64,000 bases of DNA from Candidatus Poribacteria bacterium (GTDB taxonomy: Bacteria; Poribacteria; WGA-4E; WGA-3G): NCBI GenBank assembly GCA_965247285.1, contig CBDFHD010000003.1:82795-146794 (forward strand), in the 5' to 3' direction. Shown in pieces: positions 1 to 64,000 of this stretch. Within the stretch, counting starts at the first letter, position 1, and every line of letters starts with the position of its first letter. The notes beneath the pieces were generated by a model that did no database searches, was not told the DNA's origin, and saw only the letters and a list, made by a program, of their open reading frames with translations. Both the position numbers and the translations under genes were made by a program.

Positions 1-416
1 TCTATAACCTGAAACCCAACCTACGGTCTGAAATTCGGTATTGTTCAAAAACGCCGCACCAATTCCATGCTCCAAAAACGCGGTTCATTGACATAACCGG
101 TCAAATTATTGAAGTCAATACCACCAGTGGGAGATATATCGTTAAGGATATTACGCCCTATAAGTGCCACCTCTATGTCGGCGTTTGGGAATAGATATGC
201 AAACCGAAGACCACCCTCCACAGACCGTTGCTCTCCTGATCTCGGCAGCGTGATGCGTTTTGTCGGGTTTCACGACGTTCTACTCAACCTATAGGTTATC
301 CTGCTGATTGCTGACCGCTGACTGCTATTCCGTAAATATTCCTTGACTTTCAATCAGATGTTCATATAATACCCATACAACACTACGTTGCAAATTTCGG
401 ATTTTGGAGATGAACT

Positions 417-1418
417 ATGGCGAAAATACGGATGGCACAATACGGAACCAAACATGGACACGCGCGCGGGAAGTTGCAGGCAATGTTTGTCAATCCTGAC
501 GTTGAGGTCGCAGGTGTATTTGAACCCGATGCACAACAACGCCAGAAACTTCAAGCTAATGGGGGGACATTTGCTGATGTTCACTGGTTCGCGGATGCCG
601 CAGAAATGTTGGACGATGAGACTATCGTAGCAATTGCTTCAGAAGGGAACAATGTCGAGAGTTTGAATCAAACGGAGCAGATTGTAAACGCTGGTAAGCA
701 CGTTTGGTACGACAAGCCTGCTGGTGAAAACTGGCAGCAATGGCAGCGCGTCATTAACACCGCTCAGGAAAAGTCACTACTTGTACAGATGGGCTATATG
801 TTGCGGTATCACTCTGCCTTTAAACAGGTCGCCGAGTGGGTGAAATCTGGGTTCTTAGGTGATGTTTTTTCCGTTCGCGCACACATGTCGACCAATATCT
901 CTCACGAAGCGCGCACGCGCATCAGCGAACACATCGGTGGTATCTTTTTTGATTTGGGTGGACATGTACTCGACCAAGTGCTCTGGCTTCTCGGACGACC
1001 GGAGAAGGTAACCTCTTTCCTCCGAAACGATGCCGATTCAGTCGAGCCTTTCAAAGATAATACCCTAACTGTCTATGAATTTGGGAAAGCGATGGCATTT
1101 ATCTCGATTTCAGCGTTGGAGCCGAGACCGGTTGCGCGTCGATTTGAAGTCTACGGGACCAAGGGGAGTGCTATCATCATTGAGCCGTTTGAACCCGGAT
1201 TGAAGGTTCGACTCTGCTTGGAGGAAGCGAAGGGCGGGTATTCACAAGGTGAACAGGTTGTCGAGATAGCAGGTGAAAGCCGTCAACGCACCTATGAACT
1301 TGAGCTCGACGCGTTTTTAGCGACCATTGCAGGAACACAGCCTCCTGATCGTCCAGTATCACACGAACTGTTGGTACAGGAAACCCTCCTACGAGCCACT
1401 GGTGTTATATCGAGTTGA
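417..1418 (+). CDS. Gfo/Idh/MocA family oxidoreductase
   Basis: N-terminal Rossmann-like region, GKHVWYDKP (EKP-equivalent), DLGGHVLD motif; GGAG RBS upstream. Confidence 0.9.
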   Translation: MAKIRMAQYGTKHGHARGKLQAMFVNPDVEVAGVFEPDAQQRQKLQANGGTFADVHWFADAAEMLDDETIVAIASEGNNVESLNQTEQIVNAGKHVWYDKPAGENWQQWQRVINTAQEKSLLVQMGYMLRYHSAFKQVAEWVKSGFLGDVFSVRAHMSTNISHEARTRISEHIGGIFFDLGGHVLDQVLWLLGRPEKVTSFLRNDADSVEPFKDNTLTVYEFGKAMAFISISALEPRPVARRFEVYGTKGSAIIIEPFEPGLKVRLCLEEAKGGYSQGEQVVEIAGESRQRTYELELDAFLATIAGTQPPDRPVSHELLVQETLLRATGVISS

Positions 1419-1528
1419 CCCAAAATTAAATAGGCGCGCTATGTAAACGCGCCCACCTTCTGTTCTTTCGCTGGCGAGGTTTGGAACCTCGCCTAATCAA
1501 GCGGAATTTGTCGTAGATTGGGTAACAA

Positions 1529-2194
1529 CTAATCTTCCAATCCGCCCGCCCATTTGAGACATCCTGTGATGTGTTCGTGGAACCATTTCTCACTCCAAAG
1601 TGCATCGGGGTGTCCGAGTCCCGTATACATCACGCGTCCTTTTCCGTAGGTATGGCACCAGCCGAGTGCGTAGTCGTGGTCCTCACGGTTACCGCGAGAG
1701 AGATCGATGGAATCGTTGTCCAGACGCATCAGAACCCGTGTTTTGGAGCGATCCCAATCTTTGAACGTGTAGATTTCATCAACGACCTTGAAGCTGCTGC
1801 CCAGCATACGAGTCGCTGGATGGTTCCCGTCTTCCACGATCACGTTCACTTCTTGATGCCACGGGTGTCCGGCGAAATAACCACCGAGCATCTCACCGTA
1901 TTCGGGCCAGTCGTAGCAGGTATCTGTCGCGTTGTGGATGCCGAAGAATGCTTTGCCGTTCCGTACGAAGCTCAACAGTGCCTCTTTTTGAGCGTCATCA
2001 AACGCGAGGTTACCAGTCGTTGCGAATGCGAGAATATCTTGGTTTGCGAGGTTTTCAGCAGTGATTCGGTCGCATCGGTGCGTTGTGGTGACGTTCCAAC
2101 CGTTTGCGGCACCAATCTGTTTCAGTGTGACTTCCGCGTTCGGTAGATACGTGTGCTCAAAGCCAGCGGAATGGCGTAACATCAGAATGTTCAT
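1529..2194 (-). CDS. ThuA-like (trehalose utilisation / class I glutamine amidotransferase-like) domain protein
   Basis: SAGFEH, GIHNATD, GGYFAGHP, DEIY, YGKGRVMYTGLGH motifs; AGGAG RBS supports the ATG at 2194. Confidence 0.85.
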   Translation of the reverse strand: MNILMLRHSAGFEHTYLPNAEVTLKQIGAANGWNVTTTHRCDRITAENLANQDILAFATTGNLAFDDAQKEALLSFVRNGKAFFGIHNATDTCYDWPEYGEMLGGYFAGHPWHQEVNVIVEDGNHPATRMLGSSFKVVDEIYTFKDWDRSKTRVLMRLDNDSIDLSRGNREDHDYALGWCHTYGKGRVMYTGLGHPDALWSEKWFHEHITGCLKWAGGLED

Positions 2195-2241
2195 AAAAAA
2201 CTCCTTTGCAATAGGTCGGTGCGCAAGATTCATAGCAATTA

Positions 2242-2355
2242 TAGTAAAGTCCAAAAATATGTGGACAGTTCGTCAGTGAACAACGACCCCACCGCCGCTG
2301 GCGAGGATTGTATCCTCGCCTCTTTAGAGCGTCCAAGTAATTATAGGCTTTACTA
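2242..2355. mobile_element. 114-bp MITE, family A, copy 1
   Basis: TIR TAGTAAAG...CTTTACTA flanked by TA/TA; internal hairpin GGCGAGGATTGTATCCTCGCC; near-identical copies at 10971 and 49278. Confidence 0.8.
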
Positions 2356-2559
2356 TAATTAGATTGGCAATTCTCTGGTTTCCGAATTAAATTTTGGAAC
2401 TTTATCGGATCACGCGCTTTTTCGTATACATATTATACAAAATTGTCGGAAAAAATGTTAAACTATTTTGTGGTGTGTCGTCACATTTAAACGCTACACA
2501 CTTCCACTGTCGACATTTGCAACCTTATCAAAAAAATTGGATCAATTAGGAGAATAGAT

Positions 2560-3513
2560 ATGAGATTTCTAAAAAAAGGCGAGAAAAAAACGCCAGAACC
2601 CTCCTCAGATACCGCGACGAAAGCCCACCCCGACCTAAAGGTAATTGCGGGTTCACAAATTTCTGGTCGGCAACCCCAACAACCGAAACCACCTCAACAA
2701 CAACCAGAGCAACAAAACATTACATTGCCGAATATCAAGTATAAAATCGCGATCGCCAGTGGAAAGGGGGGGGTCGGGAAATCTACTGTCGCTACCAATC
2801 TCGCGATTTCCTTGGCGAATGCAGGAGCAACAGTCGGTTTGATGGACGCTGATGCATACGGTCCCAGTATCCCAACAATGATGGGCATCCAAGAACAGCC
2901 GCGAACGACCCCAGAACGCAAATTGATGCCGCTCGTCCGTCATAACATTAAACTCATGTCAATCGGGTTTATGGTGCCAGAAGAACAGGCGATGATCTGG
3001 CGCGGACCGATGTTACATAGTGCCATCCGCCAATTTCTCAGCGATGTAGACTGGGGTGAACTCGATTATCTCATCATCGACCTTCCACCGGGGACAGGTG
3101 ATGTCGCCCTCTCTCTAACGCAAGCAATTCCGCTCACCGGTGCGCTCATTGTCACGACCCCACAAGATGTCGCTCTCGCAGATGTCCGACGCGGCGTTGC
3201 CATGTTTGAACGTCTCGGTGTTCCTATCCTCGGCATTATTGAGAACATGAGCTATTTCCTCTGTCCACACTGCAATGAAAAAACAGAGATCTTTAGCGCT
3301 GATGGCGGTAAAAATACCAGCGAACGGTTCGGTGTTGCGTTCTTAGGACAGATTCCGCTTGATGCTGAAGTCTGTATTGCGGGTGACATTGGTGTCCCGA
3401 TTGTCGCTGGACATCCGGAGTCCCCGCAATCCGAAGCATTCGGTGCAGTCGCGGCAGAATTGACAACGATCCTGGAGGAAAGTGGCGAAGAAGATGAATT
3501 GACTATCCTCTAA
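2560..3513 (+). CDS. mrp: Mrp/NBP35 (ApbC) Fe-S cluster carrier ATPase
   Basis: SGKGGVGKST, DADAYGPS, WRGPM, DLPPGTGD, ENMS..CPHC motifs. Confidence 0.95.
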   Translation: MRFLKKGEKKTPEPSSDTATKAHPDLKVIAGSQISGRQPQQPKPPQQQPEQQNITLPNIKYKIAIASGKGGVGKSTVATNLAISLANAGATVGLMDADAYGPSIPTMMGIQEQPRTTPERKLMPLVRHNIKLMSIGFMVPEEQAMIWRGPMLHSAIRQFLSDVDWGELDYLIIDLPPGTGDVALSLTQAIPLTGALIVTTPQDVALADVRRGVAMFERLGVPILGIIENMSYFLCPHCNEKTEIFSADGGKNTSERFGVAFLGQIPLDAEVCIAGDIGVPIVAGHPESPQSEAFGAVAAELTTILEESGEEDELTIL

Positions 3514-3527
3514 GTCTGGACACGAAA

Positions 3528-3776
3528 CAGGGTCATTTATGGTGAATTCTATGAATAAGTAGACACTTCAGTAAGTTGTAGACTCCAAACGCGTCCACCG
3601 CCGCTGGCGAGGTTTGTAACCTCGCCTCTTTAGAACGTCTAAGTAATTGTAGGTTTTATCATAGTTTTCCTGTAGGAGGGATCTCCGAATCCCGATACCC
3701 CGCTGTAGGAGCGACCTCTTGCTCGCTATTTATTCTACAGAACCGACAGAAAGTTTCGGAAAACTGAATACCCCTA
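3528..3776. mobile_element. Composite MITE: family K element holding two GTAG REPs, with an A-type MITE (3540-3661) inserted at TA in its left TIR
   Basis: Ends AGGGTCATTTA[..]TAGTTTT and AAAACTGAATACCCCTA; related inverted copy at 30093-30245. Confidence 0.65.
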
Positions 3777-3900
3777 AACGCGGCAAAAAATCTATTGACG
3801 AATTCTCTATTTCCTGTTACAGTACGCTTAGATTCTCATCCGAAACCGTTAACGCTTCTCATTCGAGTTCTGGAGACACCCTACGCAAGGAGATTATCTC

Positions 3901-5022
3901 ATGGCGAATACAGGTTGGGGAAACATCTACAAAAAACTCGGCGCACGACCCGTCATTAATGCGACTGGCAACCAGACTGTCCGAGGCGGATCCACACCCT
4001 CCGCAACCGTCCGGGACGCAATGCGTCAAGCAGATGAAAGTTACGTCGAAATGGAGGAATTGCTCGAAAAATCGGGGCAATTCATCGCTGAGCAGTTGGG
4101 GGTTGAAGACGCATACATCACTGCTGGGTGCTATGCCGCACTCGTCTTAGCATCGGCAACAGTAATGACCGGAAGCGATCCTGACAAGTGTGCACAACTT
4201 CCAGATACCACCGGACTAAAGGACGAAATCGTTTTTCAGAAGATGCAGCACTACGGCTATGATCGTGCGTTTACGATTCCAGGAAGTAAACTCATATCTG
4301 TAGGAGACGAAAACGGCTGCACCGCTGAGACGTTGAACGATGCAATCGGTGAAAACACAGCCGCAGTCGCATATCTTATCCAACCCGATCAGGGCAACGC
4401 CGTCCCGTTAGCGGAAGCGGTTGGGATTGCACACGCGCACGGTTTACCACTCATTGCCGATGCCGCCTCTCAAATCTATCCGCTTGATTACTTCCGGCGG
4501 AACGCACAGTCTGCGGATCTCGTCTGTTTCGGTGGTAAGTATTTCAATGCACCTCACTCTACAGGATTCGTTTGTGGCAGAAAGGATCTCATTGAAACAG
4601 TACGAACCCACGGTTTCATTGGACCGAGACCCGTTGGGCGCGGTATGAAAGTAGACCGGCAGGAGATTATCGGATTGGTGACCGCTATCGACATCTGGTT
4701 GTCAACGAACCATGAGGTGCGGTCAAAGGAACAGGATGGGAGATACGCTGTCCTCACAGAGGGTCTTGAGAATCTCGACGGTGTATCGTGCGAAGTCCAC
4801 TACCAAGAGAAAAGCCATACACTGTCGAATCTACATGTTGCGTTTGATACTGCCATTAGTGGCAAAGATGCTGCGCAGGTCGCACAGGAATTGGATGTTG
4901 GCACCCCACGTATCAAGGTGAATACGCACGGTAAAGAAACCATCGTGATTAGTGCCTACACCCTCAATGCAGGAGAAGAGGATATCATCGCAAACGCCTT
5001 GCGACATCTCTTGCGTGGATAG
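3901..5022 (+). CDS. SelA/DgaE-like PLP-dependent enzyme
   Basis: RPVINATG, IADAAS, FGGKYF (PLP lysine), GRGMKVDRQEIIGL. Confidence 0.85.
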   Translation: MANTGWGNIYKKLGARPVINATGNQTVRGGSTPSATVRDAMRQADESYVEMEELLEKSGQFIAEQLGVEDAYITAGCYAALVLASATVMTGSDPDKCAQLPDTTGLKDEIVFQKMQHYGYDRAFTIPGSKLISVGDENGCTAETLNDAIGENTAAVAYLIQPDQGNAVPLAEAVGIAHAHGLPLIADAASQIYPLDYFRRNAQSADLVCFGGKYFNAPHSTGFVCGRKDLIETVRTHGFIGPRPVGRGMKVDRQEIIGLVTAIDIWLSTNHEVRSKEQDGRYAVLTEGLENLDGVSCEVHYQEKSHTLSNLHVAFDTAISGKDAAQVAQELDVGTPRIKVNTHGKETIVISAYTLNAGEEDIIANALRHLLRG

Positions 5023-5079
5023 TATTCTTATTTTTATGCACGGTGGCGAACTTTCGGGCTCGTCACCGCCTTGTCGAAA

Positions 5080-5247
5080 TAACCCAAGTTGCCACCCAAG
5101 AGGTCCTATGTATTTGAACATAAGTTTTTCACCCAAAAAACTTATGTTCACACCCCGTAGGGGTGATATGTCTATAGAAAATCGTGTCGCCAAGGCACCG
5201 CACTCCAGCGGAGTGCTATGTCTATAAAAAGGTCGCAACTTGCGTTA
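5080..5247. mobile_element. MITE family M enclosing G-type repeats
   Basis: Inverted ends TAACCCAAGTTGC ... GCAACTTGCGTTA. Confidence 0.55.
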
Positions 5248-5275
5248 TAATAATGCTTTAATTTCAGTCTCATGC

Positions 5276-5707
5276 CTACCAGAGGACGAAGTCTGCCCAC
5301 GGCTTTATCTTAAGCACCCCTAATAAGCAGAACGCAGCCGACCCGCCGAGTGCCCCTTTTGCAGCGGCACCCAATTGAAGCCTCCGCGCTCGCGCTTTGT
5401 AGGCATCAGTATAAATACTAACATATTCCGCCGATTTGCCGAGAAGTCGTTCCGCGGGTGGCACAGGCTGGTAGACATAAGCCCCACCGATAGCAACAAC
5501 ACCGAGCGGAAGATTACCCGCCACTCCCAAGATCCCCCCGGCGGCAAGCCATAATGTTGTATTCACATTATCCTCAGCATCAAATTCAGCGTCCGATTTA
5601 GCGTTAAGGACTACCGTATTCTGTTGTGCTAAACAGCGCATCGGGACGTTTAAACTGAGTCCTAACATCAAAACGACCAAAACGTGAAATAGCAGACCTC
5701 TTTTCAT
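5276..5707 (-). CDS. Hypothetical exported/membrane protein
   Basis: Signal-peptide-like N-terminus, hydrophobic segments, AGGAG RBS. Confidence 0.7.
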   Translation of the reverse strand: MKRGLLFHVLVVLMLGLSLNVPMRCLAQQNTVVLNAKSDAEFDAEDNVNTTLWLAAGGILGVAGNLPLGVVAIGGAYVYQPVPPAERLLGKSAEYVSIYTDAYKARARRLQLGAAAKGALGGSAAFCLLGVLKIKPWADFVLW

Positions 5708-5738
5708 TTCTACTCCTTTTTGAAAAGGTCAAATATCG

Positions 5739-6794
5739 CTACGGCAACTGAATCTCGATAGCGCGGCGTTCCGTTGTCGCTTTACGTGCGGCTTCGATAA
5801 TCGCGAGGTTGTGATACGCCTTCTCCGCAGGCACCGGTAGTGCGGTGTCCGCAGCAAGTGCGTTGAAGGTTTCCGTGAAGTATCGGACATGTCCGCTGGC
5901 ATCGTTCTGCTCAGCCTCGTCGAATGTGGGGAGGTCTAACTCTTTCCAACCATCTGCTCTTGTGAAACGTCGGAGTGCGTCCTTCACATTTTGTCGATGT
6001 CGGACTCGCAGAGAGCCGTTTTCTGCGTGCATCTCGCACCAACCGAAATCTGTAGCAGGCACACACCATGCACCGGAAACCGTAGTGACAGCACCGTTTT
6101 CATGCTCGCAGAGCAACATCGCGATGTCGTCAACGTCAATGTCAAAACGTAGGGTTTGGACCCGTCCTTCAACATAGCGCACTGGGGATCGCATCAGCGT
6201 GCAGACGGAATAGATTTCGTGGTAGCTTGTGTCGATGATACAACCGCCCCCTTTTGCTCTGCTCGCGCGCCATGCGAACGCTGGAGTCGGATGGTCAGCC
6301 GAGAAATCTGTCGGTTTCAGTCCCATGCCGACGCTTCGTCCGAAATGGGATTCACCCAGGGCATCCAGTTCTGACATCGCCGCTCGCATCCCAGCAGTAA
6401 AGATATAGTTATGCACCACCGTATAAGGCACGTTGTTGCGGCGGACTGCCTCCATGATTTTATCCGCCTCTTCTAACGTCGTCGCCATCGGTTTTTCAGA
6501 GATAATGGCAACGCCTGCACCTGCGGCTTCTATTACCTGCTCAGCATGAAATGAGTGCGGTGTGGCAACGGTTACCGCGTCAATTGTTGCGTGTTCCAGC
6601 ATTTCCCGATAATCTGCGTATCGGTTTTCTGTAGGCACATCGAACAGTTCCCCAATCTTTTGCAGATTCTCCGGGACAATATCAGCGAGTGCGGTAACCT
6701 TGACAGTATCTGGGAGGGAACGATAGGCACGGGCATGTGTATTTTGCACAATACCGCCACAGCCAATCAGTCCTAAGCGAATCGGTTTTTTCAT
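5739..6794 (-). CDS. Gfo/Idh/MocA family oxidoreductase
   Basis: GLIGCGGI, ATPH, SEKPMA, GGGCIIDTSYH; AGGAG RBS before the ATG at 6794. Confidence 0.92.
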   Translation of the reverse strand: MKKPIRLGLIGCGGIVQNTHARAYRSLPDTVKVTALADIVPENLQKIGELFDVPTENRYADYREMLEHATIDAVTVATPHSFHAEQVIEAAGAGVAIISEKPMATTLEEADKIMEAVRRNNVPYTVVHNYIFTAGMRAAMSELDALGESHFGRSVGMGLKPTDFSADHPTPAFAWRASRAKGGGCIIDTSYHEIYSVCTLMRSPVRYVEGRVQTLRFDIDVDDIAMLLCEHENGAVTTVSGAWCVPATDFGWCEMHAENGSLRVRHRQNVKDALRRFTRADGWKELDLPTFDEAEQNDASGHVRYFTETFNALAADTALPVPAEKAYHNLAIIEAARKATTERRAIEIQLP

Positions 6795-6831
6795 TGTGTT
6801 TCTCCTTTGTAGAAAGTTTAGCAGTTTTTGG

Positions 6832-7520
6832 CGTAGCTTGCAAGCCAAAACTTGCTGTTGAAGGCGCGATTATGTCAAATTCTTTGCACACCTTGATGTG
6901 TGCATTTATATCTTGTAGGAGGGATCTCCGAATCCCGACCGCTGATGGCTATTCGCGGTAGGTGCGGTTTCTAACCGCACCCGTGTTTGTCTGAACCGCG
7001 GATTATCACAGATAGCGCAGATTTCGCGGATTTTAAGAGTTTTTTGCGTTGTGATTCTTGAATTTTGTAGGGATGGGTGTTTATGCCCTGAGAACTTCGC
7101 TGGCGGGGTTTCACAGTTTGTAGTAGGGCAATTCATTGCCCGTTCATTGGGTTTATAGATACGCAACCTCTCTCCGCCGCTGGCGAGGTTTGTAACCTCG
7201 CCGATTCACCAGACTCGGTATGTACGGTTCCCAACCGCACCAGTGTTTTTCTGAATCGCGGATTATCACAGATGACGCAGATTTCGCGGATTTTAAAGCA
7301 TCGTTAGGATATTATCCCATTAATTTTTTTATCTTTATATGTCCACGCTTCGCGACTTTCCCTTGACTGTTCCAATCAAATGTGCTACTATGTTTTGTTG
7401 GAATATCCCCTTACAGATACTGTTCCTACTTAGGTGTTTTTTATAAAATCCGGTGCGGTTGGGAAACCACACCTACCGCGGTGAAAGACGAGGCGAAGTT
7501 GGAAACCTAACTGGTGGAGA
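6832..7520. repeat. Dense intergenic cluster of GTAG-type REP hairpins plus 9-bp-periodic repeats
   Basis: GTAGCTTGCAAGCCAAAACTTGC, GTAGGAGGGATCTCCGAATCCCG, GTAGGTGCGGTTTCTAACCGCACC, GTAGGGCAATTCATTGCCC, GCTGGCGAGGTTTGTAACCTCGCC; two copies of the CTGAA.CGCGGATTATCACAGAT..CGCAGATTTCGCGGATTTT motif. Confidence 0.75.
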
Positions 7521-7683
7521 ATAGAGCGAACGGGTGTGGTTTGCGTAAGATATTATGTTAAATCTAATTTATCATTCCGTATTTTCACGGAGAAAGAGCA
7601 TTTTGAATCTCAGAAACCCACGTACCGCCTGACATGAGAAAATCCTCCGTGAAGCCTCCGTGAATCGCGAGCAAAACTCGCTC

Positions 7684-10600
7684 CTACAATGCAGGCAGAT
7701 TTCCCACAATTTCCACTGTCTTCAGACTCACAGTGATAACCCGTCCAATCAAATCCACAATATACCGCGGCTGATCCGCACGATTCGGATCGTTCCGAAT
7801 CCCACTCCGTTTATCTATCTTAACGCGATACTGATCCACCACCCACTCCAACGCGGAACGATTGCCTAACCGATAGTCAAACACCTCCACGGGAATACCA
7901 TCCAGCATCAGGAAGTCGTTGTATTTCAATTGTGTTTTGTCTTTGGACAATTTCATCTTCTCAACGCGCCAATCTATCGGCATACCGGGTGTTTCAATGT
8001 ATTTCAGTTCATCATATTTCGGAACGGATTCATAGTTGACGTGGAGGTCTGCTAACGCCGCTCCCGCGTTGGCGAATCCCCAGAAGTCTTCGGCGAAGGG
8101 GATATGAGGTAGGTCGCGCTTGAGATTCGCCTGATACTTTTCGCGGTATTCAGGATGGTGTAAGAGGGCGTAATTATAGTGGAAGATGTCCCATTTGGAG
8201 ATGGTATCATCGCCGTAGTGGGTTCGGAATTCTGCCAATGCCCAATCGGTGATGTTCTCTTGTCGGTTCGTGCCATCTTCATTGTAGGTGTAGAAGGGGA
8301 AACATTGACCATTGCTTACGAGTTGGACATCTGGAATCACATCAGCTATTAAAGATTGAAAAGTTTTGTTACTTCCTATGCCGCTGACGCAAATCACTCG
8401 GTTCTCCGATTCTGCTATTGGTGTTGGAAAAATAGAGGGGAACACATGCACATCATTGTTTATTGTGCGGTCAAAATAAAGATTTAATTTCGTAAACGGG
8501 CGATAGAGAGATGTTTTCACTTTGCGTTCCGTATATTCAACAATTACCCCTCGATTTAACTTTACCTTTAGGTCCCGACTCCAACTAATTTTTGTGTCAT
8601 CATATAGTACGAAAGCATCAACGTTGGTTTCCGTCCGATCTCCCCGCCGTTTCCACCGATCTACCTCCGCGTTGTAGGTCTCACTCATTCGCTGAATGTT
8701 CTCCGTGAGGGCACCTCGGTTGAAGTTATAAGCCCAGGCATCACGGTTAGTTTTAATACCCGGACTATAGGTTTTGAAAATAACATCTACCGCTATTCCT
8801 TTCGTCGTCTTCGCTTTTTTGCTACCCATTGGAATAAAGGTATCAAACTCGGTGTGAAGATCTTCTGTCAACCAAGTGTGCTTTGCATCAATCGTCGTTT
8901 GTTTCATCGGAACGTTTGTATAGTCACCAAAGTCGGTTAAAAGTTGCTGCTTCTCGATCGCCTTCAGATAGTCGTTGACAGAATAAATCCAAACCTCAGT
9001 AGGTTCAGGTGTTGCCTTTGCTTTTTTGATGAAAAGGGTAATTCCAACCCCAACCCGAATCTGGTCGTCGAAGACATTGCCTCCTTCTTTTCGTCGGCGT
9101 TCACCAGAAGTCCGCGCATTCCCCTTGAGGTTAATGTGATGAATTTTGGTGAAATCCTGTGCGAGGTGTTTTCGCATCCCATCAAATGCGATACCGTCCA
9201 GAAAACTGTTGTTTGTTACAAATGCAACAATACCTTCCTTACCAATTCGTTTTGATGCCCACAGTATCGCTTTCACATACGGATCCGAGAGAGCGATTTT
9301 GTTCGTTGCTTTTGAGTCTTGCGAATATGTCTCCCGCAACAGTGTGTCCATTGCCTTGTACTTCCGATTTTTGTTGTTGTCATTTTGGTTAACTTGCTTC
9401 GCGTTGTAGGGCGGGTTCCCGATAACGACGAACATATCTGCCACCTTCTGTCGCTCCACGCGTTCTGTGTTTTCCTGTGTGAACATAATATGCTGCTGCT
9501 GTCCTTCAAACAACTCAAACGTGTCCGCAAGTGCGATCCCTTCAAACGGTAGATACGTCCCCGTCCGTTGGAAGAACTCCTGCTCGATGTTCAGACTGGC
9601 GATGTAGTAGGGTAGGAGCATCACCTCGTTGCAATGCAACTCGTGGCGGTATTTCGCCTCCAACGCCGTGCCTTGGATGTCCTGCATGAGGTGGACGATG
9701 AAGTTGCCCGTCCCGACGAACGGATCGATGATATGAACGCCGATATCCGATAGCGACCGACCAAACTCGGTTTCCAAGATGTGTTCAACGCTTCTCACCA
9801 TGAAATCGACGATCGGTTGTGGCGTGTAGACGATGCCGTGTGTGTCCGCCACATCCTCGGAGAACCCCTGAAAGAACTTCTCGTAAAACGTATTGAGGAA
9901 GTGCTGTTTTTGGGTGAAGTCTTTGCAGAGCATTGCGGCTTGTTCAATCGCGACATAGAACCGGTCTAACGGTTTGAGAAACTCCTCGCGACTGAACGCC
10001 TGCCGGATGAGTTCATCGACGACGTTTTCAATCTCACGTGCGATAATGTTTCGGCGGGTGAAGGCGGAGTTATTAAAGACGGTGCGGAAGATGCGTTCGG
10101 TGAGGATATGTTGGATGAGCATCTCCTCGACGGCATCCTGTGAGAGTTCGGGGTTGATGGAGGTGCGGCAGATTTCGTAGAAATCGGTGAACGCCTTTTT
10201 GAAGGCTGGGTCGGTTTCGTGGCGTTGCTCAATGAGTTCTTTTAGTTTGTTTGCGAGGTCGGGTACATGTTCTCTGAAGTCGGTGACAGCGGTCTGCCAG
10301 TTTTCGAGCGCGGGTGGGACGTAAGCGAATAGGTATTGGAGTGCCGCAATTAAGTTTGCGGGTTCGGTGATGTCGAGATCAAGTGCCTCACGTCCGTTTT
10401 GATACAGGATGGCGCGTTGTGGGGTTTGGAAGAGGATATTGTCGAGCGGGTAGCCAGCCTCGCGTTTCTCCTGCACGGATATTGAGAGGTCGTCGTCTAT
10501 ATCCTTCGCTTCCCAGTAGGCGAAAGGGAGTCCATATTCATCGAGTATCACACCGTCGAGGACGATACGGTTGCCCGATGGCGCGCGCATAGCGAACTGA

Positions 10601-10764
10601 GGAACGAGAGTGGCATCCACCTGTTTTGCACAGACGGTGAGCAGCATTTCAAAAGGGACGCTGACTGCGCCTTCGTGTGTGATGTCGTGTTTATCGTATT
10701 GCTGCAGCGTGGCGTAGTAGTCTCGGACTGCTTTGTGACCGGGTTTGAGATGCAGTTGTGGCAT
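7684..10764 (-). CDS. Single-chain restriction-modification enzyme: nuclease + N6-adenine MTase + Type ISP-like C-terminal specificity domain
   Basis: N-terminal LDG...YWEAKD (PD-(D/E)xK), GIVYTPQPIVDF, IIDPFVGTGNF (motif I), VVIGNPPY (motif IV), YRPF and RSALEWVVDQY C-terminal motifs. Confidence 0.88.
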   Translation of the reverse strand: MPQLHLKPGHKAVRDYYATLQQYDKHDITHEGAVSVPFEMLLTVCAKQVDATLVPQFAMRAPSGNRIVLDGVILDEYGLPFAYWEAKDIDDDLSISVQEKREAGYPLDNILFQTPQRAILYQNGREALDLDITEPANLIAALQYLFAYVPPALENWQTAVTDFREHVPDLANKLKELIEQRHETDPAFKKAFTDFYEICRTSINPELSQDAVEEMLIQHILTERIFRTVFNNSAFTRRNIIAREIENVVDELIRQAFSREEFLKPLDRFYVAIEQAAMLCKDFTQKQHFLNTFYEKFFQGFSEDVADTHGIVYTPQPIVDFMVRSVEHILETEFGRSLSDIGVHIIDPFVGTGNFIVHLMQDIQGTALEAKYRHELHCNEVMLLPYYIASLNIEQEFFQRTGTYLPFEGIALADTFELFEGQQQHIMFTQENTERVERQKVADMFVVIGNPPYNAKQVNQNDNNKNRKYKAMDTLLRETYSQDSKATNKIALSDPYVKAILWASKRIGKEGIVAFVTNNSFLDGIAFDGMRKHLAQDFTKIHHINLKGNARTSGERRRKEGGNVFDDQIRVGVGITLFIKKAKATPEPTEVWIYSVNDYLKAIEKQQLLTDFGDYTNVPMKQTTIDAKHTWLTEDLHTEFDTFIPMGSKKAKTTKGIAVDVIFKTYSPGIKTNRDAWAYNFNRGALTENIQRMSETYNAEVDRWKRRGDRTETNVDAFVLYDDTKISWSRDLKVKLNRGVIVEYTERKVKTSLYRPFTKLNLYFDRTINNDVHVFPSIFPTPIAESENRVICVSGIGSNKTFQSLIADVIPDVQLVSNGQCFPFYTYNEDGTNRQENITDWALAEFRTHYGDDTISKWDIFHYNYALLHHPEYREKYQANLKRDLPHIPFAEDFWGFANAGAALADLHVNYESVPKYDELKYIETPGMPIDWRVEKMKLSKDKTQLKYNDFLMLDGIPVEVFDYRLGNRSALEWVVDQYRVKIDKRSGIRNDPNRADQPRYIVDLIGRVITVSLKTVEIVGNLPAL

Positions 10765-10970
10765 ATCGTTATCATAGCAGGTTTTCTGGGATAAGTCAAC
10801 CGAAAATTACTTCTTCTCTCCACAGATCCAGAGGGAATTCCATAGCCGACGTTTGGAGAACCCGCCGACAAAACCTATAATCCTGCCAATCCTAAAATCC
10901 TGTAAATCCTGATTCTGACAACTGATAACCGAAAACTGAATGCCTCTGTAATATTGACACCTATGAGTTG

Positions 10971-11084
10971 TAGTAAAGCCTATAATTACTTGGACGCTCT
11001 AAAGAGGCGAGGATACAATCCTCGCCAGCGGCGGTGGGGTCGTTGTTCACTGACGAACTGTCCACATATTTTTGGACTTTACTA
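10971..11084. mobile_element. 114-bp MITE, family A, copy 2 (inverted relative to copy 1)
   Basis: Reverse complement of 2242-2355; flanked by TG/TG 2-bp direct repeat. Confidence 0.8.
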
Positions 11085-11279
11085 TGACAGCCGATTTTCC
11101 CAAAATCCGTGAAATCCATGTCATCCGCGATAATCCGCGATTCGGACAGACAACTCACAAAATATGTACACACCCACCAGCATTTTTGTCGCACCTGTTT
11201 CCGCAAAATATGCTATAATGCGTCTAATCAGGCAATATACCCAAGTCTTGCCAATCAAAAAAGCAAAGGGGAATTCAGT

Positions 11280-12740
11280 ATGAGCCAAGAAGATACGAAA
11301 AATACGCAAAAAAATTCCGATACACCTGAGGATAAACTCTCGGTTACGCATCATAGCGTTACTATTAATGGCGAGGAGATCCGTTACACTGCCACAGCGG
11401 GGACGCTCGTCCTGAAAGAGGAAATAGACAAGGAAGGCGAGAAGCCGAAAGCCTCCGTTTTCTTTATTGCCTATACGCGTGACGATGTAGAAGATACACC
11501 CAAACGTCCGATAACGTTCTCCTTCAACGGGGGTCCCGGATCTTCATCAGTATGGTTACATTTAGGGGTCCTGGGACCGCGGTGTGTCAAATCCGACGAA
11601 AATGGAGAATTGCCACAGCCGCCGTACCAATTGACGAATAACGAATGTTCTATTTTAGACAAAACGGATCTTGTTTTCATCGATCCCGTCAGCACCGGGT
11701 TCAGCAGAGCCGTCCCTGGTGAAGAAGCGAAGCAGTTCCACGGATTCAAAAGGGATATTGAATCGGTTGGCGATTTTATTCTGCTCTATTTAGGACGCTA
11801 CAAACGGTGGGGATCGCCGAAACTTCTCATCGGCGAAAGTTATGGGACGACGCGAGCAAGTGGACTTGCGGGTTATCTTCAGGAACGGCACGGCACCTAT
11901 CTCAACGCCATAATGCTTGTTTCGGTGGTGCTGAACTTTCAAACAATTCGCTTCGCACCCGGCAACGATCTCCCTTATATCCTCTATCTACCGACTTACG
12001 CAGCGACTGCGCTGTATCATGACAAGTTAGACGGAATTGACACCGAACTTGAATCGTTCATTGACGAAGTGCGAACATTCGCAATGAACGATTACACCGT
12101 CGCTTTGATGCAAGGGAGTGCAATAACCCCAGATCAACGTGCGAACATTGTTCAGCAACTCGCAAAGTATACCGGACTTACATCGGAATATATTGATCGA
12201 ACCGACTTACGGATTAACATTATGCGGTTTTGCAAGGAACTGCTCCGAGCTGAAGGTCGCACCGTTGGACGTTTTGATAGCCGATACAAGGGAATCGACA
12301 GCGATTCAGCTGGTGAAAGGTTTGAATACGATCCGAGTTCCGCAGTCGTGAAAGGCGCGTATACTGCCACTCTCAACGCTTATGTCCGAGATGAACTGGA
12401 ATTTGAATCTGATCTGCCTTATGAAATCTTGAGTCGACGTGTTCACCCGTGGGACTACAGCGACCATCAGAACGAATACGTCAACGTTGCAGATACACTT
12501 CGCGAGGCAATGACTATCAACCCTGCCTTGAAAGTTTTTGTGGCGAACGGCTATTACGACTTAGCAACACCGTTTTTAGCCTCGGAGTATACCTTTAGTC
12601 ACTTGGGACTTGATGAATCCTTGCAAGACAACATCACGATGGCTTACTATCAGGCGGGACACATGATGTACATAGACCAAGCGGAATTGCGAAAGATGAA
12701 AGACGACATGGATGCGTTCCTTGACGACGTGCTTCTGTAA
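11280..12740 (+). CDS. Serine carboxypeptidase, peptidase S10 family
   Basis: FNGGPGSSS, IDPVSTGFS, GESYG (catalytic Ser), GYYDLATP, AGHMMY. Confidence 0.93.
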   Translation: MSQEDTKNTQKNSDTPEDKLSVTHHSVTINGEEIRYTATAGTLVLKEEIDKEGEKPKASVFFIAYTRDDVEDTPKRPITFSFNGGPGSSSVWLHLGVLGPRCVKSDENGELPQPPYQLTNNECSILDKTDLVFIDPVSTGFSRAVPGEEAKQFHGFKRDIESVGDFILLYLGRYKRWGSPKLLIGESYGTTRASGLAGYLQERHGTYLNAIMLVSVVLNFQTIRFAPGNDLPYILYLPTYAATALYHDKLDGIDTELESFIDEVRTFAMNDYTVALMQGSAITPDQRANIVQQLAKYTGLTSEYIDRTDLRINIMRFCKELLRAEGRTVGRFDSRYKGIDSDSAGERFEYDPSSAVVKGAYTATLNAYVRDELEFESDLPYEILSRRVHPWDYSDHQNEYVNVADTLREAMTINPALKVFVANGYYDLATPFLASEYTFSHLGLDESLQDNITMAYYQAGHMMYIDQAELRKMKDDMDAFLDDVLL

Positions 12741-12853
12741 TTCCTGTGCCTTGACCGAAAGTTTTTAATTTCTGAGTCTCTCTGCTCCGCTCCATTTCAT
12801 TACGCGCAGGTTTTGGTCAGTCTACAGCGTCCCTAAGAATTTGTACGGAACCC

Positions 12854-13100
12854 GTAGCCTGCAACAACGGCGCAGGGTTTTTGCTTGGGTGTTTCTTCAG
12901 ATATGAGGAACACATCCCATAGTTCTAACAGACGTTATTTAACCGCAAGGTAAAATTAAAAATCCGCGAGGTAAATTAAAAAAATGAGTTATCAGAATTA
13001 GCTCCAAGTGTGTAGCTTGTAACGAAGTGGAAAGCGGGTCTACGGGAATGAACATCAACTCTCCAGTTCGCCTGACCGAACCGCAAGGTAAAATTAAAAA
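12854..13100 (+). repeat. Two tandem family-F leader repeats ending in CCGC(A/G)AGGTAAA(A)TTAAAAA-ATG
   Basis: Same element directly precedes the start codons at 13101, 18826, 25037 and 49511. Confidence 0.7.
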
Positions 13101-14147
13101 ATGAGTTATCAGAGAGAATTTGAGAAAAAGCTGAACATCGCTGTCGTCGGTGTCGGTTCACACGGCTATCGCAACGTTCTGCCGACATTAACGTTTCTCC
13201 CGATTCGGCTCAAGGCGTTATGTGACCTTGATATTGAACGCGCCCGCGTCACTGCAGAACAGTATGGTGTTCAGGCATGCTATCCGAGTATGGCGGAGAT
13301 GTTTCGCAACGAAGAACTCGACGCGATCTTTCTCTGTGCGCCGCCGCGTCTGCACCCTGAATTGACCTGTGAAGCGTTAGACGCGGGGATGCATGTCTGG
13401 ATGGAAAAGCCACCCGGAATGTTTGCTGCCGAAGTCTCAGAGATGATCCGTCACCGAAAGGATCGCGTCGTGGTTGTTGGGTTCAAAAAGGCTTTCATGC
13501 CCGCCACGCAGAAGATTATCGAAATCTTCGCGACCGATGAATACGGTCCCTTACGAAGCATTTTAGGGGTCTATCCGATGACGATTCCGGAAGATGGGAA
13601 GCGTGTGCTACGTGAGAAACAGCATACGAATTGGCTCCAAAACGGGTGTCATCCATTGTCTCTGTTTGTCGCAGTAGGTGGGAAGGTTTCATCTGTAACT
13701 GTGCGTCGAGGAGAACGAGGCGGTGGCGCGTGTATCTTGGAGTACGAAAGTGGAGCATTCGGAAACTTTCATTTGGCTGATGGCGCAAGACATGGACAAC
13801 CTTCTGAACTTTATCAATTTTTCGGTGATGGCTGCCACGCCGAAATTCGGAACAGTACGCGGGTTTTACTCCAGCGCGGCATGCCCTTCAATTATAGCGG
13901 CAGCACCAGTTATGTCGCTGAAGGCTTTGATAGCGGTGCTATCGTCTGGGAACCGCAATACAGTCTCGGCACCCTTGAAAACAAAGGGCTTTTCATACAA
14001 GGCTTCTACCAAGAGATGCGATACTTTTGCGACTGCATTCTGGAGGGAAAACCGGCAGAGCAAGGGTCGCTTGAGTTTGCACTGGAAGTGATGAAAGTCT
14101 ATGAGGCGGGACTCCGTTCAGAGGGCGAGACTGTTCCTGTTTTGTAA
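13101..14147 (+). CDS. Gfo/Idh/MocA family oxidoreductase
   Basis: [22 protein letters not shown]. Confidence 0.9.
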
Positions 14148-14172
14148 CGGTTTGTAACACGGAGGGAAAAGC

Positions 14173-15186
14173 GTGGAATATAGGAGACTCGGAAGAAGTG
14201 GACTCAAGGTGTCCGAAATTTGTTTAGGCACGATGACCTTTGGTCATGGAGCCGACGAGGCAGAATCAAACCGCATGGTAGATCTCGCTCTGGATGCCGG
14301 GGTCAACTTTTTTGATACCGCAAACGCTTATGCCGAAGGCGAATCCGAAGTCCTCCTCGGCAAAGCACTCAAGGGCAGGCGGCGAGATGCGGTCATCGCG
14401 ACGAAGTTTTCCAACCCCATGGGCACCGGTCCCAACGATTCCGGGATGTCTCGCGTCCACATTATGCAGGCGATTGACGATAGCCTTAAACGCCTCCAGA
14501 TGGATTACGTAGACATCTACTATATTCACCACGTTGATACACAAACCCCATTAGAGGAGATGCTTCAAGCACTGGACGATCTTGTCCGGCAGGGGAAGGT
14601 CCGCTATACGGCGTGTAGCAACTACCAAGCATGGCGGTTGTCCGAAGCGTTATGGCTCAGTGATACGAACAATTGGGCACGGTTTGCATGCTATCAACCG
14701 CAATATAGTCTCGTTGTCCGGGATATAGAACAGGAACTCGTTCCTCTCTGCGAACTTAAAGGATTAGGCGTAGTCGTTTGGAGTCCGTTAGCGGGTGGAT
14801 TCCTCTCTGGTAAATATAAACCGGGCGAACGCACACAAGGCGGAACGCGATCCGCTGAGGGATGGGCATATCCCGAACGCTATTTCGCCGATAACGCCGA
14901 TGAGACACTACGGGCACTCTTTGACGTTTCTGGTGAGCTTGGACATAGCCCCGCGCAAGTCGCACTGCGGTGGGTACTGGAACAGCCGGCAATGACTTCG
15001 GTGATTGTAGGTGCAAGGCACGCAGGACATTTGCGCGATAACCTCGGCGCAGCCGGATGGAGACTTGAAGGGGAAGCATTTCAAAAACTCAATGAAATTT
15101 CACATCTGCCAGATCGGTACCCTGAAGCGATGGAAAAGAATATGCACGAACGGCGAGACAGTGCAGTTGATATGCCGCGGTTGTAG
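14173..15186 (+). CDS. Aldo/keto reductase
   Basis: LGRSGLKVSEICLGTMTFG, FDTANAY, IATK, SLKRLQMDYVDIYYIH, WSPLAGG. Confidence 0.95.
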   Translation: MEYRRLGRSGLKVSEICLGTMTFGHGADEAESNRMVDLALDAGVNFFDTANAYAEGESEVLLGKALKGRRRDAVIATKFSNPMGTGPNDSGMSRVHIMQAIDDSLKRLQMDYVDIYYIHHVDTQTPLEEMLQALDDLVRQGKVRYTACSNYQAWRLSEALWLSDTNNWARFACYQPQYSLVVRDIEQELVPLCELKGLGVVVWSPLAGGFLSGKYKPGERTQGGTRSAEGWAYPERYFADNADETLRALFDVSGELGHSPAQVALRWVLEQPAMTSVIVGARHAGHLRDNLGAAGWRLEGEAFQKLNEISHLPDRYPEAMEKNMHERRDSAVDMPRL

Positions 15187-15326
15187 AAGTCAAATGTACC
15201 AAAAAGCCGAACTTTTTTCTCTTAGATCTGACTAAGTTAAACAGTGAAAGACTTTTTAGCGAATGAGTGTGATACGGAAGGGCATACCATAACGTTTCAC
15301 GCTTTTAATGTCAGGAGGGGGTCTCC

Positions 15327-17390
15327 ATGATAGGAATAGGTAAATGGAAAATTATTGCAATCGTCGGTGCGGTGCTATTGGTGGTAGCCGCGGTCGCCGT
15401 GGGGCGCATCGTACTTACGAACTCAGAGGGAAGAGACGGTGCTGAAATGCTAGCGGTAAAGACCGCAGCGGTTGAACGGGGCGACATTGCCGTAATAATC
15501 GACGCGACAGGCACTATCAAGCCGTTAAATATTGTTGAAGTCAGTTCAAAAGCCAGCGGAAAGATTCTGGACCTTAGGGTTGACGCAGGTGATTACGTTG
15601 AGAAGGATGAAATCATTGCGGTCATCGAAACGACCTATGTGCAGATTAGTTTGGATCAGGCGCAAGCGGATCTGAGGACCGCGCAAGCGCGTTTGCAACA
15701 GGCAGAGATCGACTTTGAACTCCAGAAGGTGCAGTCGGCAATCCAGATTCGTCAGGCGGAGGAATCTCTCTCTGAAGCGAGGCAACGGCTCGTCCAGCTC
15801 AAGGAAGCGATTCGCCTTGAAAAGACAGCGAATGCGCGCGGCATACTGGATGCCGAAAATAGCCTCAATATCTCCAGAATTCGGTATAAATTGCTTACCT
15901 CTGGTGAGGTGCGAGACGAAAATAGAAGCCGCGCACAAGCCTCATTGAATCAGGAAATAGCAAATTTGGATTTGGTAATATCAGAGCATAAAAGGAATCA
16001 GACACTTTACGAAAAAGAACTCATTTCACAAGCGGCATTAGAATCTTCACATGCACAACTTAAATCGGCGGAAGCACGGCATCAGTCTGCCATTGAAAAC
16101 CTGAGACTGGTTGAGAAACCTGCCACTGAGGCTGAACTTGAATTGGGACAAGCCGATATTAGAAAGGCGGAATTCAACCTTGAAATCGCCAATGAAAGAG
16201 TGGAAGCAGAAGTCTCGCGAGACATGGATATTGAACTGCAGAATCAACGGATTGTACAAGCCGAAGAGTCTTTGAAACTCGCAATGGCAAACCAGAAACA
16301 GATTGAGCGTAAACAACGCGATCTCGAGACTGCACGCTCATCGGTCACACGCAGTGAAACGCAGCTGGAACTCCGTCAAATTGAGTATGACGATACGATC
16401 ATCAAGGCACCTATCTCTGGAACGATCCTTGAAAAACTGGTCGAAGAAGGACAGGTGATTACTTCACGCCTCTCCTCACTCTCCTCGTCAGAGGGACAGG
16501 CGCTTGTCACAATGGCAGATCTTGACACCGTCTATGTCGTAACAGAGGTCGATGAAACCGACATCGGTAAGGTGGAGATAGGGCAACCCGTGACCATCAC
16601 GGTCGAAGCCTATCCCGATACGCCGTTTCAGGGTGAAGTCTTGAAGATCGCGCCCCTGGGACAATCCATTCAGAATGTGACGACCTTTGAGGTAACCTCC
16701 GAGTTGAAGAATGTGGAAGCTGCAGGAACACGACAAGGTATGAGGGGTGGCGGCGGAAGACGGCAAGGTGGTGGTACCCGTCCCGACATGGCAAATATGA
16801 CGCAAGAGCAACGCGAACGTTTCCGTGCAATGGGGCAACAACGCCAGGCAGAGGGGGGTGCAGGTGGAACGTCAAGACCAGCCTCTCAAGAAGCACCCGC
16901 GCAACCGGCACAGGAGCAACCTGTTGCTAAGGCAGAAGAGGCTGATGAAGACAATTTAGGTGGACTTTTCGGCGGATTTTTTGAAGAAGCACCTGTTGCA
17001 GAAGCACCCGCTGAAACGCAACAGCCACAGGCTGAAGATGCAAAGATACCGTTCCTCAAACCCGGCATGAACGCCGGTGTCCAAATCTCGGTTGTTAACA
17101 AAATAGACATTCTCACCCTTCCTGCGGAAGCGGTCCTTGATATGCGAGGCAGGAAAATGGTCAGAATTGTTGGTGCAGACGGTCAACCCGGTCGTCCTCA
17201 ACCGATTGTAGCTGGGGTTAGCAGTTTTGACAAGATCGAAATCGTCTCGGGGCTTGCTGAAGGGGATGTCGTCGCAATCGGCGGCTTTACGCCCGGTGAA
17301 GGCGGCGGTCGCAGCGAAGCGTGGCGGCAACGCATGATGAATCCCGCTTCCACAATGCGGCGAATGACCGGTGGTGGCAGAGGACGTTAG
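15327..17390 (+). CDS. MacA-like efflux periplasmic adaptor (HlyD family) with long coiled coil and low-complexity insert
   Basis: N-terminal TM, ATGTIKP..VEVSSKASGKI, IKAPISGTI, VDETDIGKV..GQ, LKPGMNA. Confidence 0.88.
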   Translation: MIGIGKWKIIAIVGAVLLVVAAVAVGRIVLTNSEGRDGAEMLAVKTAAVERGDIAVIIDATGTIKPLNIVEVSSKASGKILDLRVDAGDYVEKDEIIAVIETTYVQISLDQAQADLRTAQARLQQAEIDFELQKVQSAIQIRQAEESLSEARQRLVQLKEAIRLEKTANARGILDAENSLNISRIRYKLLTSGEVRDENRSRAQASLNQEIANLDLVISEHKRNQTLYEKELISQAALESSHAQLKSAEARHQSAIENLRLVEKPATEAELELGQADIRKAEFNLEIANERVEAEVSRDMDIELQNQRIVQAEESLKLAMANQKQIERKQRDLETARSSVTRSETQLELRQIEYDDTIIKAPISGTILEKLVEEGQVITSRLSSLSSSEGQALVTMADLDTVYVVTEVDETDIGKVEIGQPVTITVEAYPDTPFQGEVLKIAPLGQSIQNVTTFEVTSELKNVEAAGTRQGMRGGGGRRQGGGTRPDMANMTQEQRERFRAMGQQRQAEGGAGGTSRPASQEAPAQPAQEQPVAKAEEADEDNLGGLFGGFFEEAPVAEAPAETQQPQAEDAKIPFLKPGMNAGVQISVVNKIDILTLPAEAVLDMRGRKMVRIVGADGQPGRPQPIVAGVSSFDKIEIVSGLAEGDVVAIGGFTPGEGGGRSEAWRQRMMNPASTMRRMTGGGRGR

Positions 17391-17409
17391 GTACTAAGGA
17401 GAAAATACT

Positions 17410-18621
17410 ATGAGTATCTTGGAAAGTCTTACAAACGCATTGAGTGCCTTATTGGCAAATAAACTCCGATCTATGTTGACAATGTTGGGCGTGATCATCG
17501 GTGTCGGGGCAATTATAACCACTACCTCAATTGGTGAAGGTGCGAAAGCCGACATCACCGAACGAATTCAGACATTAGGTGCGAACATTCTCGCGATTCG
17601 TCCAGGGCAAAGTAGATCTCGAGGGCGCGGCTCTGCCGATGCGCGGAAAAGCCTCACCGTCAAAGACATGGAGGCGTTACAAGAGCGCGGACAGAACTTT
17701 GGCTATGTCACGCCTGAGGTGAGCAGCCGCGCACAGGTGAAGTATCGAAATAAAAATGTAAATACAACCATCGTCGGGACATCCCCGGAGTACCTTGTTA
17801 CCGCGAATTTTACCGTTGAGAAGGGGCGATTTTTTACAGACAGTGAAATCCGATACCGTGAACGTGTATGTGTCCTCGGCAAAACTGTCGTTGATAATCT
17901 TTTTGAGGAGGCAGAAGCGGTCGGCGAAATCGTCAAGATTAAGAATGTGGGTTTTCGCGTCTTAGGTGTTATGAAAGAGAAGGGCGCGAGCGGTTGGCGA
18001 AACCCGGACGATCAGGTTTTCATCCCTTATTCCACCGCTATGAAACGCGTTTTCGGAGAGGACTATCTCGCGAGCATCAGTATACAGGCGAATGATGACA
18101 AACTCCTTACGTCCGCAGAAACCGAGGTAATGGAACTGCTTCGGAGGCAACACAAAATCGCACCAAATAAGGCACCTGACTTTCACGTCCGGAACCAAGC
18201 GGAATTCATGGAGACACTCGAAGAGTCGAGCCAAACCTTCACCAACATGATTTTAGGGATTGCTGTCGTCTCCTTGCTTGTTGGTGGCATCGGCATCATG
18301 AACATTATGTTGGTCTCGGTTACGGAGCGGACGAAAGAGATTGGGCTACGTAAAGCCGTTGGCGCGCAGCGTTCCGATATTCTCGTTCAGTTCCTCGTTG
18401 AATCCACGTCGCTGGCACTGGTTGGCGGGGTTGTTGGTATTGGGGTCGGTATTGCCGGGGCAGAGTTGATCCCTTCACTTTGGGGATGGCGGACCGTTAT
18501 CTCGCCGGTGTACGCAGTGCTTTCCTTTGTCGTTAGCGCAATGGTAGGGGTCTTTTTTGGCGCATATCCGGCGTGGACAGCGGCAAAACTTCATCCGATC
18601 GAGGCACTCAGACACGAATAG
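17410..18621 (+). CDS. MacB/FtsX-type ABC transporter permease
   Basis: NKLRSMLTMLGVIIGV, GGIGIMNIMLVSVTERTKEIGLRKAVGA, PIEALRHE. Confidence 0.95.
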   Translation: MSILESLTNALSALLANKLRSMLTMLGVIIGVGAIITTTSIGEGAKADITERIQTLGANILAIRPGQSRSRGRGSADARKSLTVKDMEALQERGQNFGYVTPEVSSRAQVKYRNKNVNTTIVGTSPEYLVTANFTVEKGRFFTDSEIRYRERVCVLGKTVVDNLFEEAEAVGEIVKIKNVGFRVLGVMKEKGASGWRNPDDQVFIPYSTAMKRVFGEDYLASISIQANDDKLLTSAETEVMELLRRQHKIAPNKAPDFHVRNQAEFMETLEESSQTFTNMILGIAVVSLLVGGIGIMNIMLVSVTERTKEIGLRKAVGAQRSDILVQFLVESTSLALVGGVVGIGVGIAGAELIPSLWGWRTVISPVYAVLSFVVSAMVGVFFGAYPAWTAAKLHPIEALRHE

Positions 18622-18718
18622 TCTTCTGTAGGAGGGAACTCCGATTCCCGACATTCTGACTCAGACACGAATAATCTTCTGTAGGAGGGAACTCCGATTC
18701 CCGACATTCTGACTTAGA
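18606..18718. repeat. 53-bp tandem duplication covering the gene 3' end and a GTAG REP
   Basis: ACTCAGACACGAATA(G/A)TCTTCTGTAGGAGGGAACTCCGATTCCCGACATTCTG twice. Confidence 0.85.
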
Positions 18719-18825
18719 TCGGCATAGCCCGGAAATGCAAGCCCGTAATGTAATGGAGGGCGGATTTAAGGAACGCACTTGATAGTTCAAGTCCACGTTG
18801 TTTACCCGCAAGGAAAAATTAAAAA

Positions 18826-19542
18826 ATGGAAAAAATAGCAGTTATCGCTGGTGTGGGTCCCGGTTTAGGGGCTGCACTCGCCCGTAAATTTGTACAGGAA
18901 GGGTGCAATGTAGCACTACTTTCACGCTCATCCGCCTACATTAAAAACCTATCCGCAAGATTGACAGAATCCGGACGCACAGCCATACCTATCCCAACGG
19001 ATATTACCGATGGTGAGCAGGTATCAGAGAGTTTCGCTCGCATTCGAGAGGAACTCGGCGATCCCGATATCTTGGTGAATCATGCAGCAAACGCCGCTTG
19101 GGGCAGTTTCGCAGATCTCACACCTGAAGCGTTTGAGGGGGCGTGGCGCGTCTGCACCCTCGGCGGATTTCTCTGTTCAAAGCAGGTCGTTCCGGGGATG
19201 CTCCGGAAAGGTGGGGGAAGCATTCTCTTTACAGGGGCTACTTCTGCTGTCCGTGGCAGGGCGGGCGCGTTAGCGTTCAGCAGTGCCAAGTATGCGACGC
19301 GAGGCTTAGCATCGGCACTCGCTCGCGAGGTCGGTCCCCACGGTATCCATGTTGCTCATGTTATCATTGACGGGGTCATCGATACGCCGGGGGTGCGACA
19401 ACGCTATACACTCGCGGAGAATGAGCCGCTCCTTGAACCCGATGCCATTGCCGATACCTATTGGGCTTTAGTACAGCAGGAGCGGAGTGCATGGACTTTT
19501 GAGGTCGATGTCCGTCCCCATAACGAGGAATTTTTCACTTAG
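18826..19542 (+). CDS. Short-chain dehydrogenase/reductase
   Basis: AGVGPGLG, FTGATSA, FSSAK, HVAHVIIDGVID. Confidence 0.92.
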   Translation: MEKIAVIAGVGPGLGAALARKFVQEGCNVALLSRSSAYIKNLSARLTESGRTAIPIPTDITDGEQVSESFARIREELGDPDILVNHAANAAWGSFADLTPEAFEGAWRVCTLGGFLCSKQVVPGMLRKGGGSILFTGATSAVRGRAGALAFSSAKYATRGLASALAREVGPHGIHVAHVIIDGVIDTPGVRQRYTLAENEPLLEPDAIADTYWALVQQERSAWTFEVDVRPHNEEFFT

Positions 19543-19603
19543 ATTTTTCCGTTCATATCACGGAAGGCGCGCTGTGTTAGCGCGCCTTAAATTTTTTACG
19601 GAC

Positions 19604-20989
19604 CTAAAACGTACTCTCTTTTGAGGTGAGAGGACACCAGCGGGTCGTCTCAAGGTAGCGAAGCAACACTGCCTTCGCCGCCGGTGTGCCGATACGATAA
19701 AGCGCATGTATAGCATCGCCACGGACGTAGCGATTCTCATCAAACAGCACATTTTGTAAGCCCTCAACTGCCTCAGTCGCGTTCTGACCAATCCGCGCCA
19801 GCGCGAATACCGCATTTTGCCGTGAGCCATCGTGCGGGTACTCTAATGCCTTCACAAGACCGGGAACAGCGATTGAACTCGATTGGCTCGTTGTTCCTAA
19901 CGCCTCAATTGTGTGTGAACGCACAGAGCCAGAGGTATCCGCTAACGTTTCCACCAGCGCAGGCACCGCTGATTCCGCTTTATTTCCCAAGTCGCCGAGT
20001 GCCTCTGCGGCGTTATTCCGCACGTATTCACGGGAGTCTTTCAACGCATCTCGCAGCGCATCAACAGTCGGAGTTCCGACCGCGTTGAGCGCGTAACAGG
20101 CATTGCGGCGCGTCATCTCCGATTCATCTTGTAAACACTGCACAAGCGCAGGCACTGCCTTCTCGCCAAATCGAGGCATTTCATAAGCCGCCTGCAATCC
20201 TGTTGATTCCGATGTACTGTTAAGTGAACTGATTAAACCGGACAGTGATTCTCCGTTCGGTGTCTTGTTGTGGGAGGGGTTTGCAACCCCGAATTCCTTG
20301 CCCCGATGCCAGTTCCAAAGGTGTCGGAACATCTCCTGATGCTCAGCACGTCCCACAGATGTGCCGTTTGCCCACTCTGTTTCCTTATTCGCCCAGGTGG
20401 GTTCCTGCGGTTCTGACATCCGGGCGTAGAGAAACTTCATCATGTAGCGTTTCTTCTCACTGCTGTTAGGCATCGCACGGTGCCACAAATCATAGTTTGC
20501 GAATGCAACCGTTCCCGCTTTCCCAACGATCGGTTGTTCCGGCGAGATCTCTGCGCCTTCACGCGTGCTATAGTAATGGCTCGTTGGGACTATACCCGTC
20601 GGACCGAGTTCGATGGGAGTATCTTGTGGGTAATAGAAAACCAGCAGTCTGCGGGTATGATGAGACCAACGTTTCCCGCCATCTTGGTGCATCCCTTGCC
20701 CATTACTACCCGGAGGATTGTAGTGCGGATGACGGTGCGGCTGCATGTAGTAGTCTGCGCCCAGCAGGCTTGTCAGAGCCCCGCTCACATTCGGATCGTC
20801 AAGAATTTGCTGAATCTCTGGTATCCGCGGTACCAAATTATTACCCGGATTGCCTTCTTTGTCAAAAACCGTTACCGTCTTTTCGTAGATTGCATCGTGA
20901 AATTGTACAGGCAATGTGGTGGTGACACTCACATAACCATTCACAATGAAATGCCGCATCTGCGCGTCTGCCAAGAGGTGTACTGCCAT
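19604..20989 (-). CDS. Phytanoyl-CoA dioxygenase-like (PhyH) domain fused to HEAT/PBS-lyase repeats
   Basis: HQD and distal WHRA..N...KRYM; C-terminal repeats such as VRNNAAEALGDLG..A..AVPALVETL. Confidence 0.88.
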   Translation of the reverse strand: MAVHLLADAQMRHFIVNGYVSVTTTLPVQFHDAIYEKTVTVFDKEGNPGNNLVPRIPEIQQILDDPNVSGALTSLLGADYYMQPHRHPHYNPPGSNGQGMHQDGGKRWSHHTRRLLVFYYPQDTPIELGPTGIVPTSHYYSTREGAEISPEQPIVGKAGTVAFANYDLWHRAMPNSSEKKRYMMKFLYARMSEPQEPTWANKETEWANGTSVGRAEHQEMFRHLWNWHRGKEFGVANPSHNKTPNGESLSGLISSLNSTSESTGLQAAYEMPRFGEKAVPALVQCLQDESEMTRRNACYALNAVGTPTVDALRDALKDSREYVRNNAAEALGDLGNKAESAVPALVETLADTSGSVRSHTIEALGTTSQSSSIAVPGLVKALEYPHDGSRQNAVFALARIGQNATEAVEGLQNVLFDENRYVRGDAIHALYRIGTPAAKAVLLRYLETTRWCPLTSKESTF

Positions 20990-21127
20990 CTTTCGCCCCT
21001 TTTTCTATTGTGAGACTTGGTATAAATCCTGTCTACAAGAATTTAAGTTACGCTATTATTCCACAAAATTTCACAATTTTCAAGAAATTATGCTATGAAA
21101 TCCAGAATTATGCTAAAATAATTGAAA

Positions 21128-21274
21128 TAGGACTTACGTAAATCCCGTATATTTGCTGTTGAGAGAAACACCCAAGTAAAAGCAACTTGACAGCAAGCAG
21201 TTCAAGAATCGCAGTCAGGGGGCAGCGTATGAGTCGTCAGGGGTCGGTAATGTAAAATATGCGTAATGGACCTA
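21128..21274. mobile_element. Degenerate MITE, family J
   Basis: TAGGACTTACG ... GCGTAATGGACCTA ends; related element at 43171-43279. Confidence 0.45.
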
Positions 21275-21347
21275 AGACGCTCTTGCTGAGGGTTTCCGAT
21301 AACTGACGGAAACCGACTGTCTATATACGAACATTGGAGGTTTCAGC

Positions 21348-22553
21348 ATGGGACGAAGCTTTGAAAAATCACTCGCATGGCAGAAGCGAGCTAAAGCCGC
21401 GTTGGTCGGCGGCGGGCAACCCCATAAACAGAGCCAACCACCGAGACCTGTTATGATTGCAGGTGCGAAAGGCGCACATTTTTGGGATGCCGATGGCAAC
21501 GACTATATCGATTATCTGATGGGCTATGGACCCATGATCCTTGGGCATGCCTATCCGACTGTGATTGATACGGTCACGAAATATGTCGTTGAACGGGGTA
21601 ATGTTTATAATTTCGGACATACCCTTGAGGTAGAACTCGCCGAAAAGCTGATTCAGATTATCCCATCGGCTGATAGAGTCGCTTACTTCGTTGGCGGATC
21701 GGACGCAACAACCGGCGCGATTAAGTTCGCTCGCGCATACACCGGTAGAGAAAAGGTAATTCGATCGGGTTATCATGGCTGGCACGATTGGTGTAGCCAC
21801 GCCCGCGGACACCTATCAAGTGCTGCTGCCGCCACACTCAGTGTCGATTTCAATGATCTCGAAGGGCTTGCCGACCTCTTTAAAGCACATCCTGACGAGA
21901 TTGCGTGTCTAATTATGGAACCTTCTGGACAAGACCTTCCCCAAGACGGTTATCTCGAAGAGGCAAAGGCACTCGTCAATGCCAACGGTGCATTGATGAT
22001 TTTCGACGAGGTCAAAACGGGGTTCCGTTACGCTTTGGGCGGCGCACAGGAATACTTCGGGGTTACCCCCGACATGTCCGTTTTCGGAAAAGCGCTCGCC
22101 AACGGGTTCGCGACAGCTGTCGTTGTCGGGCAAAAAGAGATAATGGATGAAGTTAGCGATGTCTGGGTAGCCGCAACCTTCCACGGAGAAGTATCGCTCG
22201 TCGCTGCCGCAATCGCCACAATCGAAGAACTCGAGGCGAAGGACGGTGTCGCCTTTATGTGGAAACAGGGACAGAAATTGTTGGATGGTTACCGGGAAAT
22301 GACGGCACGTCTCGGTATTGAGAATGCCCGCATCGGTGGTATTGGAGCCATGCCTTACTTCGGATTAAGTACCAACGGCGATGACGAACGCCAACAGCGG
22401 TTCCACAAAACTTTCTACGAGGCGACCTTAGATGGCGGTTTATATTTGCCTGAAGGACATATCTGGTTCATGTCCATGTCGCACACCGATGAAGATGTTG
22501 CGAAGACGCTTAGCGTTTCTGAGGATGCCCTCAAACGCGCCAAAGCCGCATAG
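21348..22553 (+). CDS. Class III aminotransferase (GSA-aminomutase-like)
   Basis: WDADGNDYIDY, GYHGWHD, FDEVKTGFR, FGKALANG. Confidence 0.9.
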   Translation: MGRSFEKSLAWQKRAKAALVGGGQPHKQSQPPRPVMIAGAKGAHFWDADGNDYIDYLMGYGPMILGHAYPTVIDTVTKYVVERGNVYNFGHTLEVELAEKLIQIIPSADRVAYFVGGSDATTGAIKFARAYTGREKVIRSGYHGWHDWCSHARGHLSSAAAATLSVDFNDLEGLADLFKAHPDEIACLIMEPSGQDLPQDGYLEEAKALVNANGALMIFDEVKTGFRYALGGAQEYFGVTPDMSVFGKALANGFATAVVVGQKEIMDEVSDVWVAATFHGEVSLVAAAIATIEELEAKDGVAFMWKQGQKLLDGYREMTARLGIENARIGGIGAMPYFGLSTNGDDERQQRFHKTFYEATLDGGLYLPEGHIWFMSMSHTDEDVAKTLSVSEDALKRAKAA

Positions 22554-22702
22554 GAAGGACAAGTCACTGAATAATCGTAGGGATCAGGAATGTGAGTTAC
22601 GCTTTCTTTAAACCGCTCACAATTCCCAGGAAACACCGCAATTTCACCGAAAACCTGCCCGAAACGAAGTGGAGGGCAGCCCAGGAGCGAATAGTTTAAA
22701 AA

Positions 22703-23590
22703 ATGGCACAAGTCACGGATCACACCAAACCTTTTATTGTTGATAAGAACCTTGGGGCGGCACTCGACATTGATAACGCGCAACTCACGGAAGCAACTTC
22801 CGATGGGACACCCGTTGTCGCGCCGACGCAAGAGCAGAAATACCTCTTTGACATGCGCGGATGGATTTTAGTTCCGGGCGTGCTGTCGGGCGATGAACTC
22901 GCAGAGATGCAAGAGTTCGGGTATAAACTCCGCCATGAACCGGAGTCGATTCCAGAGCATGAACGCTCTCCCCTCGGTGGTCCCATGCAACGCCTTGCTG
23001 ATCATCCGAATGTCGTCGGCTTTCTCAATGAATTTCTCGCACATCCAGCGTTATCAAGCCAAGAATGCTACGGCTTTCGGATGGAATCGTGTAGCCTGTT
23101 CCATCGCACTGTCGGTGATGGCAACTTTGGACCCCACAACGGAAACGGGATGCTCCGCTTCCCCGGCGATTCGCACCTCTATCGGTGTATTCCCGGTAGA
23201 GGGTATAGTGGGTTAACTCGCATCGTCTGGGAACTGAATCCTGTCAAATATCGGCAGGGAGGCACGCTGTTTATTACGGCGAGCCATAAAGCCGTCTACA
23301 CAGCACCCGACACAATCCGAAGCCAGGACTCTCTGATTTGGGATACGTATGAGTGTCCTGCTGGGTCCCTCCTCTTTTTCACAGAGGCGTTGACACATAG
23401 CACGCACACGTGGACGAATGAGGAAAACGATCGACTTGCTATTTTCAGTTGCTACAATACAGTCAATAGCAAGTGGCACGATTGGGATCCTCACCCGAAG
23501 TTGTTAGCCGAAATGCCTGAGAAGCGGCAGACCCTTTTTCGACCCGTCCGCGCCGCCAATAATTTGATTGGTGAGGCGTACCGTCATTAG
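22703..23590 (+). CDS. PhyH-like Fe(II)/2-oxoglutarate enzyme (HxG variant)
   Basis: QKYLFDMRGW, GPHNG, GGTLFITASHK, PAGSLLFFTEALTH, distal Arg. Confidence 0.8.
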   Translation: MAQVTDHTKPFIVDKNLGAALDIDNAQLTEATSDGTPVVAPTQEQKYLFDMRGWILVPGVLSGDELAEMQEFGYKLRHEPESIPEHERSPLGGPMQRLADHPNVVGFLNEFLAHPALSSQECYGFRMESCSLFHRTVGDGNFGPHNGNGMLRFPGDSHLYRCIPGRGYSGLTRIVWELNPVKYRQGGTLFITASHKAVYTAPDTIRSQDSLIWDTYECPAGSLLFFTEALTHSTHTWTNEENDRLAIFSCYNTVNSKWHDWDPHPKLLAEMPEKRQTLFRPVRAANNLIGEAYRH

Positions 23591-23715
23591 TAGAGGCAAC
23601 TCTTGTGGTTGGCCTGAGATGTTAGGCTTATCATATCCCTCTAACTGATAACCGACAGCTATTCTTACTGAAAGCCGACGGCTGATTGCTGACGGCTAAT
23701 AGAGGAGGCATTTGC

Positions 23716-24912
23716 ATGCGTCAAATTGGATCAACCCCTGTCACCGCACCCGGTTGGACTGCGAAACCGAAAGAAGGGATCGCTATCGTCGATTGTGATG
23801 TGCACCACAATTTTCGCCACCCTACGCAACTGCTGCCTTACTTGTCAAAATTCTATCAGGAGCATCTCCTCGACCAAGGGCTACATCTCGGCGGGTATCC
23901 CAACATCCCCATTCGGAGCAACCGCGTTGACCTCAAAGGAAGGGTCGAAGAAGCCATCGAATCGACACCCAAGAACTCCGGCGGTGACCCCAGAGATTTT
24001 AACTTCACATTAGAGTTCCTCCAAGATGAGCATCTCGATGTCTGGAATATTGATGTCGCCTTGCTTACTGGACCACCCCCGTTCTACGGGTATTCTGGGC
24101 TACCTGACCCGGATTGGGCAGCTGCGCTCTGCCGCGCCTTTAACGATTGGACAATTGAGCATTGGCTTGATCGCGACGAACGCGTCGTCAACGCTATCCT
24201 CGTCTCGCCCTCCGATCCACCGCAAGCCGTGGAAGAGATTAACAGGCTTGCACACCGGAAGGACACTGCTGCTGTTATGGTGCCGATGGGAACGAGTCGT
24301 CCCTTTGGCAACCGCTTCTATCATCCTATATGGGAGGCGTGTGAAGCGCACGGACTCCCAGTCGTGTCACATATCGGCGGTGGCGGCGGGGCAACCCGAA
24401 ACACGCCAACCCCGGTCGGGCATCCCACTTACTACATGGAATCTCGGATGAGCAGACCTTATGTCGCCAGTTCACACGCGACATCTCTAATCTGCGAAGG
24501 GGTCTTTGAGAAGTTTCCTAACCTCAAGTTCGCACTGATTGAAGTACAACAGATGTGGGCGGTACCGGTGATGTGGCATCTGGATACCGACTGGAAGGCG
24601 TTGCGTGACCAGACACCGTGGCTTAAACGGCTGCCAAGTGAGTATTTCCGTGAACACATCCGGATCGGGTCACAACCAATGCATGAACCTGAAAAACCGG
24701 AACAGATGTACCAGATGTTAGAAATGCTGCACGCCGATGAAACGCTGATATTCTGCTCAGACTTCCCACATTTCGATTGGAACGACCCTGTAACGGTTTT
24801 CCCCAAGCTTCCAGAGGACTTACACAATCGCATCTTCGCTCAGAACGCACTCGATATCCTTCGATTGGATTTGAAGAAAGCCAACGGATCCGCAAATCCA
24901 ACAGCGAATTAA
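23716..24912 (+). CDS. Amidohydrolase_2 family metal-dependent hydrolase/decarboxylase
   Basis: DCDVHH, RAFNDW, EGVFEKFP.LK, SDFPHFD; GGAGG RBS. Confidence 0.9.
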   Translation: MRQIGSTPVTAPGWTAKPKEGIAIVDCDVHHNFRHPTQLLPYLSKFYQEHLLDQGLHLGGYPNIPIRSNRVDLKGRVEEAIESTPKNSGGDPRDFNFTLEFLQDEHLDVWNIDVALLTGPPPFYGYSGLPDPDWAAALCRAFNDWTIEHWLDRDERVVNAILVSPSDPPQAVEEINRLAHRKDTAAVMVPMGTSRPFGNRFYHPIWEACEAHGLPVVSHIGGGGGATRNTPTPVGHPTYYMESRMSRPYVASSHATSLICEGVFEKFPNLKFALIEVQQMWAVPVMWHLDTDWKALRDQTPWLKRLPSEYFREHIRIGSQPMHEPEKPEQMYQMLEMLHADETLIFCSDFPHFDWNDPVTVFPKLPEDLHNRIFAQNALDILRLDLKKANGSANPTAN

Positions 24913-25036
24913 CCGAAACGCAAAGCCGTAGCCTGCAACAACGGCGCAGGCGGGTTTAAGGGACGTATCCGATAGTTCTAACACACGTCCTTTCTCCGCA
25001 AGGTATAATTAAGAATCCGCAAGGTAAGTTAAAAAT

Positions 25037-25414
25037 ATGGCACGTGTTGTTGTCGGAAAAGTGTCAGAGATTCCACCGGGGAAACGCAAAATCATCGTAC
25101 CCTTCCGTGGCAAGGCAGGCATTGGTGTCTTTAATGTTGAAGGCACCTTTTACGCCGTCCGAAACATCTGTCCGCACAAGCGGGGACCTCTCTGCACAGG
25201 CGAACTCACCGGCAGGTTCGCCGCCGATGCACCGCCTTCAATTCACGGGACAATGCTCTCTGTGGAGGGTTTGGGTGAAGTACTGCGCTGTCCGTGGCAT
25301 CAGTGGACTTTTGATATTGCCACGGGACAATGCCTCGTCGATGAAACGTTACGTGTCGCGACGTATCCCGTCAAGGTAGAGGGTGATGATGTCATCGTAG
25401 AATACGATGGCTAA
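25037..25414 (+). CDS. Rieske [2Fe-2S] ferredoxin
   Basis: CPHKRGPL and CPWHQWTFD ligand motifs. Confidence 0.92.
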   Translation: MARVVVGKVSEIPPGKRKIIVPFRGKAGIGVFNVEGTFYAVRNICPHKRGPLCTGELTGRFAADAPPSIHGTMLSVEGLGEVLRCPWHQWTFDIATGQCLVDETLRVATYPVKVEGDDVIVEYDG

Positions 25415-25618
25415 GTTATTGAAACCTATGTTGCCGTCTTGATAAGTCCCTTCACTCGGTAATCTCGGTTTTCCCCAGGCCCGGTAGGTGCGGTTTCTAA
25501 CCGCACCATAACTGTCAATTTAAGAAAAATATATCCATTTCTGAGTATGAGATAAAGTGTTGGTAGTCGAAATCTCTATAGTATCCTCTACAAAATGTGA
25601 GGTGAATGTATGGGTATT

Positions 25619-25731
25619 AGCCCCGGAGGGGCGGCATTTGTGTAGAAGTGGGTTACCCCCAGGGATAAAGCCCCAGCGGGGCGACATCTGTGTAGAAGTA
25701 GGTTACCCCCCAGGGATAAAGCCCCAGCGGG
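25619..25731. repeat. G-family repeat array, about 50-bp period
   Basis: GCCCC(A/G)G(C/A)GGGGCG(G/A)CAT(T/C)TGTGTAGAA units; related arrays at 5152, 31531, 40565 and 44022. Confidence 0.7.
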
Positions 25732-25824
25732 TTCTCACTGCGAAGCAATCTGTATCGTTGAAGGCTTTTGTGACTTTTCTTAATCTTGCCGAAAGGCACC
25801 CAATATTCCGACAAGGGGGACCAA

Positions 25825-26598
25825 ATGATTAACAGAATTTCGAGACAAATGTTCATTATCGCCATTGTAGCGACTGTTTTAATGGCTACAAATATGGCAC
25901 AAGCGCGTCAGGCGATTACCGATGGGCTGGTGAGTTACTGGTCCTTTAATAAGGATTCAGTCGCAGATAAAACGGTTAAAGACATTTTCGGTGCCAGCGA
26001 TGGAACCATGGACGGGAATGTCGAGGTTGTTGACGGTAAAGTCGGTGAGGCACTCAAGTTTAGTGGGGGCCATGTTGATTGTGGGGCGGGTAAGGATTTA
26101 ACCGACATTGGCGATCAGGTTACATTGGAGATGTGGATAAAACCTGAAAAAGCGGGCTGGGCGATTATCGCCGGCATATCGAGGTCAGGAAATAATTCTT
26201 ATGTGATTGCGTGGTCAGACCAAACTCGGGTTGATTTTAATCTCTGGAACGGTGTTTTAGAGACGTGGCCCTTTCACAGCGTCGGTCAGCCCGACGTAAA
26301 TAAATGGCATCATGTCGCTGGCGTTTACGACGGTTCCGAAGCCATTATTTATGTCAATGGTGAAGTGGATAATGAGAAAGAATTCGAGGGTGTTCTCAAA
26401 CATAATGGAGAGAATTTTTGGATGGGTGCCAGAAAATCGGATGGACTTCCTTACAACGGCCTTCTTGATGAACTTCGCCTCTACAACCGAGGTCTCAGTC
26501 AAGAGGAGATTGAAAACAATCTTGAGGCGGAAGGACTGGCTGTTCAACCTGCCCAGAAATTGGCACTCACCTGGGGAACAATAAAGGTTTCAAGGTAA
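25825..26598 (+). CDS. Secreted LamG/concanavalin-A-like domain protein
   Basis: Signal peptide, GLVSYWSF, GKVGEALKF, WHHVAGVYDG, GLLDELRLYNRGLS, tail AVQPAQKLALTWGTIK. Confidence 0.9.
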   Translation: MINRISRQMFIIAIVATVLMATNMAQARQAITDGLVSYWSFNKDSVADKTVKDIFGASDGTMDGNVEVVDGKVGEALKFSGGHVDCGAGKDLTDIGDQVTLEMWIKPEKAGWAIIAGISRSGNNSYVIAWSDQTRVDFNLWNGVLETWPFHSVGQPDVNKWHHVAGVYDGSEAIIYVNGEVDNEKEFEGVLKHNGENFWMGARKSDGLPYNGLLDELRLYNRGLSQEEIENNLEAEGLAVQPAQKLALTWGTIKVSR

Positions 26599-26739
26599 GA
26601 CAGCGTTCGTCCGAAGGTAGCAACCCAGGTAATTGAGCATAACCGACGTGCTATAAATAGCACTACTACAGACCGAGCCGTTCGTAGTAGGGTGATTCAT
26701 CGCCCGTCAATTACCGAAGTATGTTTAATCTTCATCTAA

Positions 26740-26855
26740 TACCATTTCTGATTGAAATTGTAGCATAAACTTTCAGTTTGTGCCTCCTTGTAGCATAGAC
26801 TGTTAGTCTGTGCGCTCAGGTGCGGTTAATGCAATATAAACTTTTAGAAATGGTA
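26740..26855. mobile_element. MITE family N enclosing two GTAGCA-type REPs
   Basis: Inverted ends TACCATTTCT ... AGAAATGGTA; internal GTAGCATAAACTTTCAGTTTGTGC and GTAGCATAGACTGTTAGTCTGTGC. Confidence 0.55.
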
Positions 26856-26929
26856 TAACTTCGCCTATTCCTGTTTTCTCCCGCTGGCGAGGTTAGAAAC
26901 CTCGCCTCTCTGAGAGAACGAAATACATA

Positions 26930-27433
26930 ATGAGCAAACAACCACGCGTTTCCATTGAAGAACTGACAGCCGATCACTCGGATTGGCAGGAATTTGTCGC
27001 GCTCGTCAATGAGATAAACCAAACAGACTGGGCGTTCAATCCCTATTTTGCGCAGTGTTCACGCTGTTTTCTGGTGGCAAAACAGGATAACACCATCGTC
27101 GGATTTCTCATGTTTGTTGTGTGGGACATCGGTCCCCACGACCGCGATCACCCGCCTATTGAAATACATGGAAAAACGCTAAAAGAGGCGAAAATCCTCG
27201 CGTTTGGCGTGAAAGACGGATACCGACGGCAAGGCATCGGCAGAGCACTTCAAGAATATACCATCAAACAAGCGAAGTTGTTTGACTGCTACCAAGTGCG
27301 ATCCGTCAGTGGCGAGAATCATCCTGAAAACCATCATCTCAAACTCTCTATGGGATTTGCCGTCGAGCCGATGGAACGTGATGAAAAGTGTTTGGCTTTT
27401 GTAATGCCCCTTAAATCGCCGGAAAGAAGGTAA
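26930..27433 (+). CDS. GNAT family N-acetyltransferase
   Basis: GVKDGYRRQGIGRAL acetyl-CoA motif A. Confidence 0.88.
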   Translation: MSKQPRVSIEELTADHSDWQEFVALVNEINQTDWAFNPYFAQCSRCFLVAKQDNTIVGFLMFVVWDIGPHDRDHPPIEIHGKTLKEAKILAFGVKDGYRRQGIGRALQEYTIKQAKLFDCYQVRSVSGENHPENHHLKLSMGFAVEPMERDEKCLAFVMPLKSPERR

Positions 27434-27438
27434 TTTTC

Positions 27439-27840
27439 GTGAAGCAATTAACCGACGCTGAAAAACAAGAACTTGAGACGAAAATTCAAAAAGAAAAGGA
27501 ACGCCAGCAAGCACTTCGAGAAAGGAATCCTGATCTACCGGAAACTTTAGAAGTAGCATCGGCAAAAACGGGGCTTGTCCGAAGGTTTGGGCCAAGGCAT
27601 CTCTGGAAATACGGTTTCCTCGCGATCATTCTTTGCCTGCTCGTCTTCAATGTGTTTCGCCTTCTCAAGTGGCAAAATTTTGGTTTCAACAAGTACATCA
27701 ACCTTGTGATTCCGTTGATGCTACTGTTCAATCACATCGCGTATAATTTCACGAAAACAGGGCGGAAAAGCCGTGTGATGAAAGTGGTTGCATGGATTTG
27801 GACAGTACTTGGATTCATTTACATATTCTGGGTATTGTAG
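27439..27840 (+). CDS. Hypothetical membrane protein
   Basis: Charged N-terminus followed by three hydrophobic segments; starts 5 bp after the GNAT gene. Confidence 0.65.
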   Translation: MKQLTDAEKQELETKIQKEKERQQALRERNPDLPETLEVASAKTGLVRRFGPRHLWKYGFLAIILCLLVFNVFRLLKWQNFGFNKYINLVIPLMLLFNHIAYNFTKTGRKSRVMKVVAWIWTVLGFIYIFWVL

Positions 27841-27906
27841 GTAGCAGCTCTGTTTGCTAGTGGAACTTTTCGTCAGAAGTTAAAACATCATTGGATTGGT
27901 TATAAT

Positions 27907-28371
27907 ATGAATGAGGAAACACTATCAAATTCAAATTTAGATTCAGATGAAATTGAAGAAATTGAAAAACTCACGCTACGTTGGGTTTTTCAAGCAGTTC
28001 TTGATTTTGGAATGGAAGCGCATGAAGTTTTCTTAAAGTCGCCGGATAACGTGAAAGATATTTCTGAATATGGAGATAACCATTATCTGACGACAACCTG
28101 TTTGATGCATTTCCTATACGAAGACGAGGCGGATATACATCACTTAAAAGAGGTTAAAATTACGGCTATTCCTAATGGAAGATTACAGGATAGATATAAT
28201 CCTACCGTTGATGATGGAATATGGTTAGCAGGACGAAATGCTCCGACCCGTGGAGAAGATTTCAGGGTTCGTGTTAGTTTTGCTAAACTGAAAGAAAAGG
28301 CATCGTGGCGAGTTCAAGTTATAAACTATGATGAGATTACTGGGGAGTGCAAAGGAAAATGGCAATCGTAG
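27907..28371 (+). pseudogene. SfiI-family type II restriction endonuclease with an in-frame internal deletion
   Basis: EKLTLRWVFQAV, TTTCLMHFLY and PNGRLQDRYNP...AGRNAPTRGEDFRVRVSFAKLKEKASWRVQ match my recollection of the SfiI N- and C-terminal parts; only 154 aa and no central D..DxK core. Confidence 0.75.
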
Positions 28372-29375
28372 ACGTTACAAAATTCCTACCAGAAAATCAT
28401 ATTTATCACGGTGATTCCAGGACCTTTTTGAAAAGAATTAGACCTGAATCAATCGCACTTAGCGTTTGGTCACCCCCATATTTTGTCGGAAAAGCCTACG
28501 AGAAAAATTTATCTTTTTCTGACTGGGAAGGTTTACTGCGCGAGGTCATCAAACTCCATTTCCCGATTATAAAGCCGGGGGGGTTCCTAACTATCAATAT
28601 CGCTGACATTTTATGCTTCAAAGATGCGTCAATGCCAAAAATCATGGCAGAAAACGTATCCCGGAGAAAAATAGGCGTAACCAAGGAGCAAATATTAGAA
28701 GCAAAGAAAAAACACCCGACTTGGAATAGGTACCAACTCGCTGCGCATTTTGAATGTAGTGAACAAACGATTGATAGAAGGCTTAATGGAAATAATATTA
28801 GAGGCGGAAAGTACCAAACGCAAACGCGAGTTTTTCTGGTTGGAGATCTCATTGAGACGGCTGCGAACGAGGCAGGTTTTCATTTATATGACCGACGCGT
28901 CTGGGTCAAAGATGCAGCATGGGAAAATTCGAGATGGCATACGATCTCTTACCGGTCTGTTGATGAGTTTGAGTATATCTACATTTTTTGGAAGCCGGGA
29001 ACTACAAAGGTGGATCGCTTCCGACTGACGAAACAAGAATGGGTAAATTGGGGGTCAAGAGCGGTTTGGGAAATCCCTTCTGTTCGAAGCAATGCTGATC
29101 ACGATTCAAAATTCCCTGTTGAGTTGCCCAGAAGAGTCATAAAGTTGTTTTCAGAAGCCGATGATGTCGTGCTGGATTGCTTTATGGGTAGTGGAACGAC
29201 GGCGATAGCGGCCATTACCGAAGGCCGGAAGTATATAGGAATCGATAAAGAGAAAAAATCCGTGCAGATTGCATTAGAGGCTATTTCTTCTTTTAAAGCA
29301 GACAGAAAAGGTCCTGAGCAAGTGGAGCTTTTCATACGTGAAATAGAAGCAAAACACGAAAAAAATAATGATTAA
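28359..29375 (+). CDS. Beta-class N4-cytosine DNA methyltransferase, cognate of the SfiI-like gene
   Basis: WSPPY (motif IV) N-terminal, HDSKFP and VLDCFMGSGTT (motif I) C-terminal; overlaps the R gene. Confidence 0.9.
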   Translation: MAIVDVTKFLPENHIYHGDSRTFLKRIRPESIALSVWSPPYFVGKAYEKNLSFSDWEGLLREVIKLHFPIIKPGGFLTINIADILCFKDASMPKIMAENVSRRKIGVTKEQILEAKKKHPTWNRYQLAAHFECSEQTIDRRLNGNNIRGGKYQTQTRVFLVGDLIETAANEAGFHLYDRRVWVKDAAWENSRWHTISYRSVDEFEYIYIFWKPGTTKVDRFRLTKQEWVNWGSRAVWEIPSVRSNADHDSKFPVELPRRVIKLFSEADDVVLDCFMGSGTTAIAAITEGRKYIGIDKEKKSVQIALEAISSFKADRKGPEQVELFIREIEAKHEKNND

Positions 29376-30090
29376 AGCAGTCTTCTTTGACCTTGATGGC
29401 ACACTCTGCGACTCCGATACTGCATGGAGCATCGCACAAAGAGAAATTTTTCAGCTTTTGCACGAGCATTATCCAGATGTTTCGGAAGAGACGCTTACAG
29501 AGGCATGGAGAACGGTCCATCAGGAGCTCTTTAAGCAACTCAACGCGGGGAAATGCGCTATGGCGGACGTGAGAGATTCACGTTTCCAGTGTCTATTCAG
29601 AGAATTAGGGTTGCCAGTAGATAAGGTTATGGAAGAATTAAGCGACTTTTTCTGTTTACGTTACCTCACGAGTTTACGTCTTTACGACGATGTCGCGATC
29701 CTTGAGAAACTACACACATACCATGTCGGTATCATTACAAACGGTGCGCACGATGAACACACCGACAGCCAACTTTCTAAAGTCCGACACCTTGGACTCA
29801 GCGGACGTATTCAATCGCTGACGATTTCCGGTGAAGTCGGTGTCAGAAAACCGAACGCCAAAATTTTCAAAGTGGCTTGCGAACGTGCTGGCATTTTACC
29901 GGAAGAGGCTATGGTCGTCGGCGATACCATTGAAAATGACATCGTTGGTGCCAACCGGGCAGGCATGACCAGCGTTTTCATCGACCGAAAGTCAGATGTC
30001 CTGACACCGGAAACAGCGGACGAACAACCAGACTACGCAATCTCAAATCTTTATGATGTTTTGTCCTGTTTGGAACATAAACAGAATTAG
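29368..30090 (+). CDS. HAD family hydrolase
   Basis: FFDLDGTL, ITNG, KP, VGDTIENDIVGA. Confidence 0.93.
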   Translation: MIKAVFFDLDGTLCDSDTAWSIAQREIFQLLHEHYPDVSEETLTEAWRTVHQELFKQLNAGKCAMADVRDSRFQCLFRELGLPVDKVMEELSDFFCLRYLTSLRLYDDVAILEKLHTYHVGIITNGAHDEHTDSQLSKVRHLGLSGRIQSLTISGEVGVRKPNAKIFKVACERAGILPEEAMVVGDTIENDIVGANRAGMTSVFIDRKSDVLTPETADEQPDYAISNLYDVLSCLEHKQN

Positions 30091-30092
30091 AA

Positions 30093-30323
30093 TAGGGCTA
30101 TTCAGTTTTCGGAAACCTTCTGTCGATTCTGTGGGATAAATCGCGACCCACCGAGTGCCACACGCGCATTTGGCGTTGATTCGAGGTCGCTCCTACAGTG
30201 GGTATCGGGATTCGGAGATCCCTCCTACAGGGAAACTAAATGATCGAAACGTGCTCATCGCCGCTGGCGAGGTTTGTAACCTCGCCTACCGCCAATGTCC
30301 AAGTAATTATAGGCTTTACTATA
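30093..30323. mobile_element. Family K element (inverted) plus a partial family A MITE
   Basis: TAGGGCTATTCAGTTTT end, two inverted GTAG REPs, then GCTGGCGAGG hairpin ...GGCTTTACTATA. Confidence 0.6.
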
Positions 30324-30363
30324 ATGGTATTCTCATCATATAAAACCACGAGAGGAGTTCATA

Positions 30364-31365
30364 ATGAATAAAACCTACAACGTTGCAATAATTGGATGCG
30401 GTGGGATTTCTCACATGCACGCAGGATGGTATGTGAATGAATCGAGGGTTTCTCTGAGCGCAATCTCCGATATTGACGCGGAACGAATAAAAGCGTATGG
30501 TGAACAGTACGGGGTCGAAAAGCAGTACACCGATTACATTGAGATGCTCGAAACGGAAGATATTGATATCGTCTCCGTATGTACGCGTCCGAAACTGCAT
30601 GCGCCGGTCGTGATTGAAGTCGCAAAACACGGAGTGAAAGGGATTCTTTCTGAAAAACCGATGGCAGAGAATCTCGGACAGGCGCGGGAAATGCTTGAAA
30701 CCTGTTCACAGCACGGTGTGAAATTGGCGATTGACCACCAGTTACGGTTTAACGCTCCGTATGTGTGTGCAAAGCAGCTTATTGCGGACGGTACTATCGG
30801 TGATATCTTTCGTATTCACGGTGTCTGTGGCGGCGGCGACCTGAAGGATAATGCCACGCATACCGTTGATCTCATGCGATTTGTCTATGGCGACCGCCCC
30901 ATCGTTTGGGTGACGGGCCAGATCGAACGCATCGACACACCGACCAAATACGATCTGCACTCCGAGGATTTCGCCATCGGTTATTTCAAGTTTGAAGACA
31001 ATGTTCGGGCTATCATTGAATCAGGGAGCGATACCGCACCCGGTTATCACCACATCTACTGCTACGGAACGGAAGGCGAAATTGAAATGTCTGCCCCAGG
31101 TGGACCCTCTGTCCGTTATCGCAATGCAGAATCTGGTGGTGCTTGGGTGGCACCCGAACTCTCTTCGGAAAGTGACCCCGTAAAGGACATGATTGCAGCC
31201 ATTGAAGAGGACCGGGAACACCGCTCCAGTGGTCATCAGGGATACGCGACCCACGAACTACTCATGGCTATTTATGAGTCATCTCGGAAACGGCGGCGGA
31301 TTCATCTACCCCTTGAAGAGATGGAATCGCCACTAACGTTGATGATTGAGGATGGCTGGATATAG
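30364..31365 (+). CDS. Gfo/Idh/MocA family oxidoreductase
   Basis: IIGCGGIS, SEKPMA, DNATHTVD. Confidence 0.92.
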   Translation: MNKTYNVAIIGCGGISHMHAGWYVNESRVSLSAISDIDAERIKAYGEQYGVEKQYTDYIEMLETEDIDIVSVCTRPKLHAPVVIEVAKHGVKGILSEKPMAENLGQAREMLETCSQHGVKLAIDHQLRFNAPYVCAKQLIADGTIGDIFRIHGVCGGGDLKDNATHTVDLMRFVYGDRPIVWVTGQIERIDTPTKYDLHSEDFAIGYFKFEDNVRAIIESGSDTAPGYHHIYCYGTEGEIEMSAPGGPSVRYRNAESGGAWVAPELSSESDPVKDMIAAIEEDREHRSSGHQGYATHELLMAIYESSRKRRRIHLPLEEMESPLTLMIEDGWI

Positions 31366-31530
31366 TATAGGACGGGTGTTCGATTAAAGGTAGTAGGCAC
31401 ACTCCGTGTGTTCTCCGTAACAGGCGGGTTTCTTGTGGCGTAAATTGTTAGCCTCCAGCCCCGGTAGGTGCGGTTTGCAACCGCACTGGATTTTACAGAC
31501 AAACCTGCGGACTGTAAAACCTTTCTTGAA

Positions 31531-31659
31531 TCCCGTAGGGATGATATGTTTATAGAAAGATGTTGAAAAAACAATCCAAGCCCCAGCGGGGCGGCATTTG
31601 TGTAGCAGCCGTAAAGCCCAAAAACCCAGGTTTCCCCAGAGGGGCGGCATTTGTGTAGC
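31531..31659. repeat. G-family repeat array: three units with unrelated spacers
   Basis: CCCCAG(C/A)GGGGCGGCATTTGTGTAGC units separated by 22-26 bp of dissimilar sequence. Confidence 0.7.
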
Positions 31660-31692
31660 TATAATCAATGCCATCTGACCCAAGGTGCCTAT

Positions 31693-33189
31693 ATGAAAGC
31701 GTTATTCATTGATGACCATGTTGTTGAGGAAATCGACAATCTCGCCCGGAAACTACATCCGCTGCAAAAATTCGACAAGAACGTCGTGCTTCGACCTGAA
31801 CATCGCTGGGAGAACTGCGGTATTATGATGTGGACAACCCCCGCATGGGTGCCGGATGAAGGGGTTTTCAAGACGCTCTACTACGCCAGTTCAGAGTCAG
31901 ATAGTCCAGAGGTCAAGCTCGACGTGACCGGTGCCCCGATTGGTGGGAAAAGTTTTATCTGTTATGCAACCTCTGAAGATGGTGTCAACTGGGAGAAACC
32001 GGCATTGGGGCTTCAAGATTATGATGCCCTTACATGGCGCGGAACCGCGATTGGCAAAGAGAACAACATCTTGCCTACAGGTGTACCGCTCGGACCGATC
32101 TACGACCCCCATGACCCTGATGAACAACGTCGCTACAAAGGGATGGGATGGGGAAAAGGTGGAGGGTTGACACCAGCAGTCTCCCCAGACTGTCTCCACT
32201 GGACCTACCTTGATGTGCCACTTGTTCCAAGCTCGGACGAGGCACACTTCTCTTATGATCAGGAGAATAGGCTATTTATTGCTACCGTCAAACACAGTGG
32301 ACCTGATGGTCGCTCCCCTTACGGACGCAGTTTCTGTTTGAGTACCAGCGAGGACTTTGAAAACTGGAGCGGGTTGGAACTCATTTTTCACGCCGACCAG
32401 ATTGATCAGGAGAACGGGGAAGAACGGATACGAAAATTTATTGAGGATCCCGATTATCTTACCCCGATATACAACCGACCTGAGGAATGGCGTACCGACG
32501 TTTACAATTTTCCCGTATTTCGCTACGAGGGTCTGTATCTGGGGCTACCTGTGATGCACCACTGGACGGGCAAGCATCCACCGCTTTACGAAAACGTGGA
32601 CAGTCGCAAATCGGTGGAATTGGCTGCGAGTCGAGATCTACGGCAGTGGGAGCGTGTCGCGAATCGCACGCCATTTATCGAGTTATCACCGATAGGAGAT
32701 GGCAGTGCCTACGATACAGGACAGATCTCGGTTGTCAACGGTCCGATCAGACGCAACAATGAGCTATGGTTCTACTATCTCGGCGTTCGGCACCGCAGCC
32801 AGCCGCTGGTGGACGTAATGAACAGAAAATACCTCAATAATTTCGCCATGGCACTCGCAAAACTCCGCGTTGACGGTTTTGTGTCGCTCAAGGGTGGCAT
32901 CGAGTGGGGATCGGTGCTGACCAAGCCCGTCGTTGTGGAAGGTAGAGAACTACGCCTGAATGTGGATTCTTGGCGCGGCAGGGTTAAGGTAGAGATTCTC
33001 AATGCCGATGATGGACACCCGCTCCCAGGATACACCTTCGACGAAAGCATCCCGGCGATGGTTGATAGTATTGACGAACCGCTGCGCTGGAAAGAGAAGG
33101 TTGACCTCGCTGAACTTCGCGGTAGAACTGTGCGCCTCCGCTTTTCCCTACTCCGGTCAGAACTTTATGCCTTCTGGTTGACCGACTGA
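31693..33189 (+). CDS. Putative glycoside-hydrolase-like five-bladed beta-propeller protein
   Basis: YATSEDGVNWEKP, SPDCLHW and SEDFENW boxes, LRVDGFVSL; paralog of 40873. Confidence 0.7.
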   Translation: MKALFIDDHVVEEIDNLARKLHPLQKFDKNVVLRPEHRWENCGIMMWTTPAWVPDEGVFKTLYYASSESDSPEVKLDVTGAPIGGKSFICYATSEDGVNWEKPALGLQDYDALTWRGTAIGKENNILPTGVPLGPIYDPHDPDEQRRYKGMGWGKGGGLTPAVSPDCLHWTYLDVPLVPSSDEAHFSYDQENRLFIATVKHSGPDGRSPYGRSFCLSTSEDFENWSGLELIFHADQIDQENGEERIRKFIEDPDYLTPIYNRPEEWRTDVYNFPVFRYEGLYLGLPVMHHWTGKHPPLYENVDSRKSVELAASRDLRQWERVANRTPFIELSPIGDGSAYDTGQISVVNGPIRRNNELWFYYLGVRHRSQPLVDVMNRKYLNNFAMALAKLRVDGFVSLKGGIEWGSVLTKPVVVEGRELRLNVDSWRGRVKVEILNADDGHPLPGYTFDESIPAMVDSIDEPLRWKEKVDLAELRGRTVRLRFSLLRSELYAFWLTD

Positions 33190-33236
33190 ATGAGCACACT
33201 GACACCAAAGCACAATCAAGGCATCGCGCAAACTAT

Positions 33237-33372
33237 ATGAAGTTTCAATAAATATTTCGGTAATTCTATCAAGACCGGTTGTCAATCAAAAACGGGGTAT
33301 AATCATGGAAATCCGATAATCACAGAAATCACAGTTCAGACAATTACCCTCGCACATTACCGAATTTGAAAC
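33237..33372. mobile_element. MITE family C (right end degenerate)
   Basis: ATGAAGTTTCAATAAATATTTCGGTAAT left end; interior similar to 39702-39845. Confidence 0.65.
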
Positions 33373-33405
33373 TTGACAAAGCACTACATAAGGAACAACA
33401 AAACT

Positions 33406-34926
33406 ATGAACACAGCCATCGAAAAGACAGAAGCACTCATCCATTCCACACGTGTGCTCGATGCAATGTATGCCGACGACCCCTACCGACCCCGCTATCA
33501 CTTCACGCCGCCATTTGGCTGGATGAACGATGTTAACGGTTCGATCTTTTGGAAGGGACGATACCATATTTTCTATCAACACAACCCCGAAGGTGGCTAT
33601 TGGAAATGGATGCAATGGGGACACGCATCGAGTATTGATCTGGTGCATTGGGTGCATCACCCGATCGCTCTAACGCCCGATCTCAACGGACCAGACCGTA
33701 ACGGCTGCTTTAGCGGGGGTGCTCTCGTGAATCGAGACGGGATTCCTACGTTCATCTATCATGGCGTTCCCGACGGAACGTGTATCGCAACGAGTGATGA
33801 TGATTTGCTCATTACGTGGGACAAGCAGCCCGCCAATCCAGTGATTCCCGTACCGGCACCCGGTGAGAAAGGACATGGCGAATATATTGTATTTGATCCC
33901 TGTGCTTGGTTGGAAGGCGATACGTATTACGCACTCATCGGGAACACGGTCCCGGGACAAAGTGCGGATGGCACTGCGCTGTTTAAGTCGTCTAATCTTG
34001 TGGAGTGGGAATTTGTGCGTTCCTTTTATCAATCGCGGCGCGAGTGGACAGACGCCGAAGAAGATTGTGCCGTCCCCGATTTTTATCCGTTGGGCGATAA
34101 GCACATGTTGCTGTTCTGTAGCCATTGGCAGGGCACACAGTATTACCTCGGACGCTTTGAAAACGAGCGATATTATGTTGAAAACTATGGACGGATGAGT
34201 TGGGAGGGTGGTCTACTCGGTGGACCCCGCTCATTGTTAGACGCGCAAGGACGCCGCATCTTTTTCGATTGGATTCGCGAAATTCGCGGTGTCGAACAGG
34301 AACGTGCCTCCGGTTGGTCAGGGGTGATGACACTGCCGCGTATCCTTTCCCTCGCAACCGACGGGAGTCTACAGATTGAGCCAGTGCCAGAGTTGGAATG
34401 CCTGCGGATGAACCCGAAAGCACATAAAAGTATCACTCTAAACGCTGATGAGTTAAACTTAGAAGATGTCCAAGGGAACTGCCTCGAATTGGCTGTCGAA
34501 ATTGAACCCGGCGATGCAACCGAGGTCGGTGTCCAAGTGCTCTGCTCACCGGATCAAGCTGAACAAACCGAAATTCTGTCCGTTCCGTCAGAACGGATGT
34601 TGAAAATCGACACCAGTCGTTCTACCTTGAACGAAGCCATCCGGTACCCACACTACCGAGACGCGGGCGGTACTGCGAGACTGCCGGAGTCGGAGCGGTT
34701 TGTTGACGCGCAGTGTGCACCGTTCATGTTGAAGGGCAACGAAACACTTCAGCTCCGCATCTATGTCGATAAGTCTGTGGTTGAGGTATTCGCGAACAGT
34801 AGGCAGTGCATTACACAGCGTGTCTATCCGACACGAACCGACAGCACCGGTGTGAGATTAGTGAGTCGTGGTGGACAGGCACATTTCCGATCCATTCAGG
34901 CATGGGAGCTGGCACCCGCAATTTGA
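33406..34926 (+). CDS. Glycoside hydrolase family 32 protein
   Basis: RPRYHFTPPFGWMNDVNG, WGHASSIDLVHW, GCFSGGA, MTLPR, DKSVVEVF, TQRVYP. Confidence 0.9.
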   Translation: MNTAIEKTEALIHSTRVLDAMYADDPYRPRYHFTPPFGWMNDVNGSIFWKGRYHIFYQHNPEGGYWKWMQWGHASSIDLVHWVHHPIALTPDLNGPDRNGCFSGGALVNRDGIPTFIYHGVPDGTCIATSDDDLLITWDKQPANPVIPVPAPGEKGHGEYIVFDPCAWLEGDTYYALIGNTVPGQSADGTALFKSSNLVEWEFVRSFYQSRREWTDAEEDCAVPDFYPLGDKHMLLFCSHWQGTQYYLGRFENERYYVENYGRMSWEGGLLGGPRSLLDAQGRRIFFDWIREIRGVEQERASGWSGVMTLPRILSLATDGSLQIEPVPELECLRMNPKAHKSITLNADELNLEDVQGNCLELAVEIEPGDATEVGVQVLCSPDQAEQTEILSVPSERMLKIDTSRSTLNEAIRYPHYRDAGGTARLPESERFVDAQCAPFMLKGNETLQLRIYVDKSVVEVFANSRQCITQRVYPTRTDSTGVRLVSRGGQAHFRSIQAWELAPAI

Positions 34927-34977
34927 GGGTGTGTAAAGTTTTTGGCAACTCTTTTTTTCATGATGGATAAGTTCCCG

Positions 34978-36696
34978 TTACATATTATCAAGAATCTCGA
35001 CAATGTCAACATGCCCTTCCCGCTCTGCCCACGCAAGTGGCGTCGCCCAATTTTCGCCTGCCAAATGTGGGTCGGCACCACGTTCGAGAAAGTATTTGAC
35101 CAACACAATGTTGCCGAAACGGGCTGCCCAACCGAGCGGTGTAGATTGCAGTTTGTTTTCGAGGGCATTAATCACCGCGCCGTGATCCAAGAAGAGGCTG
35201 GCGAATTCAACAATCTCCTCCGGCGTGTGGCCATATTGAGCGGGGTCACAACTCTTGCCAGCGAGGTGGTGCAGAATCGTGAAATTGAAACTACCACTCC
35301 GACCGTTTCGCAGGTTGGGGTCCACGCCGTGCGCAAGCAGCATACGTAGAATCGTGATATAGTTTCGACGGTCGAAGTCCGCATTGTTAATTTTGAGGTC
35401 GCCCAGCCGCCAGCCGCGAATTGATTGCTCCAACAGATTAAACCACGCTTCGTGGCTAAACTGCGGATTGCGGCGGAGGCACATCGTCACAACGTTGATA
35501 TTGCCCGCCAGGACACCGCTCCACAGCAGACTTTCCCACGGGTCGCGTGTATCCCCAGATGCTTCCGAGTACGCCGAGGGTTCGCGGTGCATGATCTCTA
35601 CGATAGCGGCGAGATTGTTCGTCACGCAGTAACTCAACAGGTCATCGGTTGCGCCGTAACGGTACAGCAGCTCGGCGGTCTCCTTGTATCCGCGCAGATT
35701 GGCGTTCGAGAGTGCCGAACCGGAAGCGTAAACCACTGCGTTCGGATTCGCCCCCGCTTCCAGCAGAAGTTTGACGACCTCGTAATGGTTCTGATTCGCG
35801 GCAATCCAAAGCGTATGCCCCCACTGTTTGACCGTTTCGCCGGCAACGTTAATCGTAAACGGTGAATCGGGGTCCGCGCCTGCGTCCAAAAGCAACCGCA
35901 CGACATCGGTGTGACCGTGGAAACACGCAACCCACAGCGGGTTGACGTAATCGTGCACATACGGGCTTCTGTTCCGCAACAGGCGATTGGGATTCGGTTC
36001 GGCTCGTAACATCGCCTTGACACCGTTGACATCCCCAACACCACTGGCAACCCAGATGTTATACGCCGCCCCGCGTGCGATGAGGACACCTGCGATCGCC
36101 GCGTAAGTACCGTACATCGATTCTGGCACTTTCCAGTTATGGTGCAGGCACCGGTGAATCGGACGACATCGCCCAGAATCAGCGTGATTCGGGTTAGCAC
36201 CCCGGTCCAGCAATTCGATAACGGTCCGCATATCTCCATGATGAATGGCTTTGAAAAGTCCCGTCTGTTCGTTCCGGTCTTTCGCCTTGACCAGCGATGG
36301 ACGTTTATCAAGGGTCGCTCGCACCGATTCGATGTCGCCGGATGCGACGAGTTGAACGAATTCCTCGCCCCGCGAGGTCGTACCCCGCTTTTTGTTAAGC
36401 CACGCCTCGATAGTTTCGACAACGGCGGTGTGCCCGCGGTCTGAAGTCAACCGCAATGCTGTCGTTGCGTCTCGATGCGGATAGATGCCCTGGAGCGGGT
36501 CCGCGCCTGCCTCCAAAAGGATAGCCACAACCTCGGCATTCCCTGCTTCGGCGGCGAAGTGGATGGCTTGGTGTTCGTTGTTGTCGGCCACCTCTTGATA
36601 CGCCAACCGTGGCTCCGCTGCGATAATCTCCCTGACTCGATCAAGGTCTCCTGCTCTGGCGGCGTTACAAAGCGTTTCGACTGTCTCATTTGCCAT
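34978..36696 (-). CDS. Ankyrin repeat protein
   Basis: Repeats such as AIHFAAEAGNAEVVAILLEAGAD, PLWVACFHGHTDVVRLLLDAGAD, TPLGWAARFGN; GGAGG RBS. Confidence 0.92.
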   Translation of the reverse strand: MANETVETLCNAARAGDLDRVREIIAAEPRLAYQEVADNNEHQAIHFAAEAGNAEVVAILLEAGADPLQGIYPHRDATTALRLTSDRGHTAVVETIEAWLNKKRGTTSRGEEFVQLVASGDIESVRATLDKRPSLVKAKDRNEQTGLFKAIHHGDMRTVIELLDRGANPNHADSGRCRPIHRCLHHNWKVPESMYGTYAAIAGVLIARGAAYNIWVASGVGDVNGVKAMLRAEPNPNRLLRNRSPYVHDYVNPLWVACFHGHTDVVRLLLDAGADPDSPFTINVAGETVKQWGHTLWIAANQNHYEVVKLLLEAGANPNAVVYASGSALSNANLRGYKETAELLYRYGATDDLLSYCVTNNLAAIVEIMHREPSAYSEASGDTRDPWESLLWSGVLAGNINVVTMCLRRNPQFSHEAWFNLLEQSIRGWRLGDLKINNADFDRRNYITILRMLLAHGVDPNLRNGRSGSFNFTILHHLAGKSCDPAQYGHTPEEIVEFASLFLDHGAVINALENKLQSTPLGWAARFGNIVLVKYFLERGADPHLAGENWATPLAWAEREGHVDIVEILDNM

Positions 36697-37147
36697 GATA
36701 TTCCCTCCGCATTCGACTGGATCCGCCGATATCGTTCGGGAGAACACTCCTCTGCAATACCGTTATTTAGACAATACCCTCTTTTTGGCATCCACCTCTG
36801 AAAACATTTTTGAAGCGGGATTTTCGTTCCTTGAAAAATAGTATATGCAAGGACGTTGAAATTAGAAACCCTTTATGGTATTATGTCAACATTATACCAT
36901 TTTTTTACAAGTCTTCTCAAGCCTGAACCTACTTGTTTCGTTTTAAGTGTATGGCAGATTGAACACCTATAACCAAAATTCACGAAGCCAATCGTCGGCA
37001 CTGGAATAACAGCGCGGCAATATGGGAGGAATGCCTGAGTCGGGCAAACCGTTGGCAGAGGTGCCATAAAGTGCCTGAACTGGCATTTGAGATGGAACTT
37101 TCCGCCATTGAATGAAACGCTAATCGACACTTTTTGAGGTGAACATA

Positions 37148-37957
37148 ATGGCTTATGAGATTCCGCAGACAGTCTTAGGTCGCACAGGGTTGACAGTTAC
37201 CCGACTCGGTATCGGGGGCGCGTATTGCGAATCCGCTGACGGCTACCGCAAGGCAATTGATGCCGGTGTTAACTATATGGATACAGCGCGGGCATACAGA
37301 GATGGTGAGGACGAAAAAGTTATTGGGACTGCCATAAAAGGGCAACGCGATGCGCTGATTCTTGCGACGAAAACCGCTAAGCGCGATGCAAAAGGCGCAC
37401 GGACAGAACTTGAAACATCGTTACAGATGCTTGGCGTTGATTACATTGATGTCTATCAACTCCATCATCTGAACACGCAAGAGGAACGCGACCAAGCGTT
37501 GGCACCCGGCGGAGCGTTGGAGATGGCTCAGAAGGCACGAGATGAAGGACTCATCCGCTTCATCGGCGTTACCGGACACGATTGGGTTCAGATACAACAC
37601 GCCGTTGCTACGGGATTCTTCGATACCGTCCTCTGTTGGTATAATTGTGCGATGAAAACGCCAGAAGAGACAGTTTTTCCTGCTGCCGACAAACACAATA
37701 CCGGTGTCGTTATTATGAATGCCTCGCGTAATGACAGACTTTTTGGAGACGCAGACGCGCCATCTCCAGAACAGTTCTACCGCTATGTGCTCAGTCATAA
37801 GAGTGTAAATCTCACGATCATGGGATTGAGAGACATTGAACGATTCCATCGAGTTGCAGAAGCACTCTCCGAGCAAGAGACCTTAGCGTCGGAGGCGCGA
37901 ATAGATATGGAAATATACGGAGCACAGAGGCTCGAAGAGGGCGCACTGACGCCATAA
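37148..37957 (+). CDS. Aldo/keto reductase
   Basis: LGRTGLTVTRLGIGG, DTARAY, LATK, DYIDVYQLH. Confidence 0.9.
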   Translation: MAYEIPQTVLGRTGLTVTRLGIGGAYCESADGYRKAIDAGVNYMDTARAYRDGEDEKVIGTAIKGQRDALILATKTAKRDAKGARTELETSLQMLGVDYIDVYQLHHLNTQEERDQALAPGGALEMAQKARDEGLIRFIGVTGHDWVQIQHAVATGFFDTVLCWYNCAMKTPEETVFPAADKHNTGVVIMNASRNDRLFGDADAPSPEQFYRYVLSHKSVNLTIMGLRDIERFHRVAEALSEQETLASEARIDMEIYGAQRLEEGALTP

Positions 37958-38246
37958 ATCCGATGGTGAAATGCCTCCTTCGCTGGCGAGGTTTCTAACC
38001 CCGCCAATCTTTGGTTATATAAACCTAAGTTGCCATCTTTGTAGCACAATCTTTATGAAGTTTAACAAAATATTTCGGTAATTCTCTGTTTTTCCCAGAC
38101 CCGGTAGGTGCGGTTTGCAACCGCGCCGGGTTCTATTCACAAACCTTGCATACTCCAAGATCCCTCTTGAGTCCCGGAGGGTTTATTTGCTTGGGTATTT
38201 CTTCAGCATTTGTGTAGAAATTTGCTAACAAACGAATGGAATTTCA

Positions 38247-39521
38247 ATGGATAAAAGTGCATCAGATCAGACAAATTCCGGTTCGGAAGAGTCTTATCCG
38301 CATGAAAAACGCAATTTAGTTGTCTTTGCTCTAAACCAAATTCTGATGCGTCTCGGTTGGATGTTCAAATCCGAGTCTGTGGTCATTCCAGCGTTTATTG
38401 ATGTCTATACCTCGTCTGGAACCATCCGCGGATTGTTACCGCTCATTCTGAGAATCGGGCAGAGTTTGCCCCAGTTTCTGGTCGCGCAGCGTGTCGCACA
38501 GATGCCCAAAAAACAGGGGTTCTTTATTCTCTCAGGGTTCGGTTTTGCCATCCCTTGGTGCGTGTTGTCCCTGATATTGAGTTTAACACACTGGTCAGCA
38601 AATGTTATCGTTGCTGTTTTTCTTGTGCTGTGTACCCTGCACTGGCTCGCGGTCGGTTGCAATCATCTGGCTACCGGAACGCTGCAAGGAAAACTCATCA
38701 GTCCCGAAAAACGGGGCAGACTCCTCGCCTATTCCAATATCATCGGTTGTACACTTGCGATCGGAGTCGCTTTTTACCTCTTACCGCGCTGGCTTTCTGG
38801 GAGTACGCCGCGTTATGCGGTACTCTTTGCTGCGACGGCTACCTTCTTTGGCGTTGCAACGGCAGTCAGTTTCTGGTTTAAAGAGCCGCTTTCACCGCCA
38901 CAACGCACCGCACCTTTTTTCAAATTTCTTGGCGATGCACTCCTATCATTAAGGTATGATAGAAATTTTCGGCGATTTGCAATCGTTATTCTGCTGTTTT
39001 ATTCGATCTGGCCCCTTTTTCCACACTATACGATTTTCGGAAAGCGGACATTAGGACTCGCCTCTTCTGGTTTCGTCACGTTGATAATTGCACAAAATGC
39101 ATCCAATGCTGTCGGTGCCGGTATCATGGGCAACATCGCAGACCGCTCAGGGAACCGATTTGTCTTGCGTCTTCTGATATTAATCAGTGCCTTTATGCCA
39201 TTATTGGCGGTGGGTATTAGTCGAATGCCTTCCGGTGCTCAGTTTTATTGGATTATCTTTGCGCTTATGGGATTCACACCGGTGTCAGCCCGCATCGTCA
39301 CAAACTATACTCTTGAAATTGCGCCGCAGGAGAAACACCCCCAATATCTCGGCGTGATGAGTCTTTTTCAGGCGATCCCCTTGTTCGTTTCACCCTTGAT
39401 TGGCGCGTTAATCGAGAAATTCGCCTTTGAACCGGTTTTTATCGGGTGCGGTGTCCTTGTTTTGTTAGGGTTTTTGCTGACGTTCCGATTGGCTGAACCA
39501 CGGTTTGACCAGAGGTCCTGA
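38247..39521 (+). CDS. MFS transporter
   Basis: About 12 hydrophobic segments, GNIADRSGNR loop motif. Confidence 0.85.
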   Translation: MDKSASDQTNSGSEESYPHEKRNLVVFALNQILMRLGWMFKSESVVIPAFIDVYTSSGTIRGLLPLILRIGQSLPQFLVAQRVAQMPKKQGFFILSGFGFAIPWCVLSLILSLTHWSANVIVAVFLVLCTLHWLAVGCNHLATGTLQGKLISPEKRGRLLAYSNIIGCTLAIGVAFYLLPRWLSGSTPRYAVLFAATATFFGVATAVSFWFKEPLSPPQRTAPFFKFLGDALLSLRYDRNFRRFAIVILLFYSIWPLFPHYTIFGKRTLGLASSGFVTLIIAQNASNAVGAGIMGNIADRSGNRFVLRLLILISAFMPLLAVGISRMPSGAQFYWIIFALMGFTPVSARIVTNYTLEIAPQEKHPQYLGVMSLFQAIPLFVSPLIGALIEKFAFEPVFIGCGVLVLLGFLLTFRLAEPRFDQRS

Positions 39522-39540
39522 AAAAAGGGCAGTGTATCTG

Positions 39541-39855
39541 TTGTAGCACAAACTTTTAGTTTGTGCCATCCTGTGCCGCAAACTATGGTGAATTATCAAA
39601 ATATATAAACATTTCAGGGAACACCGTCCCCCGCCACCGCTGGCGAGGATTGTATCCTCGCCCGTCTTTCGGTGTATAAGTAATTCTATAATTCACCATA
39701 AATGAAGTTTCATAAAATATTTCGGTAATTCTATCAAGACCGGTTGTCATCAAAAAGGGTATAATCATGGAAATCCAATAATCACAGAAATCCCAGTTCA
39801 GACAATGAACACCACACATTACCGAATTAAATTCTTAATCTTCATGTAACCGCAT
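39541..39855. mobile_element. Nested repeats: GTAGCACAAAC REP, A-type MITE (39586-39698), C MITE (39702-39845)
   Basis: TA[TGGTGAATTAT...ATAATTCACCA]TA followed by ATGAAG...CTTCAT. Confidence 0.75.
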
Positions 39856-39884
39856 CGGATCGTCAATACAGGAGAGACATCATC

Positions 39885-40468
39885 ATGGCAGAGAAAATGT
39901 CGTGCCCATTTTGTGGCACCCACGTTGAATACGCTATCGAAAATTCTCCCGATTGGTACCGAGATCCGTCCCTACCCGTCTACCGAATCGATTGTCATGA
40001 TAAATGTAGACAGTATTGGCTTGAAGGGATTTCTGACCCGTACCCACAGATTGATCCCAGTATCCTTACCTTCTTGGATTCACTCAATGATGAACCTGGA
40101 TTACCTCGAAAGTCGAAGCGGCACTTGAAATCGATGGGGACTCTTCGGCGGCGGAGTTTGCGAAACTATCCGCTCTTCCTTCGCGCTTCTCACGGTTTGT
40201 CACAGAACAGGGTGAAGGACAAGACGTTTTTGGACTGATTCATTTGGATCTGGAACCACATAATATCGTTATCTCGGAGGGGCAACCCTGCCCAATTGAC
40301 GTGATCGGCTTGGGATTTGGGTATTATCTCTCAGATATTCTGACTGTTTCACGCTATTTTAGTGAGGATGAACAGGCGATTTTCTTTGAGAGTTATCAAG
40401 AAATCCGCTCGCTACCCGAAGACTACCCTCAACAGCTGGCTCTATTTGAAGAGTTGTGCATGCTGTAA
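39885..40468 (+). pseudogene. Chimeric pseudogene: Zn-ribbon-like N-terminus joined out of frame to an APH/choline-kinase-like phosphotransferase C-terminus
   Basis: CPFCG...CHDKC start with RBS; a second frame from about 40094 reads TWITSKVE...FGLIHLDLEPHNIV...PID...GFGYYLSDI...FFESYQEIRSLP. Confidence 0.65.
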
Positions 40469-40872
40469 CCTATCTGTGGGAATACGTCGGGTGTGTAAAT
40501 ATCTTGGCAGCATTCTGCTGTGGAAGCGGTGTTTACTACAAAAGACACCTCGTCAAAACACATAGCACTCCGCTGGAGTGCGGCTATAGAGAATCCCGAG
40601 TTCTATTCTCACTGAGAAGCAATATCACGCCGCTGGCGTGAAGAAAGATTTAGAAGGAATGTTTATCTGTAAAGATATCCCTTTGCATCAGCGGTGGAAC
40701 ATGTCTATAGTGAGATGGGGTTAGCGGGCAGTGCTGCTCTTTGCTCCAGCGGAGCAACATTTCTATAGAAAAAGAACTTTACACACCCAATACGTCCGTT
40801 CTGATTGACCTACCTTCACATCTATGATAACATGTCTGCACAAAAGATACGGAATGTCTAAGGAGTCTCCAC

Positions 40873-42264
40873 ATGGAACATCGTTATCTTTTCCTCGATC
40901 TACATCATATCACCCGAATCGAAAGACTTTACCGTCGGATGCACCAACCCCAACGGCATCCCGATAACCCAGTGTTACGCGGTGAGAATCCGTGGGAGAG
41001 CGTTGCCTCCCTCTACGGCACAGTCCTCTACGATCCAGGGAATTCGCTCTTCAAAATGTGGTATCTCACAGGACCCTACGTCGATGGAATGGTGAAAATC
41101 CGTCAACGGGACGCACTCGGCAATATAACACTCCTCGGCTATGCCACCTCAACCGATGGCGTGCATTGGGAGAAACCCATCCTCAATCAGGTCGACTTTG
41201 AAGGTAGCACCGAGAACAATCTGGTTGACATTGGACGCACAAACTGCGAAGGTGCCGCTATCATCTATGATACGCACGAAACGGATCCGACCCGTCGTTA
41301 CAAGGGGTTTTATTGGGAACACGGCGGGATCGACACCTTCATTCAGCACGAAGGACGGACGCTCTGGGGACGTGGGGACGGAGACGGTATGTGGATGTCT
41401 TTTTCACCAGATGGCGTTCACTGGACGAACTGCGAAACCAATCCCGTCATCCCGCTTGATAGCGATACCACCCAATCCTTAGTGTGGGATCCCAAAATAC
41501 AGAAGTACGTTGTCTTTGGGCGATTCGGGTCAGGTGGACGCAAAACCGCTCGCGCCGAAAGTCCGGACGCAATCCACTTCAGCGAACCGAAGCGGGTGTT
41601 TGAATGCGACGAAGTTGATGAAGAAGGTACCCAAATTTACGGCATGCCCATCAATCTCTACGAAGGCATCTATCTCGGTATGATCTGGGTCTATCGCGAA
41701 GGCGTTGATGGCACGATTGACACATCCCTCGCGATGAGTCGTGATGGTGTCCACTGGCAACGCGTCTTGGATCGTCAAACATTTCTCTCTCTTGGGCAGA
41801 CAGGCAGTTGGGAAGATGGGATGGTGAGAATCACCCAGAATTTCGTCACACGCGACGACCAGATATATTTCTACTACGGCGGCGTGAACGGACCACATAC
41901 TGGCAGGAAATTCAAGCAGGTCGAGCGCAAGCACACATCCATGCTCGGATTGGCGACGTTGCGACGTGACGGGTTCGTCTCGCTCGACGCAGATGAAACC
42001 GAGGGGTACATGCTAACGAAGCCTTTGACGCTCAATGGTGGGGAATTACACCTCAATGTTGATGCCAATCAAGGCTATATTATCGTCTCAGTCACCGATG
42101 ATACAGGCGAAGCCTTAGAGAATTATGTCTCTGATCAGATCGTCGGGAATCAATTAGAGGCAGGGGTTGAATTTAGCCGTTCACTGGGAGCACTCAAAGG
42201 GAGAGAGGTCCGACTCCGATTTCAAATCAGGAACGCAAGCCTGTATTCCTACTGGTTTGCCTAA
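40873..42264 (+). CDS. Putative glycoside-hydrolase-like five-bladed beta-propeller protein
   Basis: YATSTDGVHWEKP, SPDGVHW, SRDGVHW, LRRDGFVSL. Confidence 0.7.
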   Translation: MEHRYLFLDLHHITRIERLYRRMHQPQRHPDNPVLRGENPWESVASLYGTVLYDPGNSLFKMWYLTGPYVDGMVKIRQRDALGNITLLGYATSTDGVHWEKPILNQVDFEGSTENNLVDIGRTNCEGAAIIYDTHETDPTRRYKGFYWEHGGIDTFIQHEGRTLWGRGDGDGMWMSFSPDGVHWTNCETNPVIPLDSDTTQSLVWDPKIQKYVVFGRFGSGGRKTARAESPDAIHFSEPKRVFECDEVDEEGTQIYGMPINLYEGIYLGMIWVYREGVDGTIDTSLAMSRDGVHWQRVLDRQTFLSLGQTGSWEDGMVRITQNFVTRDDQIYFYYGGVNGPHTGRKFKQVERKHTSMLGLATLRRDGFVSLDADETEGYMLTKPLTLNGGELHLNVDANQGYIIVSVTDDTGEALENYVSDQIVGNQLEAGVEFSRSLGALKGREVRLRFQIRNASLYSYWFA

Positions 42265-42265
42265 A

Positions 42266-42698
42266 TAACGTGAGTTCGATTAAAGGAGCCTCTCCTTGTA
42301 CCGCAAACTGTTAGTTTGCGCGGAATACGCCACAAACTATGGTGAATTATGAAAATAACTCTCACTGCGAGGCAATTTCAAAAGAAGCGAAAACCCGCCA
42401 CCCCCGCTGGCGAGGTTTCCTAACCTCGCCAATCTTCTGGTGTATAGGTAATTGTATATTTTACCATAAATGAAGTTTCAATAAATAATTCGGTAATTCT
42501 ATGACGGGAGTTTTAGGCAACAAGGAAGTCCACTCCAGCAAATCCGATAAATCCTGTAAATCCTGCTTCAGACGATTAACACCCCACATGACCGATTTAA
42601 ATTCTGAATCTTCATAAAGTTTGTGCTACAATTTATGTCTTTGACACGCGAAAACTGAACTTTTAGGTGGACGAAATATTTAAGTCGAACTCACGTTA
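42266..42698. mobile_element. Family E element containing REPs and nested A-type and C MITEs
   Basis: Outer TIR TAACGTGAGTTCGA...TCGAACTCACGTTA; A-type at 42340-42466; C at 42470-42615. Confidence 0.78.
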
Positions 42699-42744
42699 AA
42701 TAGGGTAACCCTATCGACGAAACTTTCAATCCGAGGAGGAAAAA

Positions 42745-43164
42745 ATGAAACATATCTATCACAAAGAGGATGCCGAGGTCCTACGAATCGAGGGCGAGGC
42801 TCCACGGACGTTGTACACCCTCGTTGAACCGAATACCGTTGGGACTGAACACTTTGCAATGGGATTAGAAGAAGTTGATCCCAATAGCGAAATTCCTATC
42901 CACTCGCACAGCGAAGCCGAGGAGATCATTTTTGTTTATGGTGGGCAAGGCAAAGGGTTCGTCGGTGATGAAGTCGCTGACTTGAAACCCGGCACAGTCA
43001 TCTATATCCCACCCAATGTCGAACACCGCTTTGTCAATACAGGCGATGAACCGCTCTGGATTACATGGACGCTCTCGCCGCCCGGTTTTGAGACGCAGAT
43101 TCGGAAGATTTCTGAGGGTTCCGCTGGAATGGAAGTCTTTAGCGAATCTAAAGACAGTTCCTAA
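42745..43164 (+). CDS. Cupin domain protein
   Basis: PIHSHSEAEE..G.G and PGTVIYIPPNVEHRFVNTG motifs; GAGGAGG RBS. Confidence 0.92.
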   Translation: MKHIYHKEDAEVLRIEGEAPRTLYTLVEPNTVGTEHFAMGLEEVDPNSEIPIHSHSEAEEIIFVYGGQGKGFVGDEVADLKPGTVIYIPPNVEHRFVNTGDEPLWITWTLSPPGFETQIRKISEGSAGMEVFSESKDSS

Positions 43165-43170
43165 ATTATG

Positions 43171-43279
43171 TAGGACTTGCGCATTTTCCCCTTAAAGTCC
43201 TCCTGCCCCTATGATAAGGGGATGTAGGGGGTTGGGGATTTACAGATTAAATGAAACGAATACTCTGCGCAAGCCTCTA
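43171..43279. mobile_element. Degenerate MITE, family J
   Basis: TAGGACTTGCGCA ... TGCGCAAGCCTCTA. Confidence 0.5.
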
Positions 43280-43444
43280 TAGGAAACCTGCGGGAAAATG
43301 TGAGGCATTTTCAGCAAAATATATCCTTTTTCTGTTCAATTTACGTCCGTCCTGATTAATCGGCATCAGAAAAAACACAGTATAGAATTTGTCCAACAGA
43401 AATAGGACGACAATCAAGTTTTAAATTTACAAGGGGTTTCAACG

Positions 43445-43828
43445 TTGCTTATGAATGTTTTTGTAAATCTGACAACTGGTATCGTGTACTTGGAATTTGT
43501 GGCACTTATGGGATTCTTGGTGTTTTTATGCTTCCGAACGCGGTCAAAGGGTTTGATGTTGGTCGCCGCGGCACTCGCCCTCATTAAAGTCAGGTTTCTC
43601 AGTTGGATTGTCGCTACAGTTCTCAACGCATATATGGGGCAATGGGAGCCGGGTCTAGACATAAGGGGCGTGAAATTGCTACGAAGATTGGATATCGCCA
43701 TTATAACCAGTGGTATAGAAGGCGTGTTATGCTACAGTTTAGGTTTACTCGGTGCGTTTCTCATCTACAAAGAGTGGCGACAGGGAAAATTTCGCAATCT
43801 CCAACCTGAACACCCACAAGAACTCTAA
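43445..43828 (+). CDS. Hypothetical membrane protein
   Basis: Three hydrophobic segments; AAGGGG upstream; start could be 43451. Confidence 0.6.
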   Translation: MLMNVFVNLTTGIVYLEFVALMGFLVFLCFRTRSKGLMLVAAALALIKVRFLSWIVATVLNAYMGQWEPGLDIRGVKLLRRLDIAIITSGIEGVLCYSLGLLGAFLIYKEWRQGKFRNLQPEHPQEL

Positions 43829-44318
43829 CGGACTCATTGCATGCGATGCAAGGCATAGTGACCTTGCACTATCACATGGAAACGACTTATTGGTAGTGCG
43901 GTTTCCCAACCGCACCGGGCAACCCACTTCTCGTTGGGGAAGTTTGCAACCTCACTTGTTTTCTAATTCCATGCCATTCTCTTTTCGCTGGCGAGGTCTC
44001 TGAATCTTGTCTGTTCTCCATAGCCCCAGCGGGGCGATATCTCTGTAGAAACGCGTGTAACATATAAATTGAACCCCAGAGGGGTGACATCTCTCAAGAT
44101 ATTGGGTAGATACGTGTGAAAAGAGAATCGCGCTCGCTCCTACAGGTGATATATTACTCATCGCCGGAACTGACAATCGAGAGTTGAATGCTCTGGAAAT
44201 GATATGGTTTCTCTTGATATTTCCCATTGGGTGTGTTACGATAATAGACGGAGCGTATTGAGAGAACCGCAAATCAATATATCCCGGGATTAAACAATGA
44301 CGTTAGGGAGATGACAAC

Positions 44319-45632
44319 ATGAGCATTACCCAATTCACAATGGAAGAGGTTCGTTGTTTTAGCGAACGCCAGACGCTTGAAATTCGTCCCCTAACTTTTT
44401 TGGTCGGAGAAAACAGTACCGGCAAAACGACAGCACTCGCGTGTTTTCAGGTGTTAGCAAATTATTTGTGTGATAGGGGAATGGATTTTAATTCACATCC
44501 TTACTCCATGGGAACCTTTAAGGATATTGTCAGAAATAGCAAGAAAAGAGAGAAAAATTTTAAGCTTGGATTTACTTATAAATACAATAATGAAGATATT
44601 GAAATAACAGTTGAGCTTGTTGAAAAAAAGGCAGGAATAGAACCGGTTGTTAGTTCGATAATGATAAAACTGACTGATGGTGAAATTGTTTTTCGGTCCA
44701 AAGGCACGATGGATAGGGAGGTGCGTTTTGATTCTTATAATGAAGAACGGAATCAATATAGAATAGTTTGCGGAACTGATATATTGAACGAGTTTCCTTT
44801 GTTCTTCTTTTTCCCGCCTTTTGGAGGAAAATCTGAGGGGGAGGTTGCCTTCTCAAAATATTTTGAGAAAAAACGTAAAAAATCTAAAAGAAGCAGCTAT
44901 CTGCCATGGGATCCCCTTAGAATTCTGTCGGTATTTAGTACATCGCCGGTTCGCTCACGACCTAAACGAACTTATGATCCGACGCGAGAATTTAACGATC
45001 CAGAGGGTAGCGATGTCCCTATGCTGTTAATGCGGGTTGAAGCAACTCAAAAACCTGCTTGGGATACTCTGAAAGCGAGGTTGGTCGAATTCGGCAAGAG
45101 TTCTGGGTTATTTCAAAGCATTGAAATAAAAAGTCTTGGACGCTCCTTAGGTGCCCCATTCCAACTGAAATTCAAGGTGAGGGGGCCTAATGCCAATATT
45201 GTTGATGTCGGTTACGGTGTGAGTCAAATTTTACCAATTTTGGTACAGGTTTTAAACGCTGAAACTTCTCGGCGCACGTCACGCGGTTTGCGAGAGACTG
45301 CTTGCTTCTTACTACAGCAGCCTGAAGTCCATTTACACCCGAAAGCACAAGCGGCGCTTTCCTCTTTATTAGCGAAATTGGCAAATGAGGGTAACCGGTC
45401 GTTCGTTGTTGAAACCCACAGCGACTATATGATTGACCGCGCACGCGTTGAGATCAGAAAAGGGACTATCCGTCCCGAAGATGTGTCCCTAATATACTTT
45501 GAACCAAAGGGAAATATTGTCAAAGTGCATAATATAAGTTTTGATAAGATGGGTAACATGGAAGGCGTGCCACCACATTATAGGGATTTTTTCCTAAAGG
45601 AGTCTAAGCGGCTTATGGGGTTTGAGGATTAA
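44319..45632 (+). CDS. ABC-type ATPase (AAA_15/AAA_21-like) with DUF3696-like C-terminus
   Basis: Walker A GENSTGKT, signature VGYGVSQILP, Walker B/D-loop LLQQPEVHLHP, H-loop VETHSDYMI. Confidence 0.88.
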   Translation: MSITQFTMEEVRCFSERQTLEIRPLTFLVGENSTGKTTALACFQVLANYLCDRGMDFNSHPYSMGTFKDIVRNSKKREKNFKLGFTYKYNNEDIEITVELVEKKAGIEPVVSSIMIKLTDGEIVFRSKGTMDREVRFDSYNEERNQYRIVCGTDILNEFPLFFFFPPFGGKSEGEVAFSKYFEKKRKKSKRSSYLPWDPLRILSVFSTSPVRSRPKRTYDPTREFNDPEGSDVPMLLMRVEATQKPAWDTLKARLVEFGKSSGLFQSIEIKSLGRSLGAPFQLKFKVRGPNANIVDVGYGVSQILPILVQVLNAETSRRTSRGLRETACFLLQQPEVHLHPKAQAALSSLLAKLANEGNRSFVVETHSDYMIDRARVEIRKGTIRPEDVSLIYFEPKGNIVKVHNISFDKMGNMEGVPPHYRDFFLKESKRLMGFED

Positions 45633-46064
45633 GTGATGTGTGTGATTTTGGACGCGAATACTTTTGGTAAATTCAGAAATCCAAACGATGAAGATATGGG
45701 ATCTGTGTGGAGATGGTTGAATAACAGAAACGGCAAAATCGTCTATTCCAATACGAAGAAATTTGAAGATGAATGGGAGAGAGGTGGAATGAGCCACTTA
45801 AGAGACCAAATGATGCGGGCCGGTCAACTCAAATTGGTATCTGAAGGTGTAGAAGAAAAAGCGGATGAACTGAAAGGCGAAATAATGTCAAACGACGAAC
45901 ATATTATCGCATTAGCTCTGATAGCTCGGATAAAAGTGCTTATATCTTACCGCGAGGGCGACAGGGATTTGTTTGACGATTTTAGGGATAAGAATTTGGT
46001 TGGCGGCAAAGTATATACGCGAAAAGCACATGCACACATGCTCACTAAGGACACCTGTCCTTAA
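45633..46064 (+). CDS. PIN-like domain protein (putative ribonuclease)
   Basis: VILDAN, EDEWE, SNDEHIIALA, GDRDL acidic residues; begins immediately after the ATPase stop codon. Confidence 0.7.
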   Translation: MMCVILDANTFGKFRNPNDEDMGSVWRWLNNRNGKIVYSNTKKFEDEWERGGMSHLRDQMMRAGQLKLVSEGVEEKADELKGEIMSNDEHIIALALIARIKVLISYREGDRDLFDDFRDKNLVGGKVYTRKAHAHMLTKDTCP

Positions 46065-46113
46065 AACGGATAGTGCGAGACGCTGGTGCCCCGCACTACC
46101 ACATAATTCACCT

Positions 46114-47787
46114 TTACGAAGGCATCCACGTCCGTGGTGCAATCCCTTCCAGATGCGTTTTCACATCCACAACCGCCGGTCTCCCCGAATCCAGTGCCTG
46201 ATCCAGCGCACTCGCGAGTTCACTCGGTTTGTTGACCGTAATTCCAAGACATCCCATCGATTCCGCCATCTTAGCGAAATCTGTATCTGGGAACAGCCAG
46301 AGCTCATCGGAACCCGTTGTCCGTCCACCGTAAACCGACTCAACCCCACCCTGCTCCTGATTCAGTGAGTGGTTGTTGTTCACAACAATGACAGCGTTAA
46401 TCCCGGACTTCATTGCCGTATCCAGTTCTGCTATATGATACCAGATACCGCCGTCGCCTGTGAAACAGACCACGGGTCTATCGGGTTGCGCGCACTTCGC
46501 ACCCATCGCCGCCGGGAGTCCCCATCCCAACGAACCTGAACAACGGATGAAACTCTGATCGGGATGTTTAAAATCGATCATTGTGCCCGTCCAGATACCT
46601 GAATGTCCGGTATCAGATACAAGGATCGCGTCTGATGGGAGATAGTCTGTCAGTTCACGACACAGCCGCTCCGGTAGCATCGGTAATCGCTCCGAATTCA
46701 CTTTCTCGCTGACGTCGTCTTTCCAGTTTTTCACTAATTCCTGGACGCGATTGACCCATTCAGTGCGTGGCTCGGTGGCTTCTGACGCTTCAAGCATTCG
46801 GCGCAGTGTGTTCCGTACATCTCCCTGCATCCCTAACTGGATAGGATAGTTCCGTCCGAGTTCATCTGGGTTAATATCGAGCTGTATAACCGGTGTCCCT
46901 TGTGGCGGAATCTTGTAGCTGTTGGTTACCTGTCCGCCGGTATGACTTCCGATAAAAAAGACAAGGTCTGCTTCACATACTGCTTGGTTAGCACACGCCC
47001 GCGAATAAGAACCCGGAGTCCCAACTGCCAGAGGATGGTCACTGGGGAACATCGCCTTTGCATTCAGGGAGGTCGCTACCGGAATCGAGAGTTTTTCTGC
47101 CAATGCGACAAGTTCCGATCGTGCGTCCGAAGTCGTTACGCCACCCCCTGCCACAATCATGGGGCGTTCCGCATCGGAGAGGAGTCTGAGAGCCTCCGTT
47201 ACCTTTTCTACTTCTGCTTCCGGTCGGAACGGGGGTAATTGAGTGAACGCCTCTTCAATGATTACCTCAAATTCGCCCTCCTGATCGATAACCGACGATC
47301 CCGCGATACCTTCAAAATCGAGATGGGCAGGTCCGGGTGTCCCTGTTGTCGCAGTACGGAAGGCTTGACGTAGATAGAAGGGCAACTGCTCCGGTGTCGC
47401 GACGTATGCACTATATTTCGTGACAGCAGAAAACGGATTAACGTGATCTACCTCTTGGTAAGCATGCCGTTGTTGATTGATTTGGTTTTCCTTGCCGGTA
47501 ATCGCAACCACCGGTGAGCAAGCGAGATAGGCATCTTGTAGCCCCGCGGCGAGATTCACGGCTCCGACCGATTGTGCCATACAGAGGCTGGGACTACGGT
47601 TCACACGAGCGTAAGCGTCAGCCATATACGCTGCTGCTTTCTCGCCGTGCGTCTGGACCCGCTTAATCCCGAGTTTTTCCATCTCCATTAAAGCCCGCGG
47701 TCCGATATACGGCATAAAAAAAACGTGAGTAATCCCATATCCATGGACGGTTTCAGCAATAAATTTAGCACCTGTCATTTTCGACAT
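46114..47787 (-). CDS. Thiamine-pyrophosphate-binding enzyme, acetolactate synthase-like
   Basis: HGEKAAAYMADAYAR, GSLGWGLPAAMGAK, GDGG...NN TPP motif. Confidence 0.92.
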   Translation of the reverse strand: MSKMTGAKFIAETVHGYGITHVFFMPYIGPRALMEMEKLGIKRVQTHGEKAAAYMADAYARVNRSPSLCMAQSVGAVNLAAGLQDAYLACSPVVAITGKENQINQQRHAYQEVDHVNPFSAVTKYSAYVATPEQLPFYLRQAFRTATTGTPGPAHLDFEGIAGSSVIDQEGEFEVIIEEAFTQLPPFRPEAEVEKVTEALRLLSDAERPMIVAGGGVTTSDARSELVALAEKLSIPVATSLNAKAMFPSDHPLAVGTPGSYSRACANQAVCEADLVFFIGSHTGGQVTNSYKIPPQGTPVIQLDINPDELGRNYPIQLGMQGDVRNTLRRMLEASEATEPRTEWVNRVQELVKNWKDDVSEKVNSERLPMLPERLCRELTDYLPSDAILVSDTGHSGIWTGTMIDFKHPDQSFIRCSGSLGWGLPAAMGAKCAQPDRPVVCFTGDGGIWYHIAELDTAMKSGINAVIVVNNNHSLNQEQGGVESVYGGRTTGSDELWLFPDTDFAKMAESMGCLGITVNKPSELASALDQALDSGRPAVVDVKTHLEGIAPRTWMPS

Positions 47788-47919
47788 AGTTCTTTCGTCT
47801 CCCTTTTCGCGTAGCTTGCAAGCGAAAACTTGCTATTAGAAGTCGGCGTGGTTTGCAACACGATGTGAGATTCATTTTATCAGGTTTCGGTGTAACTTGC
47901 AAGCGTGAACTTAGAATTG

Positions 47920-48210
47920 TAGGGCTATTTATATAATTCACCATAGTTTTCCATTTTTCGGTCCGATTTTCATCCCAGACCCGGTAGGAGCGGTTTGATG
48001 AAGTTTCATAAAATATTTCGGTAATCATAGAAAAGCAATTCTCAACCAAGAAGCGTCTGTAATCCTATAAATCCGATAATCACATGAATCCCGGTTCAGA
48101 CAATTACCCTCCCACATTACCGAATTAAATTCCTAATCCTCATGTAACCGCTCCGGCTTCATCAAAAAAAGGCGCGAACCCCTATAACTTCTTAAAACTG
48201 AATGACCCTA
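47920..48210. mobile_element. Family K element containing a GTAG REP split by a C MITE (47998-48143)
   Basis: TAGGGCTATTTA..TAGTTTT and AAAACTGAATGACCCTA ends; GTAGGAGCGGTTTG[ATGAAG...CCTCAT]GTAACCGCTCC. Confidence 0.75.
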
Positions 48211-48358
48211 TGGAATCAGAATAAATTTGGTAAGAAATCCCCAGAGGTGCTATAATTGTCTCACCGATTTTGAAAACATGTTTTGGAAGCCTCGAAACCA
48301 CACCAGAAATTTTCCATAGATGCGGAAATACACCCGCTTCCGCAAGGGAGAAAGCACT

Positions 48359-49204
48359 ATGAAAAGGCTAACCTATTTCCTCATGTCCGCGTTACTTATC
48401 GCCACATTTTCCCATAATGCATATACAGAAACCGTAGTGACAGACGGACTCGTGAGTTATTGGACGTTTGATCGGCAGGACATTGCTGGTGGCACAGTTA
48501 AAGATGTCTGGGGCGAAAATGACGGCACGATAGTCGGTGCTCCGAAAATTGTCGGTGGACAGGTCGGAGAAGCACTTGAATTTGACGGGAGCGACGATTA
48601 TGTCAACCTGACAAACCTTGGAGATTTTGGAGGCAAGGTTGCCGCATCTACCTTTGAAGCCTGGGTTAAAACCAGTTTCAAGAAAGACTGGACGACACTT
48701 TTCAAGGTGCTCGATCAGGGATGCAATATGGCATGGGCTATTGATGTCAACCGGAGTGCAAAAGCAGGTTTCCCGCTCGCTGAGGACATCGTTCACTATT
48801 ACGTCCGTCAGAAATCGGCAGCGGGGTGCAACGCCATCGCTGTTGAGATTGAATTCGCCTTGTCAGATGGCAAATGGCACCACATCGTCTTCGCAATTGT
48901 AGACGCCGGCAAGTCCGAAGTCAGCATCTATATGGATGGTGAACCACAGGAAGTCATTGAAGGTGATGTAAAAAAACTCGACACCTTTATTCCGTTTGTG
49001 GAACCGATCTATATCGGCGCAGCAAACAATCGCGGAAAGGTTGAACGGTTTTTCCCCGGTGTCATTGATGAAGTCCGCATTTACGATCGACCCCTCACAG
49101 CAGACGAAGTGACAAGGAATTTTGAATCGAAAATTGGGTTATCTGTCCAAGCCGCTGAGAAGCTACCTATTGTCTGGGCGACTCTCAAGACAATCTTAAA
49201 ATGA
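48359..49204 (+). CDS. Secreted LamG/concanavalin-A-like domain protein
   Basis: Signal peptide, DGLVSYWTFD, GEALEFDGSDDYV, DGKWHHIV, GVIDEVRIYDRPLT, tail SVQAAEKLPIVWATLK. Confidence 0.9.
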   Translation: MKRLTYFLMSALLIATFSHNAYTETVVTDGLVSYWTFDRQDIAGGTVKDVWGENDGTIVGAPKIVGGQVGEALEFDGSDDYVNLTNLGDFGGKVAASTFEAWVKTSFKKDWTTLFKVLDQGCNMAWAIDVNRSAKAGFPLAEDIVHYYVRQKSAAGCNAIAVEIEFALSDGKWHHIVFAIVDAGKSEVSIYMDGEPQEVIEGDVKKLDTFIPFVEPIYIGAANNRGKVERFFPGVIDEVRIYDRPLTADEVTRNFESKIGLSVQAAEKLPIVWATLKTILK

Positions 49205-49277
49205 TGAACAAAACGTCTTTAGAACGCCGAAATCTGTTATAGTTCAGACGCACGTTGTTTCTCCGCAAGGTAAATTA

Positions 49278-49391
49278 TAGTAAAGCCTATAATTACTTGG
49301 ACGCTCTAAAGAGGCGAGGATACAATCCTCGCCAGCGGCGGTGGGGTCGTTGTTCGCTGACTAACTGTCCACATATTTTTGGACTTTACTA
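49278..49391. mobile_element. 114-bp MITE, family A, copy 3
   Basis: TA-flanked; two substitutions relative to copy 2; inserted in a CCGCAAGGTAAATTA motif. Confidence 0.8.
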
Positions 49392-49510
49392 TAATAACCC
49401 GTAGCCCGTAACGTAGTGGAGGGCGGGTTTCGGGAACGCCTCCAATAGTTCAAACGCACGTTATTTCTCCGCAAGGTAAAATTAAAAATCCGCAAGGTAA
49501 AATTAAAAAT

Positions 49511-50296
49511 ATGCTAACACCTCATGAGAAATGGTTCTTTGATCACCACGGATTCATTATCCTTCGCAAAGTTGTTCCTGCCGAGGATATCGAGCGAATG
49601 ATTGAACTTGGCAATCAGTGGCACGACACGCCCTTGGATGAGCTTCCACCACCGCTCACCTCTACGTCCCGAACCGGTACTACTTCACCGACAATTGCCC
49701 ATTGGATTAATCATATCCAATACGGCGATCCCGTTTTCCAACGGCTTGTGCTTAACCGAGAAATTATGCGAGTGGTTATCGCCCTCACGCGGGGGGCTCC
49801 TTGCCTCGTTGATTGTGCCTTGACGAAGAATTACAAAACCTCCGATGACATCCACTTCCATGCCGCCGGTCAAGATTATAGTGTAGAAGAATCAGGACCC
49901 CGTGCGGGTTTCCTCAACACGGGTATCTCCTTGGTGGATGTGCCACCCGGAACAGGGTTCGTCTGTCTGCCCGGAAGCCATAAGCGTAACTTTGAACCAC
50001 CCGATAACCTCTCGATTTACGATGGACCGCCGACAGTTATCAACATCCCTGTCAACGCCGGTGATTGTGTCATCTTTACAGAAGCACTCTATCACGGCGG
50101 AAGACGCTGGACAGAATCCTATCCGCGCTTCACTATTTTCAATCGGTACATTGATAACGGATCACACCGTGCTTTCCCTATTGAAAGCCATAAACACCTG
50201 ATTTCGGATGAGGTTTATGAATTGGAACAGCCCGCAATTCAGGGGCAACGAAAACAGGTCGTAGAACGTATCCTAAGTGAATTGGATGCAGATTGA
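49511..50296 (+). CDS. PhyH-like Fe(II)/2-oxoglutarate enzyme (HxA variant)
   Basis: EKWFFDHHGFIIL, HFHAAG, GFVCLPGSHK, AGDCVIFTEALYHGG, PRFTIF. Confidence 0.82.
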   Translation: MLTPHEKWFFDHHGFIILRKVVPAEDIERMIELGNQWHDTPLDELPPPLTSTSRTGTTSPTIAHWINHIQYGDPVFQRLVLNREIMRVVIALTRGAPCLVDCALTKNYKTSDDIHFHAAGQDYSVEESGPRAGFLNTGISLVDVPPGTGFVCLPGSHKRNFEPPDNLSIYDGPPTVINIPVNAGDCVIFTEALYHGGRRWTESYPRFTIFNRYIDNGSHRAFPIESHKHLISDEVYELEQPAIQGQRKQVVERILSELDAD

Positions 50297-50305
50297 GGTG
50301 CTACA

Positions 50306-52417
50306 ATGCAAACACGCAAGGTATATCCACTTGGAAAACCCGGACAAATGGCGGCATATCAGCATGAAAGTGAAGGATCGCTACCTAACACCGTTGTGAA
50401 GGCGTTGACCGTAGCAATCGGTGCGATTGAGGAAAAGGCTGGCGTGCCGTATCAGTGGATCTGTCTCCGCGCAACGAAAATATCCGGTGAAAAATTCGCG
50501 GTCTGGTTGCTCAGTGAAAGCGTTCCGTCCGCGGATCTGAAGGTATCCCATGCTGCCACATATCGCTATATCCTGCAGATCGGAGACGACACTCCCTTGG
50601 AATTCCGAGATAAGTTCACTAGGGAACCTGTCCTGCCCGGTCTCGGTGCATGGCAATATCTTTTTCCGAAATCTACGGACAAAACGCCGCAAAATAGTCT
50701 TTTCCCACAAACGGTAAAATATCTCGGACACACCTATCGACTTGCGCGTATATCCGATTCAACCGAATCTGATGCACCCCCCGACACAGAACTCCTTTCT
50801 CTCCGTCCCGATGCTCTCATCGGACCACCCAGCAACACGAGGCAGGTGGACGAAACCCGTCGCTATGACATGTCTGATTATGAGATTAAACCGTTGACGG
50901 AAGCCGATTACGACGAGATGATTGCGGCGGGGATCAACTGTGTTCGCGTTGATGCAGAACAGGTCAAATGGGTTAAAAATCGCAACGTTTTTTATTGGGG
51001 AATCGACGCGGCGACACTCGGATATCCTGAGTGTTTATACCGAAGCAACTACCTCGGTCCCGCTCTTTTCATGGACGAACCCGCTGTCTGCACACGCGAC
51101 CATGTCCTTCGCCCCAAGCTGGAAGAAGATAGTGCGTTTCGGAAAACCTTGACCCCACAACTCGCATTTGAGGCGTTTCAAAACTATTTCCACACCGCCA
51201 AATACGATGGCGCACCCACGCGGCTGTGCAAAGGTTTGGAGGCACACCCGGACGTGGACTTAGGAGATATGAAGTTTCTTCAGCAGAATCTCTATACATG
51301 GGAGACTATGATCAGTTCGGCGGCATACCAACTATCGGAGGGAAACACGGAAACGCCTGCCGCAATAGTCTTTGAGCCACCCGGTCGTGTCGGAACAATG
51401 CGGACACTACCCGAAATGAATATGACGTACGGTTGCCATATCCCGATAGACAACCCGAAAAATCTTGCGAGTATCCTCTACGGATTCCTTCGAGGTGCCG
51501 CCAGACAGACCGATAAGGGTTGGGGTATGAGTATTTATGGTGGGGTACACCGCGCCGATGCTTTCTGGTTGCAGACACACGCTTACGACTTAGGCGCACG
51601 GCATTTCCACTATTGGGACAACTATCAACTCGCGTGTGTGCCTTATGGTGAAGTTCTCGCACTCTCACGAAATTTAAGTGCCCACGTCGAAAGCCATCCC
51701 CATAGGAAACTTGATGCGTTACGCAAAGCGGCGGAAATTGTTATCCTCCTACCGCCCGGTTACAATCTCGGACATGTTGAGATGGGCAGGGGCAATCTCT
51801 GGGGAGTGGGAGAACTCAATTTAGAACGACCTAATAGAGAAGGCATCAAATACCGCACCGTAATGCACAACTTTTTTACCGAAATTGAGAGAGCGATTCG
51901 ACTCGGTATTGCCTTTGACCTTATCTGGGATTTGGAAGGACTCAAGTTATCCGACTATCGAGAAATCGTCCGCATTCGGGAGGACGGTAAGGTTGAAGTC
52001 CATGAAGGTAATGAGACGACTTTGCACGAGGGCGCGAGGACACCAACCCGTCCAACCGGTACCCCGCCAACCCTGACCGTTGATGTCTCTATACCGCAAA
52101 CCGATACCCCACTCGAAGTTCGTGCCTGTGCCACCATAACCAAGGGATCTGCCTCCGTTTACTACACACGGGGGGCAGACGCAAGCGGTATCTACAATAA
52201 CGAGATGGTACTCTGGGAATTGTTCGGTCCAGAGGCGGAAGATTACCGTTTCCTGAACAGAGATCACTCTGAAATTCGCATTGATCAAACGGAAACGATA
52301 GCCGAGGCGGAGATTCGTTTGAGTCTTAAACACCCTGGGAATTACCGACTCCGAGCCGCAACCGTTGATATGGCAGGACGCACAGCAGTCGCATGGGAAA
52401 CTATTTCTATAACGTGA
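50306..52417 (+). CDS. Large hypothetical protein (703 aa)
   Basis: Long ORF with GAGGTG RBS, 9 bp after the PhyH-like gene; no family recognised. Confidence 0.8.
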   Translation: MQTRKVYPLGKPGQMAAYQHESEGSLPNTVVKALTVAIGAIEEKAGVPYQWICLRATKISGEKFAVWLLSESVPSADLKVSHAATYRYILQIGDDTPLEFRDKFTREPVLPGLGAWQYLFPKSTDKTPQNSLFPQTVKYLGHTYRLARISDSTESDAPPDTELLSLRPDALIGPPSNTRQVDETRRYDMSDYEIKPLTEADYDEMIAAGINCVRVDAEQVKWVKNRNVFYWGIDAATLGYPECLYRSNYLGPALFMDEPAVCTRDHVLRPKLEEDSAFRKTLTPQLAFEAFQNYFHTAKYDGAPTRLCKGLEAHPDVDLGDMKFLQQNLYTWETMISSAAYQLSEGNTETPAAIVFEPPGRVGTMRTLPEMNMTYGCHIPIDNPKNLASILYGFLRGAARQTDKGWGMSIYGGVHRADAFWLQTHAYDLGARHFHYWDNYQLACVPYGEVLALSRNLSAHVESHPHRKLDALRKAAEIVILLPPGYNLGHVEMGRGNLWGVGELNLERPNREGIKYRTVMHNFFTEIERAIRLGIAFDLIWDLEGLKLSDYREIVRIREDGKVEVHEGNETTLHEGARTPTRPTGTPPTLTVDVSIPQTDTPLEVRACATITKGSASVYYTRGADASGIYNNEMVLWELFGPEAEDYRFLNRDHSEIRIDQTETIAEAEIRLSLKHPGNYRLRAATVDMAGRTAVAWETISIT

Positions 52418-52732
52418 GTTCTATTCAGTTCTATTTTTGACAAAATATTTACACACACCCGAGCATCGGTGCATATTCATCAAGCAGGTCTCTCAAGATA
52501 TTGCTTTGTCAAGAATTTCACGGCTTTCAAAGTTGCGTATATCAAACAAACCAAGTAAGTCGACCTGTTCCGAGGTTTGTCGTAGTCTCTGAATCTTATG
52601 AGATATTCATCACACCCACAAAACAGATTCCAAAAAATTCGGTTTTCTTTCATTTTTTCGACACAATGCACGTTTTTTGATCGAACTTTCGTCTTTAATA
52701 ATAGAGCGTGTAACCCGTACTGTATTGCTTAA

Positions 52733-52860
52733 TACAAAGCTGCGTTTGGCATCTTGGTCGGAAAATACCAAAAGAGCGTTCATGCCCTCGCATGGCGGAA
52801 GATTCGCGATTATCACTATACGGAAAAGATCATGCAAGACCCCTTCCTTTCTGATGACCG
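52733..52860 (+). pseudogene. ECF sigma-70 factor remnant (region 2)
   Basis: AAFGILVGKYQKSVHALAWRKIRDYHYTEKIMQDPFL resembles sigma region 2 (AF..LV.KY...V...A.R...D...AE.I.QD.FL); in-frame stop upstream, sequence unrelated downstream. Confidence 0.7.
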
Positions 52861-52971
52861 TTCTACCCTGACGACTCTCACTGCGAGGCAATACGCGCAT
52901 TTGGCGTTGATTCCCTATCCGAACCCATCCCGAACTCACGTTAGTATTAGAGAAAATTCTGAGGAGGCAAA

Positions 52972-55314
52972 ATGAATTACAAAAACATCGTTAACATCTG
53001 TTCCGGTTTACTTATCTGTTTAGTTGCTTTTGCAGCAATAGCCCGAAGCGAGGCGGAAAAAATGAATCCTTTGACCCTTGAAGATTTATTTAAATTCAAC
53101 ACGATTACTGATAGAATTCCAATTAATATTACCGCCGACGGACACTGGATTGCTTACACCACGCAGAATCGTGAGCAGTATGAAGGTGGCGGTGGAGACT
53201 CAATGTATTCCAAAACCGGAGTAGTAACGCTTGAAGTGGGGTACGCAACGGTTTGGGTGACAAATACACAAACAGGTGAACATCGTAACCTCACCCCGGA
53301 TTGGGGCTCAAGTTGGGCACCAAGGTGGTCTCCGCAAGGAAGACATCTTGCCTTTTTTTCAGATCGAATGGGTAAACCTCATTTATTTATTTGGGATAGA
53401 GAATCTGACGACATACGGGAGTTCTCGTCTGCAACCGTTCGGACGTTATTCGGCTTTGAGGTGCCGAAATGGACCCCAGATGGACGTTTTGTTCTTTTCA
53501 AATCCATGTCCTCAACGGATGGCTCCATCGATGACAAATCTGTGCTAAACGAACTTCAAGCTTCGTCTAAAACTTCGCAGGAACCGTCCTTTGTCGAAAT
53601 TTGGGACTGGCCCAAAAAACGACTTCAAGAACAAGAAAATGAGCCTGTTGAAGAAGACCAGACACGTATGACAAACCCATTCGGGAAACAAAACGTGGAC
53701 TTAGTTATCGCTGATACTAAGACGGGCAAAACATTCTCGTTAATGAAGGAGTATATGATTAGAAGTTTCGATATAGCCCCCAACGGGGAGCATGTAGCCG
53801 TCACAGTTTACTTGGGCTCCGAAACACCCGTTGCTCAACAACCGGTATTTGCTCTCTACGTCTTACCGCTGCCAAAGGAGTTAGGCGAGGCTTCATCCAC
53901 GGAAATTGAACCCTTTGTCCGGAAAATTCGAATGGGATACGGCATTACTGTTAGTTGGTCACCGGATTCAAGATACATTGCGTACACAACAGAAGGTGAT
54001 CTGGCATCAGGGGACGCGTTCGTTATTGATAGGGAGACAGGCATAGTTTGTAATCTTACGGAAAATCTTGACGTTAACCTTGGGCGAGAGTATAAACCAC
54101 CCCTCTGGATAGGTAAAAGCGAAGCACTCCTTTGCATTGCGCGAGGGGAAATCTGGAAAGTGCCGCTGAACGAGGGAACGATACGAAACTTGTCAGAAAA
54201 CTTTGAGTTTTCTGTTCATGACGTATTCTATCCCAGCGAAGGGTATACACCTTGGACGGTTGAAAACGCTATCACTATAAAAGTTTATGACCATAAACGG
54301 AGCTGTCACAGTTATTATCGTCTTAGTCTCACGGATAACACCGTTACGCTTTTGCGGGAGGAAGACAAGCATCGGACTGTTGATGCAGGTCGTTTTCATC
54401 AAGATGTAGCCGAGGAAACTGGGGAATTTGTATACGTTGTTGAAAGTAACCAAGAACCGCAGAATATCTGGATGAGCGATACTAATTTTGAATCCCCGCA
54501 GCAAATTACAGACGTTAATCCGCACTTACAAACCATTGACTTTGGTAGGAATGAATTGATTGAGTGGACGCTTGAAGACGGTCAAACAATTAAAGGGATC
54601 CTCGTGCTACCATCTGAGGCATCTGAGGAAAATCCAGCACCAGTGATTGTGAACGTCTATGCAGGCAGTATGCCCTCGCACTACGCCAACCGGTTTAGTT
54701 TTGCGAATAGTGTAGGGTATTTCCATACGGGTATATTCGTCTCACGGGGCTATGCGGTCTTCTTACCTGATTTTCCCGTGCAGAAGATTGAACCGTACAA
54801 GCAGTTCTCGAATGTCATCCTTCCAGGAATTGATGCAGCAATTGCGACGAAAAAGGTGGATGCCGAAAGGTTGGGGGTCATCGGTCACAGTTTCGGCGGA
54901 TATACCGTGAATGTTCTTATCACACAGACAACGCGATTTAAGGCGGCAGTCGCTATTGCCTCTATGGGCAACTTAATCAGTGGGTTCCTTAATAAGCCTG
55001 ATACCGGTTGGTACGAGACAGGACAGGCTGGAATGGGTGGTCCCCTATGGGAATTCCCGCAACGCTACATTGATGGCTCGCCTGTCTTCCATCTGGATCG
55101 GGTTGAAACACCATTACTTCTGATTCACGGAGATCAAGATTTTGTGCCCTTTGAACAGGCGAAGGAAATGTTTATGGGCCTTGCGAGGCTTGAGAAAGAG
55201 GTTGTACTGTTGAAATATAAAGAGGCAGATCACGCGCCCGACTTCTGGTCGAACGAAAAGCTCACCGATTATTGGGAGCGTGTCCTAAACTGGTTCGACG
55301 AATATCTGAAATAA
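52972..55314 (+). CDS. Secreted S9 family (prolyl oligopeptidase / acylaminoacyl) peptidase
   Basis: Signal peptide, PD40-like PRWSPQG repeats, GHSFGG nucleophile, LLIHGDQD, EADH. Confidence 0.92.
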   Translation: MNYKNIVNICSGLLICLVAFAAIARSEAEKMNPLTLEDLFKFNTITDRIPINITADGHWIAYTTQNREQYEGGGGDSMYSKTGVVTLEVGYATVWVTNTQTGEHRNLTPDWGSSWAPRWSPQGRHLAFFSDRMGKPHLFIWDRESDDIREFSSATVRTLFGFEVPKWTPDGRFVLFKSMSSTDGSIDDKSVLNELQASSKTSQEPSFVEIWDWPKKRLQEQENEPVEEDQTRMTNPFGKQNVDLVIADTKTGKTFSLMKEYMIRSFDIAPNGEHVAVTVYLGSETPVAQQPVFALYVLPLPKELGEASSTEIEPFVRKIRMGYGITVSWSPDSRYIAYTTEGDLASGDAFVIDRETGIVCNLTENLDVNLGREYKPPLWIGKSEALLCIARGEIWKVPLNEGTIRNLSENFEFSVHDVFYPSEGYTPWTVENAITIKVYDHKRSCHSYYRLSLTDNTVTLLREEDKHRTVDAGRFHQDVAEETGEFVYVVESNQEPQNIWMSDTNFESPQQITDVNPHLQTIDFGRNELIEWTLEDGQTIKGILVLPSEASEENPAPVIVNVYAGSMPSHYANRFSFANSVGYFHTGIFVSRGYAVFLPDFPVQKIEPYKQFSNVILPGIDAAIATKKVDAERLGVIGHSFGGYTVNVLITQTTRFKAAVAIASMGNLISGFLNKPDTGWYETGQAGMGGPLWEFPQRYIDGSPVFHLDRVETPLLLIHGDQDFVPFEQAKEMFMGLARLEKEVVLLKYKEADHAPDFWSNEKLTDYWERVLNWFDEYLK

Positions 55315-55670
55315 TGTGAGTTCGGCTAAGCACGTATGGCATTCGGCAAGATTGAACAAAACATGAAGTAGCGCACGTAGTGGTAGGCTCTTCGCTGTAG
55401 GAGCGACCTCCCGGTCGCGACTGACTGCTGATGCCTGATGGCTATTTTGTTGGCAATCATTCCTCAATTTAAAGCCTTTCTCAAAAATGCCGAATCTGAT
55501 ATAATAGCAAATCAAAAGCGGTTGAGAGCAAAAACCCATTCGGTGCTTGCCAATACAGTCGTGAACACACCACGATGAACGGATATAACAGACGCGCAGA
55601 TTTAAACATTAAAATTCTTTCATCGTTTTAAAATTACAAGTATGTAAAATACGCAAGGAGGAACAGAAAT

Positions 55671-57062
55671 TTGCACTACCGAAAATCGAGCTTTTGGCGC
55701 AGCTTGCAAGCCAAAACTTGCTATTCAAAAGTGGCGCAGCTTGCAAGCCAAAACTTGCTTTACAAAAGTCGGCTATTCATTTGCCTTATTCTGATTGCCG
55801 TTCCCATGCACGCCATCGCTGGCGATTGGTCAACGTGGCGAGGACCAAATCAAGACGGCACTTCTGCTGAGGCTGGATTAATCTCATCTTGGTCGACTGA
55901 AGGTGAGAATCTTCTCTGGCAGGCAGAATTTATAGGGCGTTCCACACCGATCGTTCTCAACGACAGAGTCTACGTCATTGGACGCGTTGGCAGCGACATC
56001 ATGCAACAGGAACGCATCGCCTGCTTCGACACAGAAACCGGCGAAATGATCTGGAATTATCAATTCAATGTCTTTCACACCACTATCTCCTTCAACCGAG
56101 TCGGATGGGCAAGCCTCGCTGGCGATCTCGAAACCGGGAATATCTATGCACACGGTGTCCAAGGACTCTTCTTCTGTTTCGACAAGGATGGAAACATCCT
56201 CTGGTCGCGTTCGCTCACAGAAGAATATGGACGCATATCCGGTTATGGTGGGCGCGTTCACACCCCTATTATCGCCGGCGACCTCGTCGTGGTTAGTTAT
56301 CTCAATTCAGGATGGGGCGATCAAGTCGCCACACGCCACCGCTATTTTGCTTTCGACAAACGCACTGGCGAACTGATTTGGATCTCAACGCCGGGCGGTA
56401 GACCCTTAGACACTACTTACTCCACACCAGTCGTTGTGAATATCAACGGACAGCAACTCATTATCGGCGGCAATGCTGATGGCGGCATTTACGCAATGAA
56501 ACAGAGTACTGGAGAGATGGTCTGGGGATTTAAACTGAGTCAGCGGGGTCTCAATACGTCCGTCATCGTTTCAGGCACGAAGGTCTATGCGACGCATAGC
56601 GAAGAGAATGTAGATAATACCGAAATGGGACGGGTCGTCTGTATCGACGCAATCGGCACCGGAGATGTCACTAAAACACACGAACTCTGGCGGTATGATG
56701 CAGTTAACATTGGATACGCATCGCCAACAATTCACGATGGACACCTCTATGTCGTGGATAACTCCGCTAACCTTCACGCTGTTAATGCGGATACGGGTGA
56801 ACTGCTCTGGATGCATAACATCGGCAAGGTTGGCAAAGGATCACCGGTCTGGGCAGACGGAAAGATCTACGTCACAGAAGTCAACGGTGTCTTTGCGATC
56901 CTCCAACCCGGCGAGGATAAATGTGAGACATTAACCTCTCAAGAGATAAGCCGAGCATCAGATGAACGCTACGTCGAAATCTACGGCTCACCCGCTATTG
57001 CTAATGGACGCATCTATTTCACTACAGAGGAACACCTCTACTGTATCGGAGGGGCAAAATAA
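55671..57062 (+). CDS. PQQ-like (BamB-type) beta-propeller repeat protein
   Basis: DWSTWRGP, repeated D..TGE..W blades, YSTPVV, GSPAIANGRIYF; AGGAGG RBS before TTG. Confidence 0.88.
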   Translation: MHYRKSSFWRSLQAKTCYSKVAQLASQNLLYKSRLFICLILIAVPMHAIAGDWSTWRGPNQDGTSAEAGLISSWSTEGENLLWQAEFIGRSTPIVLNDRVYVIGRVGSDIMQQERIACFDTETGEMIWNYQFNVFHTTISFNRVGWASLAGDLETGNIYAHGVQGLFFCFDKDGNILWSRSLTEEYGRISGYGGRVHTPIIAGDLVVVSYLNSGWGDQVATRHRYFAFDKRTGELIWISTPGGRPLDTTYSTPVVVNINGQQLIIGGNADGGIYAMKQSTGEMVWGFKLSQRGLNTSVIVSGTKVYATHSEENVDNTEMGRVVCIDAIGTGDVTKTHELWRYDAVNIGYASPTIHDGHLYVVDNSANLHAVNADTGELLWMHNIGKVGKGSPVWADGKIYVTEVNGVFAILQPGEDKCETLTSQEISRASDERYVEIYGSPAIANGRIYFTTEEHLYCIGGAK

Positions 57063-57982
57063 TGAAAAAATATATTCCAATTTACGCTGCCCTGATTGCG
57101 TGCCTCCTCGTCATCGGTTGTGCCAGCAAAGAGATGGCACCAGAGCCGATGGAGATGTCAACTGCCCCTGCTGTTTCGCTGCTGCTTACCCCCGCGGAAA
57201 CACTCACATCAGGCGATCCCGTTGCGTTCAGTGTCATCGGTTTCGATGCAGATGGAAAACGGACGAGTGCAATCGGTGCTATAGAATGGGCACCCACCGG
57301 CTTAACTGGAGCATTTGAAGATGGCATATTTACACCCGATAAAAATGCTGGGGCGCATGCAGGTACGGTCACTGCCCAATCGGGTGATATGAGGGCAACG
57401 GCGCGTGTCCGTGTGATTCCATCGCTCCCATGGACAGAGGAATTTGAGACGATTGAACTCGAAAAGATACCGACTCACTGGATTGGCGCGACCGGCAAAT
57501 TCTTTGTGCGTGAGAAGGATGGCGGTAAAGTCTTAGTTAAAACGCCTGTCCAACGCGGATTAAACCGGTCAAACGTCTATCTCGGTCCCTCAACAATGAA
57601 GAATTATCAGATTCAAGTTGATCTGATGGGAACCAAAAATAAACGCAGACTGCCAGACATGGGCTTAATTGCGAATCGTTACACATTGGATATGCAGGGT
57701 AGACACCAACGCTTGCAGATCCGTTCGTGGGCATCCGATTTACGCATGGCGAAAACAATCGACTTCCCGTGGGAGACGGATGTCTGGTACACCATGAAAA
57801 TGATGGTAGAAATTACGGAGGATAAAGCAATAATCCGTGGAAAAGTATGGCGAACCGGTGAATCTGAACCCGCAGAATGGACGATTACTGCCGAAGACCC
57901 ACTCCCAAATCGCGAGGGAAGCCCTGGTATCTACGGCTACTCCGCAACTGAAATCTATTACGACAATCTGAAGGTATGGTAG
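57062..57982 (+). CDS. Putative lipoprotein (Ig-like plus beta-sandwich domains)
   Basis: Lipobox LVIGC; overlaps the upstream stop codon; C-terminal GSPGIYG...YYDNLKV. Confidence 0.75.
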   Translation: MKKYIPIYAALIACLLVIGCASKEMAPEPMEMSTAPAVSLLLTPAETLTSGDPVAFSVIGFDADGKRTSAIGAIEWAPTGLTGAFEDGIFTPDKNAGAHAGTVTAQSGDMRATARVRVIPSLPWTEEFETIELEKIPTHWIGATGKFFVREKDGGKVLVKTPVQRGLNRSNVYLGPSTMKNYQIQVDLMGTKNKRRLPDMGLIANRYTLDMQGRHQRLQIRSWASDLRMAKTIDFPWETDVWYTMKMMVEITEDKAIIRGKVWRTGESEPAEWTITAEDPLPNREGSPGIYGYSATEIYYDNLKVW

Positions 57983-58031
57983 TCCTTTATACGAACACCA
58001 CGCGTAATATCAAAACAAAGGAGTCGTTCAA

Positions 58032-59480
58032 TTGAAACCTTTTTGGAAATCACGATTTACTTATATCCTGAAACTGGCAGTGCTGCTCGTTTTTGCAGTA
58101 TCCGCCGCCTCCGCAGAAAAAGAGATCGCATTGTGGGGCGGTACGCTAAACCGTAACATGGTCTCCACCGAAAAGAATATCCCCGCAAGTTGGGACATGA
58201 CAACCGGTGAAAATATCAAATGGACAGCAGAACTTGGATCACAAAGTTACGCAGGACCGCTGGTTATTGGTGGAAAAGTTTTCGTCGGCACAAATAATAA
58301 AGCACTCCGAAACCCCAAACTGACCGGCGACCGCGGTGTCATCATGGCATTTAACGAATCCGATGGCAAATTTCTCTGGCAAGCGACCCATACCAAGCTT
58401 ACTTCAGGACGTGTTAACGACTGGCCCCTACAGGGAATCTGCTCCACGCCGTTTATTGAGGGCGACCGACTCTACTACATCTCCAACCGTTGTGAAGTCG
58501 TCTGTATCGACACTGAAGCCTTCCTTGATGGCGAAAACGACGGTCCCTTTACCGGAGAAACAGAAACGAGCGAGATTGATGCCGATGTCATCTGGAGTTA
58601 CGACATGATGGATGAATTGGATGTTTTTCCGCATAACCTTGCCACGTGTTCACCGCTTGCTGTTGGCGATCTACTCATCTTGGAAACAAGCAACGGTGTT
58701 GATGAAGGACATATCCATATCCCTTCACCCGATGCTCCGTCCTTCATTGCGCTAAATAAACACACAGGCGAACTCGTGTGGGAAGATGCCTCTCCCGGCG
58801 AAAATATACTACACGGACAGTGGGCGAACCCCGCTTACGGCGTTATCAAAGGTGTCCCGCAGGTTATCATCCCCGGTGGCGACGGTTGGATCTACGCTTT
58901 TGAGCCAGAAACCGGCAACATTATCTGGAAGTTTGACTGCAACCCCAAAGATTCCGTTTGGGAACTCGGTGGACGCGGTACTCGCAACAATATCATCTCA
59001 ACGCCTGTCGTCTATGAAGACAAAGTCTTCGTCGCTGTCGGGCAGGACCCAGAGCACGGCGAAGGCGTAGGACATCTCTGGTGTATTGATGCCTCACAAA
59101 CCGGTGATATTACCGAGACCGCTGGCATTTGGCACTTCGGCGATGAACAGTTCAATCGCACGATGTCCACTGTAGCCATCGCTGATGGGCTACTCTACAT
59201 TTCGGATCTGGGCGGATTCCTTTACTGCTTAGATGTGAACACAGGGGACCCTTACTGGACACATGACACTTTCGCCGCAATTTGGGGATCGCCTTATGTG
59301 GTGGACGGTAAGGTTTACCTCGGCGATGAAGATGGCGATGTTGTGATTCTAAAGGCAGGGAAAACAAAGCAGGTGCTGTTTGAAACCAACATGGACAGTG
59401 CTGTTTATACGACACCTGTGGCTAAAAACGGTGTCCTTTACATCGTAACCCGTAATATGCTTATTGCAATTTCAGAATAG
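58032..59480 (+). CDS. PQQ-like beta-propeller repeat protein
   Basis: Signal peptide, WGGTLNRNMVS, repeated TGE..W blades, WGSPYVVDGKVYLGDEDG. Confidence 0.88.
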   Translation: MKPFWKSRFTYILKLAVLLVFAVSAASAEKEIALWGGTLNRNMVSTEKNIPASWDMTTGENIKWTAELGSQSYAGPLVIGGKVFVGTNNKALRNPKLTGDRGVIMAFNESDGKFLWQATHTKLTSGRVNDWPLQGICSTPFIEGDRLYYISNRCEVVCIDTEAFLDGENDGPFTGETETSEIDADVIWSYDMMDELDVFPHNLATCSPLAVGDLLILETSNGVDEGHIHIPSPDAPSFIALNKHTGELVWEDASPGENILHGQWANPAYGVIKGVPQVIIPGGDGWIYAFEPETGNIIWKFDCNPKDSVWELGGRGTRNNIISTPVVYEDKVFVAVGQDPEHGEGVGHLWCIDASQTGDITETAGIWHFGDEQFNRTMSTVAIADGLLYISDLGGFLYCLDVNTGDPYWTHDTFAAIWGSPYVVDGKVYLGDEDGDVVILKAGKTKQVLFETNMDSAVYTTPVAKNGVLYIVTRNMLIAISE

Positions 59481-59505
59481 TAATCTCTTTGAGAGGTTCA
59501 CTCAC

Positions 59506-60111
59506 ATGGCATATAGCAACTTCACCTTAGATACAGCACGGGAGGCATTTGGGTTAGAAGAGATTGATGCCGCTGGCATCTTTGCTGACTTTGAGTTGGT
59601 GGTTCCAAGTGAACTACTCACTGCCGTGTTGGCACGAAACATACCGTTAGCCACGGCTATCGGCACCGAGAAAGCAAAATCAGAGATGATTGTCGCCGAT
59701 GTTCTCGTTGAACTTCGCGAGCAGTTGGAGCACCGTATCAGTCTCTTTTCAGGGATCGACTTCAACGTTGATCCCGAGAATGGATTAGCAGGCGTATGTG
59801 ATTTTGTCGTTAGTCTCTCGCCCAGGCAATTTTCTTTGAAGGCACCTGTCATTATCCTTGTTGAAGCAAAAAACGATAATCTGGAGATCGGACTCGGACA
59901 GTGCGTCGCGGAGATGGTGGCTGCCCAACGCTTTAATGCCGAAAAAGGAAATAACGTTCCGCGCATCTATGGTGCCACGACTTCAGGGACAGAGTGGCGA
60001 TTCCTCAAATTGGATGGTAAACAACTCTACATTGATATGTCTGTTTACCAAATTGAACGGTGTGACAAAATCCTCGGTATCCTCGCAAGCATGGTAGATC
60101 AAAAAGCCTAA
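59506..60111 (+). CDS. PD-(D/E)xK-fold protein resembling the type I restriction R-subunit N-terminal domain
   Basis: EKAKSEMIV, GVCDF...LVEAK, GLGQCVAEMVAAQ, YGATTSGTEWRFLKL. Confidence 0.7.
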   Translation: MAYSNFTLDTAREAFGLEEIDAAGIFADFELVVPSELLTAVLARNIPLATAIGTEKAKSEMIVADVLVELREQLEHRISLFSGIDFNVDPENGLAGVCDFVVSLSPRQFSLKAPVIILVEAKNDNLEIGLGQCVAEMVAAQRFNAEKGNNVPRIYGATTSGTEWRFLKLDGKQLYIDMSVYQIERCDKILGILASMVDQKA

Positions 60112-60137
60112 GCGCGAAATTTTAGAAGACTCCGAAA

Positions 60138-60398
60138 ATGAAAGCGTTGCAAGTACCAGAATTCTCAACTTATGAAGAGGAAGCCAATTTTTGGGATCAC
60201 CTTGACACCACCGATTTTATGGAAGATGATGGAGAGTGGTTTCATTTTGATACCAATCAAGCGATTCGTGTGGCAATCCTTCCCGAAATCGCTGAAGAAC
60301 TCATGAAAAAAGCGCACGCTCAAGGTGTGTCAATTGAGACCTTAGTAAATGTTCTTTTGGTTGAGCACGTTAAGGAATCAGTTGAACACGTTGATTAG
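60138..60398 (+). CDS. CopG/BrnA-like antitoxin (orphan)
   Basis: PEFSTYEEEANFWDHLDTTDF followed by an RHH-like C-terminus (A..QGVSIETLVN). Confidence 0.72.
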   Translation: MKALQVPEFSTYEEEANFWDHLDTTDFMEDDGEWFHFDTNQAIRVAILPEIAEELMKKAHAQGVSIETLVNVLLVEHVKESVEHVD

Positions 60399-60450
60399 TT
60401 AAATTTAAAAGCACCGATTAAATGGTGCTTCGTAGAAAGTTTTTATACAA

Positions 60451-61524
60451 ATGAATCTTTCCCGAAAAATTACTGAAGCCCAGAAAGCACTCGATGCACA
60501 CGTCCGAGAAATCGTCAAATGGCATTTCAGTCCAAAGACCGGATGTCCCTTCTGGCTGGAGTTCGCAAAAAATCTCGATTTTGACCCGCGTAAAGAAATC
60601 GGTGGTTATGCCGACCTCAAGTGCCTCGGGCATTTCGAGGACGAATGGCTCCGCGGTGGACCGGTGCGGCGTTGGGTCCCTAAGGCTTACGCCGATGAAC
60701 CGATTTACGTCTTTGAGACCGGTGGATCGACAGGCGTACCCAAGTCGCGAATCAGTATTCGTGATTTTTACATTGATTATGAACTGTTCAGTGAAACGCT
60801 TTCCGATGAAGGGTTTCCGACCGGTAGCGATTGGCTCATGTTGGGGCCGACGGGACCGCGACGCTTACGACTTGCTGTTGAGCATCTCGCGCAACATCGC
60901 GGCGGTATCTGTTTCCATGTAGACCTCGACCCGCGTTGGGTGAATCAACTCGTGCGTTACGGAAAAAATGAGGAATTGGACGCGTATAAAAACCATGTTA
61001 TCGGACAGGCACTCAACGTGCTGCGCGCCCATGAAAACGTTCAATGCCTCTTCACCACGCCGAAACTGTTGGAAGCATTGTGTGAAAAAATTTCCGTGCC
61101 GAAGGTTGGTATTAAAGGTATCTTTTGTGGCGGCACCGAGATGGACGCGCAATTCCACCGCTTCGCACGTGAGGAACTCGTACCCGGTATAGATTTTATC
61201 CCGACCTACGGCAATACTCTGATGGGGTTAGCCACTTGCAAGCCCTTCGATCCGGCGGACAACTATGCTATTATCTATTATCCACCGCAACCGCGCGCTG
61301 TTATTGAACTCGTTAATCCAGAGAATCCAGAGGAACTTGTTGATTATGGTGAAACCGGACGTGTTATGCTAACCACGTTAACTAAAGAGTTTTTCGTTCC
61401 ACGTTTTCTGGAACGTGACGAAGCCGAACGCGCCGAACCAATTCCAGGATACCCTTGGGACGGTGTTGAAAATCTCCGTCTGCTCACAGAACTCCAAGAA
61501 AGCGTCGTTGTGGGGGTTTACTAA
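60451..61524 (+). CDS. GriC/EhpF-like adenylate-forming enzyme (LuxE/PaaK-related)
   Basis: WHFSPKTGCPFW, FETGGSTGVPK P-loop, DLDPRWV, YGNTLMG, GETGRVMLTTL, FLERDEA. Confidence 0.8.
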   Translation: MNLSRKITEAQKALDAHVREIVKWHFSPKTGCPFWLEFAKNLDFDPRKEIGGYADLKCLGHFEDEWLRGGPVRRWVPKAYADEPIYVFETGGSTGVPKSRISIRDFYIDYELFSETLSDEGFPTGSDWLMLGPTGPRRLRLAVEHLAQHRGGICFHVDLDPRWVNQLVRYGKNEELDAYKNHVIGQALNVLRAHENVQCLFTTPKLLEALCEKISVPKVGIKGIFCGGTEMDAQFHRFAREELVPGIDFIPTYGNTLMGLATCKPFDPADNYAIIYYPPQPRAVIELVNPENPEELVDYGETGRVMLTTLTKEFFVPRFLERDEAERAEPIPGYPWDGVENLRLLTELQESVVVGVY

Positions 61525-61608
61525 TTATTTCTCTTTGGCAGAAGAGTCGATAGTCCATATTACCGAAGGCGGATCCGGTGTCATTTATCATGGAGTAAGA
61601 ACTTATCA

Positions 61609-61947
61609 ATGCGTAGGGCACATCCGAGAAAGATGCAATTCCACCGGACCTCAAATGGGCGTGAACCTTTCCCTGAATGGTTGGAATCAATTCGAGATAC
61701 AAGGACGCAAACCCGAATCCGAAAACGGCTTGACCAACTTGAAGGCGGCAATTTTGGCGATTGCCAATCTGTAGGTGGCGGTGTATATGAGCTGCGTCTC
61801 CATTTCGGTGCAGGCTATCGCATCTATTTTGGTGAAATTGATAACACTATCGTCCTCCTGCTCTGTGGTGGGGATAAGTCGTCGCAGCCACAAGACATTG
61901 AACAGGCAAAAATCTATTGGTTGGAACACAAGGAGATGTACCAATGA
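61609..61947 (+). CDS. Type II toxin, RelE/HigB-like addiction module killer protein
   Basis: EPFPEWLESIRD, GNFGD..SVGGGVYELRLHFGAGYRIYF, LLLCGGDKSSQ. Confidence 0.92.
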   Translation: MRRAHPRKMQFHRTSNGREPFPEWLESIRDTRTQTRIRKRLDQLEGGNFGDCQSVGGGVYELRLHFGAGYRIYFGEIDNTIVLLLCGGDKSSQPQDIEQAKIYWLEHKEMYQ

Positions 61948-62351
61948 GAGAACTAAGAACATGGCGCGAGTACCTGATTGAACAACTTGCCTCCAACTGG
62001 GAGGCTGCGATTGACTATCTTCAAGTGACAGTGGAAGATTACCAACACGACGGGGACACGCCCTTATTTATGCTGGGGCTCCGGACTTTTGTAGAATCGC
62101 AAGGAGGAATTGCTGAAGTCGCCAAAAGGACTGGCATTGCACCAGAATCTCTTTCAAAAGTCCTGTCTAGTGATGATCCACCACGGATTGACACGCTCGG
62201 GACTATCCTCAACACTTTTGGATGGCGGCTTTCGATTGAACCACTAGAGAATGTAGAACCTAATCTTCAGTGCCAAAGCAGAAAAAGGTTGAAACTGAAA
62301 ACAGGAATGGAGAAAACCGCGGCGCAATTGGTCGAATCATCTTCATCTTGA
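61944..62351 (+). CDS. Addiction module antidote (HTH antitoxin)
   Basis: ATGA overlap with the toxin; GGIAEVAKRTGIAPESLSKVLS...PRIDTL. Confidence 0.9.
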   Translation: MRELRTWREYLIEQLASNWEAAIDYLQVTVEDYQHDGDTPLFMLGLRTFVESQGGIAEVAKRTGIAPESLSKVLSSDDPPRIDTLGTILNTFGWRLSIEPLENVEPNLQCQSRKRLKLKTGMEKTAAQLVESSSS

Positions 62352-62478
62352 TTTTGTCCAACATCTGTCCACGAATGAGTTTCACAAGTCTTTTCCCATA
62401 GTGAACGAAAGTCCGAATATTTAGGTGGCTAAAGTCATCTTTAGCACAAGTGAATGCCCACTAAAAAGGAGTTTGAAC

Positions 62479-63180
62479 ATGCCAACGCAAATTGAAAAAG
62501 TCTTCCGGTCACCTTACGCGGTGCCGAACGGTTTACAGGTCACAGACGACGGTTTGTGGATCGTTGACCAGATTACCGACAGAGTCGCCTTAGTTGAAAT
62601 CACAGCAGACGTCGACTACACCGTGCCGAAACTCATCCGCGACATTCCGAGTGAATCCTCTAATACGAGCGGTATGGCGTATGGCGGCGGCGCGCTCTGG
62701 TTAGCCGCAAACGGATCTGGGGAACGCTGGCGTCCCGTCCGGGATACAGATGCCGAGACAGGTGAGATTTTCAAAGTAGATCCCGATACCGGCGAAACCC
62801 TTGGACGCTACCCAATACCCGATGGCGGCGGCACACACGGCGTTGAATATGATAACTACGACGAAGGACATCTGTGGGTCCAAACACTCAAGAATCAGGT
62901 CACACATAAGGTTAGAATCTCGGACTGGTCTATCCAAAAGACGCTTCCGTTACCTTATGGACGTGGACACGGTATGGTTCGCGTTGCAGATGGACTTTGG
63001 GCAACCCACACCTCTGATAGGGCTATCGTCAAACTTGACCTTAAAGACGGTACGCCGATTGATAAGATTGTGGTCCCCGAAGGTTACCCCGAACCGCACG
63101 GTTTATCCATCTACGGCGATGATTTCCTCTATTGTGATGCCTCCTCGGGGTGGGTGGCGAAGATTACACATACAGCGTAG
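62479..63180 (+). CDS. Small beta-propeller protein (Vgb/glutaminyl-cyclase-like repeats)
   Basis: PNGL, SGMAYGGGALW, THGVEY, GHGM, PHGLS blade repeats; AGGAG RBS. Confidence 0.7.
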   Translation: MPTQIEKVFRSPYAVPNGLQVTDDGLWIVDQITDRVALVEITADVDYTVPKLIRDIPSESSNTSGMAYGGGALWLAANGSGERWRPVRDTDAETGEIFKVDPDTGETLGRYPIPDGGGTHGVEYDNYDEGHLWVQTLKNQVTHKVRISDWSIQKTLPLPYGRGHGMVRVADGLWATHTSDRAIVKLDLKDGTPIDKIVVPEGYPEPHGLSIYGDDFLYCDASSGWVAKITHTA

Positions 63181-63194
63181 AACCTACACACTGC

Positions 63195-63277
63195 TGTGCC
63201 GTAACATAAAGTAGTAGGCACACTCCGTTGTGCCGTAACATAAAGTAGTAGGCACACTCCGTTGTGCCGTAACATAA
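63195..63277. repeat. 34-bp tandem repeat (about 2.5 copies) containing a GTAGGCACAC REP
   Basis: TGTGCCGTAACATAAAGTAGTAGGCACACTCCGT repeated; related single copy near 31390. Confidence 0.85.
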
Positions 63278-63286
63278 CAACAAGCG

Positions 63287-64000
63287 ATGATACATATCCC
63301 AATTTTACGCGCCGGACGTTCTTACAGAAGTCTGAACACCGTCCGCGTCCCACATATCAAAACGGGCGAGCCTTTGGTCGAGGTGAGCCAAGCCAACCGT
63401 GGATTGATAGCAAAGGACCTCGTTGACATCGCTCTGCAAAAAGAGGTGCTTGGACAACGTTCTGTCGCCGAATTGATCTCCATCTGTAAGGAGGCAGCGC
63501 GTCTTTTCACAACGGCGACGCTGCCACTTGACGGAACGGTTCAATCACCGACAGACTATATCCAACAGGTCTCCGGGACAACCGGTTTGCCTGAAGCACT
63601 CTGTCAACAGAATCTACTCAAGATTCAAGGGGTCTTGGAAAACATAGATACGGTTTTAGATGGGCTTACCCGTGGCTTGGATTTACAAGTTCTTGACACG
63701 GGATGGGGTGTCCAGAACGGACGCACGTTGAGTTATGTCTGTGAAACAGATTCACTCGGTGCTATCCTACCGAGCAATTCGCCGGGTGTGCATTCGTTGT
63801 GGGTGCCTGCTATTGCTTTGAAAGTTCCCGTTGTCCTAAAACCGGGACGCGAGGAACCGTGGACCCCCTACCGAATAGCACAAGCGTTTATCGCGGCGGG
63901 TGCTCCCGCGGAGGCGTTCAGTTTCTACCCAACCGATTACGGCGGTGCCAACGAAATCCTCGTCCGATGCGGACGCGCCATGCTTTTCGGTGGCGGTTCA
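63287..64000 (+). CDS. GriD/EhpG/LuxC-like aldehyde-dehydrogenase-fold reductase (runs off the window end)
   Basis: Absent from the ORF track; my translation gives MIHIPILRAGRSYRSL...LGAILPSNSPGVHSLWVPAIALKVPVVLKPGREEPWTPYRI...AMLFGGGS. Confidence 0.82.
   Translation, partial: MIHIPILRAGRSYRSLNTVRVPHIKTGEPLVEVSQANRGLIAKDLVDIALQKEVLGQRSVAELISICKEAARLFTTATLPLDGTVQSPTDYIQQVSGTTGLPEALCQQNLLKIQGVLENIDTVLDGLTRGLDLQVLDTGWGVQNGRTLSYVCETDSLGAILPSNSPGVHSLWVPAIALKVPVVLKPGREEPWTPYRIAQAFIAAGAPAEAFSFYPTDYGGANEILVRCGRAMLFGGGS

Follow-up and report, generated by a model that had tools for sequence, protein, structure and literature searches.

How could a gap of 16-17 bp between two genes come to measure 480 bp? 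The shorter spacer is found in the relatives L009, L011 and L046, the longer one in the present genome, a Candidatus Poribacteria bacterium (G000) with a 5.65-Mb assembly of 48% G+C, where it separates a gene of 463 aa, which gave 0 Pfam matches, from a cupin gene. Orthologues of the upstream gene were found at 56 loci, the majority of them titled Candidatus Poribacteria. The spacer lies in the window, i.e. the whole stretch of 64,000 nucleotides that was analyzed (C3:82795-146794), and contains a block of 433 bp (42266-42698). An earlier note had described this block as a set of nested non-autonomous transposons, here called E, A and C, and direct reading confirmed every element that it listed. 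Since every part belongs to a multi-copy family (115 E-type, 143 C and 93 A termini), the block is a real nested structure, beyond what chance would produce. Contigs from four runs span the junctions between the genes and E (42084-42311, 42025-42324 and 42626-42744). The same runs were searched for polymorphism in short contigs (of the pieces listed, none exceeds 300 nt). All four runs have a joint from 42339 to 42616, which leaves out A and C together, and three of the four have one from 42337 to 42467, which leaves out A; the sides of these joints are just 18-27 nt long and identical junctions exist at other copies in the genome, therefore they are uninformative on this locus. No Rfam family was found within 39000-43200, and a scan for promoters and terminators gave weak consensus matches only.

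Element E and its pair of REP hairpins

The outermost layer, element E, occupies 42267-42697 on the + strand, its bounds (AACGTGAG...CTCACGTT) being taken from comparison of the family. It is 431 bp long here and about 155 bp long in its empty form, which is due to the presence of A and C inside it. The 14-bp outer repeat reported previously is present, as TAACGTGAGTTCGA at 42266-42279 and its reverse complement at 42685-42698, but its outermost T/A pair belongs to the target duplication, because E proper begins one base inward and AAAT stands on both sides of it (42263-42266, overlapping the TAA stop codon of the upstream gene at 42262-42264, and 42698-42701). Ends of the form AACGTGAGTT[C/T]GA occur at 115 places in the genome, a count which allowed up to two mismatches and in which a few are due to chance, and they are common to several MITE subfamilies and to an insertion sequence of about 1035 bp that is present in six copies. 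The ORF of the latter scored 246 bits on NF033520 (IS982 family, NCBIfam; cut-off 130). The TIR AACGTGAGTTCGA of E and the TIR AACGTGAGTTTGA of this insertion sequence differ at one of 13 positions, the other 12 bases being shared, and the target duplications of both are AT-rich and 4-7 bp long, for E being AAAT at this locus and a 5-bp AAAAT in two empty copies. The TIR match and the short AT-rich direct repeats are the reason why E, a small element with a 13-bp TIR, an AAAT duplication and 115 family termini, is classified as an IS982-type MITE. Unlike the IS982 insertion sequences, E possesses no ORF, and its interior is a pair of REPs. The view that E is itself a layer aimed at REPs had to be abandoned, as E is an IS982-type MITE which carries the REP pair with it.

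The interior of E consists of two GTAG/GTAC-headed REP hairpins, inverted to each other. The first one is intact (42298-42321, + strand) and has a GTAC head, the stem CGCAAACT and the loop GTT. The second one is split. Its left half (42330-42339, + strand; CCACAAACTA), delimited with the help of empty copies, comprises the stem CACAAACT and the first loop base, while its right half (42616-42629, + strand; AAAGTTTGTGCTAC) comprises two loop bases, the stem AGTTTGTG and a CTAC tail. Between the halves lie a copy of A, named A1 (42340-42466, + strand), with TA duplicated at 42338-42339 and 42467-42468, and a copy of C, named C1 (42470-42615, + strand), which has imperfect TIRs of about 28 bp (ATGAAG...TTCGGTAAT). 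The central loop base A of the hairpin is duplicated, with its left copy at 42469 and its right copy at 42616. Computed removal of A, one TA and C from the block gave CACAAACT-AAAA-AGTTTGTG, with a 4-base loop, whereas nine other E copies are empty and read CACAAACT-AAA-AGTTTGTG, with a loop of 3 bases; the second REP is thus restored apart from one extra base, exactly as claimed before. The hairpin inside A (GGCGAGGTT-TCCT-AACCTCGCC, a REP of the GGCGAGGTT family at 42409-42430, + strand) and the 9-bp repeat inside C were also found as described, the latter being an array of three AAATCCNNN units (42540-42566) followed by TTCAGAC (42540-42573 as a whole, + strand). This nonamer-array module is carried by the C1 subfamily and also occurs free-standing elsewhere in the genome.

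The hairpins are short imperfect palindromes with a conserved head tetranucleotide and many intergenic copies, as is expected of REPs. The CAA[A/T]CT family, to which the hairpin split here belongs, has 43 hairpins genome-wide, 37 of which were counted with a GTAG head, and other REP families of the genome have 99-217 hairpins each. Two points recall the known systems of REPs or REPINs with their RAYT (Y1) genes: the target hairpins are GTAG-headed and multi-copy and two of the families flank Y1 genes in arrays, and the hairpin pair of E is, like a REPIN, inverted with heads outward. There are just four Y1 matches in the genome. One RAYT gene (C3:1644182-1644469) is flanked by nine and five hairpins of the GAGG[A/T]T (GGCGAGGTT) family, another Y1 gene (C2:364274-364687) is flanked, judged by eye, by hairpins of the GCACTCC family, and flanking hairpins of the CAA[A/T]CT family were found at none of the four. 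Unlike REPs and REPINs, E, A and C are TIR elements of DDE transposases.

Element C and the tips of hairpins

Searching G000 with a profile of the ends of C gave 143 termini and 43 pairs. Flanks are complementary over at least 6 bp in 32 of the 43 paired copies, compared with 1.9% for 20,000 positions drawn at random and 13.6% when left and right flanks were paired by shuffling, and the cataloguing of C flanks that had been proposed as a check shows that they are not random relative to REPs. A perfect stem of at least 5 bp surrounds C in 33 of the 43 pairs, with two loop bases on each side in 25. In 23 of these 25 copies the central loop base is repeated, so that N1N2N3 becomes N1N2[C]N2N3 with any base at N2, the same pattern as at 42469 and 42616. 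An exact 7-mer of a stem which forms at least five hairpins elsewhere is abutted by 90 of the 143 termini (random positions: 355/50,000). With TIRs of about 28 bp, a one-base duplication and 143 termini C has the characteristics of a MITE. The targeting is not peculiar to one genome, as C ends are present in 12 of 12 other searched genomes of the genus, and in five other genomes 17 of 21 C pairs have stems and all 13 copies that have two loop bases on either side show the doubled centre. An orthologous spacer provides the clearest single test, as it reads ACT-GTT-AGT in L032 and L004 and ACT-GT[115-bp C]TT-AGT in L002, so that the empty and the filled state of the same loop could be compared, as the earlier note had suggested.

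The targets themselves are diverse. At least five REP families supply the stems, and one near-identical 115-bp C subfamily sits in CACAATCT, CACAAACT, CGCAAACT, GGCGGGGTT and GGAGCGGTT hairpins. The third complete C copy in the window (47998-48143, + strand) occupies a GGAGCGGTT hairpin loop (TG[C]GT), and C was also found in palindromes that are not REPs (AATTTTT-TC[C]CT-AAAAATT and AATGCC-TA[C]AT-GGCATT). Among copies of E, nine have an empty loop in the second hairpin, five have C exactly there, these being different C subfamilies, and one has C in the loop of the first hairpin. Among E, A and C, hairpins are targeted by C only. The proposal that A and C are both specific for REP loops thus holds for C, genome-wide and in relatives, but not for A, of which 85 of 93 termini abut TA and whose flanks point to AWYTARWT as its target.

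Some copies deviate from this pattern. Flanks without complementarity were found in 11 of the 43 pairs, and in three of the 11, including the copy at 39702-39845, the flanks are halves of two different REP families, for which later recombination is needed as an explanation. A few C-type insertions have duplications of 0 or 2 bp. Orientation relative to the REP head is one way in 19 of 27 classifiable termini, a bias too weak to interpret. Occupancy also varies between hairpin families, with 25 C termini to 23 empty CAA[A/T]CT hairpins and 10 termini to 171 empty G[A/G]GGTT hairpins, and this roughly tenfold difference indicates that sequence or context counts too.

The association of C with half-stems could be attributed to the opposite relationship, in which the real outer TIRs of C would be the half-stems, the free REPs being remnants after excision of C or its internal deletion. 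This would be in accordance with the doubled central base in nearly all 4-base loops of two REP families (TCCT, AGGA, TCCC and GGGA), as precise excision that keeps the one-base duplication would leave exactly such doubled-centre loops. REPs, however, far outnumber C, as the 171 empty G[A/G]GGTT hairpins illustrate; REP families have RAYT genes of their own with flanking arrays, the empty loops are mostly of 3 bases, and palindromes other than REPs also hold C. We regard this explanation as extremely improbable and treat the hairpins as the targets of C.

No sequence is common to the arms of the various targets. The likely signal is therefore symmetry or an extruded hairpin, and C probably recognises structure or symmetry and not sequence. 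The alternative is that C targets duplex DNA by sequence, for example by a loose symmetric motif whose arm ends are rich in pyrimidines, and that the potential to form an extruded hairpin or cruciform is incidental. In most arms the base nearest the loop is indeed T or C, centring on the dyad would also be expected of a symmetric transposase dimer bound to duplex DNA, and the tenfold variation in occupancy fits such a preference. On the other hand, the arms differ at every position (CAAACT, GCGGTT, GAGGTT, GCGCTT, CACTCC, TGCCC, ACGCAA, AATGCC, ATTTTT) and complementarity of the flanks is the sole feature common to all listed targets, and we consider a duplex motif rather unlikely, although worth keeping in mind, next to recognition of structure or symmetry.

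Full-length relatives of C and their transposase

No homologue of a C-type transposase was found in the search of G000, and the link between C and its enzyme therefore rests on TIR identity with elements in other genomes. Four long elements of G000 with C-type ends were considered as autonomous C and rejected, being short C MITEs with a nested element or two separate MITEs: those at C2:203197-204800 and C3:3746956-3748559 are each a C MITE holding an IS4-family element, the one at C3:1255927-1257462 is a C MITE holding an IS701-like element, and the one at C2:363983-365279 consists of two MITEs with a Y1 gene between them. Where C termini of G000 converge at a distance of 600-4000 bp, they enclose no candidate transposase. 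The identification of cognate transposases by TIR match nevertheless succeeded for E, with the IS982 element of G000, and for C, with a 1.24-kb IS630 element in relatives, while for A it yielded one matching end.

One such full-length element (L103:142-1382), from another family of the same order, is 1241 bp long, has C-type TIRs and lies within CACAATCT-GT[element]TT-AGATTGTG. With 174 bits its 395-aa ORF exceeds the cut-off of 100 on NF033545 (IS630); it also scored 80 bits on DDE_3 (PF13358) and matched HTH_32, HTH_29 and HTH_23, i.e. it has the DDE_3 domain and the N-terminal HTH of an IS630 transposase. Homologues of the C-type transposase were found in 33 of 121 searched genomes of the order (120 relatives plus G000), and the full-length parent is present in 32 of the 120 relatives. 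Palindromic flanks surround 14 of 17 single-genome representatives of the full-length element (1234-1243 bp) and 21 of 22 full-length copies in genomes G120 and G071. In these two genomes 19 copies have two loop bases on either side, and each of the 19 shows the central duplication. G120 has 15 full-length copies, many of which lie in a single host repeat family and resemble one another over 41-52 nt of outer flank, and consequently not all of them are independent events; the element is found in both orientations within this host repeat, which means a minimum of two events there, and the distinct flank classes number at least seven in G120 and at least five in G071.

When three C-type transposases were put in a multiple alignment with two TA-type ones of IS630 elements from the same genus, D202, D284 and E345 proved to be invariant. 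All three C-type enzymes have a lysine- and proline-rich insert of 26 residues between D284 and E345, absent from the two TA-type ones, and the spacing from the second D to E is 60 residues in the C type and 34 and 31 in its TA-type relatives. This insert may have a part in target recognition by the C type. A sequence search of PDB with the C-type transposase gave no match, and a BLASTP comparison with the A-type remnant of G000 was not significant.

Integration at TA is regarded as the signature of the IS630/Tc1/mariner superfamily. The parent of C resembles this group in its HTH and DDE_3 domains, its TIRs, its length of about 1.2 kb and its many MITE derivatives, but C and its parent differ from it in using palindrome centres instead of TA, with mostly a one-base duplication, their flanks being N1N2 and N2N3 with any base at N2. 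Insertion sequences directed to REPs are known from other families, and two of them, IS1397 and ISKpn1, duplicate 3-4 bp of the loop. These are IS3-family elements which insert into the palindromic units (REPs) of enterobacteria, and the transposase itself is deemed responsible for their specificity (PMC1525189). The aiming of insertion at REP hairpins is common to them and to C, but they are autonomous, have few copies and are tied to the REPs of their host, whereas C uses at least five REP families and palindromes other than REPs. The rve domain, the two ORFs and the TG...CA ends of IS3 elements are not found in the parent of C, which is of IS630 type, and the four rve matches in the genome are IS3-like elements with other ends and no palindromic flanks. 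REPs are likewise the landing sites of the IS110-family elements IS621, ISPpu9 and ISPpu10, (PMC1525189; PMC12288879; bioRxiv 10.64898/2026.03.19.712850). Those elements have a DEDD recombinase, which a bridge RNA directs to one sequence, and no long TIRs, in contrast to C with its 28-bp TIRs, DDE_3 domain and many targets. The families of REP-targeting insertion sequences named in the accessible part of PMC1525189 are IS3, IS110, IS4, IS256 and IS5, and IS630 is not in that list. Among bacterial MITEs, Correia elements and RUP are named as IS630-derived in an excerpt of PMC2817692. In the open-access literature we found no description of hairpin-directed IS630 elements and none of MITEs of Poribacteria, and the part of a review on prokaryotic MITEs that was searched (PMC10969869) had no match for 'nested', 'IS630' or 'IS982'. 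C is a clear example of a target-specificity variant of IS630 for which no published description was found in open-access text, REP-targeting insertion sequences as such being known, and the block as a whole is an equally clear one of selfish DNA in stacked form.

Element A and the assembly of the block

The behaviour of A is exactly that of the IS630/Tc1/mariner group. TA flanks 85 of 93 A termini, the consensus of the flank being A-W-Y-T-A, and judged from these flanks the target of A is a palindrome that reads AWYTARWT. TA stands on both sides in 10 of 12 BLAST-defined pairs, stems surround none of the 12, and the reconstructed empty site fits AWYTARWT fully in 9 of 22 pairs. The TA duplication, as in IS630/Tc1/mariner elements, and the 93 termini characterize A as a MITE. 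A possible full-length parent is indicated by one matching end: G120 has an IS630 element whose two ORFs overlap at a T run and which at that end shares GAAAATAAGTTTACATTT (18 bases) with A1-type copies, its other end being only loosely similar to A. In another genome (G012) the C-terminus of an IS630 transposase adjoins a TAGTAAAG end with a TA flank, and the sole DDE_3 match in G000 is a truncated 135-aa remnant of an A-type transposase. An 886-bp repeat of G000 (C3:4090744-4091629) that starts with TAGTAAAG was rejected as the parent of A, as it encodes an exported protein with no visible features of a transposase.

That A as well as C seeks REP loops, in an ordered hierarchy of loop-seeking elements, was the reading of the earlier note. 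In its favor, A stands in or beside a CAA[A/T]CT loop at four places, namely three A+C tandems and one broken E copy, in whose loop A was found with no C beside it. Moreover, all three tandems are located at CAA[A/T]C-TA-AATGAAG junctions, of which nine more are unoccupied, and an occupancy of 3 of 12 junctions compared with about 21 of 1040 AWYTARWT sites genome-wide gives a Fisher p of 0.002, although with small numbers and with a rough estimate for the latter, made from the 9 of 22 fitting pairs and some 50 A elements. Against it speak the TA rule and the AWYTA consensus in 85 of 93 termini, and the four sites themselves fit the motif. In the A flank lists no REP flanks were seen beyond these four places, the other flanks that were read looking unrelated to REPs, and the catalogue of A flanks is thus contrary to what had been expected. 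We consider loop-seeking by A to be quite improbable; the recurrence of the tandem is explained by the junction between REP and C, which creates the motif of A. Such REP-C junctions are one kind among AACTAAAT sites.

The second tandem in the window, at 39584-39845, had been reported as the same arrangement in the same REP type. It consists of an A copy of subfamily A2 (39586-39698, + strand; TA at 39584-39585 and 39699-39700), whose left flank is the half REP GCCGCAAAC, and a C copy of subfamily C2 (39702-39845, + strand). The tandem and its left flank GCCGCAAACTA are indeed of the same type, but the right flank GTAACCGCATCGG (39846-39858) is half a hairpin of a different REP family, and the REP is not restored. 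The finding three times of half REP, TA, A, TA, A base and C, together with the outer flanks of 41-52 nt shared by many full-length copies in G120, could suggest that a single composite, either the A+C tandem or C plus the half-stems at its sides, was copied whole, and that the architecture reflects descent and not choice of target. The components have their nearest relatives elsewhere, however, as solo copies. Four solo copies match A2 at 96-99% identity and four match A1 at 87-89%; five copies elsewhere match C1 at 92-95%, and the identity between C1 and C2 is just 75%. For this reason the two tandems in the window are, as judged by these identities, independent assemblies and not copies of one block, and the derivation from one ancestral block, which the earlier note had named as a refutation of its target-specific hierarchy, can be discarded. 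The five stem sequences around one C subfamily, the orthologous empty site, the nine E copies with an empty loop and the two orientations of the insertion sequence in the shared host repeat of G120 also speak against copying as a whole, and we find it hardly credible. Repeated targeting is preferred.

As to the order of insertion and INDEPENDENCE, A-first and C-first yield an identical final string, and the broken E copy shows that A can stand in such a loop with no C next to it. C requires an intact hairpin, hence we infer that it was probably inserted before A at this locus. The boundaries, the duplications, the family-wide statistics of targets, the full-length matches for E and C and the independence of the tandems, as established here, make it quite probable that the block is the product of three separate transposition events, of E, of C at the dyad of a hairpin and then of A at the TA created by C. 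E, with its about 155 bp, would have been mobilised by the IS982-family transposase of the genome itself and would have entered just after the stop codon with duplication of AAAT, bringing with it the inverted pair of GTAG-headed REP hairpins. C, 146 bp long and presumably derived from the 1.24-kb IS630-family insertion sequence, would then have inserted precisely in the middle of the second hairpin's 3-base loop, with duplication of the single central base. The C lineage would select two-fold symmetric, hairpin-forming DNA of many sequences and have its ends joined one base apart around the dyad, possibly by means of an IS630-fold DDE transposase which binds the 28-bp ends, captures the symmetric target and attacks its two strands with an offset of one base. 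A would have followed, at the TA of CAAAC-TA-AATGAAG; this site matches the motif of A and would not be there if C did not occupy the loop. Mariner-type enzymes bend their target sharply, and the tip of a hairpin could mimic such a bent target site, which we offer as a lead only. To our knowledge a one-base stagger is not known for IS630/Tc1/mariner enzymes, and this counts against the explanation that we otherwise find best. The targeting by C is known here from sequence.

From these results a wider picture can be drawn, tentatively and with somewhat less than even confidence, in which a lineage of IS630/Tc1/mariner swapped the TA rule for DNA shape by way of the 26-residue insert, its transposase seeking out the tips of extruded hairpins or cruciforms of nearly any sequence, and in which the selfish DNA of Poribacteria is layered, one layer providing the landing sites of the next: REPs of RAYT type host C, C makes the motif of A when it sits in a CAA[A/T]CT loop, and an IS4-family element inserts by preference into a REP borne by C, with duplication of the entire REP. 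The growth of the spacer is explained by small elements stacked on one another, with the ribosome-binding site of the downstream gene kept. For annotation it is important that such composites are easily taken for single long repeats or RNA elements. Insertion into REP loops is a concrete case of transposons confined to other selfish DNA. The safe landing sites of the earlier note would be an evolutionary reading of this pattern. A natural branch that inserts at hairpin tips with a one-base duplication would show that the choice of target can be re-wired within the IS630 fold, and the insert between D and E is a defined candidate region for that choice.

C-type MITEs and the loops of REP hairpins

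Two further copies of C, the IS630-type MITE that inserts at hairpin tips, were found in CAA[A/T]CT loops of the window, one with a degenerate right end (33237-33385) and the other truncated after its internal REP (38055-38146). Three other copies, one in the window (39702-39858) and two on contig C2 of the genome under study (C2:974303-974448 and C2:977877-978022), are flanked by half hairpins from two different REP families, which suggests either that C copies have recombined with one another or that C was inserted between neighbouring REPs. Throughout the genome, when a hairpin of the GCGGTT or GAGGTT family has a 4-base loop, the central base is nearly always doubled (TCCT, AGGA, TCCC, GGGA, TCCG and CGGA). 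Such a loop would be the form expected after precise excision of a C element; alternatively, the doubled-centre loops may simply represent a REP subfamily.

In the 146-bp C subfamily the nonamer array consists of AAATCCNNN repeated and then TTCAGAC (window 42540-42573), and the same array is also present free-standing in intergenic DNA on contig C3 (C3:1643516-1643561, 1646836-1646880 and 1647000-1647330).

Insertion sequences and Y1 genes associated with REPs

The insertion-sequence repertoire of the genome is dominated by TnpB-only elements, with at least seven repeat families scoring on TnpB models, and it includes one IscB-like family, a copy of which truncates the C copy at C3:3241803. 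One element of the IS4 family, about 1.49 kb long and with the TIR CATAGGTGTCAATTTAG (NF033592, 195 bits), is present at C2:203268-204737, C3:2880075-2881544 and other sites. A complete GGTGCGGTT REP is found on either side of this element, and at one non-REP site the direct repeat that borders it is about 19 bp long; its target duplication therefore seems to be about 20 bp, that is, the entire hairpin. In one subfamily of the element, five of the six copies sit in the REP inside C-type MITEs or their remnants. An end of the same element type adjoins a REP at about position 25507 of the window.

Two Y1 (RAYT-like) genes were found among REP hairpins. The first, which lies outside the window (C3:1643600-1644700 together with its hairpins), is bordered on one side by GGCGAGGTT hairpins arranged in a 50-bp tandem array and on the other by inverted copies, the hairpin counts being 9 and 5 within 600 nt. 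The second (C2:364274-364687) is surrounded by GCACTCC-type hairpins, two of which carry C-type MITEs in their loops.

E copies and the orthologous spacer in relatives

Other copies of E, the IS982-type MITE with an inverted pair of REP hairpins, contain two further MITE families (C3:892801-893085 and C3:2477881-2478189). The family with ends AGGACTTACGCA is inserted where the stem of hairpin 2 meets its loop, and that with ends CAGGACTATTTAG lies inside hairpin 1 with a 10-bp duplication. The gene spacer that holds E in the window (42267-42697) is a hot spot in relatives too. The orthologous spacer of L001 holds a REP unit in a four-fold tandem array, and that of L003 a different element of 346 bp with E-type ends. 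In L004 and L032 it holds one REP together with a left end like that of E, and the right end is missing. The left junction, TAAAT joined to AACGTGAG, is shared with the genome under study.
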